Positions 1 through 64,000 of a DNA stretch of 64,000 nt are shown here, piece by piece (the stretch's first letter is position 1; the number at the start of each line of letters is the position of its first letter). The DNA is from Cyanobacteriota bacterium (GTDB taxonomy: Bacteria > Cyanobacteriota > Cyanobacteriia > Cyanobacteriales > Nostocaceae): contig JBJOKS010000001.1 of the NCBI GenBank assembly GCA_046045965.1, forward strand, positions 128,001 to 192,000. The letters run 5' to 3'. A program made the translations under genes and the position numbers. The notes under the pieces were generated by a model, which did not search any database, was not told where the DNA came from, and was given only the letters and a program-made list of their open reading frames with translations.

Positions 1-701
1 CTGAGAATTTCCCCCGTTACCGGATCAATATAACGTATTGCGTCTATTTCATCGCCAAAAAATTCAATTCTAATTATTCTATCTTCGTAAGCCGGTCCAA
101 TTTCTAAAACATCACCACGAACTCTAAATTTACCCCGTCCCATTTCGACATCGTTGCGGCTATACTGCACAGATGTTAAATCTCGTAAAATCTGCCTTTG
201 GTTAACTTCCATACCTATTTCTAGTTTAATTGCGGCTTTGAGGTATTCTGCGGGCATCCCTAAACCGTAAATACAACTAATGGAAGCAACAACAATTACA
301 TCACGACGTTCAAATAGAGAACGAGTTGCAGAATGTCGTAACATATCTATTTCATCATTAATCGCTGCTGTTTTTTCTATATAAGTATCAGTAACGGGAA
401 TATAAGCTTCCGGTTGATAATAGTCGTAATAACTAACAAAATACTCGACAGCGTTATGGGGGAAAAATTCCCGTAACTCATTACATAACTGCGCTGCAAG
501 GGTTTTGTTATGTGCCAGAACTAGGGTAGGTTTACCAACTTTTTCAATAACTGCTGCGATAGAAAACGTCTTACCCGTTCCCGTTGCACCGAGTAAGGTT
601 TGATAACGACTACCAGCTTGGATGCTTTTAAAAAGTTGGGCGATCGCCTGTGGTTGATCACCAGTGGGAGTAAAAGGAGCTTGAAGACTAAATTCTGTCA
701 T
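1..701 (-). CDS. uvrB: Excinuclease ABC subunit B, 5' part (runs off the window edge)
   Basis: Manual translation from the ATG at 701 gives [23 protein letters not shown]...[13 protein letters not shown]...[12 protein letters not shown]...[14 protein letters not shown], the UvrB hallmark motifs. Not in the ORF track because it is truncated. Confidence 0.97.
640..647. repeat. HIP1 octamer GCGATCGC (one example of dozens across the window)
   Basis: Recurs throughout coding and non-coding DNA. Confidence 0.9.
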
Positions 702-969
702 AACCGTTTCGCTGAACATACCCTTTCCCATAGTAGCGATAGTGGGGATGCGATCGCCTAACCGTGTAATCAGATATTGTTTACAAAAGTTTACTCTTTT
801 AATTTACTTATGTATCTGTTTTGAAGAAACTTATATCTATATGTGGTTTTTTAAGGTTACACTCTTGTATATGGGAAAAAATAAACCTTTCCTTAAATAT
901 TGTAAAATTCACGTAACAAGCTAGAGGTGTTAGTTTATAAACCACCTCAGATGCAAAGGAGATAAAAAA

Positions 970-1320
970 GTGGAAGAAAATCAAGGTAATACAGAACAAG
1001 GTTCTCAGGGGACAATTATAGTTGCTGGAGAGCGTCCTATTGGTAGCAGCGACTTACAATTTTCAGGAACAGTATCAATAGCTGGTTTACGTCCCATTAG
1101 TACAAGTAGTATACAAGTGATTGAAACTTACAATTCAATGGGAATTCGTCCCATTACTGCGAATACATTTCAAGTAGTGAATAGTATTAACCTATCCGGT
1201 ATTCGTCCAATTGCTTCCAGTGCATTGGTCGTTTCGGAAAACTATTCAATATTTGGTAATCGTCCCATAGCATCAAATACAGTTGATGATTCTGAGGTTT
1301 TGATGGGTTTTCTCGACTAA
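970..1320 (+). CDS. Hypothetical protein with five ~19-aa G-x-R-P-I repeats
   Basis: 116-aa ORF, RBS AAGGAG upstream of the GTG, internal periodic repeat, terminator downstream. Confidence 0.85.
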   Translation: MEENQGNTEQGSQGTIIVAGERPIGSSDLQFSGTVSIAGLRPISTSSIQVIETYNSMGIRPITANTFQVVNSINLSGIRPIASSALVVSENYSIFGNRPIASNTVDDSEVLMGFLD

Positions 1321-1347
1321 TTTCTAATATTATCCTCATATCTTTTC

Positions 1348-1380
1348 AACCCGGTTTTATCAATAAACTGGGTTTTTTTT
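1348..1380 (+). terminator. Intrinsic terminator
   Basis: AACCCGGTTT...AAACTGGGTT hairpin followed by a T-run. Confidence 0.7.
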
Positions 1381-1496
1381 ATTCCTTATTCCTTTTTGCA
1401 TAGATATCTAATATATCGTATATATCTTGTGGTGGAAGTGTTAAGTCAATATTCAAGCTAATTTAGTAGGGTGATTAGTAATTATAGGTAAAAAAA

Positions 1497-1679
1497 ATGA
1501 GCATAGAAAAACGGGCGAAAGCCACAGGTAAAAATATTGAAGGTAAAGCACAAGAAGCTTTAGGAAATATGACTGGTGATCCCGAAGATAAAGCTGAAGG
1601 TAAGGCCAAACAAACAGAAAGTGAAGTGCGTCACTCTGTGGAAGATGTCAAAGATAATGTAAAAAAAAAGCTTGATTAA
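1497..1679 (+). CDS. CsbD family stress protein
   Basis: GKAQEALGNMTGDPEDKAEGKAKQ CsbD-type motif, 60 aa. Confidence 0.9.
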   Translation: MSIEKRAKATGKNIEGKAQEALGNMTGDPEDKAEGKAKQTESEVRHSVEDVKDNVKKKLD

Positions 1680-1752
1680 AAGAACGCAGATAAACGCAGA
1701 TAGACGCAGATGATTTATTGATGAGAAAGTTTGTTATCTGAGGAGTAAAATT

Positions 1753-2193
1753 ATGATTTTAATTCAGCAGAGTCGCAAAATATTGACGGCTTTTGTGTTG
1801 ATTTTAATATTAACTTTAACTACTGCTTGTGGTGGGGGAAGAGTTGCAGAAGTTGATCGTACAACTACTCCACCAGCAGTAGGGAGAGATGTGACTTATG
1901 CTGAATTAGAACGCGGTAATACTCCCGCAGGGCAAAATTTTGGAAACTGGGTTGTGCAGACTTCTAAGGGATTAGTTACAGATGCTTTTGTGAGAGATAA
2001 TAATAAATTAGGTGTGGTTATTTCGCCTCAAGTTAGTCCTAAGGAAGTGCGTCCTTTAGCAAATTCTTTGGTGCAGGGTTTTAGAAAGAATTTTCCTAAC
2101 CAAGATGTGAAGGTTTTGATCTATGCACCTGATAAAAAATTAATTTTAACTGCTGATTATATTGCTCAGACAAATCAAGTTAGGTATAGCTAA
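1753..2193 (+). CDS. Hypothetical lipoprotein
   Basis: Hydrophobic signal with TTAC lipobox; RBS GAGGAG. Confidence 0.8.
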   Translation: MILIQQSRKILTAFVLILILTLTTACGGGRVAEVDRTTTPPAVGRDVTYAELERGNTPAGQNFGNWVVQTSKGLVTDAFVRDNNKLGVVISPQVSPKEVRPLANSLVQGFRKNFPNQDVKVLIYAPDKKLILTADYIAQTNQVRYS

Positions 2194-2263
2194 CCATAAA
2201 AGGTAATTGAAAATTCAAAATCACAGCTTCATTGTGTAAATAATAAATCAGGAGAGCAGTCAC

Positions 2264-2785
2264 GTGAGAAGTAGTGAAGAATATAAACGCGAGATTATGA
2301 AAGATTTGGCTCAGGGAAATGTCGAATCTTTGGATAATATGCCGACAGATACGACAAATGAATATGAAACTTTTGATGATTTTGCTCAACGCACAACAAC
2401 AGATCAAAGACGGCATTTATTTAATCAATCTTTGCAACCAGACCGTATTCCTCCTAGTCAGATGGAACCGGAGTTACAAAAGGCAATTTCTCAAATTAAA
2501 CCCAATGAAAGAGATGATGTAGCAAGAGCTTTTTTCAAACAATTAAAGGAACGAGGACTGGATGATAAAAGGTTAGAACAGCAGTTAAATCTTTCTACTC
2601 ATCATCCTAACCGTATGACTGCTGATGATGTGAGTAAATTAGCCTCTTTTACCTATCATAATCATCCTGATGTTTTTCGTGAAGTGTTAGCGGAACAACC
2701 AGGAATTATCAAGTTTCTTAGTAATCCTATTGTGGCGGGAATTATTGGTATTGCGGCGGCTAAATGGTTGGGTAGTCGGAAGTGA
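2264..2785 (+). CDS. Hypothetical protein with C-terminal hydrophobic helix
   Basis: 173-aa ORF with RBS AGGAGA, co-oriented with the CsbD and lipoprotein genes. Confidence 0.8.
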   Translation: MRSSEEYKREIMKDLAQGNVESLDNMPTDTTNEYETFDDFAQRTTTDQRRHLFNQSLQPDRIPPSQMEPELQKAISQIKPNERDDVARAFFKQLKERGLDDKRLEQQLNLSTHHPNRMTADDVSKLASFTYHNHPDVFREVLAEQPGIIKFLSNPIVAGIIGIAAAKWLGSRK

Positions 2786-2812
2786 TTATCTGTAGTTTTG
2801 TAGTAAATAAGT

Positions 2813-2983
2813 TCCCCGACTTCTGCTTTGTTTGGTAAGAAGTTGGGGATCTAGGTTCTATACTCGAAAAAAGATTATTCCTAATTGTAGAAATAAGATA
2901 ATGGAAACTTTAATCTGAGATCCCCGACTTCTGTAATAAATTGATAATTTATTGACAAGTTTAAAAAAGAAGTCGGGGATCTG
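2813..2983. repeat. Two palindromic TCCCCGACTTCT...AGAAGT(C/T)GGGGA repeats; related copies at ~3800-3828 and ~56080-56111
   Basis: Inverted repeats read directly, lying between convergent genes. Confidence 0.75.
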
Positions 2984-3023
2984 ATGTTGATCGTTTTGTT
3001 TGTGCGATCGCCTACACCACTAC

Positions 3024-3497
3024 CTAACCTTCTCCCTGACCACCTGATTGCTTGATTAAATAATCTAAAATTCTGTCAATTCGTTCCAAGGCAGCATTTG
3101 TGGTACGCTGAAACTCTTGATTGTTTCTTTGGAACTCCTGATTATTTCTTTGAAACTCCTGAAACTGCCTTTCAGACTGCCTTAGTGCTTGCTGGTGTAA
3201 ACGTGCAATATCCGCAAGGTTGGTTACTGTTCTCTCTAGTCGTGCTAAAGCTTGACTGTTAGAACGGGTTTCACGTCTGACACCCTCCTGAATAGTACGG
3301 ACTAAATCAATTTCATCTCCAAGCTGATCTAATCTGCTATCAATATCATCCAGTCTTGCATATACAGCATTTTCCGGTGTAATGAGGTACAATTTGGGCG
3401 GGCAAGATGCCCACCCCACAAGAGTTTCATGATGATGATTTGTACCTCATAAGAACGAAATCTGCTGTATATCTTCTGATGGCTGTGAATTACTCAT
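3024..3497 (-). pseudogene. Coiled-coil protein gene interrupted by a 103-bp MITE; reconstructed N-terminus MSNSQPSEDI|YARLDDIDSRLD
   Basis: The ATG at 3497 overlaps the upstream stop (ATGA) and is in frame with ORF 3024..3419. The insert carries an in-frame TGA. Removing 105 bp restores a 122-aa ORF. Confidence 0.8.
3365..3467. mobile_element. MITE with CAGCA...TGCTG ends, TA target duplication and an internal REP-like hairpin
   Basis: TA|CAGCATTTTC..ATGAGGTACAA ... TTGTACCTCAT..GAAATCTGCTG|TA; a related right end occurs at 61159-61187. Confidence 0.8.
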
Positions 3498-3664
3498 AAT
3501 ACCTCTTTATTTTGTGGGTTTTCTTTATTTTTCTCCTTAATAGCTTTCGTCACAATGTACGCGGCCAGGTTAGCTGGTGTACGCTCCTGTTCTTCAGCTA
3601 TGTTTATAAGCTCTTTATATATTTCTTCATCCAGTGTAATTGTCACTCTCGGTCTGATAGCCAT
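3494..3664 (-). CDS. Ribbon-helix-helix (CopG-like) DNA-binding protein
   Basis: MAIRPRVTITLDEEIYKELINIAEEQERTPANLAAYIVTKAI fits the RHH pattern; probable start at ATG 3664. Confidence 0.8.
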   Translation of the reverse strand: MAIRPRVTITLDEEIYKELINIAEEQERTPANLAAYIVTKAIKEKNKENPQNKEVL

Positions 3665-3857
3665 AGGTCTAATATCTAGCAGTGACACTATTTTAGATTC
3701 CTGTTGATCAAAAAATACTAAGCTGACTGCTAACGCGATTAACATCACAGGTCTACTATAGCATCATCAGCAGCAAATTTAAATTTCATAAAAAAATAAA
3801 CCCCCGACTTCCTAAAGAAATCGAGGATTTAAGTATTATTCAGTTAACAGTATTCAA

Positions 3858-4565
3858 TTAAACAGCCGCTAATTCCTTAGTAGGACGCTTGCTGTTACGA
3901 ATATTATTGATTGCTTCCGCATAGTCAGGAGCATTAAACACAGCAGAACCAGCTACAATAGCATTAGCGCCGGCTTCCAAAACTTGCCAGGTGTTATTAG
4001 CTTTGAGTCCACCATCAACTTCGATCCAAGGATCTAAACCGCGTTCATCACACATTTGACGCAGTTTACGAATTTTAGGAACGACGCTAGGAATAAAGCT
4101 TTGTCCACCGAAACCGGGGTTAACGCTCATAATCAGCACTAAATCACATAGTTCCAGTACGTATTCAATTAATTCTAAAGGTGTACCAGGGTTGAGTACA
4201 ACTCCAGCTTGTTTACCGAGTTCTTTGATTTGTCCCAAAGTCCGGTGTAAGTGAGGTGAAGCGTTATGTTCAGCGTGTACAGAAATGATATCAGCACCAG
4301 CCTTAGCAAAACCTTCTACATACTTTTCTGGTTCCACGATCATTAAGTGGACATCCAGGGGTTTGGTTGTAATCGGACGAATCGCCTCCACAACCAGAGG
4401 ACCTATTGTAATATTAGGTACAAAACGTCCGTCCATTACATCAACGTGAATCCAATCTGCTCCCGCTTTGTCCACAGCGCGAATATCGTCACCTAGACGA
4501 CTAAAATCCGCTGATAGGATAGATGGAGAGATAACTATAGGCTTTTTAGATGGGCTTTGGGTCAT
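3858..4565 (-). CDS. rpe: Ribulose-phosphate 3-epimerase
   Basis: [31 protein letters not shown] and VDGG motifs; probable start MTQSPS. Confidence 0.97.
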
Positions 4566-4713
4566 GGCTAGTGGGTTCTTAATCGTCCTCGTCTGTAGGC
4601 ATTGTAACAAAATATGGAGAAATCAATTCATAATTCATAATTCATAATTCATAATTTTTCAGAAAACTCCTCCTTTTGCCTTTTGCCTCTTGCCTTTTGC
4701 TTCAAAATGGACT

Positions 4714-6303
4714 ATGAAAAAAATCTGGATAATTTGCGGTTTGGCTGTTTCCTGTTTAACTGTGCCAGTGTTGGCATCTGTAAAGTTTGGCGGTTCTCTA
4801 GGAAGCGGTGGTATTGATGCGCTGAAATTACATCAACCACCATACAATTTAACTGGCCGCAAAATTGCCATCGGTCAGGTAGAAATTGGTCGTCCTGGTA
4901 TGTTTGGTTTAGATAAAGCGGTCTCTAAAAATCGTGCTATTTCTCCTATTGCAGTATTTTCACGCACTACACCAGCTAAGTCAAATACTGGTGTTGATCC
5001 CCATGCTTATAATGTTGCTGCGGTGATGGTCAGTAAAGATAAAGCTTGGCCGGGAGTTGCACCAGATGCAAGACTATATTCTTCTGCTGTGGGTGCTACG
5101 AGAAATATGGGTCAAGCGGAAGAATGTTTATCAGCGCAACATATAGCATTACAAAACAGTGGTGATGTTCGTGCTATTAACTTTAGTTTTGGCGAACCTT
5201 TGAACCGTGATCCCAGACCAGAAGCGGTTTTAGATGGTCAAGCTTTACTAACTTTGTGTATTGATTGGTCAAGTCGGGTGCATAATGTGGTGTATGCGAT
5301 CGCTGGAAATCAAGGTAAAGGCGGGATTCCCATTCCTACAGATAATTTTAACGCAATTAACGTGGCTTTTTCATCACCAAGAGAGGGAATTTTTAATAAA
5401 GTTCATGTTTCTAATTTAGCAGGAAATAATCAAGGAGTAGGCGATCGCTTAGTTGGTAAAGAATTTAATATTGGTGGACGCAGATCAGTGAGTTTAGTCG
5501 CTCCTGGTAGTAATATTCCTGTACTTAACCCGGATGGGAAATTGAATAAATCTACAGGTTCAAGTTTTGCCGCACCTCACCTTACAGCTACGATTGCATT
5601 ATTACAAGAATTTGCTGACAGACAGTTAAGAATTAAACAACCTAATTGGACTATTGATGCGAGAAATCATCAAGTTATGAAAGCTGTATTATTAAATTCA
5701 GCAGAAAAAATTCAAGATAGTGGTGATGGTTTGCGGTTGGGAATGACCAGAAATTTAGTTGATAAACAAAATCGAGATTGGTTTGTTTCTGATGCTTACA
5801 AAGACCCGAAAATTCCTTTAGATGATCAAATGGGAGCAGGACATTTAAACGCTTTTCGTGCTTATCAACAATTGATGTTTGGTCAATGGCAACCAGCCGC
5901 ACCTATTCCGCCTATAGGTTGGGATTATAACACAATTAATGCTAATTCTGCTCTAGAATATAAGTTAGAAAAACCCTTAAAACAAAATAGTTTTGTAGCT
6001 GTCACCTTAACTTGGGATAGATTAGTGGAATTAGATGATAAAAATAAAAATCAACAATATGATGTGGATGAAAGTTTTATAGATAAAGGATTAAATAACC
6101 TCGACATTTATCTAGTCAAAGCGGACGATCCAAAAACAGAAATTGCCAGTTGTGCTTCTGTGAGTGAAATTGATAATGTAGAGCAAATTTTTTGTCCTGT
6201 TCCTGCTACGGGTAATTATAAAATTCGTGTGCAGTTTAAACAACAAGTCAACGAACCTACTCAAGCATACTCTTTAGCTTGGTGGACTGTTCCTGAAAAT
6301 TAG
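4714..6303 (+). CDS. Secreted subtilisin-like S8 serine peptidase with C-terminal beta domain
   Basis: Signal peptide, His motif DPHAYNVAAV, AGN oxyanion motif, GSSFAAP catalytic Ser. Confidence 0.85.
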   Translation: MKKIWIICGLAVSCLTVPVLASVKFGGSLGSGGIDALKLHQPPYNLTGRKIAIGQVEIGRPGMFGLDKAVSKNRAISPIAVFSRTTPAKSNTGVDPHAYNVAAVMVSKDKAWPGVAPDARLYSSAVGATRNMGQAEECLSAQHIALQNSGDVRAINFSFGEPLNRDPRPEAVLDGQALLTLCIDWSSRVHNVVYAIAGNQGKGGIPIPTDNFNAINVAFSSPREGIFNKVHVSNLAGNNQGVGDRLVGKEFNIGGRRSVSLVAPGSNIPVLNPDGKLNKSTGSSFAAPHLTATIALLQEFADRQLRIKQPNWTIDARNHQVMKAVLLNSAEKIQDSGDGLRLGMTRNLVDKQNRDWFVSDAYKDPKIPLDDQMGAGHLNAFRAYQQLMFGQWQPAAPIPPIGWDYNTINANSALEYKLEKPLKQNSFVAVTLTWDRLVELDDKNKNQQYDVDESFIDKGLNNLDIYLVKADDPKTEIASCASVSEIDNVEQIFCPVPATGNYKIRVQFKQQVNEPTQAYSLAWWTVPEN

Positions 6304-6507
6304 ATATTGAAATAGATACCCAATTGCTATGAGAATTTGGGTATCTATATTTTGGATATGTTACCTATTGAAACAAACCTGAGCTAAAAACCTGTTACCA
6401 AAACTGTAACCATTAAATGTTTATGTGCGGTATATGAGATAGTGAACATCTGACACATCATGAGCGTCTAACATCATAGACAGCTGAAACAACAAATGAG
6501 GTAGCAG

Positions 6508-6717
6508 ATGAACGTACACAAATTTAGTGCTGTGCAAGAAAATTTCTTACAAAGACGGTACGGAGTGAGTTTAGGTAGACGCTACGTTTTAGCAGCAGCT
6601 AGTATTGTGATGTTGAGTGTACTTGGTTGTTCCCAAATTGATGATAATACCGCATTAATCACTAAATCGCGTCTACCTAGTACCGAGTCTGAATTGACCA
6701 AAGATCATGGCTACTGA
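6508..6717 (+). CDS. Small hypothetical protein, possible lipoprotein
   Basis: RBS GAGGT; RRYVLAAASIVMLSVLGC signal and lipobox-like motif. Confidence 0.55.
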   Translation: MNVHKFSAVQENFLQRRYGVSLGRRYVLAAASIVMLSVLGCSQIDDNTALITKSRLPSTESELTKDHGY

Positions 6718-6741
6718 TGATGTTTGTTGCTTCTGGTTTCT

Positions 6742-6770
6742 GTAAGGGTTTAGCAATGTTAAACCCCTAC
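6742..6770. repeat. REP-like palindrome GTAAGGGTTTAGCA-A-TGTTAAACCCCTAC; half copy at ~58608
   Basis: Inverted repeat between convergent genes. Confidence 0.6.
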
Positions 6771-6788
6771 TGACTCCTGGAACTCCTG

Positions 6789-8501
6789 CTAATAATGTGA
6801 ACCCGACTTGCGGTGGTTGATAGCAGTCACAGCATCAGGTTTGAGTAATTTACCGTTATCAACGGTTGCATATACTACCCAATGATCGCCACATTCCAGA
6901 CGTTGGTTAACGGAACATTCCAAATATGCACAAGCATCGGTAAGCACTGCACAACCATTGTCTGCTTCGACTGTTTGGAAGTTAGCAAACCTGTCTTCTC
7001 CAGGAGCAAAATGCTTGCGGAAATGTCTCATGTAGTCTACATGAACACCTTCTGGAAGAATATTCAAGACAAACTTACCACCAGGATACATTAATGATTC
7101 AACAGCGCGATCCTTAGCGATCGCCACTGTAATTCCTGGTGGATTAAAAGTAGCTTGAGATACCCAAGTTCCCAGCATTGCTGTAGAAACTTCACCTTGT
7201 TTAGCTGCAACCACACACACAGAACCAACTATTCTCCCTACTGCTTGTTCTGTAGGTGTTGCTGCTTGTTGGGGTACACGAATTTTCTTTGCTTTCTTCA
7301 AACTTTGTGCAAAGTCTGTACCCATCTCTTCACACATTTTCAGGGTGACTTCATCTGGTTTAAATTTCACTTTTAAAGTGTCAAAACCAAACCGATATCC
7401 AGCATCCCGCAGTTTACCTTCTACCAAGTCTAAAGCTTCTCCACTCCAACCATAGGAACCAAACACCCCAGCTAGTTTACTATTGTCACCAATAGCTAAA
7501 ACAATTCCTAAAGCTGTGTGTATGGGTGTGGGAGCATGGCCACCAATGGTAGGAGTACCAATAATAAACGCATCTGCTTGTTCTACAGTGCTACGAATTT
7601 CCTCTGGGGGTGCAAATTCGCAATTAATAGATTTAACCGCAACTCCACCTTTAGTCAATCCCCAAGCGATCGCCTGTGCTAAAGTTGCAGTGTTGCCATA
7701 AGCTGAAGCATAAAGTAAGGCCACAGATATTTCCCGATTCTTGTGGGAATGACACCATTCACCATAAGCTTTAGTTAGTTCAATTAAGCCAGTGCGTACC
7801 AATGGACCATGACCAACACCATACATTCTTACCTGCAAATCAGAGATTTTCTCTAAAGCAGCTTCGACATGAGTTGCATGGGGAGCCATCAAGCAATTAA
7901 AGTAATAATGCTGGTCTTCTTTAAAGGTTTCCGAATTATCATCAAAAACTTCATCACCGCAGATATGCACACCAAATAATTTATCTGTGTAGAGAATTTG
8001 GGTTTGTTGATCATAGGTGCAAAGTGCTTCTGGCCAACGGGGACTAGGAGTAGGTAAGAATTTCAAAACATGACCTTTACCTAAATCTAAGGTTTCTTTA
8101 CCCCGCATAATCAAAACTTTGATATCTTGATCTGGGAAAGCTGCACGCAAATTATTTGCACCGATTATAGAACAAACAAAAGTAATTTGCGGTGCAAGTT
8201 CTAACAGTGCTTTTAAGGTTGGTATGCGGTTAGGACTAAAATGACCCAAAATCACATAATCCAACTTTCTAAAATTGATAGTATTCTGCAATGCTTCCAA
8301 ATAAATATTTGTGAAGCTTTCCCCTGGAGGATCAATTAATGCAGTTTTATCGGCTTCTATTAAATAGCAATTTGCGGTAGTTCCTCGACAAAGTGCATAT
8401 TCAATTTCAAACCGTAGACGTGACCAACTTCTCGCTCTGAGAACTTTTGTGTTTGTAGCAATCGCTAGAATTTGTACGTCCCGTGGTTTGGAATCTGTCA
8501 T
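6789..8501 (-). CDS. flv1B: Flavodiiron protein Flv1, probably the heterocyst-type Flv1B
   Basis: Beta-lactamase-like, flavodoxin and flavin reductase domains; non-canonical metal site HFSPNR; tandem downstream of flv3. The frame is open upstream to 8597. Confidence 0.85.
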   Translation of the reverse strand: MTDSKPRDVQILAIATNTKVLRARSWSRLRFEIEYALCRGTTANCYLIEADKTALIDPPGESFTNIYLEALQNTINFRKLDYVILGHFSPNRIPTLKALLELAPQITFVCSIIGANNLRAAFPDQDIKVLIMRGKETLDLGKGHVLKFLPTPSPRWPEALCTYDQQTQILYTDKLFGVHICGDEVFDDNSETFKEDQHYYFNCLMAPHATHVEAALEKISDLQVRMYGVGHGPLVRTGLIELTKAYGEWCHSHKNREISVALLYASAYGNTATLAQAIAWGLTKGGVAVKSINCEFAPPEEIRSTVEQADAFIIGTPTIGGHAPTPIHTALGIVLAIGDNSKLAGVFGSYGWSGEALDLVEGKLRDAGYRFGFDTLKVKFKPDEVTLKMCEEMGTDFAQSLKKAKKIRVPQQAATPTEQAVGRIVGSVCVVAAKQGEVSTAMLGTWVSQATFNPPGITVAIAKDRAVESLMYPGGKFVLNILPEGVHVDYMRHFRKHFAPGEDRFANFQTVEADNGCAVLTDACAYLECSVNQRLECGDHWVVYATVDNGKLLKPDAVTAINHRKSGSHY

Positions 8502-8725
8502 AGATTTTTCTTGTGCATAAAAAACTTGAGCAACCCAATTTTTGGCTGATGTGAAAGCGTTAGAAACAGAATCAGAAAATGACATAGTATTTATCAAATA
8601 TTTTTGCTAGATAAATATCTGTTTGTTCATGAAAACTCAACATGGAAATATTGGGAATTGATAATGGGTAATTAGAATAATTATTGATTACCTATTCCCA
8701 ATACCAAGTCCCCAGTCCCCAGTCC

Positions 8726-10444
8726 CTAGTAATAGTTTCCTACTTTGCGATGACGTACTGCTGTGACTGCTTCAGCTTTGGAAACTCTTCCATCTTCAAC
8801 GATGCAATATAAAATCCAATGATCGCTACATTCCATGCTGCTGACTACTTCACATTCCATGTATGCGAGTGCATCGGTTAAAATTGGTGAACCATTTTTA
8901 GCAGTTTGGGTTTTTACTCCTGCAAATCTATCCGCACCGGGATGTAAACGCTTGAGGAAATGTTTTTTCAGGTCTTGATAGTTTCCTTCTTCGAGAACAT
9001 TAAGAACAAAGCGATCGCCTATTTGTAATAAGTTATCAATCGCTCGATCTTTGGCTACAGCAATTGTGAATCCTAATGGCTGTAAACTAGCTTGTGTCAC
9101 CCAAGAAGCTATCATTGCACCGCTAACATCACCTTTTTTAGCAGTGACAATATATAACCCACTACTAATTCTCCCTAACGCTTTTTCCATGTTCACGTCG
9201 AGAGATTTGATTTGTTTGATGTTGCGTTCTCGCACCACCAATTGTCCTAATTCTTTACCTGCTTCTTCACAATTTTTATAAATTGATTCACCAGGAATTT
9301 CTTTGATCCGAATTGCTGGAAATGCTTCTTTAATTCCTAAGTCAATAAATTTGCGACGTAGGGTATCAATGGGTTCATCATCACCACCATAGGATTCAAA
9401 TAGTCCTACTACTTGCTTATTTTTGGCGACAGATAATAATGAACTAATTCCAGCTTGTGCCACAATAGAAGAAGTAGGTGGCATTCCCATAATTAAACCA
9501 GATGCTCTACCTGCTAATTCTTGAATTTCTTGCAATTCTGCTGTGTTAAGATCAATTACTTCTACTCCCACACCAGCTTTTTGCAAACCATCACCAATTG
9601 CATGAGCTAATTGATCACTATAACCATAACCGGAAACATAAAACAAACCAATTACAGTTTCTGCTTTGGCTTGTCTTTGACTCCAATTTTGATAATACTC
9701 GGTTAAAACATCAAGGTGATGGTATAGTAATGGTCCGTGTCCATTAGCAATAATTTGAATTTTGCCTAAATCACCCATTCTCTTCATTGCATTCAATAAA
9801 GAACGAGCATTGGGTCCCATTAAGCAATCATAATAAAACCGAAAATCGGCTTCAATTGCTTCTAAATCTTCATCAAATGTGCGACTATCACAAAAGTGCA
9901 TTCCAAACGCATCACAAGTGTAAAGGATTTGGGTTTTGCGATCAAAGCTGAAGATAGTATCAGGCCAGTGTAAATTTGGCGCACTAACAAATTCTATTTC
10001 ATGTCCTGTACCAATATTTATGCGATCGCCACTTTTAACGATTCGTTTGGAAAAAGGATCATGTACCAAACCTTCCAAAAATTGCAATGCTACTTTGGAA
10101 GCTAAAACAGTCGCTCTCGGTGCTAACTGTAATACGTCTTCTACTAAACCACTATGATCTGGTTCGGTGTGACTGACAATTATATAATCAATTGTCTTAG
10201 GGTTAACAAGTCCTTTCAGAGTGTCTAAATACAATTGACGAAACTTCTGATGAGAAGTATCAATCAAAACAGTTTGTTCACCCCTAATTAAATAGGAATT
10301 ATAGGTTGTACCATTTTGCAATCCAAATTCTATATCAAAGCGATCGCGATCCCAGTCAAGAGAACGAATCGCTGTAGTATTAGGGGCAATTTCTACAGTT
10401 TGTATAGTTAACCTTGGTTCAATTTTCTCTGAGATCGCTACCAT
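8726..10444 (-). CDS. flv3B: Flavodiiron protein Flv3, probably the heterocyst-type Flv3B
   Basis: Canonical diiron ligands SHTEPDH, LHWPD, TCDAFG and GHGP; three-domain cyanobacterial FDP. Confidence 0.88.
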   Translation of the reverse strand: MVAISEKIEPRLTIQTVEIAPNTTAIRSLDWDRDRFDIEFGLQNGTTYNSYLIRGEQTVLIDTSHQKFRQLYLDTLKGLVNPKTIDYIIVSHTEPDHSGLVEDVLQLAPRATVLASKVALQFLEGLVHDPFSKRIVKSGDRINIGTGHEIEFVSAPNLHWPDTIFSFDRKTQILYTCDAFGMHFCDSRTFDEDLEAIEADFRFYYDCLMGPNARSLLNAMKRMGDLGKIQIIANGHGPLLYHHLDVLTEYYQNWSQRQAKAETVIGLFYVSGYGYSDQLAHAIGDGLQKAGVGVEVIDLNTAELQEIQELAGRASGLIMGMPPTSSIVAQAGISSLLSVAKNKQVVGLFESYGGDDEPIDTLRRKFIDLGIKEAFPAIRIKEIPGESIYKNCEEAGKELGQLVVRERNIKQIKSLDVNMEKALGRISSGLYIVTAKKGDVSGAMIASWVTQASLQPLGFTIAVAKDRAIDNLLQIGDRFVLNVLEEGNYQDLKKHFLKRLHPGADRFAGVKTQTAKNGSPILTDALAYMECEVVSSMECSDHWILYCIVEDGRVSKAEAVTAVRHRKVGNYY

Positions 10445-10840
10445 GATTCGTCTCCGAGTCCAAATAATATTTTCTTCTCCCCACCATTTTCTTCCTAAAT
10501 TCTTTTTAAAGCTGTAATCAAGAATATATTTCGATAAATTGAACTTGTATTAATTAATGCAGTTTTTTAGCATATTTTCTAACTAGGAAAATACACTAAT
10601 TATTAATTATGTCAAAGGCAATACGGTTTAAATATTTATTTTTCTTGGCATAATTTAAAATCCCTAAATCATTATACATATCCTTTGATTTCTTGACAAA
10701 GAATTCGTTATAAAAAAAGGATCGATATAGTATTTCCTAATCAAATGATATGTATCATAGCCCCCTCCTGGCTTGCGGGTAGGGGGTTAGGATTCTATTT
10801 TGACATTTTTACAGTTAGTTCTGAAATCATTAATTAAATT

Positions 10841-13606
10841 CTATTCATGTTGAGTCCAAGCTTTAACGCCTTCAATTAAAATACCAGCAGGAGCAAATAT
10901 CACCTTTACTGTTTCAATACCGACTGCTGTTGCAACTCTACGTAAACGTATTTTTAGATTTGGATAATTTTTTATCGCTTGTTCAATCACTTGTTTATCT
11001 TTAAGTACAGGATGATTATCAACAGCTTGATTAACAATTAACTCAGCTTCGATTGGTGTTGGTTTATTTTGTTCTATTTGTTCAAGCAATTTTTGAATTA
11101 CTGTTTCTACTTCAGCAATATTTTGTGCTGATGGATAATTGTTTTGAGTGCCAATGCTATCGCCTTCAACATTTCCTGCAACACTGCTACCAGTAATAGG
11201 TGCATTAAAATTCATTTGTACTTTAGGATTTTCTGACATGATTTTAAGAGTTTGATTGAGTGTGTTTATAGAATCAGTTAATGAATCGGTGTTAATCTCC
11301 TCTTCCAAAGGGGGAGAAGTTGCAATTATATAATTATAATATTCGCAGCGCCCTTGAATTGCTGAAATGACTTCCAGAAAGTTGTCCAGAGAATCATTGA
11401 TTTCTGTTTTTAATAAACATAGAGACAAATAAGGCAGGAAATTACAAGTACCAATATCTCTTATAGCACTGAAGGCATTTATACTTGTCCAAGAGTCTTC
11501 ATCATCTAAACGTTCAATTATGGCATTAATTATATCATCACTATTTCCCTTATCTTTTAGCCAATAAACAGCATCACGGCGAATACTAGGATCTTCACTT
11601 GTTAATGCCTCTTTTAGATAATCAATACTCTTGGTTTCATGATTATATTTGTTACCACTATAAGCATAGCTAATTAATCTGGGTATTTGTCTAGGGATAG
11701 GAAAAATATTATCACCCCACACACTGTTATAAATTTCCCGATTAAGGTGAAAATTTTTTTGTGCCAAATACCTATCTAACTCAGAAATCTTCTGTTTATT
11801 CGTGATTTTTCCTAATACATAAAGTGATCTAGACTTGACGAAAACATCTTGATATTCCAAATTTTCGATTAAAGTAGGAATTGCAAGTTCACTATTAATT
11901 TTCTCGAAAGCATAAATTACTTGAATGCGAACCATTTGACTATCATCATTTGCCACTTGTAATAAGTAAGGAATAATTATATCAGTGCCAATAGCTTCTA
12001 AAGCATTAACCGATTTTCCTCTAATTGATTCTTCTTTATCATTTAAAGCCTTATCTAAAACAGGAATAGTTTCTTCAGTTCCTATTTTTTCTAGTGCTTC
12101 AGCTGCAAACCAACGAATCATTATATTTTCATCATCTAGAAAATTTGCAATAAGAGGAATTGCATCATTTGATCGTGTAATTCCTAGAAGTTTAAGTTTT
12201 AGTGAAGCGAGAATGTTTTGTTGATTGATTAAGCTAATAGTTGCTTTCTGAATATCTGGCTTAACTGCTCCTGCCAACTTCGCACCCAAGAATAAATCAA
12301 CATCTAAAGCTAAACTCACTATTTCGACCGCCTTTTTGTCTTTTACTTCAGGCAATGCTAACATCAAAGATAAAGGTTCTGTCCACTTCAAATAATTCAG
12401 ATAATAATATTTCAACTGCTCAGGACTAATTTGGTCAAGTCGTTGCAGCAGACTTTCTGCGGCATAATATTCCTGAAGTAATTGATGACAAAATTCAATT
12501 TCGTCATTTTGAGGATTGCGTTGAATTAAGTGGTGCTTTAGCAAATCTTTTAGACAAATCTTCGCTAAACTTGCTGGTAACTCGTCCTTGCCTTGTAGAA
12601 ATTCTCCAAAATTTTTTTCTGCTTCTTTTTCAGAAATGCTCAAACGAAAATCTATAGGTTTATCAGCTTGCATCATTTCAAAAGCCAGATGTTCCAATAA
12701 ACCAGACCACCAGCGACGGGACTTTTCGGTAACTGGGACATCATCTTTAGAATTACGTTCATATAACTGGGTAAACTTCCGCAATGCCTCTCCGCTACTT
12801 AAAGGTACATCTTGCGTTTTCTGAAATATGAAATACAGCATCCACATTATTAGCGGCGTTTGTCCCAATTCTCGCAAGCGATCGCGTAATTGTTGTAAAA
12901 TTTCCCTAGTCTGCCCTGGCATACAATCATCAATAAATCGCTGCACCTCACAATTTGACAGGGGTTGCATTTCCAATTTCTTTTCAATCCCCAAATCATA
13001 GCCACCATCTCTTGTGGTGAATATCATGGGTGTATCAGAGTTATCCCGACAGAAAAGTTTGATATTTGTCCGAGCATTATCGTCAGGTAATTCGTTAATA
13101 CCATCCATTAACAACAAAAATTGCCCCTCGAATAATAAGTCTTCTAATGTAGAAATATCCAAACGTAACTTGTGTCGTTTCAGAAAAGCTTGCACTAAAT
13201 CCAGGACTGAAGTTTTGTAATAATCTTTGTAATATCGCAACTCCACCAACACAGGAATCTGGCTTTGCTGATTTTGAAGTGCTTCTTTAGCTGATTCCAC
13301 CAACAACCGCGCTAAAGTCGTCGATTTACCTGCACCTGGACGACCTATCAACAACACAGATTCGTTGGCAGCATACTTACGCAATTCCTCCAAAACTGAG
13401 AGACGTTCTGGTTTTTCAGAAATTTCATTTTGTCGTTGTCTTGGCTCAATTATCTGCGCCATCAAGCCAAAATCAAACAGTGAGGATACATTTTCTCCAT
13501 CTGCTTTTTGCAAATCTACGGTATTTGTTAGTTTATCTACTAGGCTCCACCACTGTTGATACTTCCTGCAAATAGATTCTAGATATCTCTGAAAATCAAT
13601 GCTCAT
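10841..13606 (-). CDS. NACHT (STAND) NTPase with HEAT/PBS-lyase repeats
   Basis: Walker A GRPGAGKST, Walker B LLLMDGINE, FTTR sensor, EFCHQLLQEYYAA winged-helix motif, IRWFAAEALEKIG-type HEAT repeats. Confidence 0.9.
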   Translation of the reverse strand: MSIDFQRYLESICRKYQQWWSLVDKLTNTVDLQKADGENVSSLFDFGLMAQIIEPRQRQNEISEKPERLSVLEELRKYAANESVLLIGRPGAGKSTTLARLLVESAKEALQNQQSQIPVLVELRYYKDYYKTSVLDLVQAFLKRHKLRLDISTLEDLLFEGQFLLLMDGINELPDDNARTNIKLFCRDNSDTPMIFTTRDGGYDLGIEKKLEMQPLSNCEVQRFIDDCMPGQTREILQQLRDRLRELGQTPLIMWMLYFIFQKTQDVPLSSGEALRKFTQLYERNSKDDVPVTEKSRRWWSGLLEHLAFEMMQADKPIDFRLSISEKEAEKNFGEFLQGKDELPASLAKICLKDLLKHHLIQRNPQNDEIEFCHQLLQEYYAAESLLQRLDQISPEQLKYYYLNYLKWTEPLSLMLALPEVKDKKAVEIVSLALDVDLFLGAKLAGAVKPDIQKATISLINQQNILASLKLKLLGITRSNDAIPLIANFLDDENIMIRWFAAEALEKIGTEETIPVLDKALNDKEESIRGKSVNALEAIGTDIIIPYLLQVANDDSQMVRIQVIYAFEKINSELAIPTLIENLEYQDVFVKSRSLYVLGKITNKQKISELDRYLAQKNFHLNREIYNSVWGDNIFPIPRQIPRLISYAYSGNKYNHETKSIDYLKEALTSEDPSIRRDAVYWLKDKGNSDDIINAIIERLDDEDSWTSINAFSAIRDIGTCNFLPYLSLCLLKTEINDSLDNFLEVISAIQGRCEYYNYIIATSPPLEEEINTDSLTDSINTLNQTLKIMSENPKVQMNFNAPITGSSVAGNVEGDSIGTQNNYPSAQNIAEVETVIQKLLEQIEQNKPTPIEAELIVNQAVDNHPVLKDKQVIEQAIKNYPNLKIRLRRVATAVGIETVKVIFAPAGILIEGVKAWTQHE

Positions 13607-13677
13607 ACATCGACGATAGGAAGGTAGGCGCTGTTTTCTATGTTACTCGATAAAATAAGCTGTTCCGCATTTAAACT

Positions 13678-13758
13678 GTATAACTTAAATAAGTCTAACT
13701 CTTGTGGGGTGGGCATCCCTGCCCGCCCTAATATTTAAATTAGATGAGTTTTAGCTTA
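13678..13758. repeat. ~81-bp dispersed repeat with REP-like core, copy 1
   Basis: Near-identical to 24746-24827; core GTGG-GGTGGGCA-TCCC-TGCCCGCC. Confidence 0.85.
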
Positions 13759-13831
13759 ACTGTTGATTCACCCTCAAAAACAAAATCCACCCACACATAA
13801 AAGTGTAAGTGGACTTGTTAATCATTTAAAA

Positions 13832-14219
13832 TGGAGCTTATGGGAGTTGAACCCATGTCCAAATTGGGTATTAACCCACCGCTCGTTCACAGGTTTAGCC
13901 TTTCTGACCCTCAAGGCGGGAATCGTTCATTATCCCGAACGTAGGATGCTCTGATTTAATCTTAGTCAGCAAGCCAACCAGAGAACGCTTACTGAAGCAT
14001 CCGTTGGGGTTAGGTCTCTAGTCCTTAACGGAGTCAAACTGGAGACGCTCGAACCTAAAAGAGGTTTCTTAGGCAGCTACTAGAGCTTCCCGACGAGCAA
14101 ATTTTACGATATTGTTCGCATTTACTTTTTTTTCGAGTCTTTGATTTCCGAGAGGAGACTCGCTCTCGACCTGAATCACAGAGAAGCTTTCGCCAACCTG
14201 TCGAAACCGTTAAAGCCCC
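13832..14219 (-). ncRNA. ssrA: tmRNA, tag peptide (A)ANNIVKFARREALVAA
   Basis: 5' GGGGCTTTAACGGTTTCGAC; 3' T-arm and acceptor GGGTTCAACTCCCATAAGCTCCA; tag reading frame at 14119-14069. Confidence 0.97.
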
Positions 14220-14332
14220 ATGCGCTTTATATTTTTATTATAGTATGCCGTTTTGAAAATGTGTTGCCTAACAGAAAAAATTTTATTGTCATTGGTCATT
14301 AGTCATTAGTTGTTTCTTCCCCTGCTTTCTGT

Positions 14333-14377
14333 CCCCAGTCCCCAGTCCCCAGTCCCCAGTCCCCAGTCCCCAGTCCC
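14333..14377. repeat. STRR heptamer array (CCCCAGT)n
   Basis: About six tandem copies; the same unit occurs at ~8705-8726, ~48265-48313 and 49201-49244 (reverse). Confidence 0.9.
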
Positions 14378-16033
14378 CTAAGATAGCGATACCTTGTATT
14401 TATTGCCTTTTTGCTGGATCTGTAAGGAAGTGCAAGATTGCAAAAATTTGATAAAACTACCACTAATCTGTAAATCTTTCATTTGCTTGGTGATGGGTTT
14501 ACCATATTTTTGATTAAATTTAATACCTAAAATCCCGATATCAATATAGCTGTTCTTAACTTCCTGTGTTAATTCTGTCAGAATCATCTTTAGTGTTTGT
14601 TCTAAATCAGCAGCAGAATTAATATTAGATGATACAACAGATGCTTGAGTGTGAGAATCAGATTTACTTACTTCCCATTTATTATCTTTGAGTTGAATTT
14701 GGAAATAACTACAAGACTGCAAAAACTTGACAAATGTACCACCTATCTGTAATTCTTTCAGCTGCTCAGTGATGGGTTTACCATATTTTTGCTTAAATTT
14801 ACTGGCTAAAACAGTAATATCAAAATTGCTATGTTTGGATTCTTTGATTAATTCTTCCAGAATTTGCTTGAGGACTGCTTCTAAATCTAGCTGGGAAGTA
14901 ATAGTAGATAATGAATTAGATTTGATGCTGTTGACTGTTTCCGATTTGTCAATCTCTTTATGCTGAACTAGACTATGTTCAAAGAGTGTTATATATAATT
15001 CTCCCACATCATCAATTTGATGAATGACAAAATCCGCTGGATAGTTAATAAATATATCTTTCGCTCTTTTACCAGGTAAATATTTAGCAACGATATTGCT
15101 AATATTCAAGTGATATTTAATTTTATATAATTTAGAAAGTTGGGAAAGTTTAATCCAATAACTAGCTGTTTGCTTTTGTTCTTCTTTGATTAAATTTTTG
15201 ATTTGGAGAATGAATTGATCAAGAGATGGTACTTCTGGTAATGGTTTAATGCTATGGATGGTCGTTTCACCTGTAGAATTATTGAAGATATTGATATTTT
15301 CCCCATGCTGACTGACTTGATATACTGTTAAACCATGCTGTTGTAAATTGTTGCATAAATTAGTCATGACCTTATCTGAAGAGCATACAAAAACTTCTTT
15401 AGCATTGGGATAAAGTTCATGAATTGATGCACCAAAAGCAATCATTTTTCCATCTGCATTATCTCTACCTGCGGGGACATGAATCAAATCATAACCACGT
15501 TCATGTAATTCTACATCTAGCTTGCCTCGATTACTCCAATTAGCAAAGGCAATTTTCACTTGAATCGGACATTTACAAATAGTGGCTAAAAATTTTTCTG
15601 TGTTGTTGTTAAGTTGTAAGTTTTCCGCATCTAAAAGTAAAACCGCAATTCCTGCTGACATTAAAGGAGGAAGAAATGTGGAATTGAAGGAGCTATTTAA
15701 CTCAGATATAATAGGATTGTGTTGATGAATTTCAGCAATTAATTCTGCTAAAATTGGTAAATTTAAAGCTTCAGGAACTAGAAACGCCTTCAGGTATAAT
15801 TGCAGCTTTTTTACTAAGTCCTCCCTACTTTGAGTTTGACTGAGTAATGCTGTAAATTTAGCACTCAAAGCAGATTGATTAGATGTCTTTTGCCACTGAA
15901 CTTTTCTGTACTTTTCCATTAATAATTCTGGCTGCTGTTGTTGAATAGTCACGATGGCTTGGCAGACCTGAGAGACTATTTTGTTGAACAGGGCAGAATC
16001 AGAGGTAGTCAGCGATCGCTCATGATTTGACAT
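14378..16033 (-). CDS. NYN (PIN-like) domain protein with repeated OST-HTH/LOTUS-like domains
   Basis: LLLDAENL, NADGKM and CSSDK acidic NYN motifs; duplicated KFxQKYGKPIT...FxKFLQSC domains. Confidence 0.8.
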   Translation of the reverse strand: MSNHERSLTTSDSALFNKIVSQVCQAIVTIQQQQPELLMEKYRKVQWQKTSNQSALSAKFTALLSQTQSREDLVKKLQLYLKAFLVPEALNLPILAELIAEIHQHNPIISELNSSFNSTFLPPLMSAGIAVLLLDAENLQLNNNTEKFLATICKCPIQVKIAFANWSNRGKLDVELHERGYDLIHVPAGRDNADGKMIAFGASIHELYPNAKEVFVCSSDKVMTNLCNNLQQHGLTVYQVSQHGENINIFNNSTGETTIHSIKPLPEVPSLDQFILQIKNLIKEEQKQTASYWIKLSQLSKLYKIKYHLNISNIVAKYLPGKRAKDIFINYPADFVIHQIDDVGELYITLFEHSLVQHKEIDKSETVNSIKSNSLSTITSQLDLEAVLKQILEELIKESKHSNFDITVLASKFKQKYGKPITEQLKELQIGGTFVKFLQSCSYFQIQLKDNKWEVSKSDSHTQASVVSSNINSAADLEQTLKMILTELTQEVKNSYIDIGILGIKFNQKYGKPITKQMKDLQISGSFIKFLQSCTSLQIQQKGNKYKVSLS

Positions 16034-16157
16034 AACTTACACTGTACAGTAAGGCATCCTGGCTAAAAATACTGAAATCATTCTTCAATATCCTAATTTA
16101 TACCAATTTGGGATTTTAGAGGTGGGAACATCCATCTAGTAGTATAAAAGTGCTAAT

Positions 16158-16466
16158 CTAATGTTGGGGAAATTTCCGTACTTGATATTCACTAAACTCT
16201 GACATTTCATAGGAAAAGCCTAGAGATTGGTCAAATTTTTGCGCGATCGCCTCTAGTTCCGTTTCTGGGATAGCTTTCCACTGTTCCCGACTTTGCCAAT
16301 GCACCACAATCACCACTTCTGTGAGATCATGAGGACTAATCCAAACTTCTTTACCTAAAAACCCTGGATATTTAGCTAACACAGTAGTCCAGCTTTCCTC
16401 ATCCTTCTGGATAAATATTTCCCGCATTTGAGCAGGTATTTTAAACTTAAGTAACTCAATCACCAT
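16158..16466 (-). CDS. ABM-like dimeric barrel protein (TIGR03792-type)
   Basis: MVIELLKF...YPGFLGKEVW...HWQSREQWKAI. Confidence 0.75.
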   Translation of the reverse strand: MVIELLKFKIPAQMREIFIQKDEESWTTVLAKYPGFLGKEVWISPHDLTEVVIVVHWQSREQWKAIPETELEAIAQKFDQSLGFSYEMSEFSEYQVRKFPQH

Positions 16467-16544
16467 ATTTTCTGATTTTACCTATAAATAAATTTCTCAA
16501 AATCAAGGAAACAGATAACAGTAACAGTTTACACCCAAATTGAT

Positions 16545-17582
16545 TTGGTCATGACTCAAGGAACAACTACTGCAATTGAAGGTATCTATGAAGTTTGTAT
16601 TGGCGTTACAGAGCCAATTTTAGCAATTCAATATTGGCAACAATTTGGTTATCGCATTGGGGAAATAGGAGAATTAACCCCAGAGGTAGCGTATCAATTA
16701 TACGGGGTAAATTCTCCTTTAAAAGCAATTCGTCTTGATCACCAAGATGCAGATCATGGTTTAATCAGATTGATGATTTGGCAAAATCCCACAAATCAAG
16801 GTTTGGGTATCAGTTCCATGAAAGTTAAGGGTAATCGCTGGACTACGGCTTTAACTGCTGATTTATTAGGAATTTTAAACCATGCGGAAACTGCCAGAGC
16901 CGCTGGTGAGACGCTCAGGTATACTTACCCTTACTGGGAAGTCATTTATCAAAAAGAACGCAAAAGCCGTCCCTTTGTCGATCCTGCGGTAGGAGTCAGA
17001 GAAATGCTGCTGCTGCAACCTTTGACGCGACAGGTGTTATTTCAACGCTTTGGTTATATCATGCCCCATTATGGCAAAATCAATCACAATGCAGCTTTGA
17101 ACACCAGCCAGTTTACCCATCTGGGGTTAGTTGTTCAAGACGACAGCAAAGAAACCCTACGGTTTTATGAAGATGTTTTAGGTTTGTTGCGTGTACGGGA
17201 TGATGTGGAAACCAGCTATGAATCTTCTTTTGCAGGTCGAGATTTTTTTGACCTCCAACCAGGGGAAAAGTTTATAGTCACTGCTTTTGATGATCCTCGT
17301 TCTTCTCGCACTAATTTAATGGCAGCACGCAGTGGTAGACTTTATATTGTCCGCTTTCCAGAGCATATCCCCTTAGAATCACGTTTTACATTTGCTCAAC
17401 CGGGAAGTTTAGGAATGTGCCTTTACACCTACCGCGTTCAGGAAATAGAAACGTATTTTGACAGGATTCGGGAAAGTAATGTACAGAAATTTACTAATAT
17501 TGTAAATAATGAATTTGGGGAAATGAGTTTTTCTTTTGTTGCCCCAGATGGCTATTTCTGGACTTTGGTAGAAAAAAAGTAA
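16545..17582 (+). CDS. VOC/glyoxalase family protein
   Basis: FTHLGLVV..RFYEDVLGL and FSFVAPDGYFWTLVE motifs. Confidence 0.8.
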   Translation: MVMTQGTTTAIEGIYEVCIGVTEPILAIQYWQQFGYRIGEIGELTPEVAYQLYGVNSPLKAIRLDHQDADHGLIRLMIWQNPTNQGLGISSMKVKGNRWTTALTADLLGILNHAETARAAGETLRYTYPYWEVIYQKERKSRPFVDPAVGVREMLLLQPLTRQVLFQRFGYIMPHYGKINHNAALNTSQFTHLGLVVQDDSKETLRFYEDVLGLLRVRDDVETSYESSFAGRDFFDLQPGEKFIVTAFDDPRSSRTNLMAARSGRLYIVRFPEHIPLESRFTFAQPGSLGMCLYTYRVQEIETYFDRIRESNVQKFTNIVNNEFGEMSFSFVAPDGYFWTLVEKK

Positions 17583-17583
17583 T

Positions 17584-17637
<54 letters not shown>

Positions 17638-17813
17638 AAGGCAGAAGCTATCCATAATTCTGACTTTTGAGTGATTACTGAGCGAAGTCGTTCACGGAGC
17701 GTGGCCTTAGCCATAGAATTGACTTTGGACTTGATTTATCTCCCTATCTCCCCTGTTCCCTGTTCCCTGTTCCCTGTTCCCTAATATAAAAATCAGGAGA
17801 AAAAATACAATAT

Positions 17814-18629
17814 ATGGTAGCCCACATCCAAGAAATTGATGCCCAACAATGGGTAAAAACTCGTTCTTCTCTCGATGCTAATGAATCTACTTTTCTGGTT
17901 TGGACTGGTAAAATTTATAGCTTTGTCCCTGGGGAAAAGCGACAATTATTATTTAAAATCATTGGCATGAGCGTCAGTCGGTGTATTCTCACTGCTGAAG
18001 GTCGTTGGGATTTTACTTCTAGAGAACTGACTTATTACCTCAACCCAGAGACTGATGAAATTTTGCGAAAATGGGAAAATCCTTGGACTGGTGAAACTGT
18101 CTCAGTGATGCACGTTGCTAATAGTCCGGTACAAGGTAAATTTAAAGGTAAATTGCCTGTGGAAGTAGAAGGTGAAAATACTACCTTTGTCTTTGATCTG
18201 TTTCCCCATTATCCCAATCCTTTGGCAGAAGATCCGCAGTTTGCGCCATATTGTCCGTCTCCAATTTATCAAGCGGCTGAGTTGTTTAAAATTACTGTTC
18301 CTAGCGCCGATTTGCTAAATTCGGAACTGAATTCTGTGACGGAACTAAAATTAAGTTGGGATAGAATTGGTCAATGGTTGCCTTGGATGAAGATGGGAGA
18401 ACAGCCTGGACAACTTATCTATAGTGCTACTGGTAGTAAGGTGGGCGGTTTTACGGAGTTACCCCCTCTGCTACAAGCGGAAATTAATAACCGCCTTCCT
18501 TTGTATAAGCAAGCGCCAACTGCTTTTCTGGATGGTGAAGATATGACTTCTTGGTTGTATTTCCAAAAGCATTTTCCGGCTTATTTGGCTGGGGAAGTTT
18601 TTCCTTTACTAGCACCGGAGGAAGGTTAG
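17814..18629 (+). CDS. DUF1838-like protein
   Basis: RELTYYLNPET..WENPWTGE, and WxRIGQWLPWMKMG pattern. Confidence 0.7.
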   Translation: MVAHIQEIDAQQWVKTRSSLDANESTFLVWTGKIYSFVPGEKRQLLFKIIGMSVSRCILTAEGRWDFTSRELTYYLNPETDEILRKWENPWTGETVSVMHVANSPVQGKFKGKLPVEVEGENTTFVFDLFPHYPNPLAEDPQFAPYCPSPIYQAAELFKITVPSADLLNSELNSVTELKLSWDRIGQWLPWMKMGEQPGQLIYSATGSKVGGFTELPPLLQAEINNRLPLYKQAPTAFLDGEDMTSWLYFQKHFPAYLAGEVFPLLAPEEG

Positions 18630-18788
18630 CACCGCAGGGCGGAAGTCAAAAGTTAAAAGTCAAAAGTCAAAACTGATACAGCGTAAGCTTTTGAGAGATT
18701 TGAAATACGAGCAAAAGTCAAACAGTTTTTCAGGTTTTGAACGATTCTCAAATTCCCCTCCTGACTTCTGACTCCTGACTCCTAACCT

Positions 18789-19157
18789 TTAAAACTTCCG
18801 CATCCCATGACTAACGGGATCAAAACCCCTAGAAAAGCGCGTGCTGTCATCATAACAAGCACCCTTCAAATTCGCGCCATAGAGCTTCGTATTGTGAAGT
18901 CTAGCACCCCGAAGATTTGCTTCACAAAGATTAACACCGCACAAATTAGCCCTAGTCAAATTAGCATTTGCTAAATTGGATCTACTCAAATCAGCACCCC
19001 AAAGTTTAGCTTTAGCGAGATTAGCATCAGTTAAATCTGCTCCCCACAAATTGATTCCAGGTAAATAGGCATCAATCAACTTGATTCCAATTAACTGAGC
19101 AGATAGAAAATATCTCTCTCCAGCGGCGTAGCGTCGTTTAATATCCTCAGCATCCAT
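18789..19157 (-). CDS. Pentapeptide repeat protein
   Basis: RYAAGERYF leader followed by A(D/N)Lxx repeats; alternative GTG start at 19181. Confidence 0.9.
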   Translation of the reverse strand: MDAEDIKRRYAAGERYFLSAQLIGIKLIDAYLPGINLWGADLTDANLAKAKLWGADLSRSNLANANLTRANLCGVNLCEANLRGARLHNTKLYGANLKGACYDDSTRFSRGFDPVSHGMRKF

Positions 19158-20032
19158 TTGTATTTCACTGCCTTCGATCACAAAACAGCGATTTCTACTT
19201 CTACTTCTGATTTAACCACAAAAACAGCCAAACCGCTATCTACTTCCTGCCGCTGGTCCTGTATTTTCCCATCATTACCAGTACCATTAAAAACAAACAA
19301 CTTGATACCAGAAAAATAACGCTTATTTCTTTATACACGAAAAAGCGCCAGAGTCCTTTTCGCTTACTCAGGCGCTCTCCCGTATAACTTTATACCATTT
19401 CACTGTGTAATGTAACATTTTAAACCCTCTACACTGCTATTAGGGGAAGCATTGTTAGGATAACCTGTAACAAACATGAATGAAGTGGTATCACTCCTTG
19501 CATTTAATAAGAATATCTCTTTTATCACCAAATAGCTAGTGTGGAGAGTGACACTTTATAAACTGACACTAGTTAAAAACAATGCAACAGAGATAGTAAC
19601 TAAGAAGACAAGCCACCCTTAGAAATAAGCTACCCTTGCTGTTGATCTGAAACCCACATTCCCCACCCTCTGGAGTTTTGATACAGAAATATCCTATCCC
19701 TTCAAAACGATGGGATATTTTTTGATTTGGAAGTTGCCCATATAGCATAGCCAGCCTAAATCATCTAAACTTAGCAATAATACGGTTAATTTTGGGCAGC
19801 ATCACCGTATGAGTAACTAAATTACGGAGAGTGAATAATTCGTTATTTGTCACGAAGCCTAAAGAGACAGTAATTCTCGATAATAAGTCATTGGACATCT
19901 GGAGGTAAAGAATTCCAACCAAGGAACATCTCTAAAAGAATTCGAGAAGATGCACATTTAAATTTGGTCGATGTCTATTAAAAGTCAGTAGCCACAGGAT
20001 CTAAACTTTTACCCTGAATTTTACAAAAATTT

Positions 20033-21754
20033 ATGAACAAAATTCTGATTATTGAAGATGATGCTCAAATAAGAGATAACATTCAGCAAATTCTCGATTT
20101 AGAGGGGTTTAGTACGATCACGGCAGAAGATGGATGGCACGGTTTACAGATGGCTGAACAATATCGGCCAGATATGATTATTTGCGATCTGATGATGCCT
20201 CATTTGGATGGCTATGGACTAATTAAGGCATTGCGTCAAAAGCCTGTAACTGCCGCTATTCCGTTCATTTTTATCACCGCGAAATCAGAACATTCGGATT
20301 TGCGTCGCGCGATGGAACTTGGTGCAGATGACTATTTAACTAAGCCGTTTCAAGTCAATGAACTTCTTCAGGTGATTGCAACTAGACTGGAAAAACACCA
20401 AATAGTTCGTCAATATTATCGTGATCAGATTGAGGAGATGGAATCTCAGCTTAATTATCTGGCTCGTCATGATAGCCTAACTGGCTTACCTAATCAACTC
20501 TTTTTAGAAGAGCATTTCAATCAAATTCGTCTTCAAGCTTACAGTCAGGGTCAACAACTATCTTTATTACTGATTGATATAGATATTCTCTACCGCAATA
20601 AGTTATTCTTGGAACCGAGTTTGAGGTATTTATTACTCAAAGCTGTTGCTGAAAGATTAACTGGTTTGAATTCATCAGAACAAGTTATTGACTTAATTGC
20701 TTACTTGAAAACCGATCAAATAGTCATCTTGTTAAAGTCATCTGAAGACAGTAAAATTGCTTCTGATATTGCTCAAAAAATTTTAGATAATCTATCAGAA
20801 CCTATAGTAGTCAACCAGCAGCAAATCTCTGTTAAAACTCAAATTGGTATTGTTTGTTATCCTAATGACGGACTGCAACTAGGTGAACTACTAACTCATG
20901 CAGAATTAGCCTTAGAACATTTTAAAAATGAAGATACTGTTGCGTATCATTTCTACAATCAAGAAATCTTCAATATTCTCTTTAGAAAAATAATTTTGGA
21001 GACTGATTTATGGCAAGCACTAGAAAGAAATGAGTTTCAACTTTACTATCAGCCTCAATTTAATGCCAAAAGTGGAAAATTTGTCTGTGTGGAAGCATTA
21101 ATTCGCTGGAAACATCCAGAATATGGACTTGTTTCTCCTGGTGAATTTATTCCTATTGCTGAAGAATCAGGTTTTATTATTCCTTTAGGAAAATGGATTT
21201 TAAAAACAGCTTGTTCTCAATTACAAGATTTAAAATTACAAGGATTAGTAAATGTAGATTTAGCAGTTAATATATCAGCTAATCAATTTAGACAACAAAA
21301 TTTTGTTCAACAAATTCATGAAGTTATTGCTGAAACCAATTTTCCACCGGAGCAATTAAAGTTAGAACTCACTGAAACTGTGTTTATTCAAGACATGGAA
21401 GCAGTGAATAAAAAGATAAATGCCCTCAAAAATTATGGAATACAATTTTCTATTGATGATTTTGGGACGGGTTACTCATCTTTTAAATATATTCAAGGAC
21501 TTTCTTTTAACCAAGTTAAAATAGACCGTTATTTTATCAACAATATTGATAAGCTTGTCCAAAAGCAATCAATTGTTAAAAGTATTATTCAGATGGCTCA
21601 TAATCTGAATATAAATATAATTGCTGAAGGAGTAGAAACCAATAATGAGCTAAGTTGGCTAATGCAAAATAATTGTCATATAATCCAGGGTTATTTTTTC
21701 AGTCGTCCATTACCAATAGAAGACCTGAAGACTCTTCTACTAGCTAAAAGATAA
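20033..21754 (+). CDS. REC + degenerate GGDEF + EAL protein, probable c-di-GMP phosphodiesterase
   Basis: REC domain (IEDD, CDLMMP, KPF); HDSLTGLPN; GGDEF position reads LKTDQ; EALIRW and DDFGTGYSS intact. Confidence 0.92.
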   Translation: MNKILIIEDDAQIRDNIQQILDLEGFSTITAEDGWHGLQMAEQYRPDMIICDLMMPHLDGYGLIKALRQKPVTAAIPFIFITAKSEHSDLRRAMELGADDYLTKPFQVNELLQVIATRLEKHQIVRQYYRDQIEEMESQLNYLARHDSLTGLPNQLFLEEHFNQIRLQAYSQGQQLSLLLIDIDILYRNKLFLEPSLRYLLLKAVAERLTGLNSSEQVIDLIAYLKTDQIVILLKSSEDSKIASDIAQKILDNLSEPIVVNQQQISVKTQIGIVCYPNDGLQLGELLTHAELALEHFKNEDTVAYHFYNQEIFNILFRKIILETDLWQALERNEFQLYYQPQFNAKSGKFVCVEALIRWKHPEYGLVSPGEFIPIAEESGFIIPLGKWILKTACSQLQDLKLQGLVNVDLAVNISANQFRQQNFVQQIHEVIAETNFPPEQLKLELTETVFIQDMEAVNKKINALKNYGIQFSIDDFGTGYSSFKYIQGLSFNQVKIDRYFINNIDKLVQKQSIVKSIIQMAHNLNINIIAEGVETNNELSWLMQNNCHIIQGYFFSRPLPIEDLKTLLLAKR

Positions 21755-21813
21755 AAGTCCAAACCCAAACAATTTTGATTTATTCAGTTTTTATTAATTT
21801 AAGGAAAAAGAAA

Positions 21814-22905
21814 ATGAAAAAAATTCTGATCATTGAAGATGAACCACTAGTAAGAAATAACATCAAAGAAATTTTGGAATTAGCAGATTTTGACGCATTA
21901 GTTTCAGAGAATGGTCAACAGGGGTTGCAATTTGCAAAAGATAAAAAGCCTGATTTAATTATCTGTGATTTAATGATGCCTGAGTTAGATGGTTATAGTG
22001 TATTAACTCAACTGCGTCAGGATAGTTCTACTGCGACAATTCCTTTAATTTTCTTAACTGCTAAATCAGAATGGTCTGATTTACGTCGAGGGATGGAACT
22101 TGGTGCTGATGATTACTTAACTAAGCCTTTTCAACCTGATGAATTACTGCAATCTATTGCTGCTCGATTGCATAAACAAGCAATAGCTGACCAAGAAAGT
22201 GAGCAAAAATTGAATAATTTACGCACTTCTATCAGTCAGGCACTACCTCATGAAATTAATACTCCTCTCAATCATATTATAGGAATGTCAAATTTATTGA
22301 TTCAAGAGCAGGGAATACTTTCTAATACAGAAAATTTAGAAATGCTCGAATCAATTCATAAAGCTGCTTTACGACTACATAGACTGACTATCAATTCCCT
22401 GATGTATGCCAATCTAGAACTAATAGCCTCTCATCCCGAAAAAATTGCTGCTATTCGCAATAATCTAGACAAAACTTTTGTGCGCTCAACCATTGAAAAG
22501 GTAGCTTTCAGAATTTCTCAAGATGCAGGTAGGGCGACTGATTTAACCATAGAAATATCAGATGCCATGGTCAATATTTCTCAATTAAAGTTGAGTAAAG
22601 TGGCTGAAGAAATAATTGACAATGCTTTTAAATTTTCTCAACCAAACACACCTGTAAAAATTATAGGTTGTAGCAGTTTTAATGGATTTAATTTGTACAT
22701 AATTGATAGCGGTCGAGGCATGAACAAAGAGCAAATTGCTAGAGTTGGTGCTTATGTACAATTTGAACGCAAAATGTATGAACAACAAGGTTCCGGTTTA
22801 GGATTATCAATTGCTAAGAAGTTGGTGGAAATCCACGGAGGAGAGTTTTTAATTGAGAGCTTACCTGGTAAACAAACTATTGTCCGCATGATTCTACCTC
22901 AGTAA
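21814..22905 (+). CDS. Hybrid response regulator/histidine kinase (REC-HisKA-HATPase)
   Basis: HEINTPL, DNAFKFS, DSGRG and GSGLGL boxes; probable start MKKILII. Confidence 0.92.
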   Translation: MKKILIIEDEPLVRNNIKEILELADFDALVSENGQQGLQFAKDKKPDLIICDLMMPELDGYSVLTQLRQDSSTATIPLIFLTAKSEWSDLRRGMELGADDYLTKPFQPDELLQSIAARLHKQAIADQESEQKLNNLRTSISQALPHEINTPLNHIIGMSNLLIQEQGILSNTENLEMLESIHKAALRLHRLTINSLMYANLELIASHPEKIAAIRNNLDKTFVRSTIEKVAFRISQDAGRATDLTIEISDAMVNISQLKLSKVAEEIIDNAFKFSQPNTPVKIIGCSSFNGFNLYIIDSGRGMNKEQIARVGAYVQFERKMYEQQGSGLGLSIAKKLVEIHGGEFLIESLPGKQTIVRMILPQ

Positions 22906-23071
22906 TAAAATGTGCTAAAAGAGGTGAATTTGATTCCAGTTCGCCTCTTTATCAGGGGAGCCAGTCGCTTGTGGGGGTTTTCTCCGTTGTGAGAACTGGC
23001 GTGGAGTAGGGGGGCAAAATATTTTTTATCCACGACTAAAGACTGCTAACATAACCTCTTAGAAATATGAT

Positions 23072-24109
23072 TTAAATTACAGCAGTATCTAACATTTTGA
23101 TTGTGCCATTATCAGCGTCTATTTCTACTTCTAAACCCACAGGTACTGTAAATTTATCTTTGATATGACCAATCATAGAACCATACCAAGCGGGAATATC
23201 TAAAGGCTTGATATGTTGTTGTAATATTTGCATTAAAGTAAATGATTGTTCATCTGAAGGTTGACAATTTGTACATTGTCCAAAAATAAAACCTGCAATT
23301 TGATTGAGAATACCAGCATTTTTTAACTGCGTCAGCATTCTGTCTAGGCGATAAATATCTTCACCTATATCTTCCAAAAATAAAATATTATTATACCATG
23401 ATGGCAAATAGACGGAACCTACCATAGCAGCTACAACTGATAAGTTACCCCCAATTATTTTACCCCTAGCTTTACCCGGTGTAATTATTTCTATTTTTCC
23501 CTCTTTGGTGGAGTTATTTTCCATTGTTAATTTTTCCCCATTAAATAAAATGCGTTGAAAATAATCAACTGTAAATTCATTCCAGGTGGAAGTAGCAACT
23601 GCTCCATGAAAGGTAATTAATCGACTCCGGGCATTAATAGCTAATAATAAAGAAGTAATATCGCTATATCCAATGATAATTTTTGGCTGGGAACGAATCA
23701 ACGGATAATTAAGTAAAGGTAAAATTCGATTACAACCCCAACCGCCGCGCATGGCTATAATTGCTTTTACAGACTTATTTGCAAACATTGTATGAATATC
23801 TTGGGCGCGGTTTATATCTGTTCCGGCTAAATATCCATCACGCTCTAAAATATGTGCGCCTGTTATTACCTTCAGCCCTAATTTTATAAAAGTTTGTTTT
23901 GCATCTTCTATATCTTTGGGTTCAATGATACCAGCAGGAGAAACCAAGCCGATAGTATCCCCTATTTTTAGACGTGGTGGTTTGATAGTGGTTTGTGGTG
24001 AAATTTGACTTTGGGCAATAATTGGGGAAATTTGAGTTACTAAGGTAGTTATTCCTAAAGTGCTGAGAAATTGCCGACGTTTGATGGTCATGGAATGTAG
24101 GCTGAACAA
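23072..24109 (-). CDS. S66 family LD-carboxypeptidase with Tat signal
   Basis: RRQFL twin-arginine motif; RGGWG, GYSDIT, GGNLS, FLEDIGE and IGH motifs. Confidence 0.92.
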   Translation of the reverse strand: MFSLHSMTIKRRQFLSTLGITTLVTQISPIIAQSQISPQTTIKPPRLKIGDTIGLVSPAGIIEPKDIEDAKQTFIKLGLKVITGAHILERDGYLAGTDINRAQDIHTMFANKSVKAIIAMRGGWGCNRILPLLNYPLIRSQPKIIIGYSDITSLLLAINARSRLITFHGAVATSTWNEFTVDYFQRILFNGEKLTMENNSTKEGKIEIITPGKARGKIIGGNLSVVAAMVGSVYLPSWYNNILFLEDIGEDIYRLDRMLTQLKNAGILNQIAGFIFGQCTNCQPSDEQSFTLMQILQQHIKPLDIPAWYGSMIGHIKDKFTVPVGLEVEIDADNGTIKMLDTAVI

Positions 24110-24428
24110 TGACTATAACAAAGTTATAACTAAAAGTGACACAAACCTACGGATAGTCTGAATTAATCTTAAAGATTTCTTAAGGGATTTTTAAAAAAAA
24201 TTGACCATAAAAATGGTACATAAAACAAAGTGTAAAACCGGAATTTAGCACAAATTGCACAAATATTGTATTGCTCTTGGCTCACTCTGAGCAGAAAAAA
24301 AAGAAGATCCAATTATTAAATTCCCTACAGCTGATATACTATCATATGATAGGTAGCTAAAGTTTCGTAACTTAAGCAATATCACAATATGCTGTTTATA
24401 TAAGGACACGTTAAAACGTGTATAATCT

Positions 24429-24710
24429 ATGGAAACTACTGCAAATTTAATTCCAGAATTTGAACAATTATTTAGACAAAAACTCAAACTCAATAATTGC
24501 AAACTTAAAAAGAAACGCCAGGAGAATAATTATGAAATTACTACTCCATCTAAGGACGTTTTTTTGATGTATTGGTGCCAATTTCCAGAAATCAGCTTGA
24601 TCTATCAACATATAGGAGTACGCACACCACAGACTGGAGTTTATGAAAAGGCTATCCGCTCCCATATTAATTTTTGTGTCAGTAGTATTAAGGATAAAAC
24701 GGCCTCTTAA
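24429..24710 (+). CDS. Hypothetical protein
   Basis: 93-aa ATG ORF with plausible composition. Confidence 0.65.
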   Translation: METTANLIPEFEQLFRQKLKLNNCKLKKKRQENNYEITTPSKDVFLMYWCQFPEISLIYQHIGVRTPQTGVYEKAIRSHINFCVSSIKDKTAS

Positions 24711-24745
24711 TTCTTAATTATGATCAGATGTTTCCCATTGAAACC

Positions 24746-24827
24746 GTATAACTTAAAGTCAGTCTAACTATTGTGGGGTGGGCATCCCTGCCCGCCCTAA
24801 TATTTAAATTAGATGATTTTTAGCTTA
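24746..24827. repeat. ~81-bp dispersed repeat with REP-like core, copy 2
   Basis: Near-identical to 13678-13758. Confidence 0.85.
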
Positions 24828-24916
24828 CTTCTGGTTTTACAGGTTTCACCTTAGAAACATTCAATCTGATTGATTGACCGTGATTTTCTGCGCTAAACTA
24901 AATTTATTGGGATTTA

Positions 24917-25009
24917 TATGAGACATCTGGTGAAAAATTAGAGACTTCTATGAAACGTCTTGACAAGGGTTTCAGGTAACGCATATTTAATTTTCACGAG
25001 ATGTTCATA
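24917..25009. mobile_element. MITE-like element
   Basis: Imperfect terminal inverted repeats TATGAGACATCTGGTGAAAA / TTTTCACGAGATGTTCATA. Confidence 0.55.
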
Positions 25010-25075
25010 GGAATTTAATGGGATCATCTCTGGCAGTAAGTTAAATAAACCAACTACCTCAATAACTCCAGTGCA

Positions 25076-25414
25076 ATGTCTCAAGAGCCTAAAAAATCAC
25101 TCCAAATACAGGAAATTATCGGACTAAAACCGCAACACTTTGCCGACTTAATCAGAACTGCACAATTAGTTTTTGACCCCTGTGCGGGACTTTCTGGCAG
25201 AAATCTAAAAGTTGATTGGGAAGACTTTGGCATTCCTGGTAATGTAGCGGATAATCTCAAAGAAATTGGCCAAGAATATCAGTATGCTTCTCCTCACATT
25301 CCCCCTGAAGTGGTTTGGGCTAAATTAACCACTGAATCGCGGGTTTGGTTCATTGAAAATAAAGATAGTTTGTGGCGGTTTGAAGAAATTTTCCCTGCGC
25401 TTGACGAAGACTAG
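25076..25414 (+). CDS. Hypothetical protein
   Basis: 112-aa ATG ORF. Confidence 0.75.
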   Translation: MSQEPKKSLQIQEIIGLKPQHFADLIRTAQLVFDPCAGLSGRNLKVDWEDFGIPGNVADNLKEIGQEYQYASPHIPPEVVWAKLTTESRVWFIENKDSLWRFEEIFPALDED

Positions 25415-25479
25415 AAAGCTTAATCATTCTCAGCAAGATACGTTGAAATACTCCCCCGTCTTCTCAACGGGGAAGTATG

Positions 25480-26196
25480 TCAATCCCCTAGTAATTTGTA
25501 ATTTCGGAGCAAATTTGTATTTTCCGCAGTCAGTAATTCCTGCAAGCTATCAACCTCTTTCAATATATCGAGTTCCTGCGTGTATGCTTCTTTTAAAATT
25601 GATAAATATTTATCACGTTCCTGATCATTTTTAGCTTGTTTGATCATATAAATTGCCATATTAATGCTAGAAAGAGGATTGCGTAAGTCCTGGGAAATTC
25701 TCTCTAACAGCTTTCCTCGAATTTGTGCCAGTTGCTGAGAGTTTTGCAATTCAGTGCGATTTTTTTTCATCTCCTGTTGGAGAGTTTCTGACTTCTGAGA
25801 CTCTTTCAGGTAAGCCTGATTTGAAAGTGAATGTCTTTTTAATCGCGCCTCAACAGCTTCTAATAGTTCAAAAGGTTCAAAAGGTTTGGTAATGTAATCA
25901 TCAGCCCCTAGTCCCATACCTTGACGGAAATCATTGCGCTCGATTTTAGCGGTAAGAAAAATGAAGGGAATATCAGCAGACTTAGGATCTTGTCGCAGTT
26001 CTGCTAACACTTCATGGCCATTTAAACCTGGCATCATAATGTCACAGATAATTAAATCAGGCTGTTTAGTTTTAGCTAACTGTAAGCCGATTTTACCGTT
26101 GGCAGCAGTAATAACTGAAAATTCTGCCAGTTCCAAAATTTCTTGGATATTTAACAGAATTTTAGTTTCATCTTCAATCACTAGAATTAAGCTCAT
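25480..26196 (-). CDS. Response regulator: REC + coiled coil + His-less HisKA-like helices, no ATPase domain
   Basis: REC motifs present; H-box position reads SQDLRNPL. Confidence 0.88.
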   Translation of the reverse strand: MSLILVIEDETKILLNIQEILELAEFSVITAANGKIGLQLAKTKQPDLIICDIMMPGLNGHEVLAELRQDPKSADIPFIFLTAKIERNDFRQGMGLGADDYITKPFEPFELLEAVEARLKRHSLSNQAYLKESQKSETLQQEMKKNRTELQNSQQLAQIRGKLLERISQDLRNPLSSINMAIYMIKQAKNDQERDKYLSILKEAYTQELDILKEVDSLQELLTAENTNLLRNYKLLGD

Positions 26197-26456
26197 AATT
26201 GAGAGGCCACCTAATATATAGCACTATCCATATTGTTGACAGATTCCTTCACGAAACTCACTGATTGTAAGGGAATTGTCACAATACAAGTATAATGCAA
26301 CTCTTTATACTATGCTGCTTTGTTGTCATAATTTTGCTAGTGAATTAGGAGCAGGAATAATATTTACAGTCAAAATCTTGTACTGTATGGCTTTTTTCGT
26401 AAATAGTGATAATTTACAATGAATCATGACCAATCACCAATCACTAGGACAAGACA

Positions 26457-27671
26457 ATGGAGAATCTAAGTAACTATACCAGTATTTTAGTAGTCGATGA
26501 CAATCCCGTTAATTTAAAAGTTATTGGGCTGACTTTGAGTGGTGCAGGTTACAAAGTCAAAATGGAGGCAAATGGGCTAAATGTCATCCAACAAGTCCAT
26601 GAGAATTTTCCTAATTTAATACTGCTAGATATTATGTTGCCTGATATTAGCGGATTTGAAATTTGTGAGCAACTTCAAGCCGATCCTCGTACCAAAGGTA
26701 TTCCTATAATTTTCATGACGGCTTTAGCTGATACTACGGATAAGGTAAAAGGTTTGAGTTTAGGTGCAGTAGACTATATAACTAAACCATTTCAAAAAGC
26801 AGAACTACTAGCTCGTGTACGCACCCATTTGCATTTACAGAAGTTAATTACATCTTTAGAACTACAAAACCAAGAACTCAAACAACTTACACAACGCAAT
26901 GAGGACTTAGAAAATAGAGTTGCAGAACGGACAGCAGAATTAAGACAGGCTCTCGCAAAGGAACAGGAATTAAACCAATTAAAATCGCGCTTTATTACCA
27001 TGGCATCCCATGAGATTCGCACACCTTTAGCTATTATTTCCTCATCTACAGGCATTTTACAAAAGTTTGGCGATCGCCTGATTCCCGAAAAAAAACAGAG
27101 ACACCTACAGACTATCCAAGAAACCATCAAGCAGATGACTCAACTGCTTGATGATGTACTGATGATTAACCGCGCCGAAGCTGAAAAGATGGAATTTAAA
27201 CCAGAAGCAGCAGATATTATTGCTTTCTGTCACCGTCTCAGAAAAGACATAGAAGCTAGTAATACCAAATATACAATTAATTTATCTTTAGATTTAGGCG
27301 AGGAAATTCTCAACAATACTCTGATTATTCATTTCGATAAAAAACTTTTACAGCAAATTCTCACCCATCTTCTCACTAATGCTATTAAGTATTCTCCTAC
27401 CCACAATGCAGTTAAATTAAGCTTGACTAAAGAAAATAATCAACTGCTCTTGAAAATCAGCGATAAAGGTATCGGCATTCCTGAAAAAGATCAAGTTAAT
27501 TTATTTGCACCTTTTTACAGAGCATCTAACGTCGGTAATATTTCTGGAACAGGTTTAGGACTATCCATAGTTAAAAAATGTTTGGATTTGCACAAAGGGC
27601 AAATTAGGGTAGATAGTCAAGTAGGAGAGGGAACAACAATTACAGTCAGAATTCCTTTTTTAAGAGGATGA
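26457..27671 (+). CDS. Hybrid response regulator/histidine kinase
   Basis: REC domain (VVDD, LDIMLP, KPF); SHEIRTPL, NAIKYS, DKGIG and GTGLGL boxes. Confidence 0.93.
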   Translation: MENLSNYTSILVVDDNPVNLKVIGLTLSGAGYKVKMEANGLNVIQQVHENFPNLILLDIMLPDISGFEICEQLQADPRTKGIPIIFMTALADTTDKVKGLSLGAVDYITKPFQKAELLARVRTHLHLQKLITSLELQNQELKQLTQRNEDLENRVAERTAELRQALAKEQELNQLKSRFITMASHEIRTPLAIISSSTGILQKFGDRLIPEKKQRHLQTIQETIKQMTQLLDDVLMINRAEAEKMEFKPEAADIIAFCHRLRKDIEASNTKYTINLSLDLGEEILNNTLIIHFDKKLLQQILTHLLTNAIKYSPTHNAVKLSLTKENNQLLLKISDKGIGIPEKDQVNLFAPFYRASNVGNISGTGLGLSIVKKCLDLHKGQIRVDSQVGEGTTITVRIPFLRG

Positions 27672-27819
27672 AAATCTTGATTTACTGGGTAAGCATCATC
27701 CTTATCATCCTCAATAATAATAAGTTTTTTCTCTAGGTATTCTCTTTTCTAGACTTGAAAAATCATACTTGAAAAATCATGAAAGTGTTTTGATGGGAAC
27801 TTCAGCCTCAAACGTGAAT

Positions 27820-27903
27820 TATAGCAGGAGTCAGGAGTAAAACTCTCTTGTATTAGGAGTTTCATTATCAATTGATGTCCTAACTACCCTGTCCACGGCT
27901 ATA
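27820..27903. mobile_element. MITE-like element with TATAGC...GCTATA ends
   Basis: Short inverted termini; left part shared with the element at 61073-61187 (CAGGAGTCAGGAGTAAAACT). Confidence 0.5.
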
Positions 27904-27935
27904 CCTAAAACCTAAACCCTTTTGAAACTTGGTTA

Positions 27936-28847
27936 GAGGATGTTTGAAAAGTAGGAAAGGTGGTAAAAAAGCTCTCTCAGTATAAGCTGTGAATAGATAG
28001 TAGACAGCACCGAGAGAGCAACATGAGTAAAGCATACCCCAGTAACCTGACCCTTGGCCAATATCAGTTCCTGAGTGACCTTATTCCAGAACCGAAAACG
28101 GGTGGTCGTCCGCGTGAAGTGGATATGTGGGAGGTGCTAAATGCGATTTTCTATATCCTGGTAGAAGGAGTCAGATGGAGAGCATTGCCAGGAGATTTTC
28201 CCGCTTGGCAGACAGTGTATACATATTTTCGCAACTGGCGTAAGGATGGAACATGGTTGCGTATCCATGACCGCTTACGAGAATGGACAAGGATTGAACT
28301 CCAACGGCATCAGTGTCCGTCGGAGGCAATTATCGACAGTCAGAGTGTAAAAAGTGCCGCAATGGTGAGTAAATCAGTAGGCTATGATGCAGGTAAAAAA
28401 ATCAAGGGACGCAAGCGATTTATGACAGTCGATACCTTGGGTTTAGTCTTGCGCGTCTTGGTAACAGCAGCCAATGTGGGTGAGCGAGAAGGGGGGAAAC
28501 AAGTTCTCAAAAGAGTCAAACAATCTCCACATCAGGCATCTCGTCTGACAACTATCTGGGTAGATGGTGGTTTTGACGGTGAGCCGTTTATGCAGTGGGT
28601 GATGGATTTTTTGCGGTGGATTGTGCAGGTAGTTCTACGTTCGCAACAGACTCAGGGCTTTACTCTACTCAAAAAACGTTGGGTAGTGGAGCGCACTTAC
28701 GGTTGGTTAATGGGCTGTCGGCGATTAGTCAGAGATTATGAGTTATTGCCCGAAACCTCTGAGACTTTTATCTACCTTGCCATGATCCGGATCATGGTGC
28801 GGCGATTAGCATAAAATTTAACCCTTCAAAACTTTTCAAACACCCTC
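27936..28847 (+). mobile_element. IS5-family (IS1031-like) insertion sequence, 912 bp
   Basis: 17-bp terminal inverted repeats GAGGATGTTTGAAAAGT / ACTTTTCAAACACCCTC (one mismatch); TTA target duplication; intact transposase. Confidence 0.93.
28023..28814 (+). CDS. IS5-family DDE transposase
   Basis: YPSNLT, WRALPGDFPAWQTVY, IIDSQSVK, GKKIKGRKR and RWVVERT motifs. Confidence 0.95.
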   Translation: MSKAYPSNLTLGQYQFLSDLIPEPKTGGRPREVDMWEVLNAIFYILVEGVRWRALPGDFPAWQTVYTYFRNWRKDGTWLRIHDRLREWTRIELQRHQCPSEAIIDSQSVKSAAMVSKSVGYDAGKKIKGRKRFMTVDTLGLVLRVLVTAANVGEREGGKQVLKRVKQSPHQASRLTTIWVDGGFDGEPFMQWVMDFLRWIVQVVLRSQQTQGFTLLKKRWVVERTYGWLMGCRRLVRDYELLPETSETFIYLAMIRIMVRRLA

Positions 28848-29026
28848 TTAATTTCATGCCTACCTAATCGCAATACTTTTGTATAAATAACCGCCTATTT
28901 TTGATGTTATTGGTGCGTAAAGCTGCTCAATTGTCAAACTTTCAAACTGCGATGATTTTCACATCTCAACCCGGACTAGAGCTAAAAACAATCGAATTAA
29001 CTACATAATATAATATCTGACAGAAA

Positions 29027-29563
29027 ATGCTTATGAGAATTTCGGCTGTTAGGTTTTTGCTAACTTCTCTGTGGTTGATAGTTGGTTTTTTAGCTGCGAA
29101 TTTGAACAATACGAGTACGGTTTTAGCAGAAGCACCCCCAGAATTTTCTCAATTAGTTAATGGTAAACAGTTTACTGTCAATAAATCTGAGTTTGGTGTG
29201 AGAATAGTTGATGTTCAGGGTAAAGCCAATTTTTTTCCCACAACTAAAGTACCACTGAAAAAAGGTGATGCTTATGGTTGGCGAATTCAACTGCAAAATT
29301 ACCGGGGTAAGGTAAAATGGCGGGAAGTTTTACGTTTACCAAAAACTCCAGAAACTTGGGCTACACAGGAGAAAGATGAGAATTTTTCTCTATCTGCGGA
29401 TGGAAGGACAGCTACAACAACGCGCACGCAAACATCTACAAATGGTGTGATTGAAAATTTTTGGCAGATAGCTCCTGGTGATCCTCTTGGTAAACATAGA
29501 ATAGAGGTCTATATTGATGACCATCTAATTGCCATTTTTGAATTTGAAACTGTAGAATTTTAG
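29027..29563 (+). CDS. Exported hypothetical protein
   Basis: Signal peptide; C-terminal WQIAPGDPLGKHRIEVYID beta-rich motif. Confidence 0.75.
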   Translation: MLMRISAVRFLLTSLWLIVGFLAANLNNTSTVLAEAPPEFSQLVNGKQFTVNKSEFGVRIVDVQGKANFFPTTKVPLKKGDAYGWRIQLQNYRGKVKWREVLRLPKTPETWATQEKDENFSLSADGRTATTTRTQTSTNGVIENFWQIAPGDPLGKHRIEVYIDDHLIAIFEFETVEF

Positions 29564-29645
29564 TGCCAGGAGTTAGGATTTAGGAGTCAGAAGTCAGAAT
29601 TAAAATTGTTTCTGACTCCCTAGTGGAATGTCTGCAACTTCGCTT

Positions 29646-30725
29646 TTATTCTTCGTCTAATTCAACTTCTTCTTCTTCTTCTTCTCCATTTACTTTAGTA
29701 ACAGAGTTAGCAGAAACCACAGCCCCTTTATCGAGCTTTTCCCGCACCTGCTCTTCAATTTTGGCCGCAAATTCAGATTTTTCTTCTAAATATTTGATAG
29801 CGTTGTCTCGACCTTGGGAAATGTTATCACCGTTGTAGCTATACCAAGCACCTTTACGGAGGAGAACTCCTGTTTCTTCTGCTAAGTCAACTAAGCAACC
29901 CAGGGTAGAAACTCCCTTCCCAAAGATAATGTCAAATTCGGCAATTCTAAAAGGTGGTGCTACTTTATTTTTTGCTACCTTCACTTTAACGCGATTACCA
30001 AATTCATCTGTGCCTTTTTTCAAGGTTTGAATTCTGCGAATATCTAACCGCACGGAAGCGTAAAATTTCAACGCATTACCGCCCGTTGTGGTTTCTGGGC
30101 TACCGTAGGTGACACCGATTTTTTGCCGCAATTGGTTAATAAAAATTACTGTGCAACCAGATTTACCAATATTACCTGTAATTTTGCGTAATGCTTGGCT
30201 CATCAACCGGGCTTGTAAACCAACGTGGATATCACCCATATCGCCTTCGATTTCGGCGCGGGGTACTAGGGCGGCTACGGAGTCAACTACAACTATATCA
30301 ACGGCGGCAGAACGTACTAACTGATCAACTATTTCTAACCCTGCTTCACCCGTGTCTGGTTGGGAAACGAGTAAATTTTCAATATCTACACCTAATGCAC
30401 CTGCGTAGGTGGGGTCTAGGGCGTGTTCTGCGTCAACAAAGGCAGCTATACCGCCATTTCTTTGTACTTCTGCGATCGCATGAAGTGCTACTGTGGTTTT
30501 ACCAGAACTTTCTGGTCCATAAATTTCAATTACCCTTCCCTTGGGTAAACCACCACCCAAGGCTAAATCCAGAGTTAACGCACCTGTAGAAATAGTCTCT
30601 ACACGCATCCGGGTAGCGTCACCCAAACGCATTATTGCCCCTTTACCAAAGCTGCGCTCAATCTGGTTGAGTACCATATTCAGTGCTTTTTGCTTTCCAG
30701 AAGTATCTGCTGTGTTGGTTGCCAT
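29646..30725 (-). CDS. recA: Recombinase RecA
   Basis: GPESSGKTT and [17 protein letters not shown]. Confidence 0.99.
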
Positions 30726-30775
30726 TAGAGCCTCTAAATATAGGATTTAAGGAAGTTTGCGTTGGGAGCTTGATT

Positions 30776-30789
30776 AGAACAGATATACT
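30776..30789 (-). promoter_or_regulatory. Cyanobacterial LexA box upstream of recA
   Basis: AGTATATCTGTTCT, close to the RGTAC-N3-DGTWCB consensus, ~50 bp upstream of the recA ATG. Confidence 0.75.
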
Positions 30790-30839
30790 ATTTTAACCGG
30801 AAAATGTGCAATTGGTAAGGTGTGGGAAAAAAGTTTTAT

Positions 30840-30912
30840 GGCAGGAGGCAGGAGGCAGGAGGCAGGAGGCAGGAGGCAGGAGGCAGGAGGCAGGATGCAG
30901 GAGGCAGAAGGC
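30840..30912. repeat. STRR heptamer array (GGCAGGA)n
   Basis: About ten tandem copies. Confidence 0.9.
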
Positions 30913-31013
30913 AGAAAATCATATTTTATTCTCCCCATCTCCCCATCTCCTCAGTCCCCAGTCCCCATCTCCCCATCTCCTCAGTCCCCAGTCAAGAGTC
31001 AAGAGTCCCCAAT

Positions 31014-32186
31014 TTAATACTGTGGCACAGAAGGATCTACTTCCAAACTCCACGCATTAATGCCACCTTTGACGTTAGTTCCCACAATACCGGCTTCTTT
31101 GAGGATAGCCAGGGCTTTGGCAGAACGTCCACCCATTTTACAATGAGCAATTAAACGGTGTCCGTTGAGTATTTCTTTTACCTGAGCAACACCATCACCA
31201 TTTTCAATATCTGGTAAAGGTACTAAGACAGAGCCAGGAATTTTGGCAATTTCATACTCGTGGGGGTTACGTACATCTAACAGGACAAAATCTTGCGCCC
31301 CACTATCAATTAATGCTTTTAATTCCGTAACGGTCATTTCTTGAATTTCCATCTGCTGTTTCGCTTCTTCTGCTTTTGCTTGGGGAATACCACAAAATTC
31401 TTCGTAGTCGATCAGTTGTTCAATAACTGGACGGATGGGATTAGGACGCAATTTCAACTCTCGGAATTTCATATCCAAAGCGTTGTAAAGCATCAAGCGC
31501 CCACTGAGAGTATTACCTTTACCAATAATAATTTTTACCGTTTCTGTGGCTTGGATCACGCCAATAATTCCCGGTAAAATTCCTAACACACCACCTTCTG
31601 CACAAGAGGGAACCATTCCTGGTGGTGGTGGTTCAGGATACAAGTCACGATAGTTAGGACCACCTTCGTAGTTAAATACGGTTGCTTGTCCTTCAAAACG
31701 GAAGATGGAACCGTAAACGTTAGGTTTGTTTAATAATACGCAAGCGTCGTTAACTAGATAGCGTGTGGGGAAGTTGTCAGTTCCATCAACGACGACATCA
31801 TAAGGACGAATGATATCTAAAGCGTTTTCCGCACAGAGACGAGTTTCGTATAAGTCAACCTGACAATAGGGGTTAATTTCGTGAATGCGGTTTTTTGCGG
31901 ATTCAATTTTGGGTTTACCTACCCAGGATGTACCGTGGATAACTTGACGTTGCAAGTTAGAAAAATCAACCACATCAAAGTCAACAATACCGATGCGGCC
32001 AATACCAGCGGCTGCTAAGTATAACAGCAATGGTGAACCGAGTCCACCAGTACCTATACATAATACACTGGCAGCTTTGAGGCGTTTTTGTCCTTCTAAC
32101 CCGACTTCGGGCAAGATTAAATGACGGGAGTAGCGTTCGTAGTCGTCTTTCGTTAACTGGATTTCATCCAGATTAGGATTTAGCAT
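31014..32186 (-). CDS. moeB: MoeB/MoeZ adenylyltransferase with rhodanese domain
   Basis: RYSRHLIL, GTGGLGS, SNLQRQ, PSCAEGGVLG and HCKMGGRS motifs. Confidence 0.93.
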   Translation of the reverse strand: MLNPNLDEIQLTKDDYERYSRHLILPEVGLEGQKRLKAASVLCIGTGGLGSPLLLYLAAAGIGRIGIVDFDVVDFSNLQRQVIHGTSWVGKPKIESAKNRIHEINPYCQVDLYETRLCAENALDIIRPYDVVVDGTDNFPTRYLVNDACVLLNKPNVYGSIFRFEGQATVFNYEGGPNYRDLYPEPPPPGMVPSCAEGGVLGILPGIIGVIQATETVKIIIGKGNTLSGRLMLYNALDMKFRELKLRPNPIRPVIEQLIDYEEFCGIPQAKAEEAKQQMEIQEMTVTELKALIDSGAQDFVLLDVRNPHEYEIAKIPGSVLVPLPDIENGDGVAQVKEILNGHRLIAHCKMGGRSAKALAILKEAGIVGTNVKGGINAWSLEVDPSVPQY

Positions 32187-32549
32187 AAGAGGAAGATGCA
32201 GAATCTCAGAGTATTAATACTAACTCAAAGTTGGTTCAGTTTATAGGTTCTATTTTTTGGGCTGGGGGAATTATATCACATTGGCGGCTGGGAAAGGGGC
32301 GATTGGCTATGGCTTACGCCACGCTACGCTATCGCCAGCGCCGTAGGCGATCGCACTTTTTGAGGTTGAATGATTTTAGCTCACGCAGAAGCGAAAAAGC
32401 GTAAAGAATAAAAAAGTTTTAATAAGTCTAAGTTAATTTTAATATCTCTGTGTTCTCTGTGCCTCTGTGGTTCGTTATTTCATACAAAAATTGTTTTTAC
32501 CCAAATCAAATCATTAATAATACATTGTTTTTATCGTATAAATCCTGAT

Positions 32550-33008
32550 TCAGACAACCTCTATTATTTCACCTTGAAACTGATGATTATCATCCAGAGA
32601 AAAACTATTTAATTCACCCGCTTTCCCCTGTGCAACTGATACAATAATATAAGAATATTCTGCCCAAGCATAGAGTCTATCACATTCTGAAGGAATAGCA
32701 GGATAATCAGGATGGGAATGAAAAATACCAATAATATTTAAATTGCGATTTCTCGCTTCTTTCTGTATTTGTAACATAAATTGAGGAGCGATCGCATATC
32801 TTCTTCTGGTACTATATGATTCTTTGTCCTCTGTAAAATTAGCCTCCTCCGTATTCCACACATTTTCTGCTGGTATTACTTCTACAACAGTTTTTACCCC
32901 ATTACTGAGATAACCCAGTATTAACCCACAACATTCATCAGGGTAGGTGTTTTCAGCATGAATGTTGATAATTTGCAAGTGTTCTGGGTAGATTTTTAGA
33001 TGATTCAT
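32550..33008 (-). CDS. JAB/Mov34 (M67) metallopeptidase
   Basis: YPDECCG and HSHPD..PSECD JAMM motif; upstream of moeB. Confidence 0.9.
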   Translation of the reverse strand: MNHLKIYPEHLQIINIHAENTYPDECCGLILGYLSNGVKTVVEVIPAENVWNTEEANFTEDKESYSTRRRYAIAPQFMLQIQKEARNRNLNIIGIFHSHPDYPAIPSECDRLYAWAEYSYIIVSVAQGKAGELNSFSLDDNHQFQGEIIEVV

Positions 33009-33214
33009 AGAAATTGAACTAAAACGCAAATATATCCATTAATTGCACAATTCTGAAAATAGTATCAATACTGCTACACAAAAATTTTTCTCTTTCGCAA
33101 GTTAGAGCAAATAAACTACTCAAAAGATAGAAGAAAATAAAATATAAATCTTATAAATTACAAATAAACATAAAGAGGTAATCAAGGCTAATTTTTGTCA
33201 TTACCATATTAATC

Positions 33215-33373
33215 CAATACTGTTCGGTTAAGGATTTTTGTAGGTTGGGTTGAACAAAGTGAAACCCAACAAACCCTTGTAAACGTTGGGTTTCGTTCCA
33301 TTGCTTCGCAACGCTAACGCGAACAACCCAACCTACGTGATTTCGTTGTTTTGAGTTTAACCGAAAAGTATTG
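33215..33373. mobile_element. 159-bp MITE with 17-bp TIRs and a perfect 10-bp target duplication
   Basis: CATATTAATC|CAATACTGTTCGGTTAA ... TTAACCGAAAAGTATTG|CATATTAATC. Confidence 0.9.
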
Positions 33374-33425
33374 CATATTAATCTCTATGTTCAGTTTGGT
33401 TGATTAGTTTTGTTTAGGGAGTTTT

Positions 33426-34256
33426 TTGATGTTTAATAAATCTGATTTTAACCATTTTAAATTCATTCCAAACCTGAATAAAATTCCAGTCATCATTGCT
33501 TTAGGAGCGATGGTGATAATGCTTCCAGCTTGTGAATTTGAAGACAGGAGAGAAGCCTTTGAACCTGTACCACCAGCAGATGTTGTTACTGAGACAGTTA
33601 CAGATCAAACAGATCAACTTATTGGAAAAACAGTCACAATTAGAAGTCAACCTATTAGGAAAATTAGCCCTTCAGCTTTTACAATCATAGATGAGGATAT
33701 GTTTGGTCCACAAAATATCCTCGTTATTAATGCCACAGGTGAACCTTTTCAGTTACCTGAAACAGCGAATACAGAAGTTCAAGTTACAGGACCAGTGCAA
33801 AGATTTAATCTAGCAGAGATTAATAGAAATTACAATTTAAATTTGCAGCCAAACTTGTATCAAGAATATGAAAATCAACCTGTGATTATTGCCAAATCTT
33901 CAGCACTATCACCCACACCAGGAGAACTCACTACCAACCCCAGCGCCTACTATGATAAAACATTAGCAGTCAAAGGCGAAATTAAAGACATACAAAGTCC
34001 AGTTGTATTCACATTGCATGAAGAGAAGTTACTAGGAACAACAGGCTTATTAGTATTACAAACTAAATCCGAACCAAGAGTCAATCAAGGAGATAAGGTA
34101 GTTGTAACAGGTGTATTGCGTCCATTTGTGGTAGCTGATTTGCAAAGAGATTATAATCTCACCTGGGATTTGAATTTACAAAGAAAGCTAGAAGCTGAAT
34201 ATCGCAATAAACCCGTGTTTGTGGCTACAGATGTTTACCTCAAAGCAGCTCGTTAG
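33426..34256 (+). CDS. Hypothetical lipoprotein with an internal tandem domain duplication
   Basis: LPAC lipobox; two similar halves (KTVTI..VQVTG..YNL..EYENQPV and KTLAV..VVVTG..YNL..EYRNKPV). Confidence 0.8.
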   Translation: MMFNKSDFNHFKFIPNLNKIPVIIALGAMVIMLPACEFEDRREAFEPVPPADVVTETVTDQTDQLIGKTVTIRSQPIRKISPSAFTIIDEDMFGPQNILVINATGEPFQLPETANTEVQVTGPVQRFNLAEINRNYNLNLQPNLYQEYENQPVIIAKSSALSPTPGELTTNPSAYYDKTLAVKGEIKDIQSPVVFTLHEEKLLGTTGLLVLQTKSEPRVNQGDKVVVTGVLRPFVVADLQRDYNLTWDLNLQRKLEAEYRNKPVFVATDVYLKAAR

Positions 34257-34278
34257 TAAAGTTAAATGCTGGGGTTTT

Positions 34279-35013
34279 TTAGGAAATAAAATTGACTCTA
34301 CCAGTGTTAATATCATAAAAAGCACCAACAATTGTTAATCTACCTGCGCTGATTAATTTAGATAAAACTGATGAATTTCTTTGCAATTTTTCACTTTGAA
34401 ATTGAATGTTTCTAATGACAGCATTTTCATCATCATTCGTGTCACTTGTTCTCTGTTGGTTTTGATTTAAAGTCGGTTTAATGCCATCAACAACAGTACC
34501 AATGTTTCCTGGAACTGGTTCATTTTTTATAGCTGCTGCAACTGCACCACAGTTTTTATGACCCAAAACTACTATTAGTTGTGTTCCTAAAATAGCAGCA
34601 GAATATTCTAAACTACCAATAACTTCATCACTAGCAATATTACCAGCTATACGCACAACAAATAAATCACCAAGTCCTTGATCAAAAACCATTTCTGGTG
34701 GTACACGAGAATCTGCACATCCTAATATTGCTGCATAGGGATATTGGGTTTGAGAAACTGATTGTAAACGTCTTTTTGATTGGTTAGGATATCTACGATT
34801 TTGATTAACAAATCTTCTATTTCCTTCTATTAATCTTCTTTGAGCTTCATTTGCACTGACTGGGTTAGGATTAGGATTAGTTTCAGGAATTGTAATTTCT
34901 GGTCGGTTGGTAATTATGCCATTACAAGCAGTAATACCACCAATACTTAAGGTAGTAAAACCTGCGATTTTTAAGAAGTTACGACGACCTATAAAACCGT
35001 TAATTCTACTCAT
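34279..35013 (-). CDS. Beta-class carbonic anhydrase with Tat signal
   Basis: RRNFLK twin-arginine motif; CADSRV and HKNCGAV zinc ligands. Confidence 0.93.
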   Translation of the reverse strand: MSRINGFIGRRNFLKIAGFTTLSIGGITACNGIITNRPEITIPETNPNPNPVSANEAQRRLIEGNRRFVNQNRRYPNQSKRRLQSVSQTQYPYAAILGCADSRVPPEMVFDQGLGDLFVVRIAGNIASDEVIGSLEYSAAILGTQLIVVLGHKNCGAVAAAIKNEPVPGNIGTVVDGIKPTLNQNQQRTSDTNDDENAVIRNIQFQSEKLQRNSSVLSKLISAGRLTIVGAFYDINTGRVNFIS

Positions 35014-35197
35014 AAGTCTACCTGAAAACTTCTAAATGGTTGCCAAGAAGATATCAGATTTGACAATGAGGTGAGAGTACCTAATTACACGGTTTAAGGG
35101 TTATTTAATCTTTTGCTTAAATACCAAACAATATATTGACAGTATGGACTATAATTCTTGCATTCTTCTTTGCAAATTTGCGTGAGAAAAAATATCT

Positions 35198-35926
35198 TTA
35201 ATGTCTTTTTCCTGCACCCAAATATAATTCTCCCACCTTGGGATCATTTAACAATTCCAATCCCGGACCAGTTATAGCATCCCTTCCTGATTCTAATACA
35301 CAACCACGATGTGCCATTTCCAAAGCTTTTCTCGCATTTTGTTCTACTAAAACAATAGCAGTACCTGATTGATTAATTTGTTTAATTTGTTCAAATACTT
35401 GTGTCACCAAAATGGGAGATAAAGCCGCAGAAGGCTCATCTAAAAGTAGTAGACTGGGTTCTAACATCAAAGCTTTTCCCATTGCTAACATTTGTCTTTC
35501 ACCACCTGATAAAGTTCCTGCACGTTGACGACGGCGATCGCTCAATCTCGGAAACATTGCAAATATCTGATCTTTCAATGGTTTCAAGGGAACATTCCGC
35601 ACAAAAGCTCCCATTTCTAAATTTTCTTCTATTGTTAAAGATGGAAAAACATTAGCGATTTGGGGAACATAACACATTCCCTTTTTCACAATTTGATCTG
35701 ATTTTAACCCATTAATTTTTTCCCCTTTAAAAGTAATAGTACCTGTATGGGGTGTCAACAATCCAAAAATTGTTTTTGCTAAAGTAGATTTACCAGCACC
35801 GTTAGGACCAATTACAGTTACTAATTCTCCTGGTTCAACCCGAAAATTAATACCTTGCAAGATATCTACATCTTTAATATATCCAGCATGGACATTTTCA
35901 ACTTCTAATAAATAGTTATTAGTCAT
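35198..35926 (-). CDS. LivF/NatE-type amino-acid ABC transporter ATP-binding protein
   Basis: GPNGAGKST, LSGGERQMLAM, LLLDEPS and VEQNA motifs. Confidence 0.92.
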   Translation of the reverse strand: MTNNYLLEVENVHAGYIKDVDILQGINFRVEPGELVTVIGPNGAGKSTLAKTIFGLLTPHTGTITFKGEKINGLKSDQIVKKGMCYVPQIANVFPSLTIEENLEMGAFVRNVPLKPLKDQIFAMFPRLSDRRRQRAGTLSGGERQMLAMGKALMLEPSLLLLDEPSAALSPILVTQVFEQIKQINQSGTAIVLVEQNARKALEMAHRGCVLESGRDAITGPGLELLNDPKVGELYLGAGKRH

Positions 35927-35947
35927 TAGTTATTAGTTATTAGCAAT

Positions 35948-36003
35948 AGGGAACAGGGAACAGGGAACAGGGAACAGGAAATAGGGAACAGGGAACAGGG
36001 AAC
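35948..36003. repeat. STRR heptamer array (GGGAACA)n
   Basis: About eight tandem copies. Confidence 0.88.
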
Positions 36004-36068
36004 CTGTAATTACTCATTGGTAACAATAATCTTCTGTCACCTGTCACCTGTCACCAATCACCAATCCC

Positions 36069-36296
36069 CTAATCTGCTATTTTTTGCAATTCAGGGCGTT
36101 CTTCTGGCAAAATAGCCCCTTCTACTGGGCAAACTTGTAAACAGATGCCACAGTCGATACAGGTAGCAAAATCTATCCAGAACCAATCTGTACCTTTGAC
36201 GTTTTTGCCTGGTCCTTCATGAATGCAAGCTACAGGACAAGCACTTACGCAGTCAGCAACGCCTTCACAAACGTCAGTTACTATTGTGTGTGGCAT
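36069..36296 (-). CDS. Bacterial-type dicluster ferredoxin
   Basis: CEGVADCVSACP and CIDCGICLQVCP motifs. Confidence 0.92.
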   Translation of the reverse strand: MPHTIVTDVCEGVADCVSACPVACIHEGPGKNVKGTDWFWIDFATCIDCGICLQVCPVEGAILPEERPELQKIAD

Positions 36297-36360
36297 TTTT
36301 CATTCCCCTCTCTTGATTGAATCAGCAGTTTCTAGCTTAACAATTTGTAATATTAGCCTG

Positions 36361-37572
36361 TCAACGGACTGCTTCAATAGTGGGTGTACCATCGGAGTTA
36401 ATCCAAGCGATTTGGGCAATAGAGCGATCGCGTGCATAGTTCCGAATCGCTTCTGCATCCCTTCCACCTAAATCCATTTCTACCCGCACTAAATGAGTAG
36501 ATTCACGTAATTTTTGCGCGTAAGCAAAGGCAGGAGCATCAGCATTTTTGTTTTCCGGTACTACTAACCAGTTACTTGCGGGGATATTTTGCGGTAATTG
36601 CTGAGTCGATGCCAAAACTTGGTATAAATCATCAATACTCAATTCAAAGCCAATGCCAGGAATATTTTCCCCTTGGGGATGATATAGCCCTAAAAGTTGG
36701 TCATAACGACCACCGCGCCCTAAAACCTGTGCTTGACCATCAATATCACTGACTACTTCAAACACAATACCTGTATAGTAGTCAATGGTTTGAATTAAAC
36801 TCAGGTCCAGAATTAAAGAAAACTTACCTTCTGATTCTAGTAATTCTACCAGAGATTTCAGGTGATTTACCGCCGCTTGTTGGTCTGCATCCAAATTTAA
36901 ACTGCTGACTTTTTGCAACACATCGGCACTATTGCCACGCAAATCTAACATGATTCTAGCGCGTTGGTGCAGTTCTTCACTTAAAGCCAAAGTATCGAGA
37001 GTTACACGATCCAAATTAGCGATCGCATTTCTCACCTGACTTCTGATATGAGCGGGAAAAGCATCAAGCAGAGATTTAGTAATTCCCGCTTCACCTAAAA
37101 TCAGATGCCATCCGCGCAAATCCAAAGCTTCTAAACAGTTAGCCACCAACAACAGCACTTCTGCATTTGCCAGTAAACCACTCGATCCGAGCAACTCCAC
37201 CCCAGCTTGATAATACTCTTGCTGACGATTATGACGCTTTTCCCAGTTGCGGCGAAATACATTAGCATTGTAATACAACCGTTGGGGATATGCCGTTTCC
37301 GCCATGCGAGTAACTACAGTCCGAGCAATGGAAGCTGTGAGTTCTGGACGTAAACCCAATTCTTCATCTTGCCCATTTTGCAATTGTATTACCTTATGGC
37401 GCTGAATCGCTTCCCCAGCCATCAGCGTATCCATCCGTTCCAAAGTTGAGGTAATAATCCTGTGATAACCCCAACGGTGAAAAACTTGTTGTAACCTATC
37501 TTCAATCCAGCGTTTTTGAGCCACATCTAAGGGTAATAAGTCCCTAGCTCCCGCTGCTGGTTGATACACCAT
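36361..37572 (-). CDS. hisZ: ATP phosphoribosyltransferase regulatory subunit
   Basis: LRPELTASIAR, QAGVELLG, YYTGIVF and GGRYD; HisRS-like. Confidence 0.92.
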   Translation of the reverse strand: MVYQPAAGARDLLPLDVAQKRWIEDRLQQVFHRWGYHRIITSTLERMDTLMAGEAIQRHKVIQLQNGQDEELGLRPELTASIARTVVTRMAETAYPQRLYYNANVFRRNWEKRHNRQQEYYQAGVELLGSSGLLANAEVLLLVANCLEALDLRGWHLILGEAGITKSLLDAFPAHIRSQVRNAIANLDRVTLDTLALSEELHQRARIMLDLRGNSADVLQKVSSLNLDADQQAAVNHLKSLVELLESEGKFSLILDLSLIQTIDYYTGIVFEVVSDIDGQAQVLGRGGRYDQLLGLYHPQGENIPGIGFELSIDDLYQVLASTQQLPQNIPASNWLVVPENKNADAPAFAYAQKLRESTHLVRVEMDLGGRDAEAIRNYARDRSIAQIAWINSDGTPTIEAVR

Positions 37573-38489
37573 TATTTTTTCTTCCCACCAAACAAACCAC
37601 CAAACAAACCACCACTTCCAGACTTATCTGGTTGCGTATCTCCATTATCAGCAGATTTCTTCACCTGATGAGTACCGGATTGATTCCCTAAAACTTTATC
37701 AACTTTAGGTTTCCATTCCAAAGCCAATTTCTCATTGGGATCTAATTTCAGTGCATTGTCAAAGTGAATTTTAGCCATTTTTAGCTGATTTTGCCGTAAA
37801 TATACGATTGCCATCAAGCTATGGCAGCGACTATTTTTCGGCTCCAGCTTCAAGGCATCCTGTAATTCTACTTTGGCCTGGGCAAATTGGTTATTTTCAA
37901 TCAAAGTTTGAGCGCGACGTTGGTACTGTTCCACCACGGAGTCTTCTTTTGGTGGTGGCGGTGTTCTAGAATTAACAGAGGTTTTAACAGCTTGGGGCGT
38001 GGTCATTAACCGCCCTGCACGCCGCATCAAGTAAACTAAATTCAATTCGCTAATTTGGGCAATGAATTGGGGTGTTTGCAGCAACTCATCAAATTGGATT
38101 TCAGCAATTTTAGCTAATTCTTTTGTGTACAATAAATCAACATTGGTTGCGATCGCTAATTGCTTGGACACCTCAGTTGTGAGTACCAACTCCACTGACT
38201 CTTGTGCTAGACGCTTGCCTATTTGCGACAAAACCAGGATATATTCAGCACGATTACGTTCTACAGATAGTTTTTCATAAGCAGGATTAACCAGCTTAGA
38301 TAATAATTCAGTGGCAATATCTTTTTCATGACTGTTGATCACAGCAGAGCTATCTGGGTGCAAGCGACGGGCAATTTTGAGATAACGTTTGCGGACTTCG
38401 CCAGCACTCGCGTCAACAGGAACACACAAAACTGCGTGATGATCTATAAAATCATATTTGAATAAGCCGCCATCTATTTTGATAGACAT
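37572..38489 (-). CDS. J-domain + TPR protein
   Basis: RRLHPD J motif; C-terminal TPR repeats. Confidence 0.88.
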   Translation of the reverse strand: MSIKIDGGLFKYDFIDHHAVLCVPVDASAGEVRKRYLKIARRLHPDSSAVINSHEKDIATELLSKLVNPAYEKLSVERNRAEYILVLSQIGKRLAQESVELVLTTEVSKQLAIATNVDLLYTKELAKIAEIQFDELLQTPQFIAQISELNLVYLMRRAGRLMTTPQAVKTSVNSRTPPPPKEDSVVEQYQRRAQTLIENNQFAQAKVELQDALKLEPKNSRCHSLMAIVYLRQNQLKMAKIHFDNALKLDPNEKLALEWKPKVDKVLGNQSGTHQVKKSADNGDTQPDKSGSGGLFGGLFGGKKK

Positions 38490-38576
38490 ATACAAGTGTT
38501 GCACCCAAGCAGCAATTTTTTATAGTTTACCCTGTCAGTAATATGGAGATAACAGTTATTAGCAATTTTCCTGATG

Positions 38577-39386
38577 TCACCAAGCTGACAAAGGCGGAAC
38601 TCCCATGAGTTCTTGACTGAGAACGTGATGAATATAACCATTAGTAGCCAGGATTCTACCGGAATCAATTTGTAAATCACCACGATCATAAGCCGTGACT
38701 TTACCACCCGCTTCCTGCACCAAGATTATACCAGCAGCCACATCCCAAGGTGCAATACCTCTTTCCCAATAGCCATCGACACGGCCACAGGCAACATAAG
38801 CTAAATCTAAAGCAGCAGAACCGCCTCGCCTCACACCTTGGGTAAGATGGGTAAGATGACAAAATTCTGCATAATTATTATCAGTAGTTTCCCGGCGGTC
38901 ATAAGCAAAACCAGATGTTAATAAGCTTTTACTCAATTCAGAAGTTTGAGACACTTTCATAGGTCGGCGGTTGCGTGTTGCACCTAAACCAGCAGCAGCC
39001 CGGAATAGTTCATTATGGAAAGGGTCATAAATTACACCAACTTGTGGTACACCCTGAATCAATAACCCAATGGAAACAGCAAAACAGGGATATTGATGGG
39101 CGTAGTTAGTTGTACCATCCAAAGGATCAATTGCCCATAGATATTCACTGGCTTGATTTCCCAGTTTACCTGACTCTTCTGCCAGAATAGAATGTTGGGG
39201 AAAATGACGGTTGATGATTTCCAAAATCACCTTTTCCGAAGCCTTATCAGCTGCGGTAACTAAATCACCAGGTCTTCCTTTTTCGGTAATCGCATCTTCT
39301 ACTTTACCTAAATAATCTTGCAAAATTACACCAGCAGCCAAAGCCGCTTCAGTAGCTATATCGAGAAAAATTTGTAAGTTAGTCAT
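38577..39386 (-). CDS. suhB: Inositol monophosphatase family protein
   Basis: WAIDPLDGTTNY and WDVAAG motifs. Confidence 0.9.
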   Translation of the reverse strand: MTNLQIFLDIATEAALAAGVILQDYLGKVEDAITEKGRPGDLVTAADKASEKVILEIINRHFPQHSILAEESGKLGNQASEYLWAIDPLDGTTNYAHQYPCFAVSIGLLIQGVPQVGVIYDPFHNELFRAAAGLGATRNRRPMKVSQTSELSKSLLTSGFAYDRRETTDNNYAEFCHLTHLTQGVRRGGSAALDLAYVACGRVDGYWERGIAPWDVAAGIILVQEAGGKVTAYDRGDLQIDSGRILATNGYIHHVLSQELMGVPPLSAW

Positions 39387-39411
39387 TGGTAAGGAGTCAG
39401 GAGTCAGGAGT

Positions 39412-39505
39412 TATACTTCGCAAGGTCATAATTTGAGCTTTTGCTTAAAGAGAATATAGAGGATATATGGATGTAAAAACGCAAGTTATGAATTTTTCAA
39501 GTATA
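39412..39505. repeat. Palindromic ~90-bp element, copy 1 (downstream of the GGDEF gene)
   Basis: TATACTT..TCATAA...TTATGA..AAGTATA inverted ends; direct repeat of 40849-40934. Confidence 0.85.
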
Positions 39506-39512
39506 ACAGAGC

Positions 39513-40823
39513 CTAGTGCGGCGTATAAAACGCAAAATTATTCTTCCCAGACATCTTGACGGAATACATTGCATTATCAGCATTGTTCAATAGGTCTTCA
39601 GGAGTTATAGCGTGATCAGGAAATATGGAAATGCCGATACTTGAACCAATATGGATAAGATCCTCGTTATAGCAAATCGGTTGAGCGATCACGTCAACCA
39701 ATTTTCGAGCGATGATTGCGACATCATCGTTCTTAACATCATGAACAATGACAAGAAATTCGTCACCGCCCAAACGTGACACAGTATCTTCTTGTCGAAG
39801 GCAATGAAGCAGACGTTCAGATACTGCCTTGAGTACATAGTCGCCAGCGTCATGTCCAAATGTATCATTAGCCACTTTGAATCCATCTAAATCGATAAAT
39901 AGGATAGCTGTCTTCGCCCCGCATCGCGCCATGTGAGTGCTGATCATTCTCAACCGGTCAATTGCCAAGCGACGGTTTGGTAATCCTGTTAGAGAATCAT
40001 AATTTGCCATATATTCAGTTTGAGCATTGAGTTGAGTCAGCTCTTGGTTTTTTTCCTTGATTGTAGTGATAAAGTTCTCAAGGAGTAGGCCAATAGCTTT
40101 GTGATAGGCAATTTCCAAATCAATCTTGACTTGAAGTCCCTTGTTGCGCCAGATAAGAGTTTCAATTTCTGCTGGACTCAATTTGGTGGTATGTCCAAGT
40201 TGAAGGCTGTTGACTCGGTCATCCAAGTTTTGGCTAATGGCTTTGGATTTTAAGCGGAATCTGACAGTCAGCGTGGTATTGTTGAATAATGGATTGGGTT
40301 TATACTGCTCATTGGTTGCCTCGATATCTACATATTCCATATCATCGAATAGCACGCAGCCACCATAAAAGACTCCCCTTACAAAATCAGGAGGTAGTGG
40401 CGTGATATTCTCATAAACCGCGATGCCTGCATCTTTATCAATCGACTGAAGAATGCACCAGCCAATTTCATCTTTTCCTCCTCCACGTACTACGGAGTTA
40501 TATCCACCACTCTCTTGGTTAACATAAAGCCAATCCATTCCAGAGTGAATCATAGTTTTCCCCAGTCCATTTTCGTACCATATTCGCAAAAAATTGACGC
40601 CCGCATAGAATAATATGATTGCAGAGTAATCAAGAGTCTGTTGGATACGATGCAGGATATCAATCAGCATAGAATACGGATACCACTGATCTGGACTAAG
40701 TTCGTCGATTTGTAATTCTTGTGGAAGAATGTTCATGTTAGAGAATGATGCAATAAGACCAAGCAAAAATGAGCCAGAAACCTCACCTTTTGCTGCCTCA
40801 TGATTATCAGTGCGTTTTATCAT
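39513..40823 (-). CDS. Diguanylate cyclase with an uncharacterised N-terminal domain
   Basis: YDSLTGLPNRR, DLDGFK, RQED I-site and intact GGDEF. Confidence 0.93.
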   Translation of the reverse strand: MIKRTDNHEAAKGEVSGSFLLGLIASFSNMNILPQELQIDELSPDQWYPYSMLIDILHRIQQTLDYSAIILFYAGVNFLRIWYENGLGKTMIHSGMDWLYVNQESGGYNSVVRGGGKDEIGWCILQSIDKDAGIAVYENITPLPPDFVRGVFYGGCVLFDDMEYVDIEATNEQYKPNPLFNNTTLTVRFRLKSKAISQNLDDRVNSLQLGHTTKLSPAEIETLIWRNKGLQVKIDLEIAYHKAIGLLLENFITTIKEKNQELTQLNAQTEYMANYDSLTGLPNRRLAIDRLRMISTHMARCGAKTAILFIDLDGFKVANDTFGHDAGDYVLKAVSERLLHCLRQEDTVSRLGGDEFLVIVHDVKNDDVAIIARKLVDVIAQPICYNEDLIHIGSSIGISIFPDHAITPEDLLNNADNAMYSVKMSGKNNFAFYTPH

Positions 40824-40848
40824 AGTGTGATTTTTGGCGTTGCTGATA

Positions 40849-40934
40849 TATACTTCCCAAAGTCACAATTTGAGCTTTTGCTTAAAGATAATTTTATGGA
40901 TATCAAAACGCAGATTATCACCTTCTCACGTATA
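40849..40934. repeat. Palindromic ~90-bp element, copy 2 (upstream of the GGDEF gene)
   Basis: Shares AATTTGAGCTTTTGCTTAAAGA and the TATAC...GTATA ends with copy 1. Confidence 0.85.
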
Positions 40935-40988
40935 GGAGTCAGGAGTCAGGAGTGAAGTGAATATCTTCCCCCTGTTCCCTGTTCCCTG

Positions 40989-41582
40989 TCACCTGTTCAT
41001 CCGACGAAATTCACCAGGAGTCTGACGCATGGGTTTTTCTGGGTTCCAGATGCCTTGTCCCATGAGTCTAGCCCAATGCTGGGCATTTTCTAAGCGGTCG
41101 TCGTATTTGTGATTAGGCGATCGCCCTACAAATAAAGCATACCCTTGTTTGAGGACTTGTTCATTCAAAAACATCTGATTTTTCCAAACATAAGCCAAAG
41201 TCCGTCCAAATTTGTCTTTGTTTTCCAAGTCAAACTCTAACTTGACAGATTTTTCCTCATCACCAATCAACTTTTCTATCAATGCTTTACCATCTTCTCC
41301 CCAAGGACGCTGACGCAAATCAGGTGCATCTAAACCAATTAAGCGGACTTGGGAAATTAAATTTGGTTGTTCACCTATCCCCAGCACTTCCAAAGTTTGT
41401 CCGCTGACAACCCGCGCTACTTTCACCTCAGCAGTGATATTTACCGGCTGATTTTTGGCTTGGCAACTGACCAACAACAACAAACAGGTTAAAATTGTCA
41501 TTTTTTGCGCCAAGATGCCCAGAGCGGGTACTAAAGCGGCGATTTTACCCTGTAAGTATCTGCACCCTGGTACAATTTTCAT
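40989..41582 (-). CDS. Thermonuclease (SNase) family lipoprotein
   Basis: VRLIGLDAP, DKFGRTLAYV and GIW motifs; LVSC lipobox. Confidence 0.9.
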   Translation of the reverse strand: MKIVPGCRYLQGKIAALVPALGILAQKMTILTCLLLLVSCQAKNQPVNITAEVKVARVVSGQTLEVLGIGEQPNLISQVRLIGLDAPDLRQRPWGEDGKALIEKLIGDEEKSVKLEFDLENKDKFGRTLAYVWKNQMFLNEQVLKQGYALFVGRSPNHKYDDRLENAQHWARLMGQGIWNPEKPMRQTPGEFRRMNR

Positions 41583-41591
41583 TTTTGTCCT

Positions 41592-41960
41592 CTAATCTTC
41601 ATCTAAGGGTAAACCCGCTTTGATTTTGCCCTTACCAAAAAAGCGCCCAAATTGAAGTTCATATACTTCATCTTCGTCCTGTGTTTCTACTTCTAAGTCA
41701 GAACGTGCATAACTCACACACAACAAAGCGTAACCTTGACGGCGTAAATCTGGGGATAGTCCAATGGCTTCCGGTTGGTAAATTTCTCCTGACAGCACCC
41801 TAACAGCGCAGGTTGTACAAGCACCATTTCGGCAAGAAAAAGGCATTTCTATGCCATTATGCTCGGCTGTGTGCAGGATATAACGGTCTTCTGGTACTTG
41901 CAGGGTGTGTGATACGCCTGTTTGGCGGTTGTGAACTCTGATTGTGTGGGTCTGAACCAT
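41592..41960 (-). CDS. 2Fe-2S ferredoxin
   Basis: CRNGACTTC...LLC motif. Confidence 0.93.
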   Translation of the reverse strand: MVQTHTIRVHNRQTGVSHTLQVPEDRYILHTAEHNGIEMPFSCRNGACTTCAVRVLSGEIYQPEAIGLSPDLRRQGYALLCVSYARSDLEVETQDEDEVYELQFGRFFGKGKIKAGLPLDED

Positions 41961-42066
41961 CTTGATTTTTGCTTGGGAATTTGGGATTTTTATTCATTGT
42001 AAAAATATCTTGTGAAATATTTGCATTTTTTGGGTTTTTGTTTTATTATTGAAATTCATGGCACCT

Positions 42067-42153
42067 GGAGAGGTGGCCGAGTGGTTGAAGGCGCAGACCT
42101 GGAAAGTCTGTTATGCAGAAATGTATACGAGGGTTCGAATCCCTCCCTCTCCG
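42067..42153 (+). tRNA. tRNA-Ser(GGA)
   Basis: GGAGAGG/CCTCTCC acceptor stem; CAGAC-CTGGAAA-GTCTG anticodon arm; long variable arm; GGTTCGAATCC T-loop. Confidence 0.96.
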
Positions 42154-42182
42154 TTTATAAAGCAAATTTGAATATTTAAGTT

Positions 42183-42219
42183 GACCCAGATTGGTAAAAG
42201 CCGTCTGGGTTAATTTTTT
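42183..42219 (+). terminator. Terminator after tRNA-Ser
   Basis: ACCCAGA(TTG)...(CCG)TCTGGGT hairpin followed by a T-rich tail. Confidence 0.6.
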
Positions 42220-42359
42220 ATTGGGTAAAATGTGATCCGAAAATAAACGCTAAAATTGACCTTTCGCTCTAAAAAGTGGCGAAAATTACCTTATTAACGT
42301 AATTTATCAGGCTGCTATGTGGTACATTTATGAAATATTTGAAATAACAGCCTGGTACT

Positions 42360-42743
42360 ATGTCGGACACATCCAATTTTCAAATTACCATTGCTTTCAC
42401 TGATACAGACTTAGACAACGAAGACAAAAATCAGGAAGTGCAGAAGCTACTGAGTCAAATGCAGAAGCTAGATGAAATAGAAGACGTTAACCGCGTTCTT
42501 GACCCCAACCCCCCGGAGGGAAACAAAGCTGGAGGAGGTTTTTTACCCGGACTACTAACAGCACAAGTTAACCCAGCCAACTTTTTGAAATTATTTGGAT
42601 TTTTGGCAGAACGTTTGGGTAACAAACCGATTAAACTCAATGTTAAAGCCCCAGATGGTCGGGAAATAAACGTCGAAGCCAGCAGTAAAGAAGAATTTGA
42701 ATTTGCTTGGCAAAAAGCACAAGATTTTATTAATAACAAATAA
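42360..42743 (+). CDS. Small protein resembling EACC1 (effector-associated constant component)
   Basis: Acidic helix, PPEGNKAG, hydrophobic segment, then IKLNVKAPDGREINVEA; 9 bp upstream of a caspase gene. Confidence 0.65.
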   Translation: MSDTSNFQITIAFTDTDLDNEDKNQEVQKLLSQMQKLDEIEDVNRVLDPNPPEGNKAGGGFLPGLLTAQVNPANFLKLFGFLAERLGNKPIKLNVKAPDGREINVEASSKEEFEFAWQKAQDFINNK

Positions 42744-42752
42744 GGCTGGACA

Positions 42753-44525
42753 ATGGCGAGAATTGCACTATTGATAGGAGTAAGTGAATATGAACCAGGC
42801 TTAAATCGACTGGCTGGGGCTGTAAAAGATGTGGACGCAATGCGGCGAGTTTTACAGCATCCAGAAATGGGTGGTTTTGCTGAGAGTGAAATTATAGTCA
42901 TGCAAAATCCCCAACGACAGGATATGGAAAATGCTATTGAAAAGCTTTTTGCTAACCGTCAGAAAGATGATTTATTGTTGCTTTATTTCTCCGGTCATGG
43001 AATTACAGATGATAGTGGGAGGTTATATCTAACTAATAGCCAAACTCACAAATATGACAATGGTAATTTAGTTATAACTAGTGCTACTTCTGCCAGTTTA
43101 ATACATCAATTTATGGACAATGGGCATTGTAAGTCTAAACGACAGGTGATTATTCTTGACTGTTGTTATAGCGGAGCTTTTGCGGAAGGGATGAAAGTAA
43201 AAGATGGTGGTAGTGTAGATATTAATAAGCAATTAGGAGGAAAAGGTAGGGCAGTTTTGACTTCTTCCTCTTGTGGCGAATATTCTTTTGAACAAAGAGG
43301 AGAAGAATTATCAGTTTATACCCGTTACATTGTTGAAGGTATTGAAACTGGTGCGGCTGATACTGACAACGATGGTATGATTTCTGTGGACGAATTACAT
43401 GAATATGCCTTCAAAAAAGTGCAGGAAGCAGCACCAGCAATGAGTCCAAAAATTTATGCTGTGGAAGAAGGTTATAAAATTAAGGTAGCAAATGCACCTG
43501 TTGGTAATCCCAAATTAAAATATCGCAAGGAAGTAGAAAAATATTTACGAGATGGTAAAATTTCAACTATTGGTAATCGAATTTTAAAACGTTATCAAAA
43601 TGAATTGGGTTTATCAGATGATGAAGTTAAGGAAATACAGGATGAAGTTTTAGAACCTATTCGTAGATATCAAGCTAATTTGAAAGAGTATGAAGAAGCT
43701 TTGCGAGAAGCTTTGGAAGATGAAACAAGTCTTAGCCAAGAGACACAAAATGAGTTAAAACACTTTCAGCAAGTTTTACAACTTAGAGATGAGGATGTAG
43801 AACCTATTCACGATAGGTTAATTTTGTCTTCAAATCATCCCTCAGAACAAACAATCATTGCACCTCCTCAAACTACTCAACCTTTAGAACTGCTTAACTC
43901 ATATCTTGGTTCTCAACCAAACATTTCAGCAGTTGAGGCTGGAGAGATTATTAAGTCAGGTCAAAATATACAAGCTCCTACTCAAACAGATGACCTGTCA
44001 TCAGAAAGAGGCATAGACTACACCACACTGCGCGACTTACTAGCAGCACAAAAATGGCAGGAAGCAGATACAGAAACCTACGAAGTAATGATTAAAGCTG
44101 TAGGTAAAAAGTCTGGGGACTGGTTTACAAGTGATGAATTATTAAATTTCCCATGTAAAGACCTCCGCACAATTGACCAATTGTGGGTAAAATACAGTAA
44201 TGGACGATTTGGGTTTAGCGTCCAAAAGGAAATTTACTTGAGTGTTGGTGGTAAGCCTGATGGCGAGTATGACTCAGTTGCCTGGGTTAGATTTGCTAAA
44301 AAAGTAGGATGGAAAAACGAAGAAGATAAATGGATAGAAAAGGTAAAATTTTATACCTCAGCCCCGAAAGGACACTTACCTGTAAGTTTGGATTGGAGAT
44401 TAAGTTGGATAGAGGATGAATGGGAAGGATTAGAAGGATTGAGTTGGGAGTTATGGGAAGTATGGATGAGTTGGGTGGTTGGTTTCTCTTCTCTCGCATC
44501 GAGACTTGTAAACTGTAACATCTAA
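42753..44525 (+). CDS. Caspase-like (C14) peptidase + helical linker + C-terminal GUN4 domain
   Basis: ALLIGV; YFSGHG and ILDCCYSG catalytic dyad; GUN4 motifs DYTTLRDLL..WQEAD.ET, IDQLWVKYSNGRFGFSVQ and PKGHLP. Confidence 0.92.
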   Translation: MARIALLIGVSEYEPGLNRLAGAVKDVDAMRRVLQHPEMGGFAESEIIVMQNPQRQDMENAIEKLFANRQKDDLLLLYFSGHGITDDSGRLYLTNSQTHKYDNGNLVITSATSASLIHQFMDNGHCKSKRQVIILDCCYSGAFAEGMKVKDGGSVDINKQLGGKGRAVLTSSSCGEYSFEQRGEELSVYTRYIVEGIETGAADTDNDGMISVDELHEYAFKKVQEAAPAMSPKIYAVEEGYKIKVANAPVGNPKLKYRKEVEKYLRDGKISTIGNRILKRYQNELGLSDDEVKEIQDEVLEPIRRYQANLKEYEEALREALEDETSLSQETQNELKHFQQVLQLRDEDVEPIHDRLILSSNHPSEQTIIAPPQTTQPLELLNSYLGSQPNISAVEAGEIIKSGQNIQAPTQTDDLSSERGIDYTTLRDLLAAQKWQEADTETYEVMIKAVGKKSGDWFTSDELLNFPCKDLRTIDQLWVKYSNGRFGFSVQKEIYLSVGGKPDGEYDSVAWVRFAKKVGWKNEEDKWIEKVKFYTSAPKGHLPVSLDWRLSWIEDEWEGLEGLSWELWEVWMSWVVGFSSLASRLVNCNI

Positions 44526-44558
44526 GGCTTTCAGAAATCTGTAAATATTTATTACAAC

Positions 44559-45314
44559 CTACTTTCCCACGGAAGAATCAACATTTGCGAATTTCGTTAC
44601 CTGGCACGGCGGGGTTATCTCCTGCACCTCCGTACTTTCTGTTACCCTCTGCTTATCCCAAGGTAAACTCATCTGTCCTGGTGACTTCTTGCTTTTACCG
44701 CTTTTCTTCATCGACGGTAAAAACCGACTTCCCCAATAGTTTCTTTTTTCTGGTTTGGCCTTTGGTTTATACTTCTTGCAAAACCGCCGATATTTAGCTG
44801 CACATTCTTCCAGAGTCCTCCCCAATTGCAAAAATGCCGGATGCCATTGAGTGATACCATCATTACTCAAGCGGTCATGAGTACCATAATTACTAAAATC
44901 ATAAAAAAAGCCTTGTTGTATTCCTGCTGCTTTCGGGTTAGCGTGGATATAGCGTAAAGTATTTAAGGCACGACGATAATCTGTATTTTCAAACCCTGTA
45001 CTGTGGTATCGCTTTTCCCAAAAATGACCTGTACGGTTCAGCATCCGATTAAAACACATAGCAGTGTACCAGTTTAACCAGTGCATAACTTTTGGTAATT
45101 CTTCTGGCTGTTTTGGTTCTAGGAGATAATGAACATGATTACTCATAATGCACAGTGCATAGAGTTTAAAACCATACTTTTGTTGTGCTTTTTTAATCGC
45201 ATAAAGAAAAACTTCACGACATTCTAACCGTGTAAGTCGAAATTCGCGGTTATTGCAACGGGTAGTGATGTGATAACAGAAACCTGGTTGAAAATTGCGT
45301 TTTGGACGAGACAT
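44559..45314 (-). CDS. RAYT-type (REP-associated) HUH/Y1 tyrosine transposase
   Basis: YHITTRCNNRE, HUH motif MSNHVH, FWEKRYHS and catalytic YIHANP; probable start MSRPKR. Confidence 0.9.
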   Translation of the reverse strand: MSRPKRNFQPGFCYHITTRCNNREFRLTRLECREVFLYAIKKAQQKYGFKLYALCIMSNHVHYLLEPKQPEELPKVMHWLNWYTAMCFNRMLNRTGHFWEKRYHSTGFENTDYRRALNTLRYIHANPKAAGIQQGFFYDFSNYGTHDRLSNDGITQWHPAFLQLGRTLEECAAKYRRFCKKYKPKAKPEKRNYWGSRFLPSMKKSGKSKKSPGQMSLPWDKQRVTESTEVQEITPPCQVTKFANVDSSVGK

Positions 45315-45327
45315 GGAGATAACAATT

Positions 45328-45483
45328 TTAGGCAAATAATTCACCACCAGCAGACCGGGGTATGATATGCTCAAATTCAAAAGTTGTAACTGTTAAATAT
45401 TCAGCAGTACGACAGTAAGCACAACAATCTGAAAAACAATGACGAATTTTTGTTTGTAATTCAACAGAAATATAAACACTCAC
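45328..45483 (-). pseudogene. Truncated HNH endonuclease (51 aa)
   Basis: Manual translation MSVYISVELQTKIRHCFSDCCAYCRTAEYLTVTTFEFEHIIPRSAGGELFA*; has CxxC and EHIIPxxxGG but lacks the NL..CxxCN half; GTGA overlap with the upstream gene. Confidence 0.85.
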
Positions 45484-45821
45484 GCTACTCTAGATTTGTT
45501 TTGAAGTTGGTTTAATGTATATCTTGCTCTAGTTTTAAGAATATTCAATTGATCAATCTGTGCTATTAATCTTTCTAAAGTTTCACTTTCTTCATTTGAC
45601 AATTGATTCTCAGAATTTTTCATTAATAACTCATCTAATCGAATCTGACTTTTAAGAGACAAAGAAGTTTCTGCTAAAGCTTGCAACTCATCCAAACTTA
45701 AACCAATCAATAATTCAGTATCTGCTGATAAATTGGTTAGCTGTTGGTAAGTTTCCAGATTTAACAATACACCAACTTTTTCTCCCTGGGTATTAGTTAT
45801 ATACTGCACTGATTCAGACAT
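45480..45821 (-). CDS. Small antitoxin-like protein translationally coupled to the HNH remnant
   Basis: QYITNTQGEKVGVLL N-terminus; RLDELL..QLSNEE helical domain. Confidence 0.7.
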   Translation of the reverse strand: MSESVQYITNTQGEKVGVLLNLETYQQLTNLSADTELLIGLSLDELQALAETSLSLKSQIRLDELLMKNSENQLSNEESETLERLIAQIDQLNILKTRARYTLNQLQNKSRVA

Positions 45822-45930
45822 GGTTTGGCTGTTGTATGATTAGTTGTATTGTAACTTTTTATAAAAATAAAATTTTATAAGATGTAACAAATATTTATAA
45901 TCAAAATATCTAGGAAAACTATCTAAAAAT

Positions 45931-46320
45931 ATGAGTAACCAAATCACAATTACTCTACCAGATGACGTTTACCAAAAAGCTGAACACTTCGCACGTTTAG
46001 CAAACCGTGATTTAGCCAGCGTCTTAATTGAGACTATCCAATTATCCATCCCACCTGTTAGCCAAGAAGCAGCAACCCTTGAACCTGTATCAACACTTTC
46101 TGAGCAGCAAGTTTTAGCTTTGACAGAATTACAAATGAAATCTGAAGAAGATAGCCGTTTGAGTGAATTGCTAGACAGACAACAAGCTGGTATTCTCACA
46201 GATTTAGAACATTCTGAATTACAAGCACTCATGCAAATTTACCAAGAAGGTTTATTGCGAAAAGCTACTGCATTGAGTGAAGCTGTAAAACGTGGGTTAA
46301 TTAAAAAGTTAGATGAGTGA
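45931..46320 (+). CDS. Small antitoxin-like protein (RHH-like N-terminus + helical domain)
   Basis: ITITLPDDVYQKAE N-terminus; RLSELLDRQQAGILT similar to 45480-45821. Confidence 0.75.
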   Translation: MSNQITITLPDDVYQKAEHFARLANRDLASVLIETIQLSIPPVSQEAATLEPVSTLSEQQVLALTELQMKSEEDSRLSELLDRQQAGILTDLEHSELQALMQIYQEGLLRKATALSEAVKRGLIKKLDE

Positions 46321-46337
46321 GTTCTAGGAGAGAAAAA

Positions 46338-46502
46338 ATGAGCGTTTCAATTGAGCGTATTTTAAGTGAAATTGATCAATTGACTCTAGTAGAACAGATG
46401 CAAGTATTAGAGCATTTGGTGAAGCAGATGAAGCAATCTGTAGAAGCTGTAGCGGTAACTCCAAAGCCTAAGTATGGAGGCAGCCTTAATGAAGCTAAGT
46501 GA
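46338..46502 (+). CDS. Small hypothetical protein or fragment
   Basis: RBS AGGAGA; MSVSIERILSEIDQLTLVEQMQVLEHL helical hairpin. Confidence 0.5.
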   Translation: MSVSIERILSEIDQLTLVEQMQVLEHLVKQMKQSVEAVAVTPKPKYGGSLNEAK

Positions 46503-46723
46503 TGCTTTTGCAGAGGTAGCAAAGGGGATATCAGCTATACCGAAATTCTCAATGATCGTAAAATCGGCTAAAATGGCAAAATGTCATGAAAAACCGATTA
46601 TCCAAATATAACTATAATTTTACCCAGTCATCCCCATTCTGAACACTAACGCACCAAGTGAAATGTTGTAGCGGGGGAAAATCAAGTTAAAAATAAGTAG
46701 GTTAAAGAAACGGGGAAACTAAC

Positions 46724-48154
46724 GTGAGTTCTGGATTTGATTACGATTTAGTGATTATTGGCGCGGGTGTAGGTGGTCATGGCGCAGCCCTACACGCTGT
46801 CAATTATGGTCTGAAAACAGCGATTATTGAAGCAGCAGACATGGGGGGAACCTGTGTTAACCGAGGTTGTATTCCCTCTAAGGCGCTTTTAGCTGCTTCC
46901 GGAAGGGTGCGGGAGTTACGCAACGCTCACCACCTGAAATCTTTGGGAATTCAAATTGGTAATGTAGAATTTGATCGGCAAGCGATCGCAAATCATGCTG
47001 ATAATCTTGTTTCTAAAATTCAAGGTGACTTAACCAACAGTCTCAAACGGTTGGGAGTCGATATTATCCGGGGTTGGGGAAAAGTCGCTGGTTCACAAAA
47101 AGTCACCGTCTCTACAGATAGCGGTGAAAAAACCATCACAGCCCAAAATATCATTCTTTCCCCCGGTTCTGTTCCCTTCGTTCCTCCCGGAATTGAAGTA
47201 GATGGCAAAACAGTATTTACCAGCGACCAAGGGGTAAAATTAGAATCTCTACCCCAGTGGATAGCAATTATTGGTAGTGGTTACATCGGTTTGGAATTTT
47301 CTGATATTTACACTGCTTTGGGTTGTGAAGTCACAATGATTGAAGCCCTAGATGTGTTAATGCCAGGATTTGACCGTGATATTGCTAAACTGGCAGAACG
47401 GGTTTTAATTACTCCCCGCGATATTGAAACCAAAGTGGGAATATACGCAAAGAAAATCATTCCTGGTTCTCCAGTGGTGATTGAATTAGCAGATTTCCAA
47501 ACTAAAGAAGATTTAGAAGTGTTGGAAGTTGATGCTTGTTTAGTAGCTACAGGTCGCATCCCCGCTACTAAAAATCTGGGTTTAGATTCTGTGGGTGTGG
47601 AACTGGATAAACGGAATTTCATCCCTGTTAACGATGGAATGGCCGTACTTTCAGCAGGTGAAGTAGTCCCCCATCTGTATGCAATTGGTGATGCTAACGG
47701 GAAAATGATGTTAGCTCACGCGGCTTCGGCTCAAGGTATCATTGCGGTAGAAAATATCCTGGGTAAAAACAAAAAAGTAGACTATCGCAGTATTCCCGCA
47801 GCAGCTTTTACCCACCCCGAAGTTAGTTATGTGGGTTTAACAGAACCAGCTGCTCAAGAATTGGGTTTAGCTGAAGGCTTTGAAATTGGAACAAGTAAGA
47901 GTTACTTCAAAGGCAATTCTAAAGCTTTAGCAGAAAATGAAGCTGATGGTATCGCTAAAGTGATTTATCGTAAAGATACAGGTGAAGTCTTAGGTGTGCA
48001 TATTTTCGGTTTACACGCTTCTGATTTGATTCATGAAGCATCCGCCGCAGTTGCTAACCGTCAATCTGTAAAAGACCTCGCTTATTTAGTTCACGCCCAT
48101 CCTACACTATCAGAAGTGTTAGATGAAGCCTATAAACGAGCGATCGCAAGTTAG
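46724..48154 (+). CDS. lpdA: Dihydrolipoyl dehydrogenase
   Basis: [19 protein letters not shown] and HAHPTLSE motifs. Confidence 0.97.
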
Positions 48155-48316
48155 GTGATTGGTGATTGGTGATTGGTGATTGGTGATTGGGAATCATAAA
48201 AATTGATTACCCAGTCCCTATCTTCCCAGTTCCCAGTCCCTATCTTCCCAGTCCCTATCTTCCCAGTCCCCAGTCCCCAGTCCCCATTCCCCATTCCCCA
48301 TTCCCCAGTCCCCAAA

Positions 48317-49201
48317 ATGCAAATCCGTCGTCGTTCACCTAGTCCCGCTATTGATGTATCTATTATTCGCTACCAAGCAGTTTTAGATGATGCAGCGCCA
48401 AATCATATTTTAGAAGAAATTGTTTGGCAAAAAGAAATAGAAGTTGAGCAAATGCGGGAAAAGCTGCCTTTGCCAGAATTGCAGAAAAAAGCTCTCACAG
48501 CACCGCCAACCCGTGATTTTATCGCTGCATTACGTCAAGGTAAAACCAAACCCGCCCTAATTGCAGAAGTTAAAAAAGCTTCTCCTAGTAAGGGAGTTTT
48601 ACGGGCAGATTTTGACCCTGTAGAAATTGCTAAAGCCTATCAAGACGGTGGTGCTAGTTGTCTTTCAGTTCTCACAGATACAAAGTTTTTTCAAGGTAGT
48701 TTTGAAAACTTATCTCTAGTACGTGCTGCCGTAGATTTGCCATTGTTATGTAAGGAATTTATCATTTATCCTTATCAAATGTATTTGGCGCGAATTAATG
48801 GTGCAGATGCGGTTTTATTGATAGCGGCAATTCTCAGTGATCAAGATTTACAATACTTTGTCAAAATTGCTAATAAGCTAAATATGGCTGCTTTGATAGA
48901 AGTCCATAGTTTAGAAGAACTTGACAGAGTTTTATCCTTAGATGGTGTTTCTTTAGTTGGTATAAATAATCGCAACTTAGCAGATTTTTCCGTTGACTTA
49001 CAAACTACCTGTCAATTACTCAAAGACAGAGGTAGTCAATTACAAGCTAAAAATATTCTGGTAGTGAGTGAATCAGGAATTCATCACCCAGAGGATTTAA
49101 GTGTAGTAGAAACAGCCGGCGCAACAGCTGTACTCATTGGTGAGTCTTTGGTAAAACAACCAGATCCGAAATTAGCAATTACTAATCTTTTTGGTAAATA
49201 G
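48317..49201 (+). CDS. trpC: Indole-3-glycerol phosphate synthase
   Basis: [19 protein letters not shown] and SESGI; the longer ORF-track N-terminus is only STRR sequence. Confidence 0.96.
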
Positions 49202-49361
49202 GACTGGGGACTGGGGACTAGGGACTGGGGACTGGGGACTGGGGAATCAATTTTATTTTTCCCAATTACCAATGCCCAATGCCCAATGCCCAAATCTTTT
49301 TTATTATGTAACAATTTATTGAACAAGATAATCAGATAAAATCTCGCATTGGCAATCTTAT

Positions 49362-49619
49362 ATGAATTTCATGGAGCAACTTCCTTTACCAGCGCCTATC
49401 CACTATGAACTTATACTGCAACTGTTAGAAAAGCAAACAATGAGTGCTGTAAATAATAACCAGAACTTACGGCACGAAGTCAGTCAGCTAATTATTACCC
49501 TGCGAAAAGCTGCCGCACAACAAAAGCGATTAGAGGAAATTTGTCAAGCTTCTTCTTTCGCTGTAGACCATCGGTGGTCCATCAATCATCAGAGCGGAAA
49601 AACTGTTACTTCTGATTGA
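49362..49619 (+). CDS. Conserved cyanobacterial small protein (DUF5340-like)
   Basis: LPLPAPIHYELILQLLE..LIITLRKA..QK pattern. Confidence 0.7.
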   Translation: MNFMEQLPLPAPIHYELILQLLEKQTMSAVNNNQNLRHEVSQLIITLRKAAAQQKRLEEICQASSFAVDHRWSINHQSGKTVTSD

Positions 49620-49752
49620 TACCTAGAGCAGATGTCACGCTCTGTTGGTACTATAATCTGATGAAATTGGTAAATGAATATCTACAATTTGCCATTGGAT
49701 TTAACCATCCTCACACAATTTTGACTCTTATTGGATTTTTAGGATAGAGATA

Positions 49753-50901
49753 ATGGACAATAAGTTAATGTTGATGATTCCTGGACCTACACCAGTTCCA
49801 GAAGCGGCCTTGCTGGCATTGGCCAAACACCCCATCGGACACCGTTCAGGTGAATTTAGCAGTATGATGGGGGAGGTGACAGAAAACCTGAAATGGCTGC
49901 ACCAAACCCAAAGTGATGTGCTAATGCTGAATGTTAGCGGTACTGGTGCGGTAGAAGCAGGGATAATTAATTTTCTTTCCCCAGGCGATCGCATTTTAGT
50001 GGGTAATAATGGTAAATTCGGTGAACGTTGGGTAGAAGTCGGTCAAGCTTTTGGTTTAAATGTGGAAGCTGTCACCGCAGAATGGGGACAACCTTTGGAC
50101 CCTGCTAAATTTGGGGAAATATTACAAGCTGACACCAACAAAGAAATTAAAGCTGTCGTTATCACCCACAGCGAAACTTCCACAGGTGTAATTAATGATT
50201 TGGTAGCTATTAACAGTCATGTAAAAGCACATGGACAGGCTTTAATTATTGTTGATGCTGTCACCAGCTTGGGTGCTTATAATGTTGCTGTCGATGCTTT
50301 GGGTTTGGATGTCGTTGCGTCCGGTTCTCAAAAAGGCTACATGATACCCCCCGGTTTAGGGTTTGTGTCTGTGAGTCCTAAAGCTTGGGAAGCTTACAAA
50401 ACTGCGAAATTACCAAAATATTATTTAGATTTAGGTAAATATCGCAAAGCAACTGCTAAAAATACCACTCCTTTCACTCCCCCAGTTAACTTAATTGTGG
50501 CATTACACACCACCTTGGGGATGATGAAAAAAGAGGGTTTAGAGTCAATTTTTGCTCGTCATGAACGCCAAAAAAATGCGACTCGTGCGGCGATGAAGGC
50601 TTTAAATTTACCGTTGTTTGCAGCTGATGAATGCGCTAGTCCGGCTATTACCGCTGTCTCAGTACCAGGAATGGAAGCGGATAAAATTCGCTCATTGATG
50701 AAAAAACGGTTTGATATTGCTTTAGCTGGTGGACAAGACCATCTGAGTAATAAAATTTTCCGTATTGGACATTTGGGATTTGTGAGCGATCGCGATATTC
50801 TTAGCTGTATAGCATCATTGGAAATTGTGCTTTCAGAACTCGGTTATGAAAACTTTACTCCCGGTGCTGGTATAGCCGCAGCAGGGAAAGTTTTTGGATA
50901 A
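49753..50901 (+). CDS. Class V PLP aminotransferase (alanine-glyoxylate/serine-pyruvate type)
   Basis: MIPGPT, HSETSTG, VDAVTS, GSQKG and RIGHLG motifs. Confidence 0.93.
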   Translation: MDNKLMLMIPGPTPVPEAALLALAKHPIGHRSGEFSSMMGEVTENLKWLHQTQSDVLMLNVSGTGAVEAGIINFLSPGDRILVGNNGKFGERWVEVGQAFGLNVEAVTAEWGQPLDPAKFGEILQADTNKEIKAVVITHSETSTGVINDLVAINSHVKAHGQALIIVDAVTSLGAYNVAVDALGLDVVASGSQKGYMIPPGLGFVSVSPKAWEAYKTAKLPKYYLDLGKYRKATAKNTTPFTPPVNLIVALHTTLGMMKKEGLESIFARHERQKNATRAAMKALNLPLFAADECASPAITAVSVPGMEADKIRSLMKKRFDIALAGGQDHLSNKIFRIGHLGFVSDRDILSCIASLEIVLSELGYENFTPGAGIAAAGKVFG

Positions 50902-50959
50902 GGTAGGTGACTCTTTACTGGGGACTGGTGACTGGGGAGAATATATATTACTTTCTTTA

Positions 50960-51024
<65 letters not shown>

Positions 51025-51043
51025 CCTCCTGCCTCCTGACATT

Positions 51044-51077
51044 AAAAAGGCGAGTTGTTTGAACAGCTCGCCTTTTT
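51044..51077. terminator. Bidirectional intrinsic terminator
   Basis: AAAAAGGCGAGTTGTT-TG-AACAGCTCGCCTTTTT. Confidence 0.8.
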
Positions 51078-51276
51078 ATTTTGGATATCAATGAGTAAAA
51101 ACTGTCTGAGTTAATCTTTCTATCTATCAAACTTTGCACAGGGCAGAGTTGAATTGACATACCTCAATTCTCCTGAAGTAGCTCAACCGTTTCACATTGA
51201 ATTTGTATACAGTTAGCCCACAGAATATTTACCAGAATATTACCAGCAATAAATTTTCTGGGTTTACATTGCTTAC

Positions 51277-51468
51277 CTATGCAGTTTCCAACCAATCATA
51301 AATTTGTTCTAACTGCTCTAGGGTAATCAATCCATACTGCCACAGGATCATGGTTAAAGAGCCTGTATCTTGCTCACGATGACGCAAAGCCACGGACAAA
51401 GAAGCTGCGGAAATTGCCAAATCTTCTTGGAGAAAATTAATTAAACGAGAATATCTTGATGGTGCCAT
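51277..51468 (-). CDS. DUF2949-like small protein
   Basis: FLQEDLAI...MILWQYGLITLEQL..IYDWLE; RBS AAGGAGG. Confidence 0.8.
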   Translation of the reverse strand: MAPSRYSRLINFLQEDLAISAASLSVALRHREQDTGSLTMILWQYGLITLEQLEQIYDWLETA

Positions 51469-52055
51469 TTGTATCTCACCTCCTTGGGTAGAGTGTATTA
51501 TCATATATCCTTCCTTGATTTCTCAGTGATCTAAAGCCAGTATTTGATGTGTCACTGTCCCATGATTGGATTAATTTATGAATTAACCACCAGCACAGTT
51601 GATGACAGTTGATTTTTTATTTCTCTGAGAGCAGTTTATGTTCACTTCTGCCAGAGTTTGTGACAAAACAGCAATTTTCTTACTGCTTATTTCCCCCCAT
51701 CAGAACTAGTATTAGCACTGAGTTAAATCGGCTTCATCATGTTGAGTCTTTTGTGCTGGATGTAATTGCATTTGGAGTAAAAAAGATTCCATAGCCTATA
51801 GTCCTCTATGGATGACTATTTACACTTATGTCAAAAGAAGGATTTTTCTGATTAAACTTTGAAGCCAGGATTTTAGGTATGGAAAAGCCAGGTCTGATGT
51901 CAAGAGAGCTACTGGTAAATATTAACCTCTTTTTTTTACGGAATAGTTTTCTTACCACAGTATCTTTATACAAGCTTGACAGATTCTTCACAAAGGGTCA
52001 GTTGTCAGTCTCAAAAGGCAAAAGACTGAAAGTTAATTTCCCTATCCCTTGATCA

Positions 52056-52589
52056 CTAGCTAGGTTTTAAGAATTCAATTTTTACCTTGTCACCTACTTG
52101 TAAACCTAATTCTTTAGCTCGTTTGGACCTGAGTTCAATTACTTGGTCTATTGGTACGTTCGGTCCGTAGGTGGGACAAGGTTCACTCTGACAAGGAGGT
52201 GCAGAAGTCTGAATATACTGAATTACCCCCTTGTGGAGAAATACCATATCTAGAGATACGGGTACATTCTTCATCCAGAAACTGACTGGTTGTGCTGAGG
52301 GAAATACAAACAACATTCCCCGGTCATCTGGTAAAGCTGGTCGATACATCAACCCCATCATTTGCTGTTCTGGTGTTTTTGCTACTTCTAGGTTGATTTT
52401 TGTGCCGTTGGGAAGGATAGCTTGAGCAGATATTGGCAATTTTTGACCTTTAAATGTTTGTGTTTGAATTTGAGAAGTTGATGTAGCAGCGGGTTCGGCT
52501 GTGGTTGGGGAAGAACAACCGATGAGTAATATACTCAGCAATATAGAAAACAAAGCTGGCTGACGCAACATAAGCAATTGGAAATTCAA
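52056..52589 (-). CDS. DUF192 family lipoprotein
   Basis: GLMYR..LPDDRGMLFVF and FWMKN..SLDMVF motifs. Confidence 0.9.
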   Translation of the reverse strand: MNFQLLMLRQPALFSILLSILLIGCSSPTTAEPAATSTSQIQTQTFKGQKLPISAQAILPNGTKINLEVAKTPEQQMMGLMYRPALPDDRGMLFVFPSAQPVSFWMKNVPVSLDMVFLHKGVIQYIQTSAPPCQSEPCPTYGPNVPIDQVIELRSKRAKELGLQVGDKVKIEFLKPS

Positions 52590-52851
52590 GGTTTTTTGAA
52601 TTTAGATTTCGATTTTACAGAAATTTCCATAAAATAGCCCGTTATTTGCAATTATTTTTCGGACATTAAAATTTATATAGGGCTTAAGTAGGTAGGAGGC
52701 AGGAGGCAGAAGGCAGGGGGCAGGAGGCAGGAGGGAATTTAAAAATTTCTTTTCCGTTTCTCCAACTCAACAAAAGTGTAAGGTTTTTGAGACTCTAGAG
52801 GGTATATCGAAAGCACCTACTTTCCTGTGTGTCAGCCTAAAACCTTTGATT

Positions 52852-52964
52852 TATAGCAATCCTATTTGATTTATGAATGGAGTTTTTAAAACGAACCGCT
52901 CCAGACGCAGAGAGCGCAGAGGTAGAGAAAAAGAGGTGTTCATATCTTATTTAGGATTGCTATA
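52852..52964. mobile_element. MITE with ~26-bp TIRs, nested in a larger degenerate element (~52678-52995)
   Basis: TATAGCAATCCTATTTGATTTATGAA / TTCATATCTTATTTAGGATTGCTATA; outer ends TAGGGCTT...AAGCCCTA. Confidence 0.75.
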
Positions 52965-53027
52965 TCTGGGTCTTATCTTTTTTCAGCAAGCCCTAGATAA
53001 ACTATTTTTAGCTGCTTCTAATTCTGG

Positions 53028-53068
<41 letters not shown>

Positions 53069-53069
53069 A

Positions 53070-54851
53070 CTAAAAAGGTCTATATTCAACAGAGAAGTAA
53101 AGACCATTTTCTTGTAAAGTATTTCCGGTTCTATCGACGTTAACTAAGGGAATACCCCAGTCAAATCGGGCGTTAAAATTTTGACCTACTAATAAACGCA
53201 AACCTACACCCACTGAAGATAAGGTTTGCTGTTCAATATCTACATCAGAACTAGAGTGATTCCAAACAGTACCAAAATCAAAAAAGGGACTTAATTCTAA
53301 GGTGGTTTGCCATTTAGGAATGCGAAGAATTGCAGTCCGAACTTCTGCGGAAGCAAATAGGCCATTATCGGCTAATAAAGAATCCTGTCGATAACCGCGT
53401 ACACTTTGTTGACCACCGGCGCTAAATTGTTCTAGTGCGAGTAAGGGGCGATCGCTCAGTTGAATATCTGACCTTAATAATAATGTTGTATCTGGAGTTA
53501 ATAGACGTAAATATTGAGCTTGTCCACGCCATGCCAAAAATTGACTATCAGGCTCTGTATCATTATTTGTGGCGTTAAAAGTATTAATTCCTAAGCTCAA
53601 TTGCGATCGCAATGCAAAAACCTGTTGACTATCTCGCTGTGTATATTCCTGAAAAAAGCGGAGTGCAGAAATTCTTACTTCTCCTTGATCATTTGCACCT
53701 GGAGATAAGGGAAAACCTTCACCTAAGAGTGTGGTTTCTGATTCTTGTCTTGAACCTGTTAAACCCAATATAAATTCTTTGGTGGGGCTTTGGTAAAGGG
53801 GTTGACGGTAGGTAAGTTGATAGTTGCGGGATGCAGATTGAATATCTAAGACGTTAAAAGGATCTTCAATAATGTTGGTTCGGGTGCGACTGTAGCTAAA
53901 GCCGATAGTACCGTTGTGAGGGTTAATGGGGAAAGTGTAGCTGAGATTATCAAGGGAGTTGCTACCGTCAGTATTGATATAACCGACTTGAAAGCGATCG
54001 CCAAATCCGAAAAAATTATTGTGATTAATTTGCAATTGACGACGTACACTACCAACACTGGGCGATCGCTGATTATCAATACTGATCTGCGTTGAAAAAG
54101 CGTCAGCTTCTCGTACTTTAATGTCTAATACGCTTACTCCAGCACTAGACCCGGCGGCTAATTCTGCTGATAAATTAGCAATGAGCGGATCAAGTTGTAA
54201 CATTTGCAAAGCCTGAAGCAAGCGATTTTGATCCAAAGGTGCTTTTGTTGCTAATGCTAGTCTACTGCGAACATAACCAGGACGCAATCTGTTTAACCCG
54301 GAAATATTAATTGCTTCTACTTTACCTTCAATTACTGCAATTTTAACTACTCCATCTTTTAATTCTTGGATAGGAATAAAAGCTCCAGAAGTGATATAAC
54401 CACGCTCTATATATAATTCATTAATAGCTTCCTTAGCTTTCAATAATTCAGCAAAAGAAATAGGGGTATTTGTAAACTCTTTAAGTTTATTTGCCAGTTC
54501 TTCTTGACTGAAAACCGTACTCCCAATGATTTCAAACTTTGTCACTGTAATTGTTCCAGGAATATCTCCTATTGATGGTTGGGGAGTCGTTGGAGTTGTC
54601 TCTGGTTTGGGAAGTAATTCTTCTAGGGGTGGTAAGGGTGTTTCTGGTAGAGGTTCGAGATTAGGTAATACTGGCGGTTGTATTTCTGTTTCCCTAAATT
54701 GCTCAGGTGTTTGTGTTACAGTTTGGCTAATTATTTGAGCGTTGACTGGTAATACAAAACTGGGAAGAAAAAATTTCCCAGCAAAAATCAAAAGATAAAG
54801 TATGGATTTTTTAAACTTTTTATTTTTAATTACCATGAGTTGATTTTTCAC
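53070..54851 (-). CDS. ShlB/FhaC (TpsB, Omp85 superfamily) transporter
   Basis: POTRA region (YIERGYITS), VRGY motif, C-terminal Phe. Confidence 0.92.
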   Translation of the reverse strand: MKNQLMVIKNKKFKKSILYLLIFAGKFFLPSFVLPVNAQIISQTVTQTPEQFRETEIQPPVLPNLEPLPETPLPPLEELLPKPETTPTTPQPSIGDIPGTITVTKFEIIGSTVFSQEELANKLKEFTNTPISFAELLKAKEAINELYIERGYITSGAFIPIQELKDGVVKIAVIEGKVEAINISGLNRLRPGYVRSRLALATKAPLDQNRLLQALQMLQLDPLIANLSAELAAGSSAGVSVLDIKVREADAFSTQISIDNQRSPSVGSVRRQLQINHNNFFGFGDRFQVGYINTDGSNSLDNLSYTFPINPHNGTIGFSYSRTRTNIIEDPFNVLDIQSASRNYQLTYRQPLYQSPTKEFILGLTGSRQESETTLLGEGFPLSPGANDQGEVRISALRFFQEYTQRDSQQVFALRSQLSLGINTFNATNNDTEPDSQFLAWRGQAQYLRLLTPDTTLLLRSDIQLSDRPLLALEQFSAGGQQSVRGYRQDSLLADNGLFASAEVRTAILRIPKWQTTLELSPFFDFGTVWNHSSSDVDIEQQTLSSVGVGLRLLVGQNFNARFDWGIPLVNVDRTGNTLQENGLYFSVEYRPF

Positions 54852-55374
54852 TTTTCCTCACACACTTTAATTTTAAACTAATGACTTAACAATTAAATAT
54901 TGAAGACTGTTGACAACGGAGATTTAAACACTACTGTAGTCAAATACCCTAGTGTAAGGTATTAGACCTTTTTCTTCCTGATCATTATGCTTTGCGTGTC
55001 TTTTTAGAAAATTGTTACTTTAATCATAGCAGTAAATGTAATTAGGTGATAGCTTGCTTGATTAGTATTTGACTCTAATTCATCAACAACCTCACAAAGA
55101 CAGCCTATATAGTCCCATAGTTTTGGCCTGCGGGTGATGGGATTATGGATAAGTAGAAAAAATTTTGATCTAGTTATAACTGCTGCATAATATCAGCTAT
55201 CAATAATATTGTTTTATAATTATTTAGTAATACATACTGCTAATTCTTCTATGTCAGCAAACACTATAACAATAAGGTATTTAAGGATACCTAAGTTGCT
55301 GTTACCAGTTGGAAAAAACAGGATGAAAAAATATAAAACTGGAAAACCAACTGCTATTCCTCTATCCTCTATAT

Positions 55375-55995
55375 TTATTGATCAATTTGCTCAGGTTTGG
55401 CGAAAATTGTGAGTAATACTGGACCTAATAAATAATAATGCCCTAAACATAAAAGTCCTGCATTAGACCCTAGTTTTTCACGTTGTTCTTGATGATAAAA
55501 TTTAACACTTGCTGGAGAATTTGCCATCAATTGAGATGCTAAATTATTAGCAGTTATATCAACCAAATAAAAGCGTCCACCGGCAGCAAGTACCCGCGCA
55601 ACTTCACTTAACACTCTTTCTGGTTGAGAATAATGTAAGAAACTGATAGTGTTAAAAACAGCATCAAATTGACCTTCAGCAAAAGGAAGTAATTCCGCAT
55701 TACCTTCAAGATAAATTAAGCGGGGACGGTGCTGATTACTTTGTCTAGCAACCCGCAACATTTGGGGAGATAAATCTAATCCTGTACCACGTAAATTAGG
55801 AAATTGACTTGCTAATCTATTGAGTAAGCGTCCAGTTCCACAACCTAAGTCAAGTACATTGGCATTTGCTGGAAGTTCAATTTTGGAAATTAATCTTTTA
55901 TGGATAGCTTGGTAAATAAAAGAAGGAAATGTCCAATCGTAACTTGGGGCCCAACGATCAAAGAGTTGTTTTTTATTATTGATAAATTTACTCAT
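55375..55995 (-). CDS. Class I SAM-dependent methyltransferase
   Basis: VLDLGCGTG and LPF..QFDAV motifs. Confidence 0.92.
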   Translation of the reverse strand: MSKFINNKKQLFDRWAPSYDWTFPSFIYQAIHKRLISKIELPANANVLDLGCGTGRLLNRLASQFPNLRGTGLDLSPQMLRVARQSNQHRPRLIYLEGNAELLPFAEGQFDAVFNTISFLHYSQPERVLSEVARVLAAGGRFYLVDITANNLASQLMANSPASVKFYHQEQREKLGSNAGLLCLGHYYLLGPVLLTIFAKPEQIDQ

Positions 55996-56125
55996 AGGTG
56001 ACTGCTTGGCATAGCTATATTTACTTCTATTGTAATTTTAATTGGCATAATTAGGGGTATAATCAGGGGGAAATTTAAAATACCAGACTTCTCAAAAAAA
56101 GTCGGGTATCTTGTTACGCTAGTGA

Positions 56126-56725
56126 TCACAAAGTGGCTAAGAGTTCTTGTAATCTTTCCCTTCCGTCTCGAAATACAGACCAACCATCTCCGACTAAAAC
56201 TGCTTGTACTTTTGTTAATTCTGCTAATCTGCGAACTGAAGCAATAGCTTGTTCTCGATGTAGTAACTTGTTGTCTGCTAGGATGGTTAAGGTGTCGGCT
56301 GAAGGCGATCGCACTAAATCACCAATGATTAAAGTTGTTTCCTCTAATAACAAAGCTATTTCACCGGGAGTTTTTGAACCTTGCAGTTCCATCACTTTTA
56401 GTCCTGGGACTAATTCTTCACCATCACTCAACCAGCGATCGCACACTATTGGGAAATTTTCCTTCTCAGCTACAGGTCCGGCAATTTTTGAGTATGTTTG
56501 ATTAGCAATCTCCTTAGCTGCTCGTAGATGATCCGAGTTTGTCAGGACAATCCAAACCACACCACCGAGAGATTCTAGATGATTCCAGTCATGGTTTGAT
56601 AAAGCTACTGGATCAATTAAGATATTACCCTCTGGACGAATCCAGGCGAACCCATTGAAATCAATATTTCTTGTCGGGTTAAAACAAGACCAGGTATATA
56701 AATCGGGACGGTGCAGAGATTTCAT
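56126..56725 (-). CDS. Metallo-beta-lactamase fold protein (degenerate metal site)
   Basis: ILIDP, LTNSDH, GSKTPGE and LVGDG motifs. Confidence 0.8.
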   Translation of the reverse strand: MKSLHRPDLYTWSCFNPTRNIDFNGFAWIRPEGNILIDPVALSNHDWNHLESLGGVVWIVLTNSDHLRAAKEIANQTYSKIAGPVAEKENFPIVCDRWLSDGEELVPGLKVMELQGSKTPGEIALLLEETTLIIGDLVRSPSADTLTILADNKLLHREQAIASVRRLAELTKVQAVLVGDGWSVFRDGRERLQELLATL

Positions 56726-57623
56726 GATGATTCTGGCTTGTGAACCTGCGATAGTGTGTGTTTATGACATCAGTATCAATAATCTATCATTCATATTCAC
56801 TTAGTTGCGAAAATTTTGCAATTTCCCTTATCTTAACCATTGGGAATTGAGCATGAGCTGGCTAAATACTGAACATTTTTATAACATCTATGTTTGAGAG
56901 TTTACTGATAGGAAATAAGTAAGTCGGTGGGAAAAAACCGAAGTATGTAACAAAAAGTAAATTCACCAAAACCCTCTTCCCTGTTAAGAGTTCCCTCTGT
57001 ACACAGATAATTTCAAAAATCAAATACCAGTCCTATATTTCTACATTTTTAGGGGTCAAGCACATTGCTAAATCCTTGTTTATTTGGCTCTTCAGTACCT
57101 AATATGCTAAATTGTTCTGATAAAATCTGAAAAGGCTTACCGTATAAGGGAAATAATGTTGGTTATTGAAGAAAATGGCTGAAAATGTCTAAATATTCCC
57201 TCTTAATCTCTGTTCCCTGTTCCCTGTTCCCTCGAACTCAGGTTAAATTAGCATAACAAGTACGGTAGAACCGTTTATTTATGCAGTGGTAAAGATGTAA
57301 TTTATGATCAAAAATCAGCCAAAAGATAGACGGCAAAAAGTAGTTAATTGAAGTTAATCAATACTGTAATCAACAAAAGATGACCTTAGTATTGAGCTAA
57401 AAATAACTCTTTATTAAGACACCGAACTTAAAATCTGAGAGTTTGGAAAATACTGCCAAAGTAGCAATAAATTCTCTGAAGTTTTTGTTAATATTCATTG
57501 TTGGAATTATCGGCTGATAAATTCAGGGTTTCAAGCATTATTTACCCTGGAAAAAGTGGGAATTAATTTTGTATGAGTCCAATTCAGGACTAGAAATACA
57601 CATCAAAAAAACAGGAGTATTTT

Positions 57624-57989
57624 ATGATGATGATGATGATGACTGAATCTATGACTACCGAAATGCAAACTTGCATGAATGCTTGCATGGAATGTCATAA
57701 AATTTGCTTGGAAACCATGACTTACTGCATGAGTAAAGGCGGTAGGTACATGGATATGGGGATGATGAGCATCATGCGTGACTGCTCAGAAATGTGCATG
57801 ATGTGTACGAATATGATGATGAGTGGTTCCGAGTTTATGGATCGTACTTGTATGTTGTGTGCGGAAATGTGCGATCGCTGTGCCGCAGCTTGTGAAACAA
57901 TCAGTGATGATAGCAAGATGCTGGATTGTGCCGCTGCTTGTCGCAGATGTGCAGAAACTTGCAGATCCATGCAAATGGTGCGTGCTTAA
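57624..57989 (+). CDS. Four-helix-bundle copper storage protein (Csp/DUF326-like), Met/Cys-rich
   Basis: Repeated CxxxCxxCxxxC motifs; RBS AGGAG; no signal peptide. Confidence 0.85.
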   Translation: MMMMMMTESMTTEMQTCMNACMECHKICLETMTYCMSKGGRYMDMGMMSIMRDCSEMCMMCTNMMMSGSEFMDRTCMLCAEMCDRCAAACETISDDSKMLDCAAACRRCAETCRSMQMVRA

Positions 57990-58146
57990 TTTGATGAACT
58001 AGCAGATTAACTAACATAACTTACTCTGCGACCTATTCAGGCGCTCAAGCTGTTTTAGTTTGGGTGCTTACTGTTTTTTAAACAGATTTTTCTGGATCTG
58101 AAAACAGAGGATGAATTAAAATGAGAATAAACAGCGAGTAGGAAAT

Positions 58147-58596
58147 ATGAGTAAAACATCAGTCAAAAATCTATACGAACAAGATTTTTCTCTTTGGGTT
58201 GAGGATACAGTCAGTAAATTAAAAGCACGAGACAATGATAATTTAGATTGGGATAATTTAATTGAAGAGGTAGAGTCTTTGGGGAAAAGTCAGCGTAAAA
58301 CTGTCAGGAGTTTTTTGGTGCGTTTATTGGAACATCTGTTAAAGCGGTGTTATGTACCAATGTCAGACTGTTATCGGGGTTGGGAAATTGAAATCAGGAA
58401 TTTTCGTCAACGTTTACAAATTGAGTTAGAAGACTCACCGAGTTTAAAAGGTTTTGTTTTAGAAATTCTTGATAAGAGTTATGAAATGGCTTTGGAAAAT
58501 GTCAGAGATGGTTATCCTGAAATTTATTTTTCTGATGTTTGTCCATTTCCCAGTGATGTAGATGCTTTGTTAACTAAGAAGTTGTGGGAAGAATAA
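58147..58596 (+). CDS. DUF29 family protein
   Basis: LYEQDFSLW, LDWDNLIEEVESLGKS and LLEHLLK motifs. Confidence 0.92.
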   Translation: MSKTSVKNLYEQDFSLWVEDTVSKLKARDNDNLDWDNLIEEVESLGKSQRKTVRSFLVRLLEHLLKRCYVPMSDCYRGWEIEIRNFRQRLQIELEDSPSLKGFVLEILDKSYEMALENVRDGYPEIYFSDVCPFPSDVDALLTKKLWEE

Positions 58597-59044
58597 TGAT
58601 TATTTGTGGTAGGGGTTTAGCATAACGCAGCTTCATTAGCATAAAATCTCTTATTTGTCAATGCCTCAATCTCTAACCCTCAAACAACAGCATCGGATTT
58701 TGGCAAAATTTGTTTCAGAAGTCCTTGATTAATTTATTAAGTTTTGTATTATTTATAGTTTGCAATTTCTGAAGTGTTTATAGATAAAGGCTTTCAAAGT
58801 TATACTCTCAACTCAATCTTACAAATAGGCACAATAATCGAAATTACAAATTTTCATAAATCATAGCAGATCGCTGAAAGTATTGCAACCTCGTTGATAA
58901 ATAGAAATAATTTTCAATTAATTATTAAGAAAATATAAAGGAGAAATTCTGAAAATTATAAATTTTTAAACTATTTGGAAGTTATCATAAGCCTTGCTTA
59001 TTAAATACCCAAGGGAGTACGCTATCAGACATTTCTATTAAACT

Positions 59045-59092
59045 AGAGGCAGAGCCTCTTAATGGCATTCCCAGCCGGAGACTGGGAACGAG
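59045..59092. repeat. Double-hairpin dispersed repeat
   Basis: GAGGC-AGA-GCCTC and TTCCCAG-CCGGAGA-CTGGGAA, directly after the cnfR stop. Confidence 0.6.
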
Positions 59093-59104
59093 AGGACGAG
59101 AAGA

Positions 59105-60694
59105 TTAAAGAATATTTAGAATCCTCCTTAATAAGGCTTGATCTTCTGGTTTAGGTTTAAGACGACCATTTTCTACATCTCGAATCCAACTTTGACTTTT
59201 ACCTGTCAGCTTTGCTAATTCCCTTTGGGAAATGTTGATACTTTTGCGGGCTTGTAAAACCTGTTCAGCTAATAAATCATCTGGGTTTTTGAGAACTCTT
59301 TTATTCCTCACATTACGCCGCTTTTTTTTCTCAGCTTCTGAACTTAACTGTTCCCATTCTGGAGGTAGTTCAAAAGATAAAATCCGGGCATTCATCAGCA
59401 TATTCCATTTACCACGGGGTCCGCTATCTGTGAGGCGATGATCACCACCACCGTCATTAATCCAAAATTCCAAAGCCTCATCTGGATCTTCGGGAATATC
59501 AACTAATTTAGCCCACAAAGGTTGGATTTCTGTTGGGTAGGTAACAGGGTCAAAAATTGCCTTGACTCCATAATGATTGAGAACTTCCAAATCATTTTCA
59601 AATGTTCGCAATAAACGTTTACGTTCATCCCGTAATCTGGAAGCTAGGTTAATTTTTTCCTCGCCATAAGCAACACGCAGTAAAGTAGGAACAGTGATGC
59701 GTTGCTCTCTACCCATTTTGGTTTTAAAAAGTAACCATAACATCAATCTTACTGCACCTTCATGTTGCTGCCAAAGACTCATAACTGTAGTTAACAGCGT
59801 TTTTGGTAGACTACCATATTGATAGAAACCAGTACGCTCTTTACAGCCTTGTTTATTTAAGAAATGCTGCGACCAAATACCGGCTTTGACTTTAAATGTC
59901 AACCCGATCAGATATTTACACCCTTGGTTATCTTCTTGAAAGTGATGCTGAATATCTGTTAAATTCCACAAACGACTTTCTTGCACAGAAAAGCCGGGAA
60001 CTTTACCCCGTTGCGGCCAGTCAATGGAAACAACAAGTGAGCAAGCTTGTTGAACGATGTTCTTGATTAAACATAGCTTGGCGATTTTATTGAGGTCTTT
60101 GCGTTTTTCTAACCCCAAGTATTTTTCAATTTGGCGTTCATCAATCGCAAATTCTTGTTCCCACGGTTGATCTAAGGCTGTAGCATGGGCAGCAAAAATC
60201 AGATGAATACAAGCAGCACGAATATCAAGATTTTCAATTGCTTGTACATTTTGAGCTAGGTTGCTAACTTGAAATGAGTCCTGGATGTGAAAAGAAATTG
60301 TACCCCGACCTTGATTAACTTGTCGGCTATAGTGTAAATTACCTTCTGCATCTGTTTCCCAATTTAATGATTTACGTTGTGCTAGTAGGTTGCAAGCTTC
60401 CCAGATAACTATAGCCGAAGCAAAGGGGTGATTTTTGCCATTAGAAAACAAATCAGGGCTGGTAGGTTCTCGCGCTTCAACTTTGCATCTGCCTTTTTTT
60501 GCTTGCCAAGGTATAGGAGACTTTGTTGGACAAGCAATTACACATTGCGGTTCTGGATAGTAACCCTCGCAATTGTTACAAAGACAAGGATCTATCCAAT
60601 ATTCGTTATTTTCGATTTTGATTGCACCCGTAGGACATTGGGGGCGGCAGTTATTACATCCATCGCAATTTTTGTTAGGAATTGTATAAGGCAT
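59105..60694 (-). CDS. cnfR: Nitrogen-fixation master regulator CnfR/PatB
   Basis: N-terminal 2x[4Fe-4S] motifs (CDGCNNCRPQCP, CNNCEG..QCVIACP) and C-terminal Xre HTH; 529 aa from MPYTIP. Confidence 0.92.
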   Translation of the reverse strand: MPYTIPNKNCDGCNNCRPQCPTGAIKIENNEYWIDPCLCNNCEGYYPEPQCVIACPTKSPIPWQAKKGRCKVEAREPTSPDLFSNGKNHPFASAIVIWEACNLLAQRKSLNWETDAEGNLHYSRQVNQGRGTISFHIQDSFQVSNLAQNVQAIENLDIRAACIHLIFAAHATALDQPWEQEFAIDERQIEKYLGLEKRKDLNKIAKLCLIKNIVQQACSLVVSIDWPQRGKVPGFSVQESRLWNLTDIQHHFQEDNQGCKYLIGLTFKVKAGIWSQHFLNKQGCKERTGFYQYGSLPKTLLTTVMSLWQQHEGAVRLMLWLLFKTKMGREQRITVPTLLRVAYGEEKINLASRLRDERKRLLRTFENDLEVLNHYGVKAIFDPVTYPTEIQPLWAKLVDIPEDPDEALEFWINDGGGDHRLTDSGPRGKWNMLMNARILSFELPPEWEQLSSEAEKKKRRNVRNKRVLKNPDDLLAEQVLQARKSINISQRELAKLTGKSQSWIRDVENGRLKPKPEDQALLRRILNIL

Positions 60695-61072
60695 AAGGCT
60701 TTTTCCTACTCCAATTGCTGAGATGTTTGGCTCAAGTCTCCCCTCCATGTCTCTTCTTGATTCATAACTTGCTACCAAATTATCTCCATGACCAGAAAAG
60801 TGATTCTCGCCTCACTAATTACTGACATCCAAGGATGTTATTTTGTATCCAATGGGAAGCTATTTAAGTCCTTGAAACTCAGGCTTCATTGCTTCTTCAT
60901 TAACTATACATTTCATAAAGATTTCAATAAGAGTGTTCATCATGAGCTTGGGATGATTTCTTAATCTTTGCCTAAATTTTTAGGCTCGTTATCGCTTATT
61001 TTTGACATCAAAATATCAGCAAATTGTTTTTGATTAACATCTTGAATTATTCGGAGTAGGGGAAATTTAACT

Positions 61073-61187
61073 TACAGCAGCATATGGCTTACGCCTCGCT
61101 ACGCTATCAGGAGTCAGGAGTAAAACTGGCGAATGTGTATAGGTTTAAATTTAGATTGTGTACCTCATTGATCTGTAATCTGCTATA
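61073..61187. mobile_element. MITE of the same family as 3365-3467, carrying a 26-nt insert
   Basis: TACAGCAG ... TGTACCTCAT..TCTGCTATA ends. Confidence 0.65.
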
Positions 61188-61466
61188 ATAATGTTATTAA
61201 CCCTTAACGTAATCTTGTTTTTGCCATTAAAGGTACAGTATTTTCTAAAATGTATAGCAGTTAAAAATTTTCGTTATCAACAAGCAGGAGGGAAGAGGAT
61301 AATATAAAATTAGGTGTACCGAATTTTTTAAATGATCAAATAGAAGTCCTATCTTTGATTGGGAAAATTACTCATCTTTCCCAGAAATAATGAGACTTAA
61401 ATCAGTTTAAGTTTAGCCAAGTTTTGTATAGCAAAAATGGTCAATGCTTGTCCTTGTCCAATCAGG

Positions 61467-61841
61467 TTAAAAAACTGGTGTTTTACTCCGCAAAGCTTTC
61501 AGGCTTTCAGCTTGCTTGATTACACGTTCAGTAATGCGATCGCACACTAACTCACAAACTTCAAAAATCATCGGATCAGCAATCTCATAAAAGGCACTTG
61601 TACCTTTGGTCTGACGAGATAAAATTCCTGCTTGAGTCAACACTTTCAGATGCTTGGATAAATTTGCTTGCCCCAAACCAGTCACTTCCGCAATTTCCAT
61701 CACATTCATTGCACCTGACTTCAGACAAGTCAAAATCTGTAACCGACTCGCCTCTGATAGCACTTTGAAATAGTCAGCAACCGCCAAAAGAATGGCTGGA
61801 TCAGCATCGGATGGCTTCGTTTTTGGCATAGAACAACTCAA
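61467..61841 (-). CDS. ArsR/SmtB family transcriptional regulator
   Basis: FKVLSEASRLQIL and QANLSKHLKVL HTH motifs. Confidence 0.92.
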   Translation of the reverse strand: MSCSMPKTKPSDADPAILLAVADYFKVLSEASRLQILTCLKSGAMNVMEIAEVTGLGQANLSKHLKVLTQAGILSRQTKGTSAFYEIADPMIFEVCELVCDRITERVIKQAESLKALRSKTPVF

Positions 61842-61996
61842 TCCTTAGTACAATAGTTATTTCATAACTAATTAGCATTATAACTAACTGTTAATTCACT
61901 GCGGTGAAAAAAAGTCAAACTGATCTGCTAAGATTACTGTAAAGTTATTTAGTTAATAAGTCGATAACTGTCTTATTTACAAAATTGTAAAAATTT

Positions 61997-62710
61997 ATGG
62001 ATGTAAAAGAAATTTTAAACCGTTATCAGGCAGGAGAGCGCAGCTTTCAGCGCATCAATCTACAAGAAGCAGAGCTAACAAATGCTAACCTCACAGGAGC
62101 AGATTTTAGTTACGCTGACTTACGTCAAACACGACTTGGTAAAAGTAACTTCAGCCAAGCTTGTATGCGCGAAGCAGACCTAAGTGAAGCCATCCTGTGG
62201 GGAACAGACTTGAGTTCCGCAGACTTGTATCGTGCCATTTTACGTGAGGCTGATTTGACTGGTGCAAAGCTTATTAAGACCCAACTAAATGAAGCTAACT
62301 TAATCAGAACAAGTTTATGTGGTGCTAATTTACATGGTGCAGAACTCTCTCGTGTGCTGCTAATTCAAGCAGATTTACGTCCCAGTTCTGATCAGCGCAC
62401 AGACTTAGGATATGCGATTTTGACAGGAGCAGATTTGAGTTACGCTGACCTAAGAACCGCTTCACTGCACCATGCTAATTTAGATCATGCTAAGTTATGT
62501 CGAGCTAATTTAGGTCGAATCATTCAATGGGGAGATGTTACCACAGATTTGACTGGAGCTAGTTTACAAGGTGCGGATTTAAGTTATGCAAATCTCACTC
62601 ATGCAATTTTGCGAAAAGCAAATTTACAAGGAGCAGATTTAACAGGAACAATTCTTGATGATGCTGATTTAGAAGGGGCAATTATGCCTGATGGAACAGT
62701 AGCGAGTTGA
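61997..62710 (+). CDS. Pentapeptide repeat protein
   Basis: RYQAGERSF leader; ADLxx repeats; MPDG C-terminus. Confidence 0.93.
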   Translation: MDVKEILNRYQAGERSFQRINLQEAELTNANLTGADFSYADLRQTRLGKSNFSQACMREADLSEAILWGTDLSSADLYRAILREADLTGAKLIKTQLNEANLIRTSLCGANLHGAELSRVLLIQADLRPSSDQRTDLGYAILTGADLSYADLRTASLHHANLDHAKLCRANLGRIIQWGDVTTDLTGASLQGADLSYANLTHAILRKANLQGADLTGTILDDADLEGAIMPDGTVAS

Positions 62711-62993
62711 CATATTACAGAGGACAAAGAGTTTAAGCAATCTTCCTTTCTTCCTTTGCTCCTTTGCGCCTTTGCTCCTTAGCGCCTACCCTTCGGGATC
62801 TCCTGACGGAGATTGCGCGAAATCATTTCTTCTAAAAAAACGAAGTTGGGTTAAAAACAACCCAACCCAAATCATTTAACTTACCTTTGGGGGTGAAAGT
62901 CCCCGGCTTCTACAAGCAGCGGGTTTTGCGTCGGGGTAAAATCCCCGTTGCAAAACGTAATTCTACATTCTAAATTCTCAATTCTTCATTCTT

Positions 62994-64000
62994 TTAACGC
63001 ACAGTTCCCCGTAAAGCTTCCGTATCAATCGGTTTAATTAAATAAACAAGTAGAAGATTCCAAACAATTGCTATTATTAAAGGCAATTTACGGATAAATT
63101 TCACTACTTTAGGTTGAGAACTACGCTCAATTGCTGAGATTTGCAAATTGTAATCAGAGCAGTTTTGCAGACGTGGGAAAAACTGAGGATGTTCAGTATT
63201 TAACATCACCGGAAAAGCGCGTCCCGCAGTTTCATTAGTGTTGCGAACCACTTCGTGATCAAATTCTGTGGGTTCAAGTCCCAGTAAATGGTAGAAACTA
63301 CCTCGTTCGTGAACCGTCAAAGTATGGGTAGCAAATACCGATAACAAGAAAAACCGACTCCAGAGTTTTGATTTCCAATTATTCCAGAGTTTGGGTTGAG
63401 AACGTAACAAAGCCTTGAATATATCCCCATGTCGGTTTTCGTCCTGACACCAACTCTCAAATTTACGGAAAATTGGGTAAAACTGATGCTCTGGATGCTT
63501 TTGTAAATGGTGATAAATAATGATGTAGCGCCAATAACCGATCTTTTCTGATAAGTAAACAGTATAAAGCACCCATTCCAGCGGGAAAAACGTATAGGTG
63601 CGGGTTTTCGTAACTTCACCTAAGTCCAGGGAAAGTTTAAAATCACCCATCGCTTTATTCAAAAATCCCGCATGACGAGCTTCATCACGCGCCATCAGTT
63701 GAAATATTTCCGCTAATAAAGGATTACGTTGTTTCAGCTTCCGTGATAATTCTTTAAATAGCAAAAACCCCGAAAACTCAGAAATACAAGAGCGTTCCAA
63801 ATACTCAATAAAGGATTTACGTGCTTCACCATCAATGTGTTCCCAGGACCGTTCAAACTCTTCATCCCGCACGAAGTGATGGCGGTTGTAGTCTGCTTGC
63901 ATTTCTGCCAACATTGCTTGTAGTTCTGTTTCTTGGGCAGAAAGATCCAAATTAGCAGCGGTTTCAAAGTCTGTGGTGTAAAACCGGGGAGTAAGTACGG
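62994..64000 (-). CDS. acsF: Mg-protoporphyrin IX monomethyl ester oxidative cyclase (5' end outside the window)
   Basis: VLTPRFYTTDF read at the window edge; EFSGFLL, DEARHAG, YLSEKIGYWRYI and DENRHGD motifs. Confidence 0.95.
   Translation of the reverse strand, partial: VLTPRFYTTDFETAANLDLSAQETELQAMLAEMQADYNRHHFVRDEEFERSWEHIDGEARKSFIEYLERSCISEFSGFLLFKELSRKLKQRNPLLAEIFQLMARDEARHAGFLNKAMGDFKLSLDLGEVTKTRTYTFFPLEWVLYTVYLSEKIGYWRYIIIYHHLQKHPEHQFYPIFRKFESWCQDENRHGDIFKALLRSQPKLWNNWKSKLWSRFFLLSVFATHTLTVHERGSFYHLLGLEPTEFDHEVVRNTNETAGRAFPVMLNTEHPQFFPRLQNCSDYNLQISAIERSSQPKVVKFIRKLPLIIAIVWNLLLVYLIKPIDTEALRGTVR

Follow-up and report, generated by a model that had tools for sequence, protein, structure and literature searches.

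The Locus

The window, as the whole stretch of DNA analyzed here is called (64,000 nucleotides from a cyanobacterium of the Nostocaceae), contains a two-gene unit whose second gene, encoding a caspase with a C-terminal GUN4-like domain, is faced tail to tail by a gene for a Y1/HUH nuclease. The features discussed below are, by position in the window:

42066..42154, + strand: tRNA-Ser(GGA), found with ARAGORN, directly upstream of the two-gene unit
42360..42743, + strand: 127-aa ORF at the place where the EACC1 partner of the caspase would sit (EACC1 membership is a lead only)
42753..44525, + strand: caspase-GUN4 target gene, 590 aa, EACC1-type, with the GUN4-like domain C-terminal (PF00656, aa 3-224; PF05419, aa 417-555; NF047832 above cut-off)
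44370..44380, + strand: 5' flank coding GHLP, a soft boundary that is eroded at some nuclease-linked loci
44381..44484, + strand: variable G/T-rich insert in place of the canonical GUN4 LxNxLR bilin-binding loop (the C-free run extends to 44485)
44485..44525, + strand: fixed 3' end, beginning TC-TCTTCTCTCGC, which reads SSLASRL, LLSxRDL or LFSRVET by frame
44526..44607, + strand: conserved spacer ending in the box TACCTGGCAC (44598-44607)
44559..45314, - strand: Y1/HUH nuclease gene of the TnpA-REP subclass 2.1 type (PF01797), facing the cassette
44658-44678, - strand: clamp-type motif GQMSLPW of the nuclease
44934-44951, - strand: nuclease motif YIHANP
45129-45140, - strand: nuclease motif NHVH (HUH)

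The 127-aa ORF has no match in Pfam and NCBIfam scans; a feature match of 0.91 to an atlas cluster that is 21% EACC1 provides a weak lead, and its homologs are present at 11 cassette loci. The boundary formed by the GHLP-coding flank is probably held by selection on the protein. The opposite end contains one TAA per frame (at 44509, 44516 and 44523) and supplies a helix and a stop in any frame, and all three frames are in use among the paralogs of this genome and in relatives. The TCTTCTCTCGC motif starts at 44487, 111 nt from the box, and the box is kept even where the nuclease stop lies beyond it; the box is thus a feature of the DNA.

A preliminary description, made from the sequence alone, had singled out 44381-44485 as a C-free tract. 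These 105 nt (A28, G43, T34) are indeed the longest such run on the + strand of the window, and the quasi-repeats (AGTTGG three times, ATGGGAAG and GAAGGATT twice each) and the encoded peptide are as claimed. The probability of 1e-8 to 1e-9 given for the run assumes independent bases and overstates the case, since the genome has 303 runs of at least 50 nt that lack C and 313 that lack G, six of which exceed 105 nt; the tract is nonetheless exceptional in its own family, being the longest C-free run of 142 inserts, nine of which have no C at all, and this comparison is the stronger evidence. The 13-nt hairpin at 44492-44504 exists as described but does not look like a key signal: it is perfect in 19 of the 46 nuclease-anchored loci in which the motif was found among 51 examined (a count that includes two parsing slips and one locus counted twice), and three segments of the 3' block show no excess stability over shuffles (z -0.15 to 0.62).

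Is the tract an artifact of a low-quality assembly? No difference from it is found in contigs from three other studies, of which X3 spans the entire tract (44283-44492) and X4 and X5 span parts (44284-44441 and 44299-44467); thus, the tract is real. The contigs of four runs, X2-X5, do not support the variation expected at this locus, being identical wherever they cover the tract; because rare variants are lost from contigs and the remainder of the gene is equally invariant, they are no measure of rate. Loose contig ends at 44485-44487 include sequences identical to paralogs from the same genome.

A Cassette with a Free-Length Insert

The tract is one copy of a cassette in which a G/T-rich insert, free in length, lies between a flank that codes for GHLP and the fixed end with stops in three frames. 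There are 14 GUN4 matches in the genome; in most of them, unrelated G/T-rich sequence (44-106 nt; n = 11) separates the GHLP-coding flank from a common 3' DNA motif. A cassette query matched 32 of 41 genomes (31 of 40 relatives), and a scan with the 3' motif found at least 121 loci; among the matches listed, 80 titles are all cyanobacterial, and 100 inserts could be parsed at sites with a recognizable 5' flank, ranging from 31 to 155 nt, with length classes modulo 3 of 24/33/43 and with no positional consensus except in the last two bases. The sharply bounded loop, variable in length and sequence between conserved flanks, that the preliminary description had proposed is therefore borne out in paralogs and relatives. 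A metagenome scan for near-identical orthologs of the unit returned one locus only, none of three other genomes of the genus has a close copy of it, and a plasmid search returned 12 distant records. At two further loci in G000, the setting differs: at C9 ~159330-159510 (L032, L201), a flank, insert and 3' end stand as an orphan with no preceding GUN4 domain match, and at C86:404-2815 (L034), a kinase carries three GUN4 domains in tandem, every one of which has an insert, and the internal domains read through the 3' motif.

The bias of the inserts, as had been supposed, lies at the DNA level. Among 142 distinct inserts (from 143 units), composition is alike at all codon positions, and four-fold sites are G.40, T.31, A.18 and C.105, as compared with G.16 and C.27 in the core. 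In-frame stops have been purged, with 10 in 3062 codons versus 167 in 3017 and 149 in 2959 in the other frames. Internal repeats of at least 15 nt occur in 9/142 inserts (control mean 0.4, maximum 2), 5'-flank 9-mers inside 8/142 (a count without a control), and homo-dinucleotides show a 1.2-1.4 fold excess. The inserts are overdispersed in their C content (chi2 534, df 141), and nine of the 142 are C/A-rich, as if inverted.

The Insert Occupies a Ligand Loop

A model of the GUN4-like domain, confident in the core and the final helix and uncertain in the insert, matches GUN4 structures with a Z of 20.7 and an rmsd of 1.9 Å over 142 aligned residues. Canonical GUN4 (PDB 7E2T, 4XKB, 1Y6I) has the same fold, and its GHLP is kept in the window domain; however, in canonical GUN4 GHLP is followed by LxNxLR, which includes Asn211 and is described in the available text of PMC10156173 as the bilin motif of the Synechocystis protein, whereas in the window gene LxNxLR is not present after GHLP and the insert stands there instead. 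The alignment to Synechocystis GUN4 stops at residue 210, directly before Asn211, and the canonical GUN4 of the same genome (the C8 gene) has LxNxLR exactly where the insert starts; thus, the insert occupies the ligand loop. This position, together with fusions of GUN4-like domains to caspase, kinase and TIR, argues for a sensing role (in line with the accessible part of PMC7159879) and suggests that these domains form a variable sensor class beside the DGR-varied lectins; in the window, the domain would serve as a receptor for the caspase system. A literature search that covered few subscription journals and no supplements found no paper describing a variable tip of GUN4, and GUN4 appears in the available portion of PMC7517822 only as one of the further domains that C-type lectin (CLec) target proteins have. 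The loops that precede GHLP in the GUN4-like domain (~44250-44370 in the window) also differ between close homologs.

Wholesale Replacement Followed by Stasis

Close copies reveal how inserts change. L246 and L256 lie in tandem in one single-contig genome, with nuclease genes that are 99.8% identical and near-identical GUN4 cores, yet their inserts are unrelated; L102 and L110 share both flanks at 97% identity and have unrelated inserts, as do four loci with 96-97% identical upstream DNA, and the insert of the window is completely different from that of L043 (96.3%). A G/T-biased insert of free length is, therefore, swapped wholesale between fixed flanks in a GUN4-like ligand loop, which is hard to explain by ordinary mutation. 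On the other hand, in nine of ten protein clusters the tails differ by point changes only, although the definition of the clusters (90% identity, drawn from the homolog list) itself favors similar tails. The picture is one of rare, complete rewriting and then stasis, rather than of continuous change. Between L246 and L256, a small patch upstream of GHLP has also been replaced in otherwise near-identical DNA.

The Facing Nuclease

The enzyme encoded opposite the cassette has the NHVH, W[EQ] and Y-x-x-x-NP motifs, the Y1 fold and the C-terminal extension of TnpA-REP/RAYT subclass 2.1, a placement made by the motif table in the available text of PMC6006769 and by fold match, the closest structure being E. 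coli TnpA-REP (4ER8); it scores 64.6 against NF047646, under the cut-off of 80. In the window, the catalytic motifs are intact and a 31-nt deletion at ~44613/44614 frameshifts the tail, with loss of an invariant F-x-x-A-N C-terminal helix; at this locus the insert looks frozen. Next to the box, the window (44608-44620), L168 and L237 show a cluster of indels and tandem duplications, which possibly marks a second cut site. Directly upstream of the nuclease gene are two small divergent ORFs (45480-45821 and 45931-46320) with no NCBIfam match, the first of which resembles an ORF at four other cassette loci.

Two other identities were considered. A mobile IS200/IS605 element is not indicated: the family has one copy here and one to four in other genomes, and NF033573 is far under its cut-off. 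Neither is a REPtron, which would be flanked by GTAG-tagged REP hairpins present many times in the genome: the box TACCTGGCAC occurs only twice and the 3' 11-mer seven times in the genome, and the 3' block has no stable hairpin.

How closely are nuclease and cassette tied? When 980 ORFs from L003-L117 were clustered, the Y1 HUH nuclease was the commonest cassette-neighbor family (28 loci). In relatives, 15 of 23 nuclease loci face GUN4 and the motif, as do all nine full-length copies at 84% identity or above. Viewed from the cassette, the nuclease gene or its 3' remnant is found at 22 of 82 assessable motif sites, always convergent, and the other 60 have none within 1.5 kb; it is present in 16 of 41 genomes versus 32 for the cassette, so that roughly every second genome with a cassette shows no nuclease. 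Across the order, a search detected the nuclease in 53 of 301 genomes. Of these matches, 70 of 74 were classified together with two loci from the search of relatives (three contig-start loci were left out and one tandem copy was handled apart); 7 of the resulting 72 were unassessable, and the remaining 65 face GUN4 in 40 cases, a cyanobactin precursor in 11 (including L259), a GG-leader-like ORF in four and another gene in ten, the last with nothing recognizably variable. By chance, a GUN4 end would be faced with a probability of ~0.0008; the counts include relatives that have the arrangement in common and are therefore not independent.

The Y1 family thus stands tail to tail with cassettes, and a second branch of it does so with the genes for cyanobactin precursors (L211, L212, L259, L262, L268, L269, L270, L273, L277, L282, L284), nine of ten scanned precursors passing NCBIfam cut-offs. 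In a quick, midpoint-rooted tree, which gives no order of events, the RiPP-linked nucleases group together as one branch (SH-aLRT 99). Their loci mostly keep the box TACCTGGCAC, at 143-155 nt from the constant end versus 111 nt for GUN4, and their cores lean to G (.34) and T (.31), in a small sample of nine that is also shaped by peptide chemistry. The branches differ in a clamp-type motif, Q-x-S-L-P-W, found in 34 of 39 GUN4-linked and 0 of 8 RiPP-linked nucleases, which is similar to the clamp motif Q-L-S-L-F in the available text of PMC3971601. A model of the clamp of this genome with the tail of the intact L043 nuclease places the motif in the clamp pocket (score 0.67; best control 0.00; agreement of contacts between runs 72% or more, partner pLDDT 46 or more); among solved pairs, 116 of 157 reach the mark used, and among mismatched pairs, 2 of 215. 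The result may stem from the memory of the predictor for solved clamp-peptide complexes.

How Could the Inserts Be Rewritten?

The product and its linkage to the nuclease are shown. The best candidate for the engine of insert replacement is the facing TnpA-REP-type nuclease, and the tract is probably the current filling of a targeted cassette that works without a reverse transcriptase (RT), in which the nuclease would nick, a polymerase would extend the end with little templating and the ends would be rejoined. The process can be pictured as follows. The nuclease, probably loaded via the sliding clamp, would recognize the 3' block or the box on single-stranded DNA and nick near the TC/TCTTCTC junction; the free 3'-OH would be extended by a polymerase largely without a template, making the coding strand G/T-rich and the other C/A-rich, and occasional slips back would copy the flanks; the extended end would be rejoined by microhomology; and selection would retain open, folding variants, helped by the three-frame end. 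Such events would be rare or episodic, not continuous. HUH enzymes cut and join DNA, and none is known to synthesize it. By eye, no polymerase was found among the 45 most frequent neighbor families (980 ORFs, L003-L117), and a Y-family polymerase is absent from G000 and present in one of 20 nuclease-positive genomes. In its full form, the proposal has a domesticated HUH nuclease that binds the clamp and, at a defined junction, sets off a programmed synthesis of G/T-rich DNA that is largely untemplated; it would write new loops into GUN4-type immune sensors without an RT, and its sister branch would write the hypervariable cyanobactin cores. This reading is somewhat less likely than not. The diversifying loop of the preliminary description is supported in part, and the three-frame end, the conserved box and the facing nuclease gene were absent from it.

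Could the cassette be passive instead? The nuclease gene might hitch-hike or only spread the cassette, while host slippage and break repair in G/T-rich DNA, under strong diversifying selection, changes the inserts and the three-frame end merely tolerates frameshifts. The many motif sites that lack a nuclease, the stable tails of most clusters, the tandem duplications inside inserts and near the box and the excess of homo-dinucleotides would all fit. However, slippage should leave alignable, repetitive variants, yet copies with 99.8% identical neighbors are unrelated and most inserts have no long repeat; nor would it explain why one enzyme family faces two unrelated hypervariable gene classes, each at its own fixed spacing. 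We regard this explanation as unlikely. Less probable still is capture, in which the nuclease or host recombination pastes in short DNA from outside donors (phage, degraded DNA, silent copies): in its favor are the joining of ssDNA by HUH enzymes, the overdispersed C content, the seemingly inverted inserts and the 92% completeness of the assembly. Against this, no donor was found in the genome for any of 11 inserts, matches elsewhere being 13-18 nt, just as in resampled controls; the strong, oriented G/T bias is unlike genome composition; and the 3' motif (the motif, not the inserts, being the query) has 0 exact matches in viral contigs.

Variable C-terminal regions on caspase, kinase and NACHT sensors are also what cyanobacterial DGR targets have, and RT genes, unlinked to the cassette, occur in nine of ten nuclease-positive genomes tested; both points favor a remote DGR or other RT whose template is missing from the assembly. 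The preliminary description had already set the tract apart from adenine-specific DGR targets, and rightly: a genome-wide ungapped scan of the 92% complete assembly with three tract segments, in which each base in turn was allowed to vary, returned nothing beyond the locus itself and the 3' ends of paralogs, and no template with A-only or other single-base mismatches, and instead of near-constant length with fixed shared positions the inserts span 31-155 nt. The single RVT_1 match of the genome is retron-like and lies on another contig, G013 (99% complete, with an intact module) has no RT match, and there is no RT among the most frequent cassette-neighbor families. A remote RT is thus largely refuted and very improbable. 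Erosion of an ordinary loop by strand-specific deamination (C>T, A>G) of DNA exposed as a single strand would give the observed composition, with G and T high and C and A low; close pairs, however, differ in length and are unrelated rather than transition-separated, which contradicts deamination as the sole cause, together with the strand-specific C loss raised in the preliminary description. It may add to the bias and is scarcely credible as its source. A retron-type RT at L001:1297-2430, whose best matches are Ec67/TIR retron models (under cut-offs), is followed by a 335-aa ORF and probably belongs to an unrelated defense system.

Relation to Known Systems

The closest relative of the proposed nuclease-driven system is the TnpA-REP (RAYT group 1/subclass 2.1) that faces procA, for which a preprint proposes diversification, then withdraws the causal claim, its authors seeing no strong evidence for or against causation (bioRxiv 10.1101/2020.03.09.984088; also pointed to in the available text of PMC10783134). 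Comparing the prochlorosin enzymes by description, the two share the subclass, the tail-to-tail arrangement with a hypervariable gene, a conserved spacing and spacer, C-terminal remnants beside duplicated targets and diversity focused on a short 3' coding segment; in both, the enzyme is a putative cause of the variation. They differ in their targets, which here are cyanobactin precursors and the sensor loops of GUN4-like domains, in another cyanobacterial group, whereas the preprint calls the association unique to marine picocyanobacteria and reports small indels, its main text containing no whole-insert replacement, oriented G/T bias, three-frame end or clamp motif. The present system is best seen as a variant of this proposed, unproven kind of diversifier, with a fair chance of being a new mechanism. 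Cyanobacterial DGR targets with CLec domains likewise place a variable C-terminal binding region on caspase, kinase and signaling/conflict proteins, as dispersed paralogs (available parts of PMC7517822, PMC7159879); the cassette, in contrast, has no RT, template repeat or adenine specificity, its length is free, and its fold is GUN4, not CLec. The two-gene conflict systems with an EACC1-type caspase share that caspase, a variable C-terminal domain and, in position, a small upstream partner, but their variation is described as domain swapping, and the accessible portion of PMC7159879 describes neither rewriting within a domain nor a nuclease partner.

Few targeted diversifiers are known in bacteria, and one that is started by a nuclease and is apparently template-free would, if true, be a new mechanism, giving bacteria antibody-like protein variation without an RT. 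In V(D)J junctional diversity, too, a transposase-derived nuclease and N-additions by TdT produce a free-length, seemingly untemplated insert in a binding loop, subject to frame selection; the likeness is an analogy only, as the enzymes are unrelated and the cassette has no segment joining and can use all three frames. DNA rich in G and T has few stops and encodes much Gly, Val, Leu, Trp and Phe, so such a system might be of use for making peptide libraries in vivo. The available text of PMC6006769 reports no REP-like target for the RAYT enzymes of group 1; the 3' block and the box present a concrete candidate substrate for them.

The nuclease is also a candidate for how hypervariable cyanobactin cores arise; a transposase between the cyanobactin precursor and F genes has been noted and is given no role in the accessible text of PMC4663559 and PMC6162287. 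At L270, where precursors lie in tandem, the 3' remnant of a nuclease gene and the box come after every one of them. At eight loci (L211, L227, L228, L229, L240, L252, L264, L280), contigs stop 56-335 nt past the nuclease tail, at about the position of the variable region, which may reflect within-sample variation or just repeated 3' blocks. At L261, L265, L275 and L278, the nuclease faces short ORFs, with no family match in an NCBIfam scan, that have what we take to be a GG-type leader end; the cores at L265 and L261 are C/A-rich and His/Thr-rich, a mirror of the bias of GUN4 inserts. L248/L288, L257 and L260 make up a separate small nuclease branch, and the L248 nuclease faces an ORF with a G-rich linker and then a presumably PEP-CTERM-like end, possibly a further target class.
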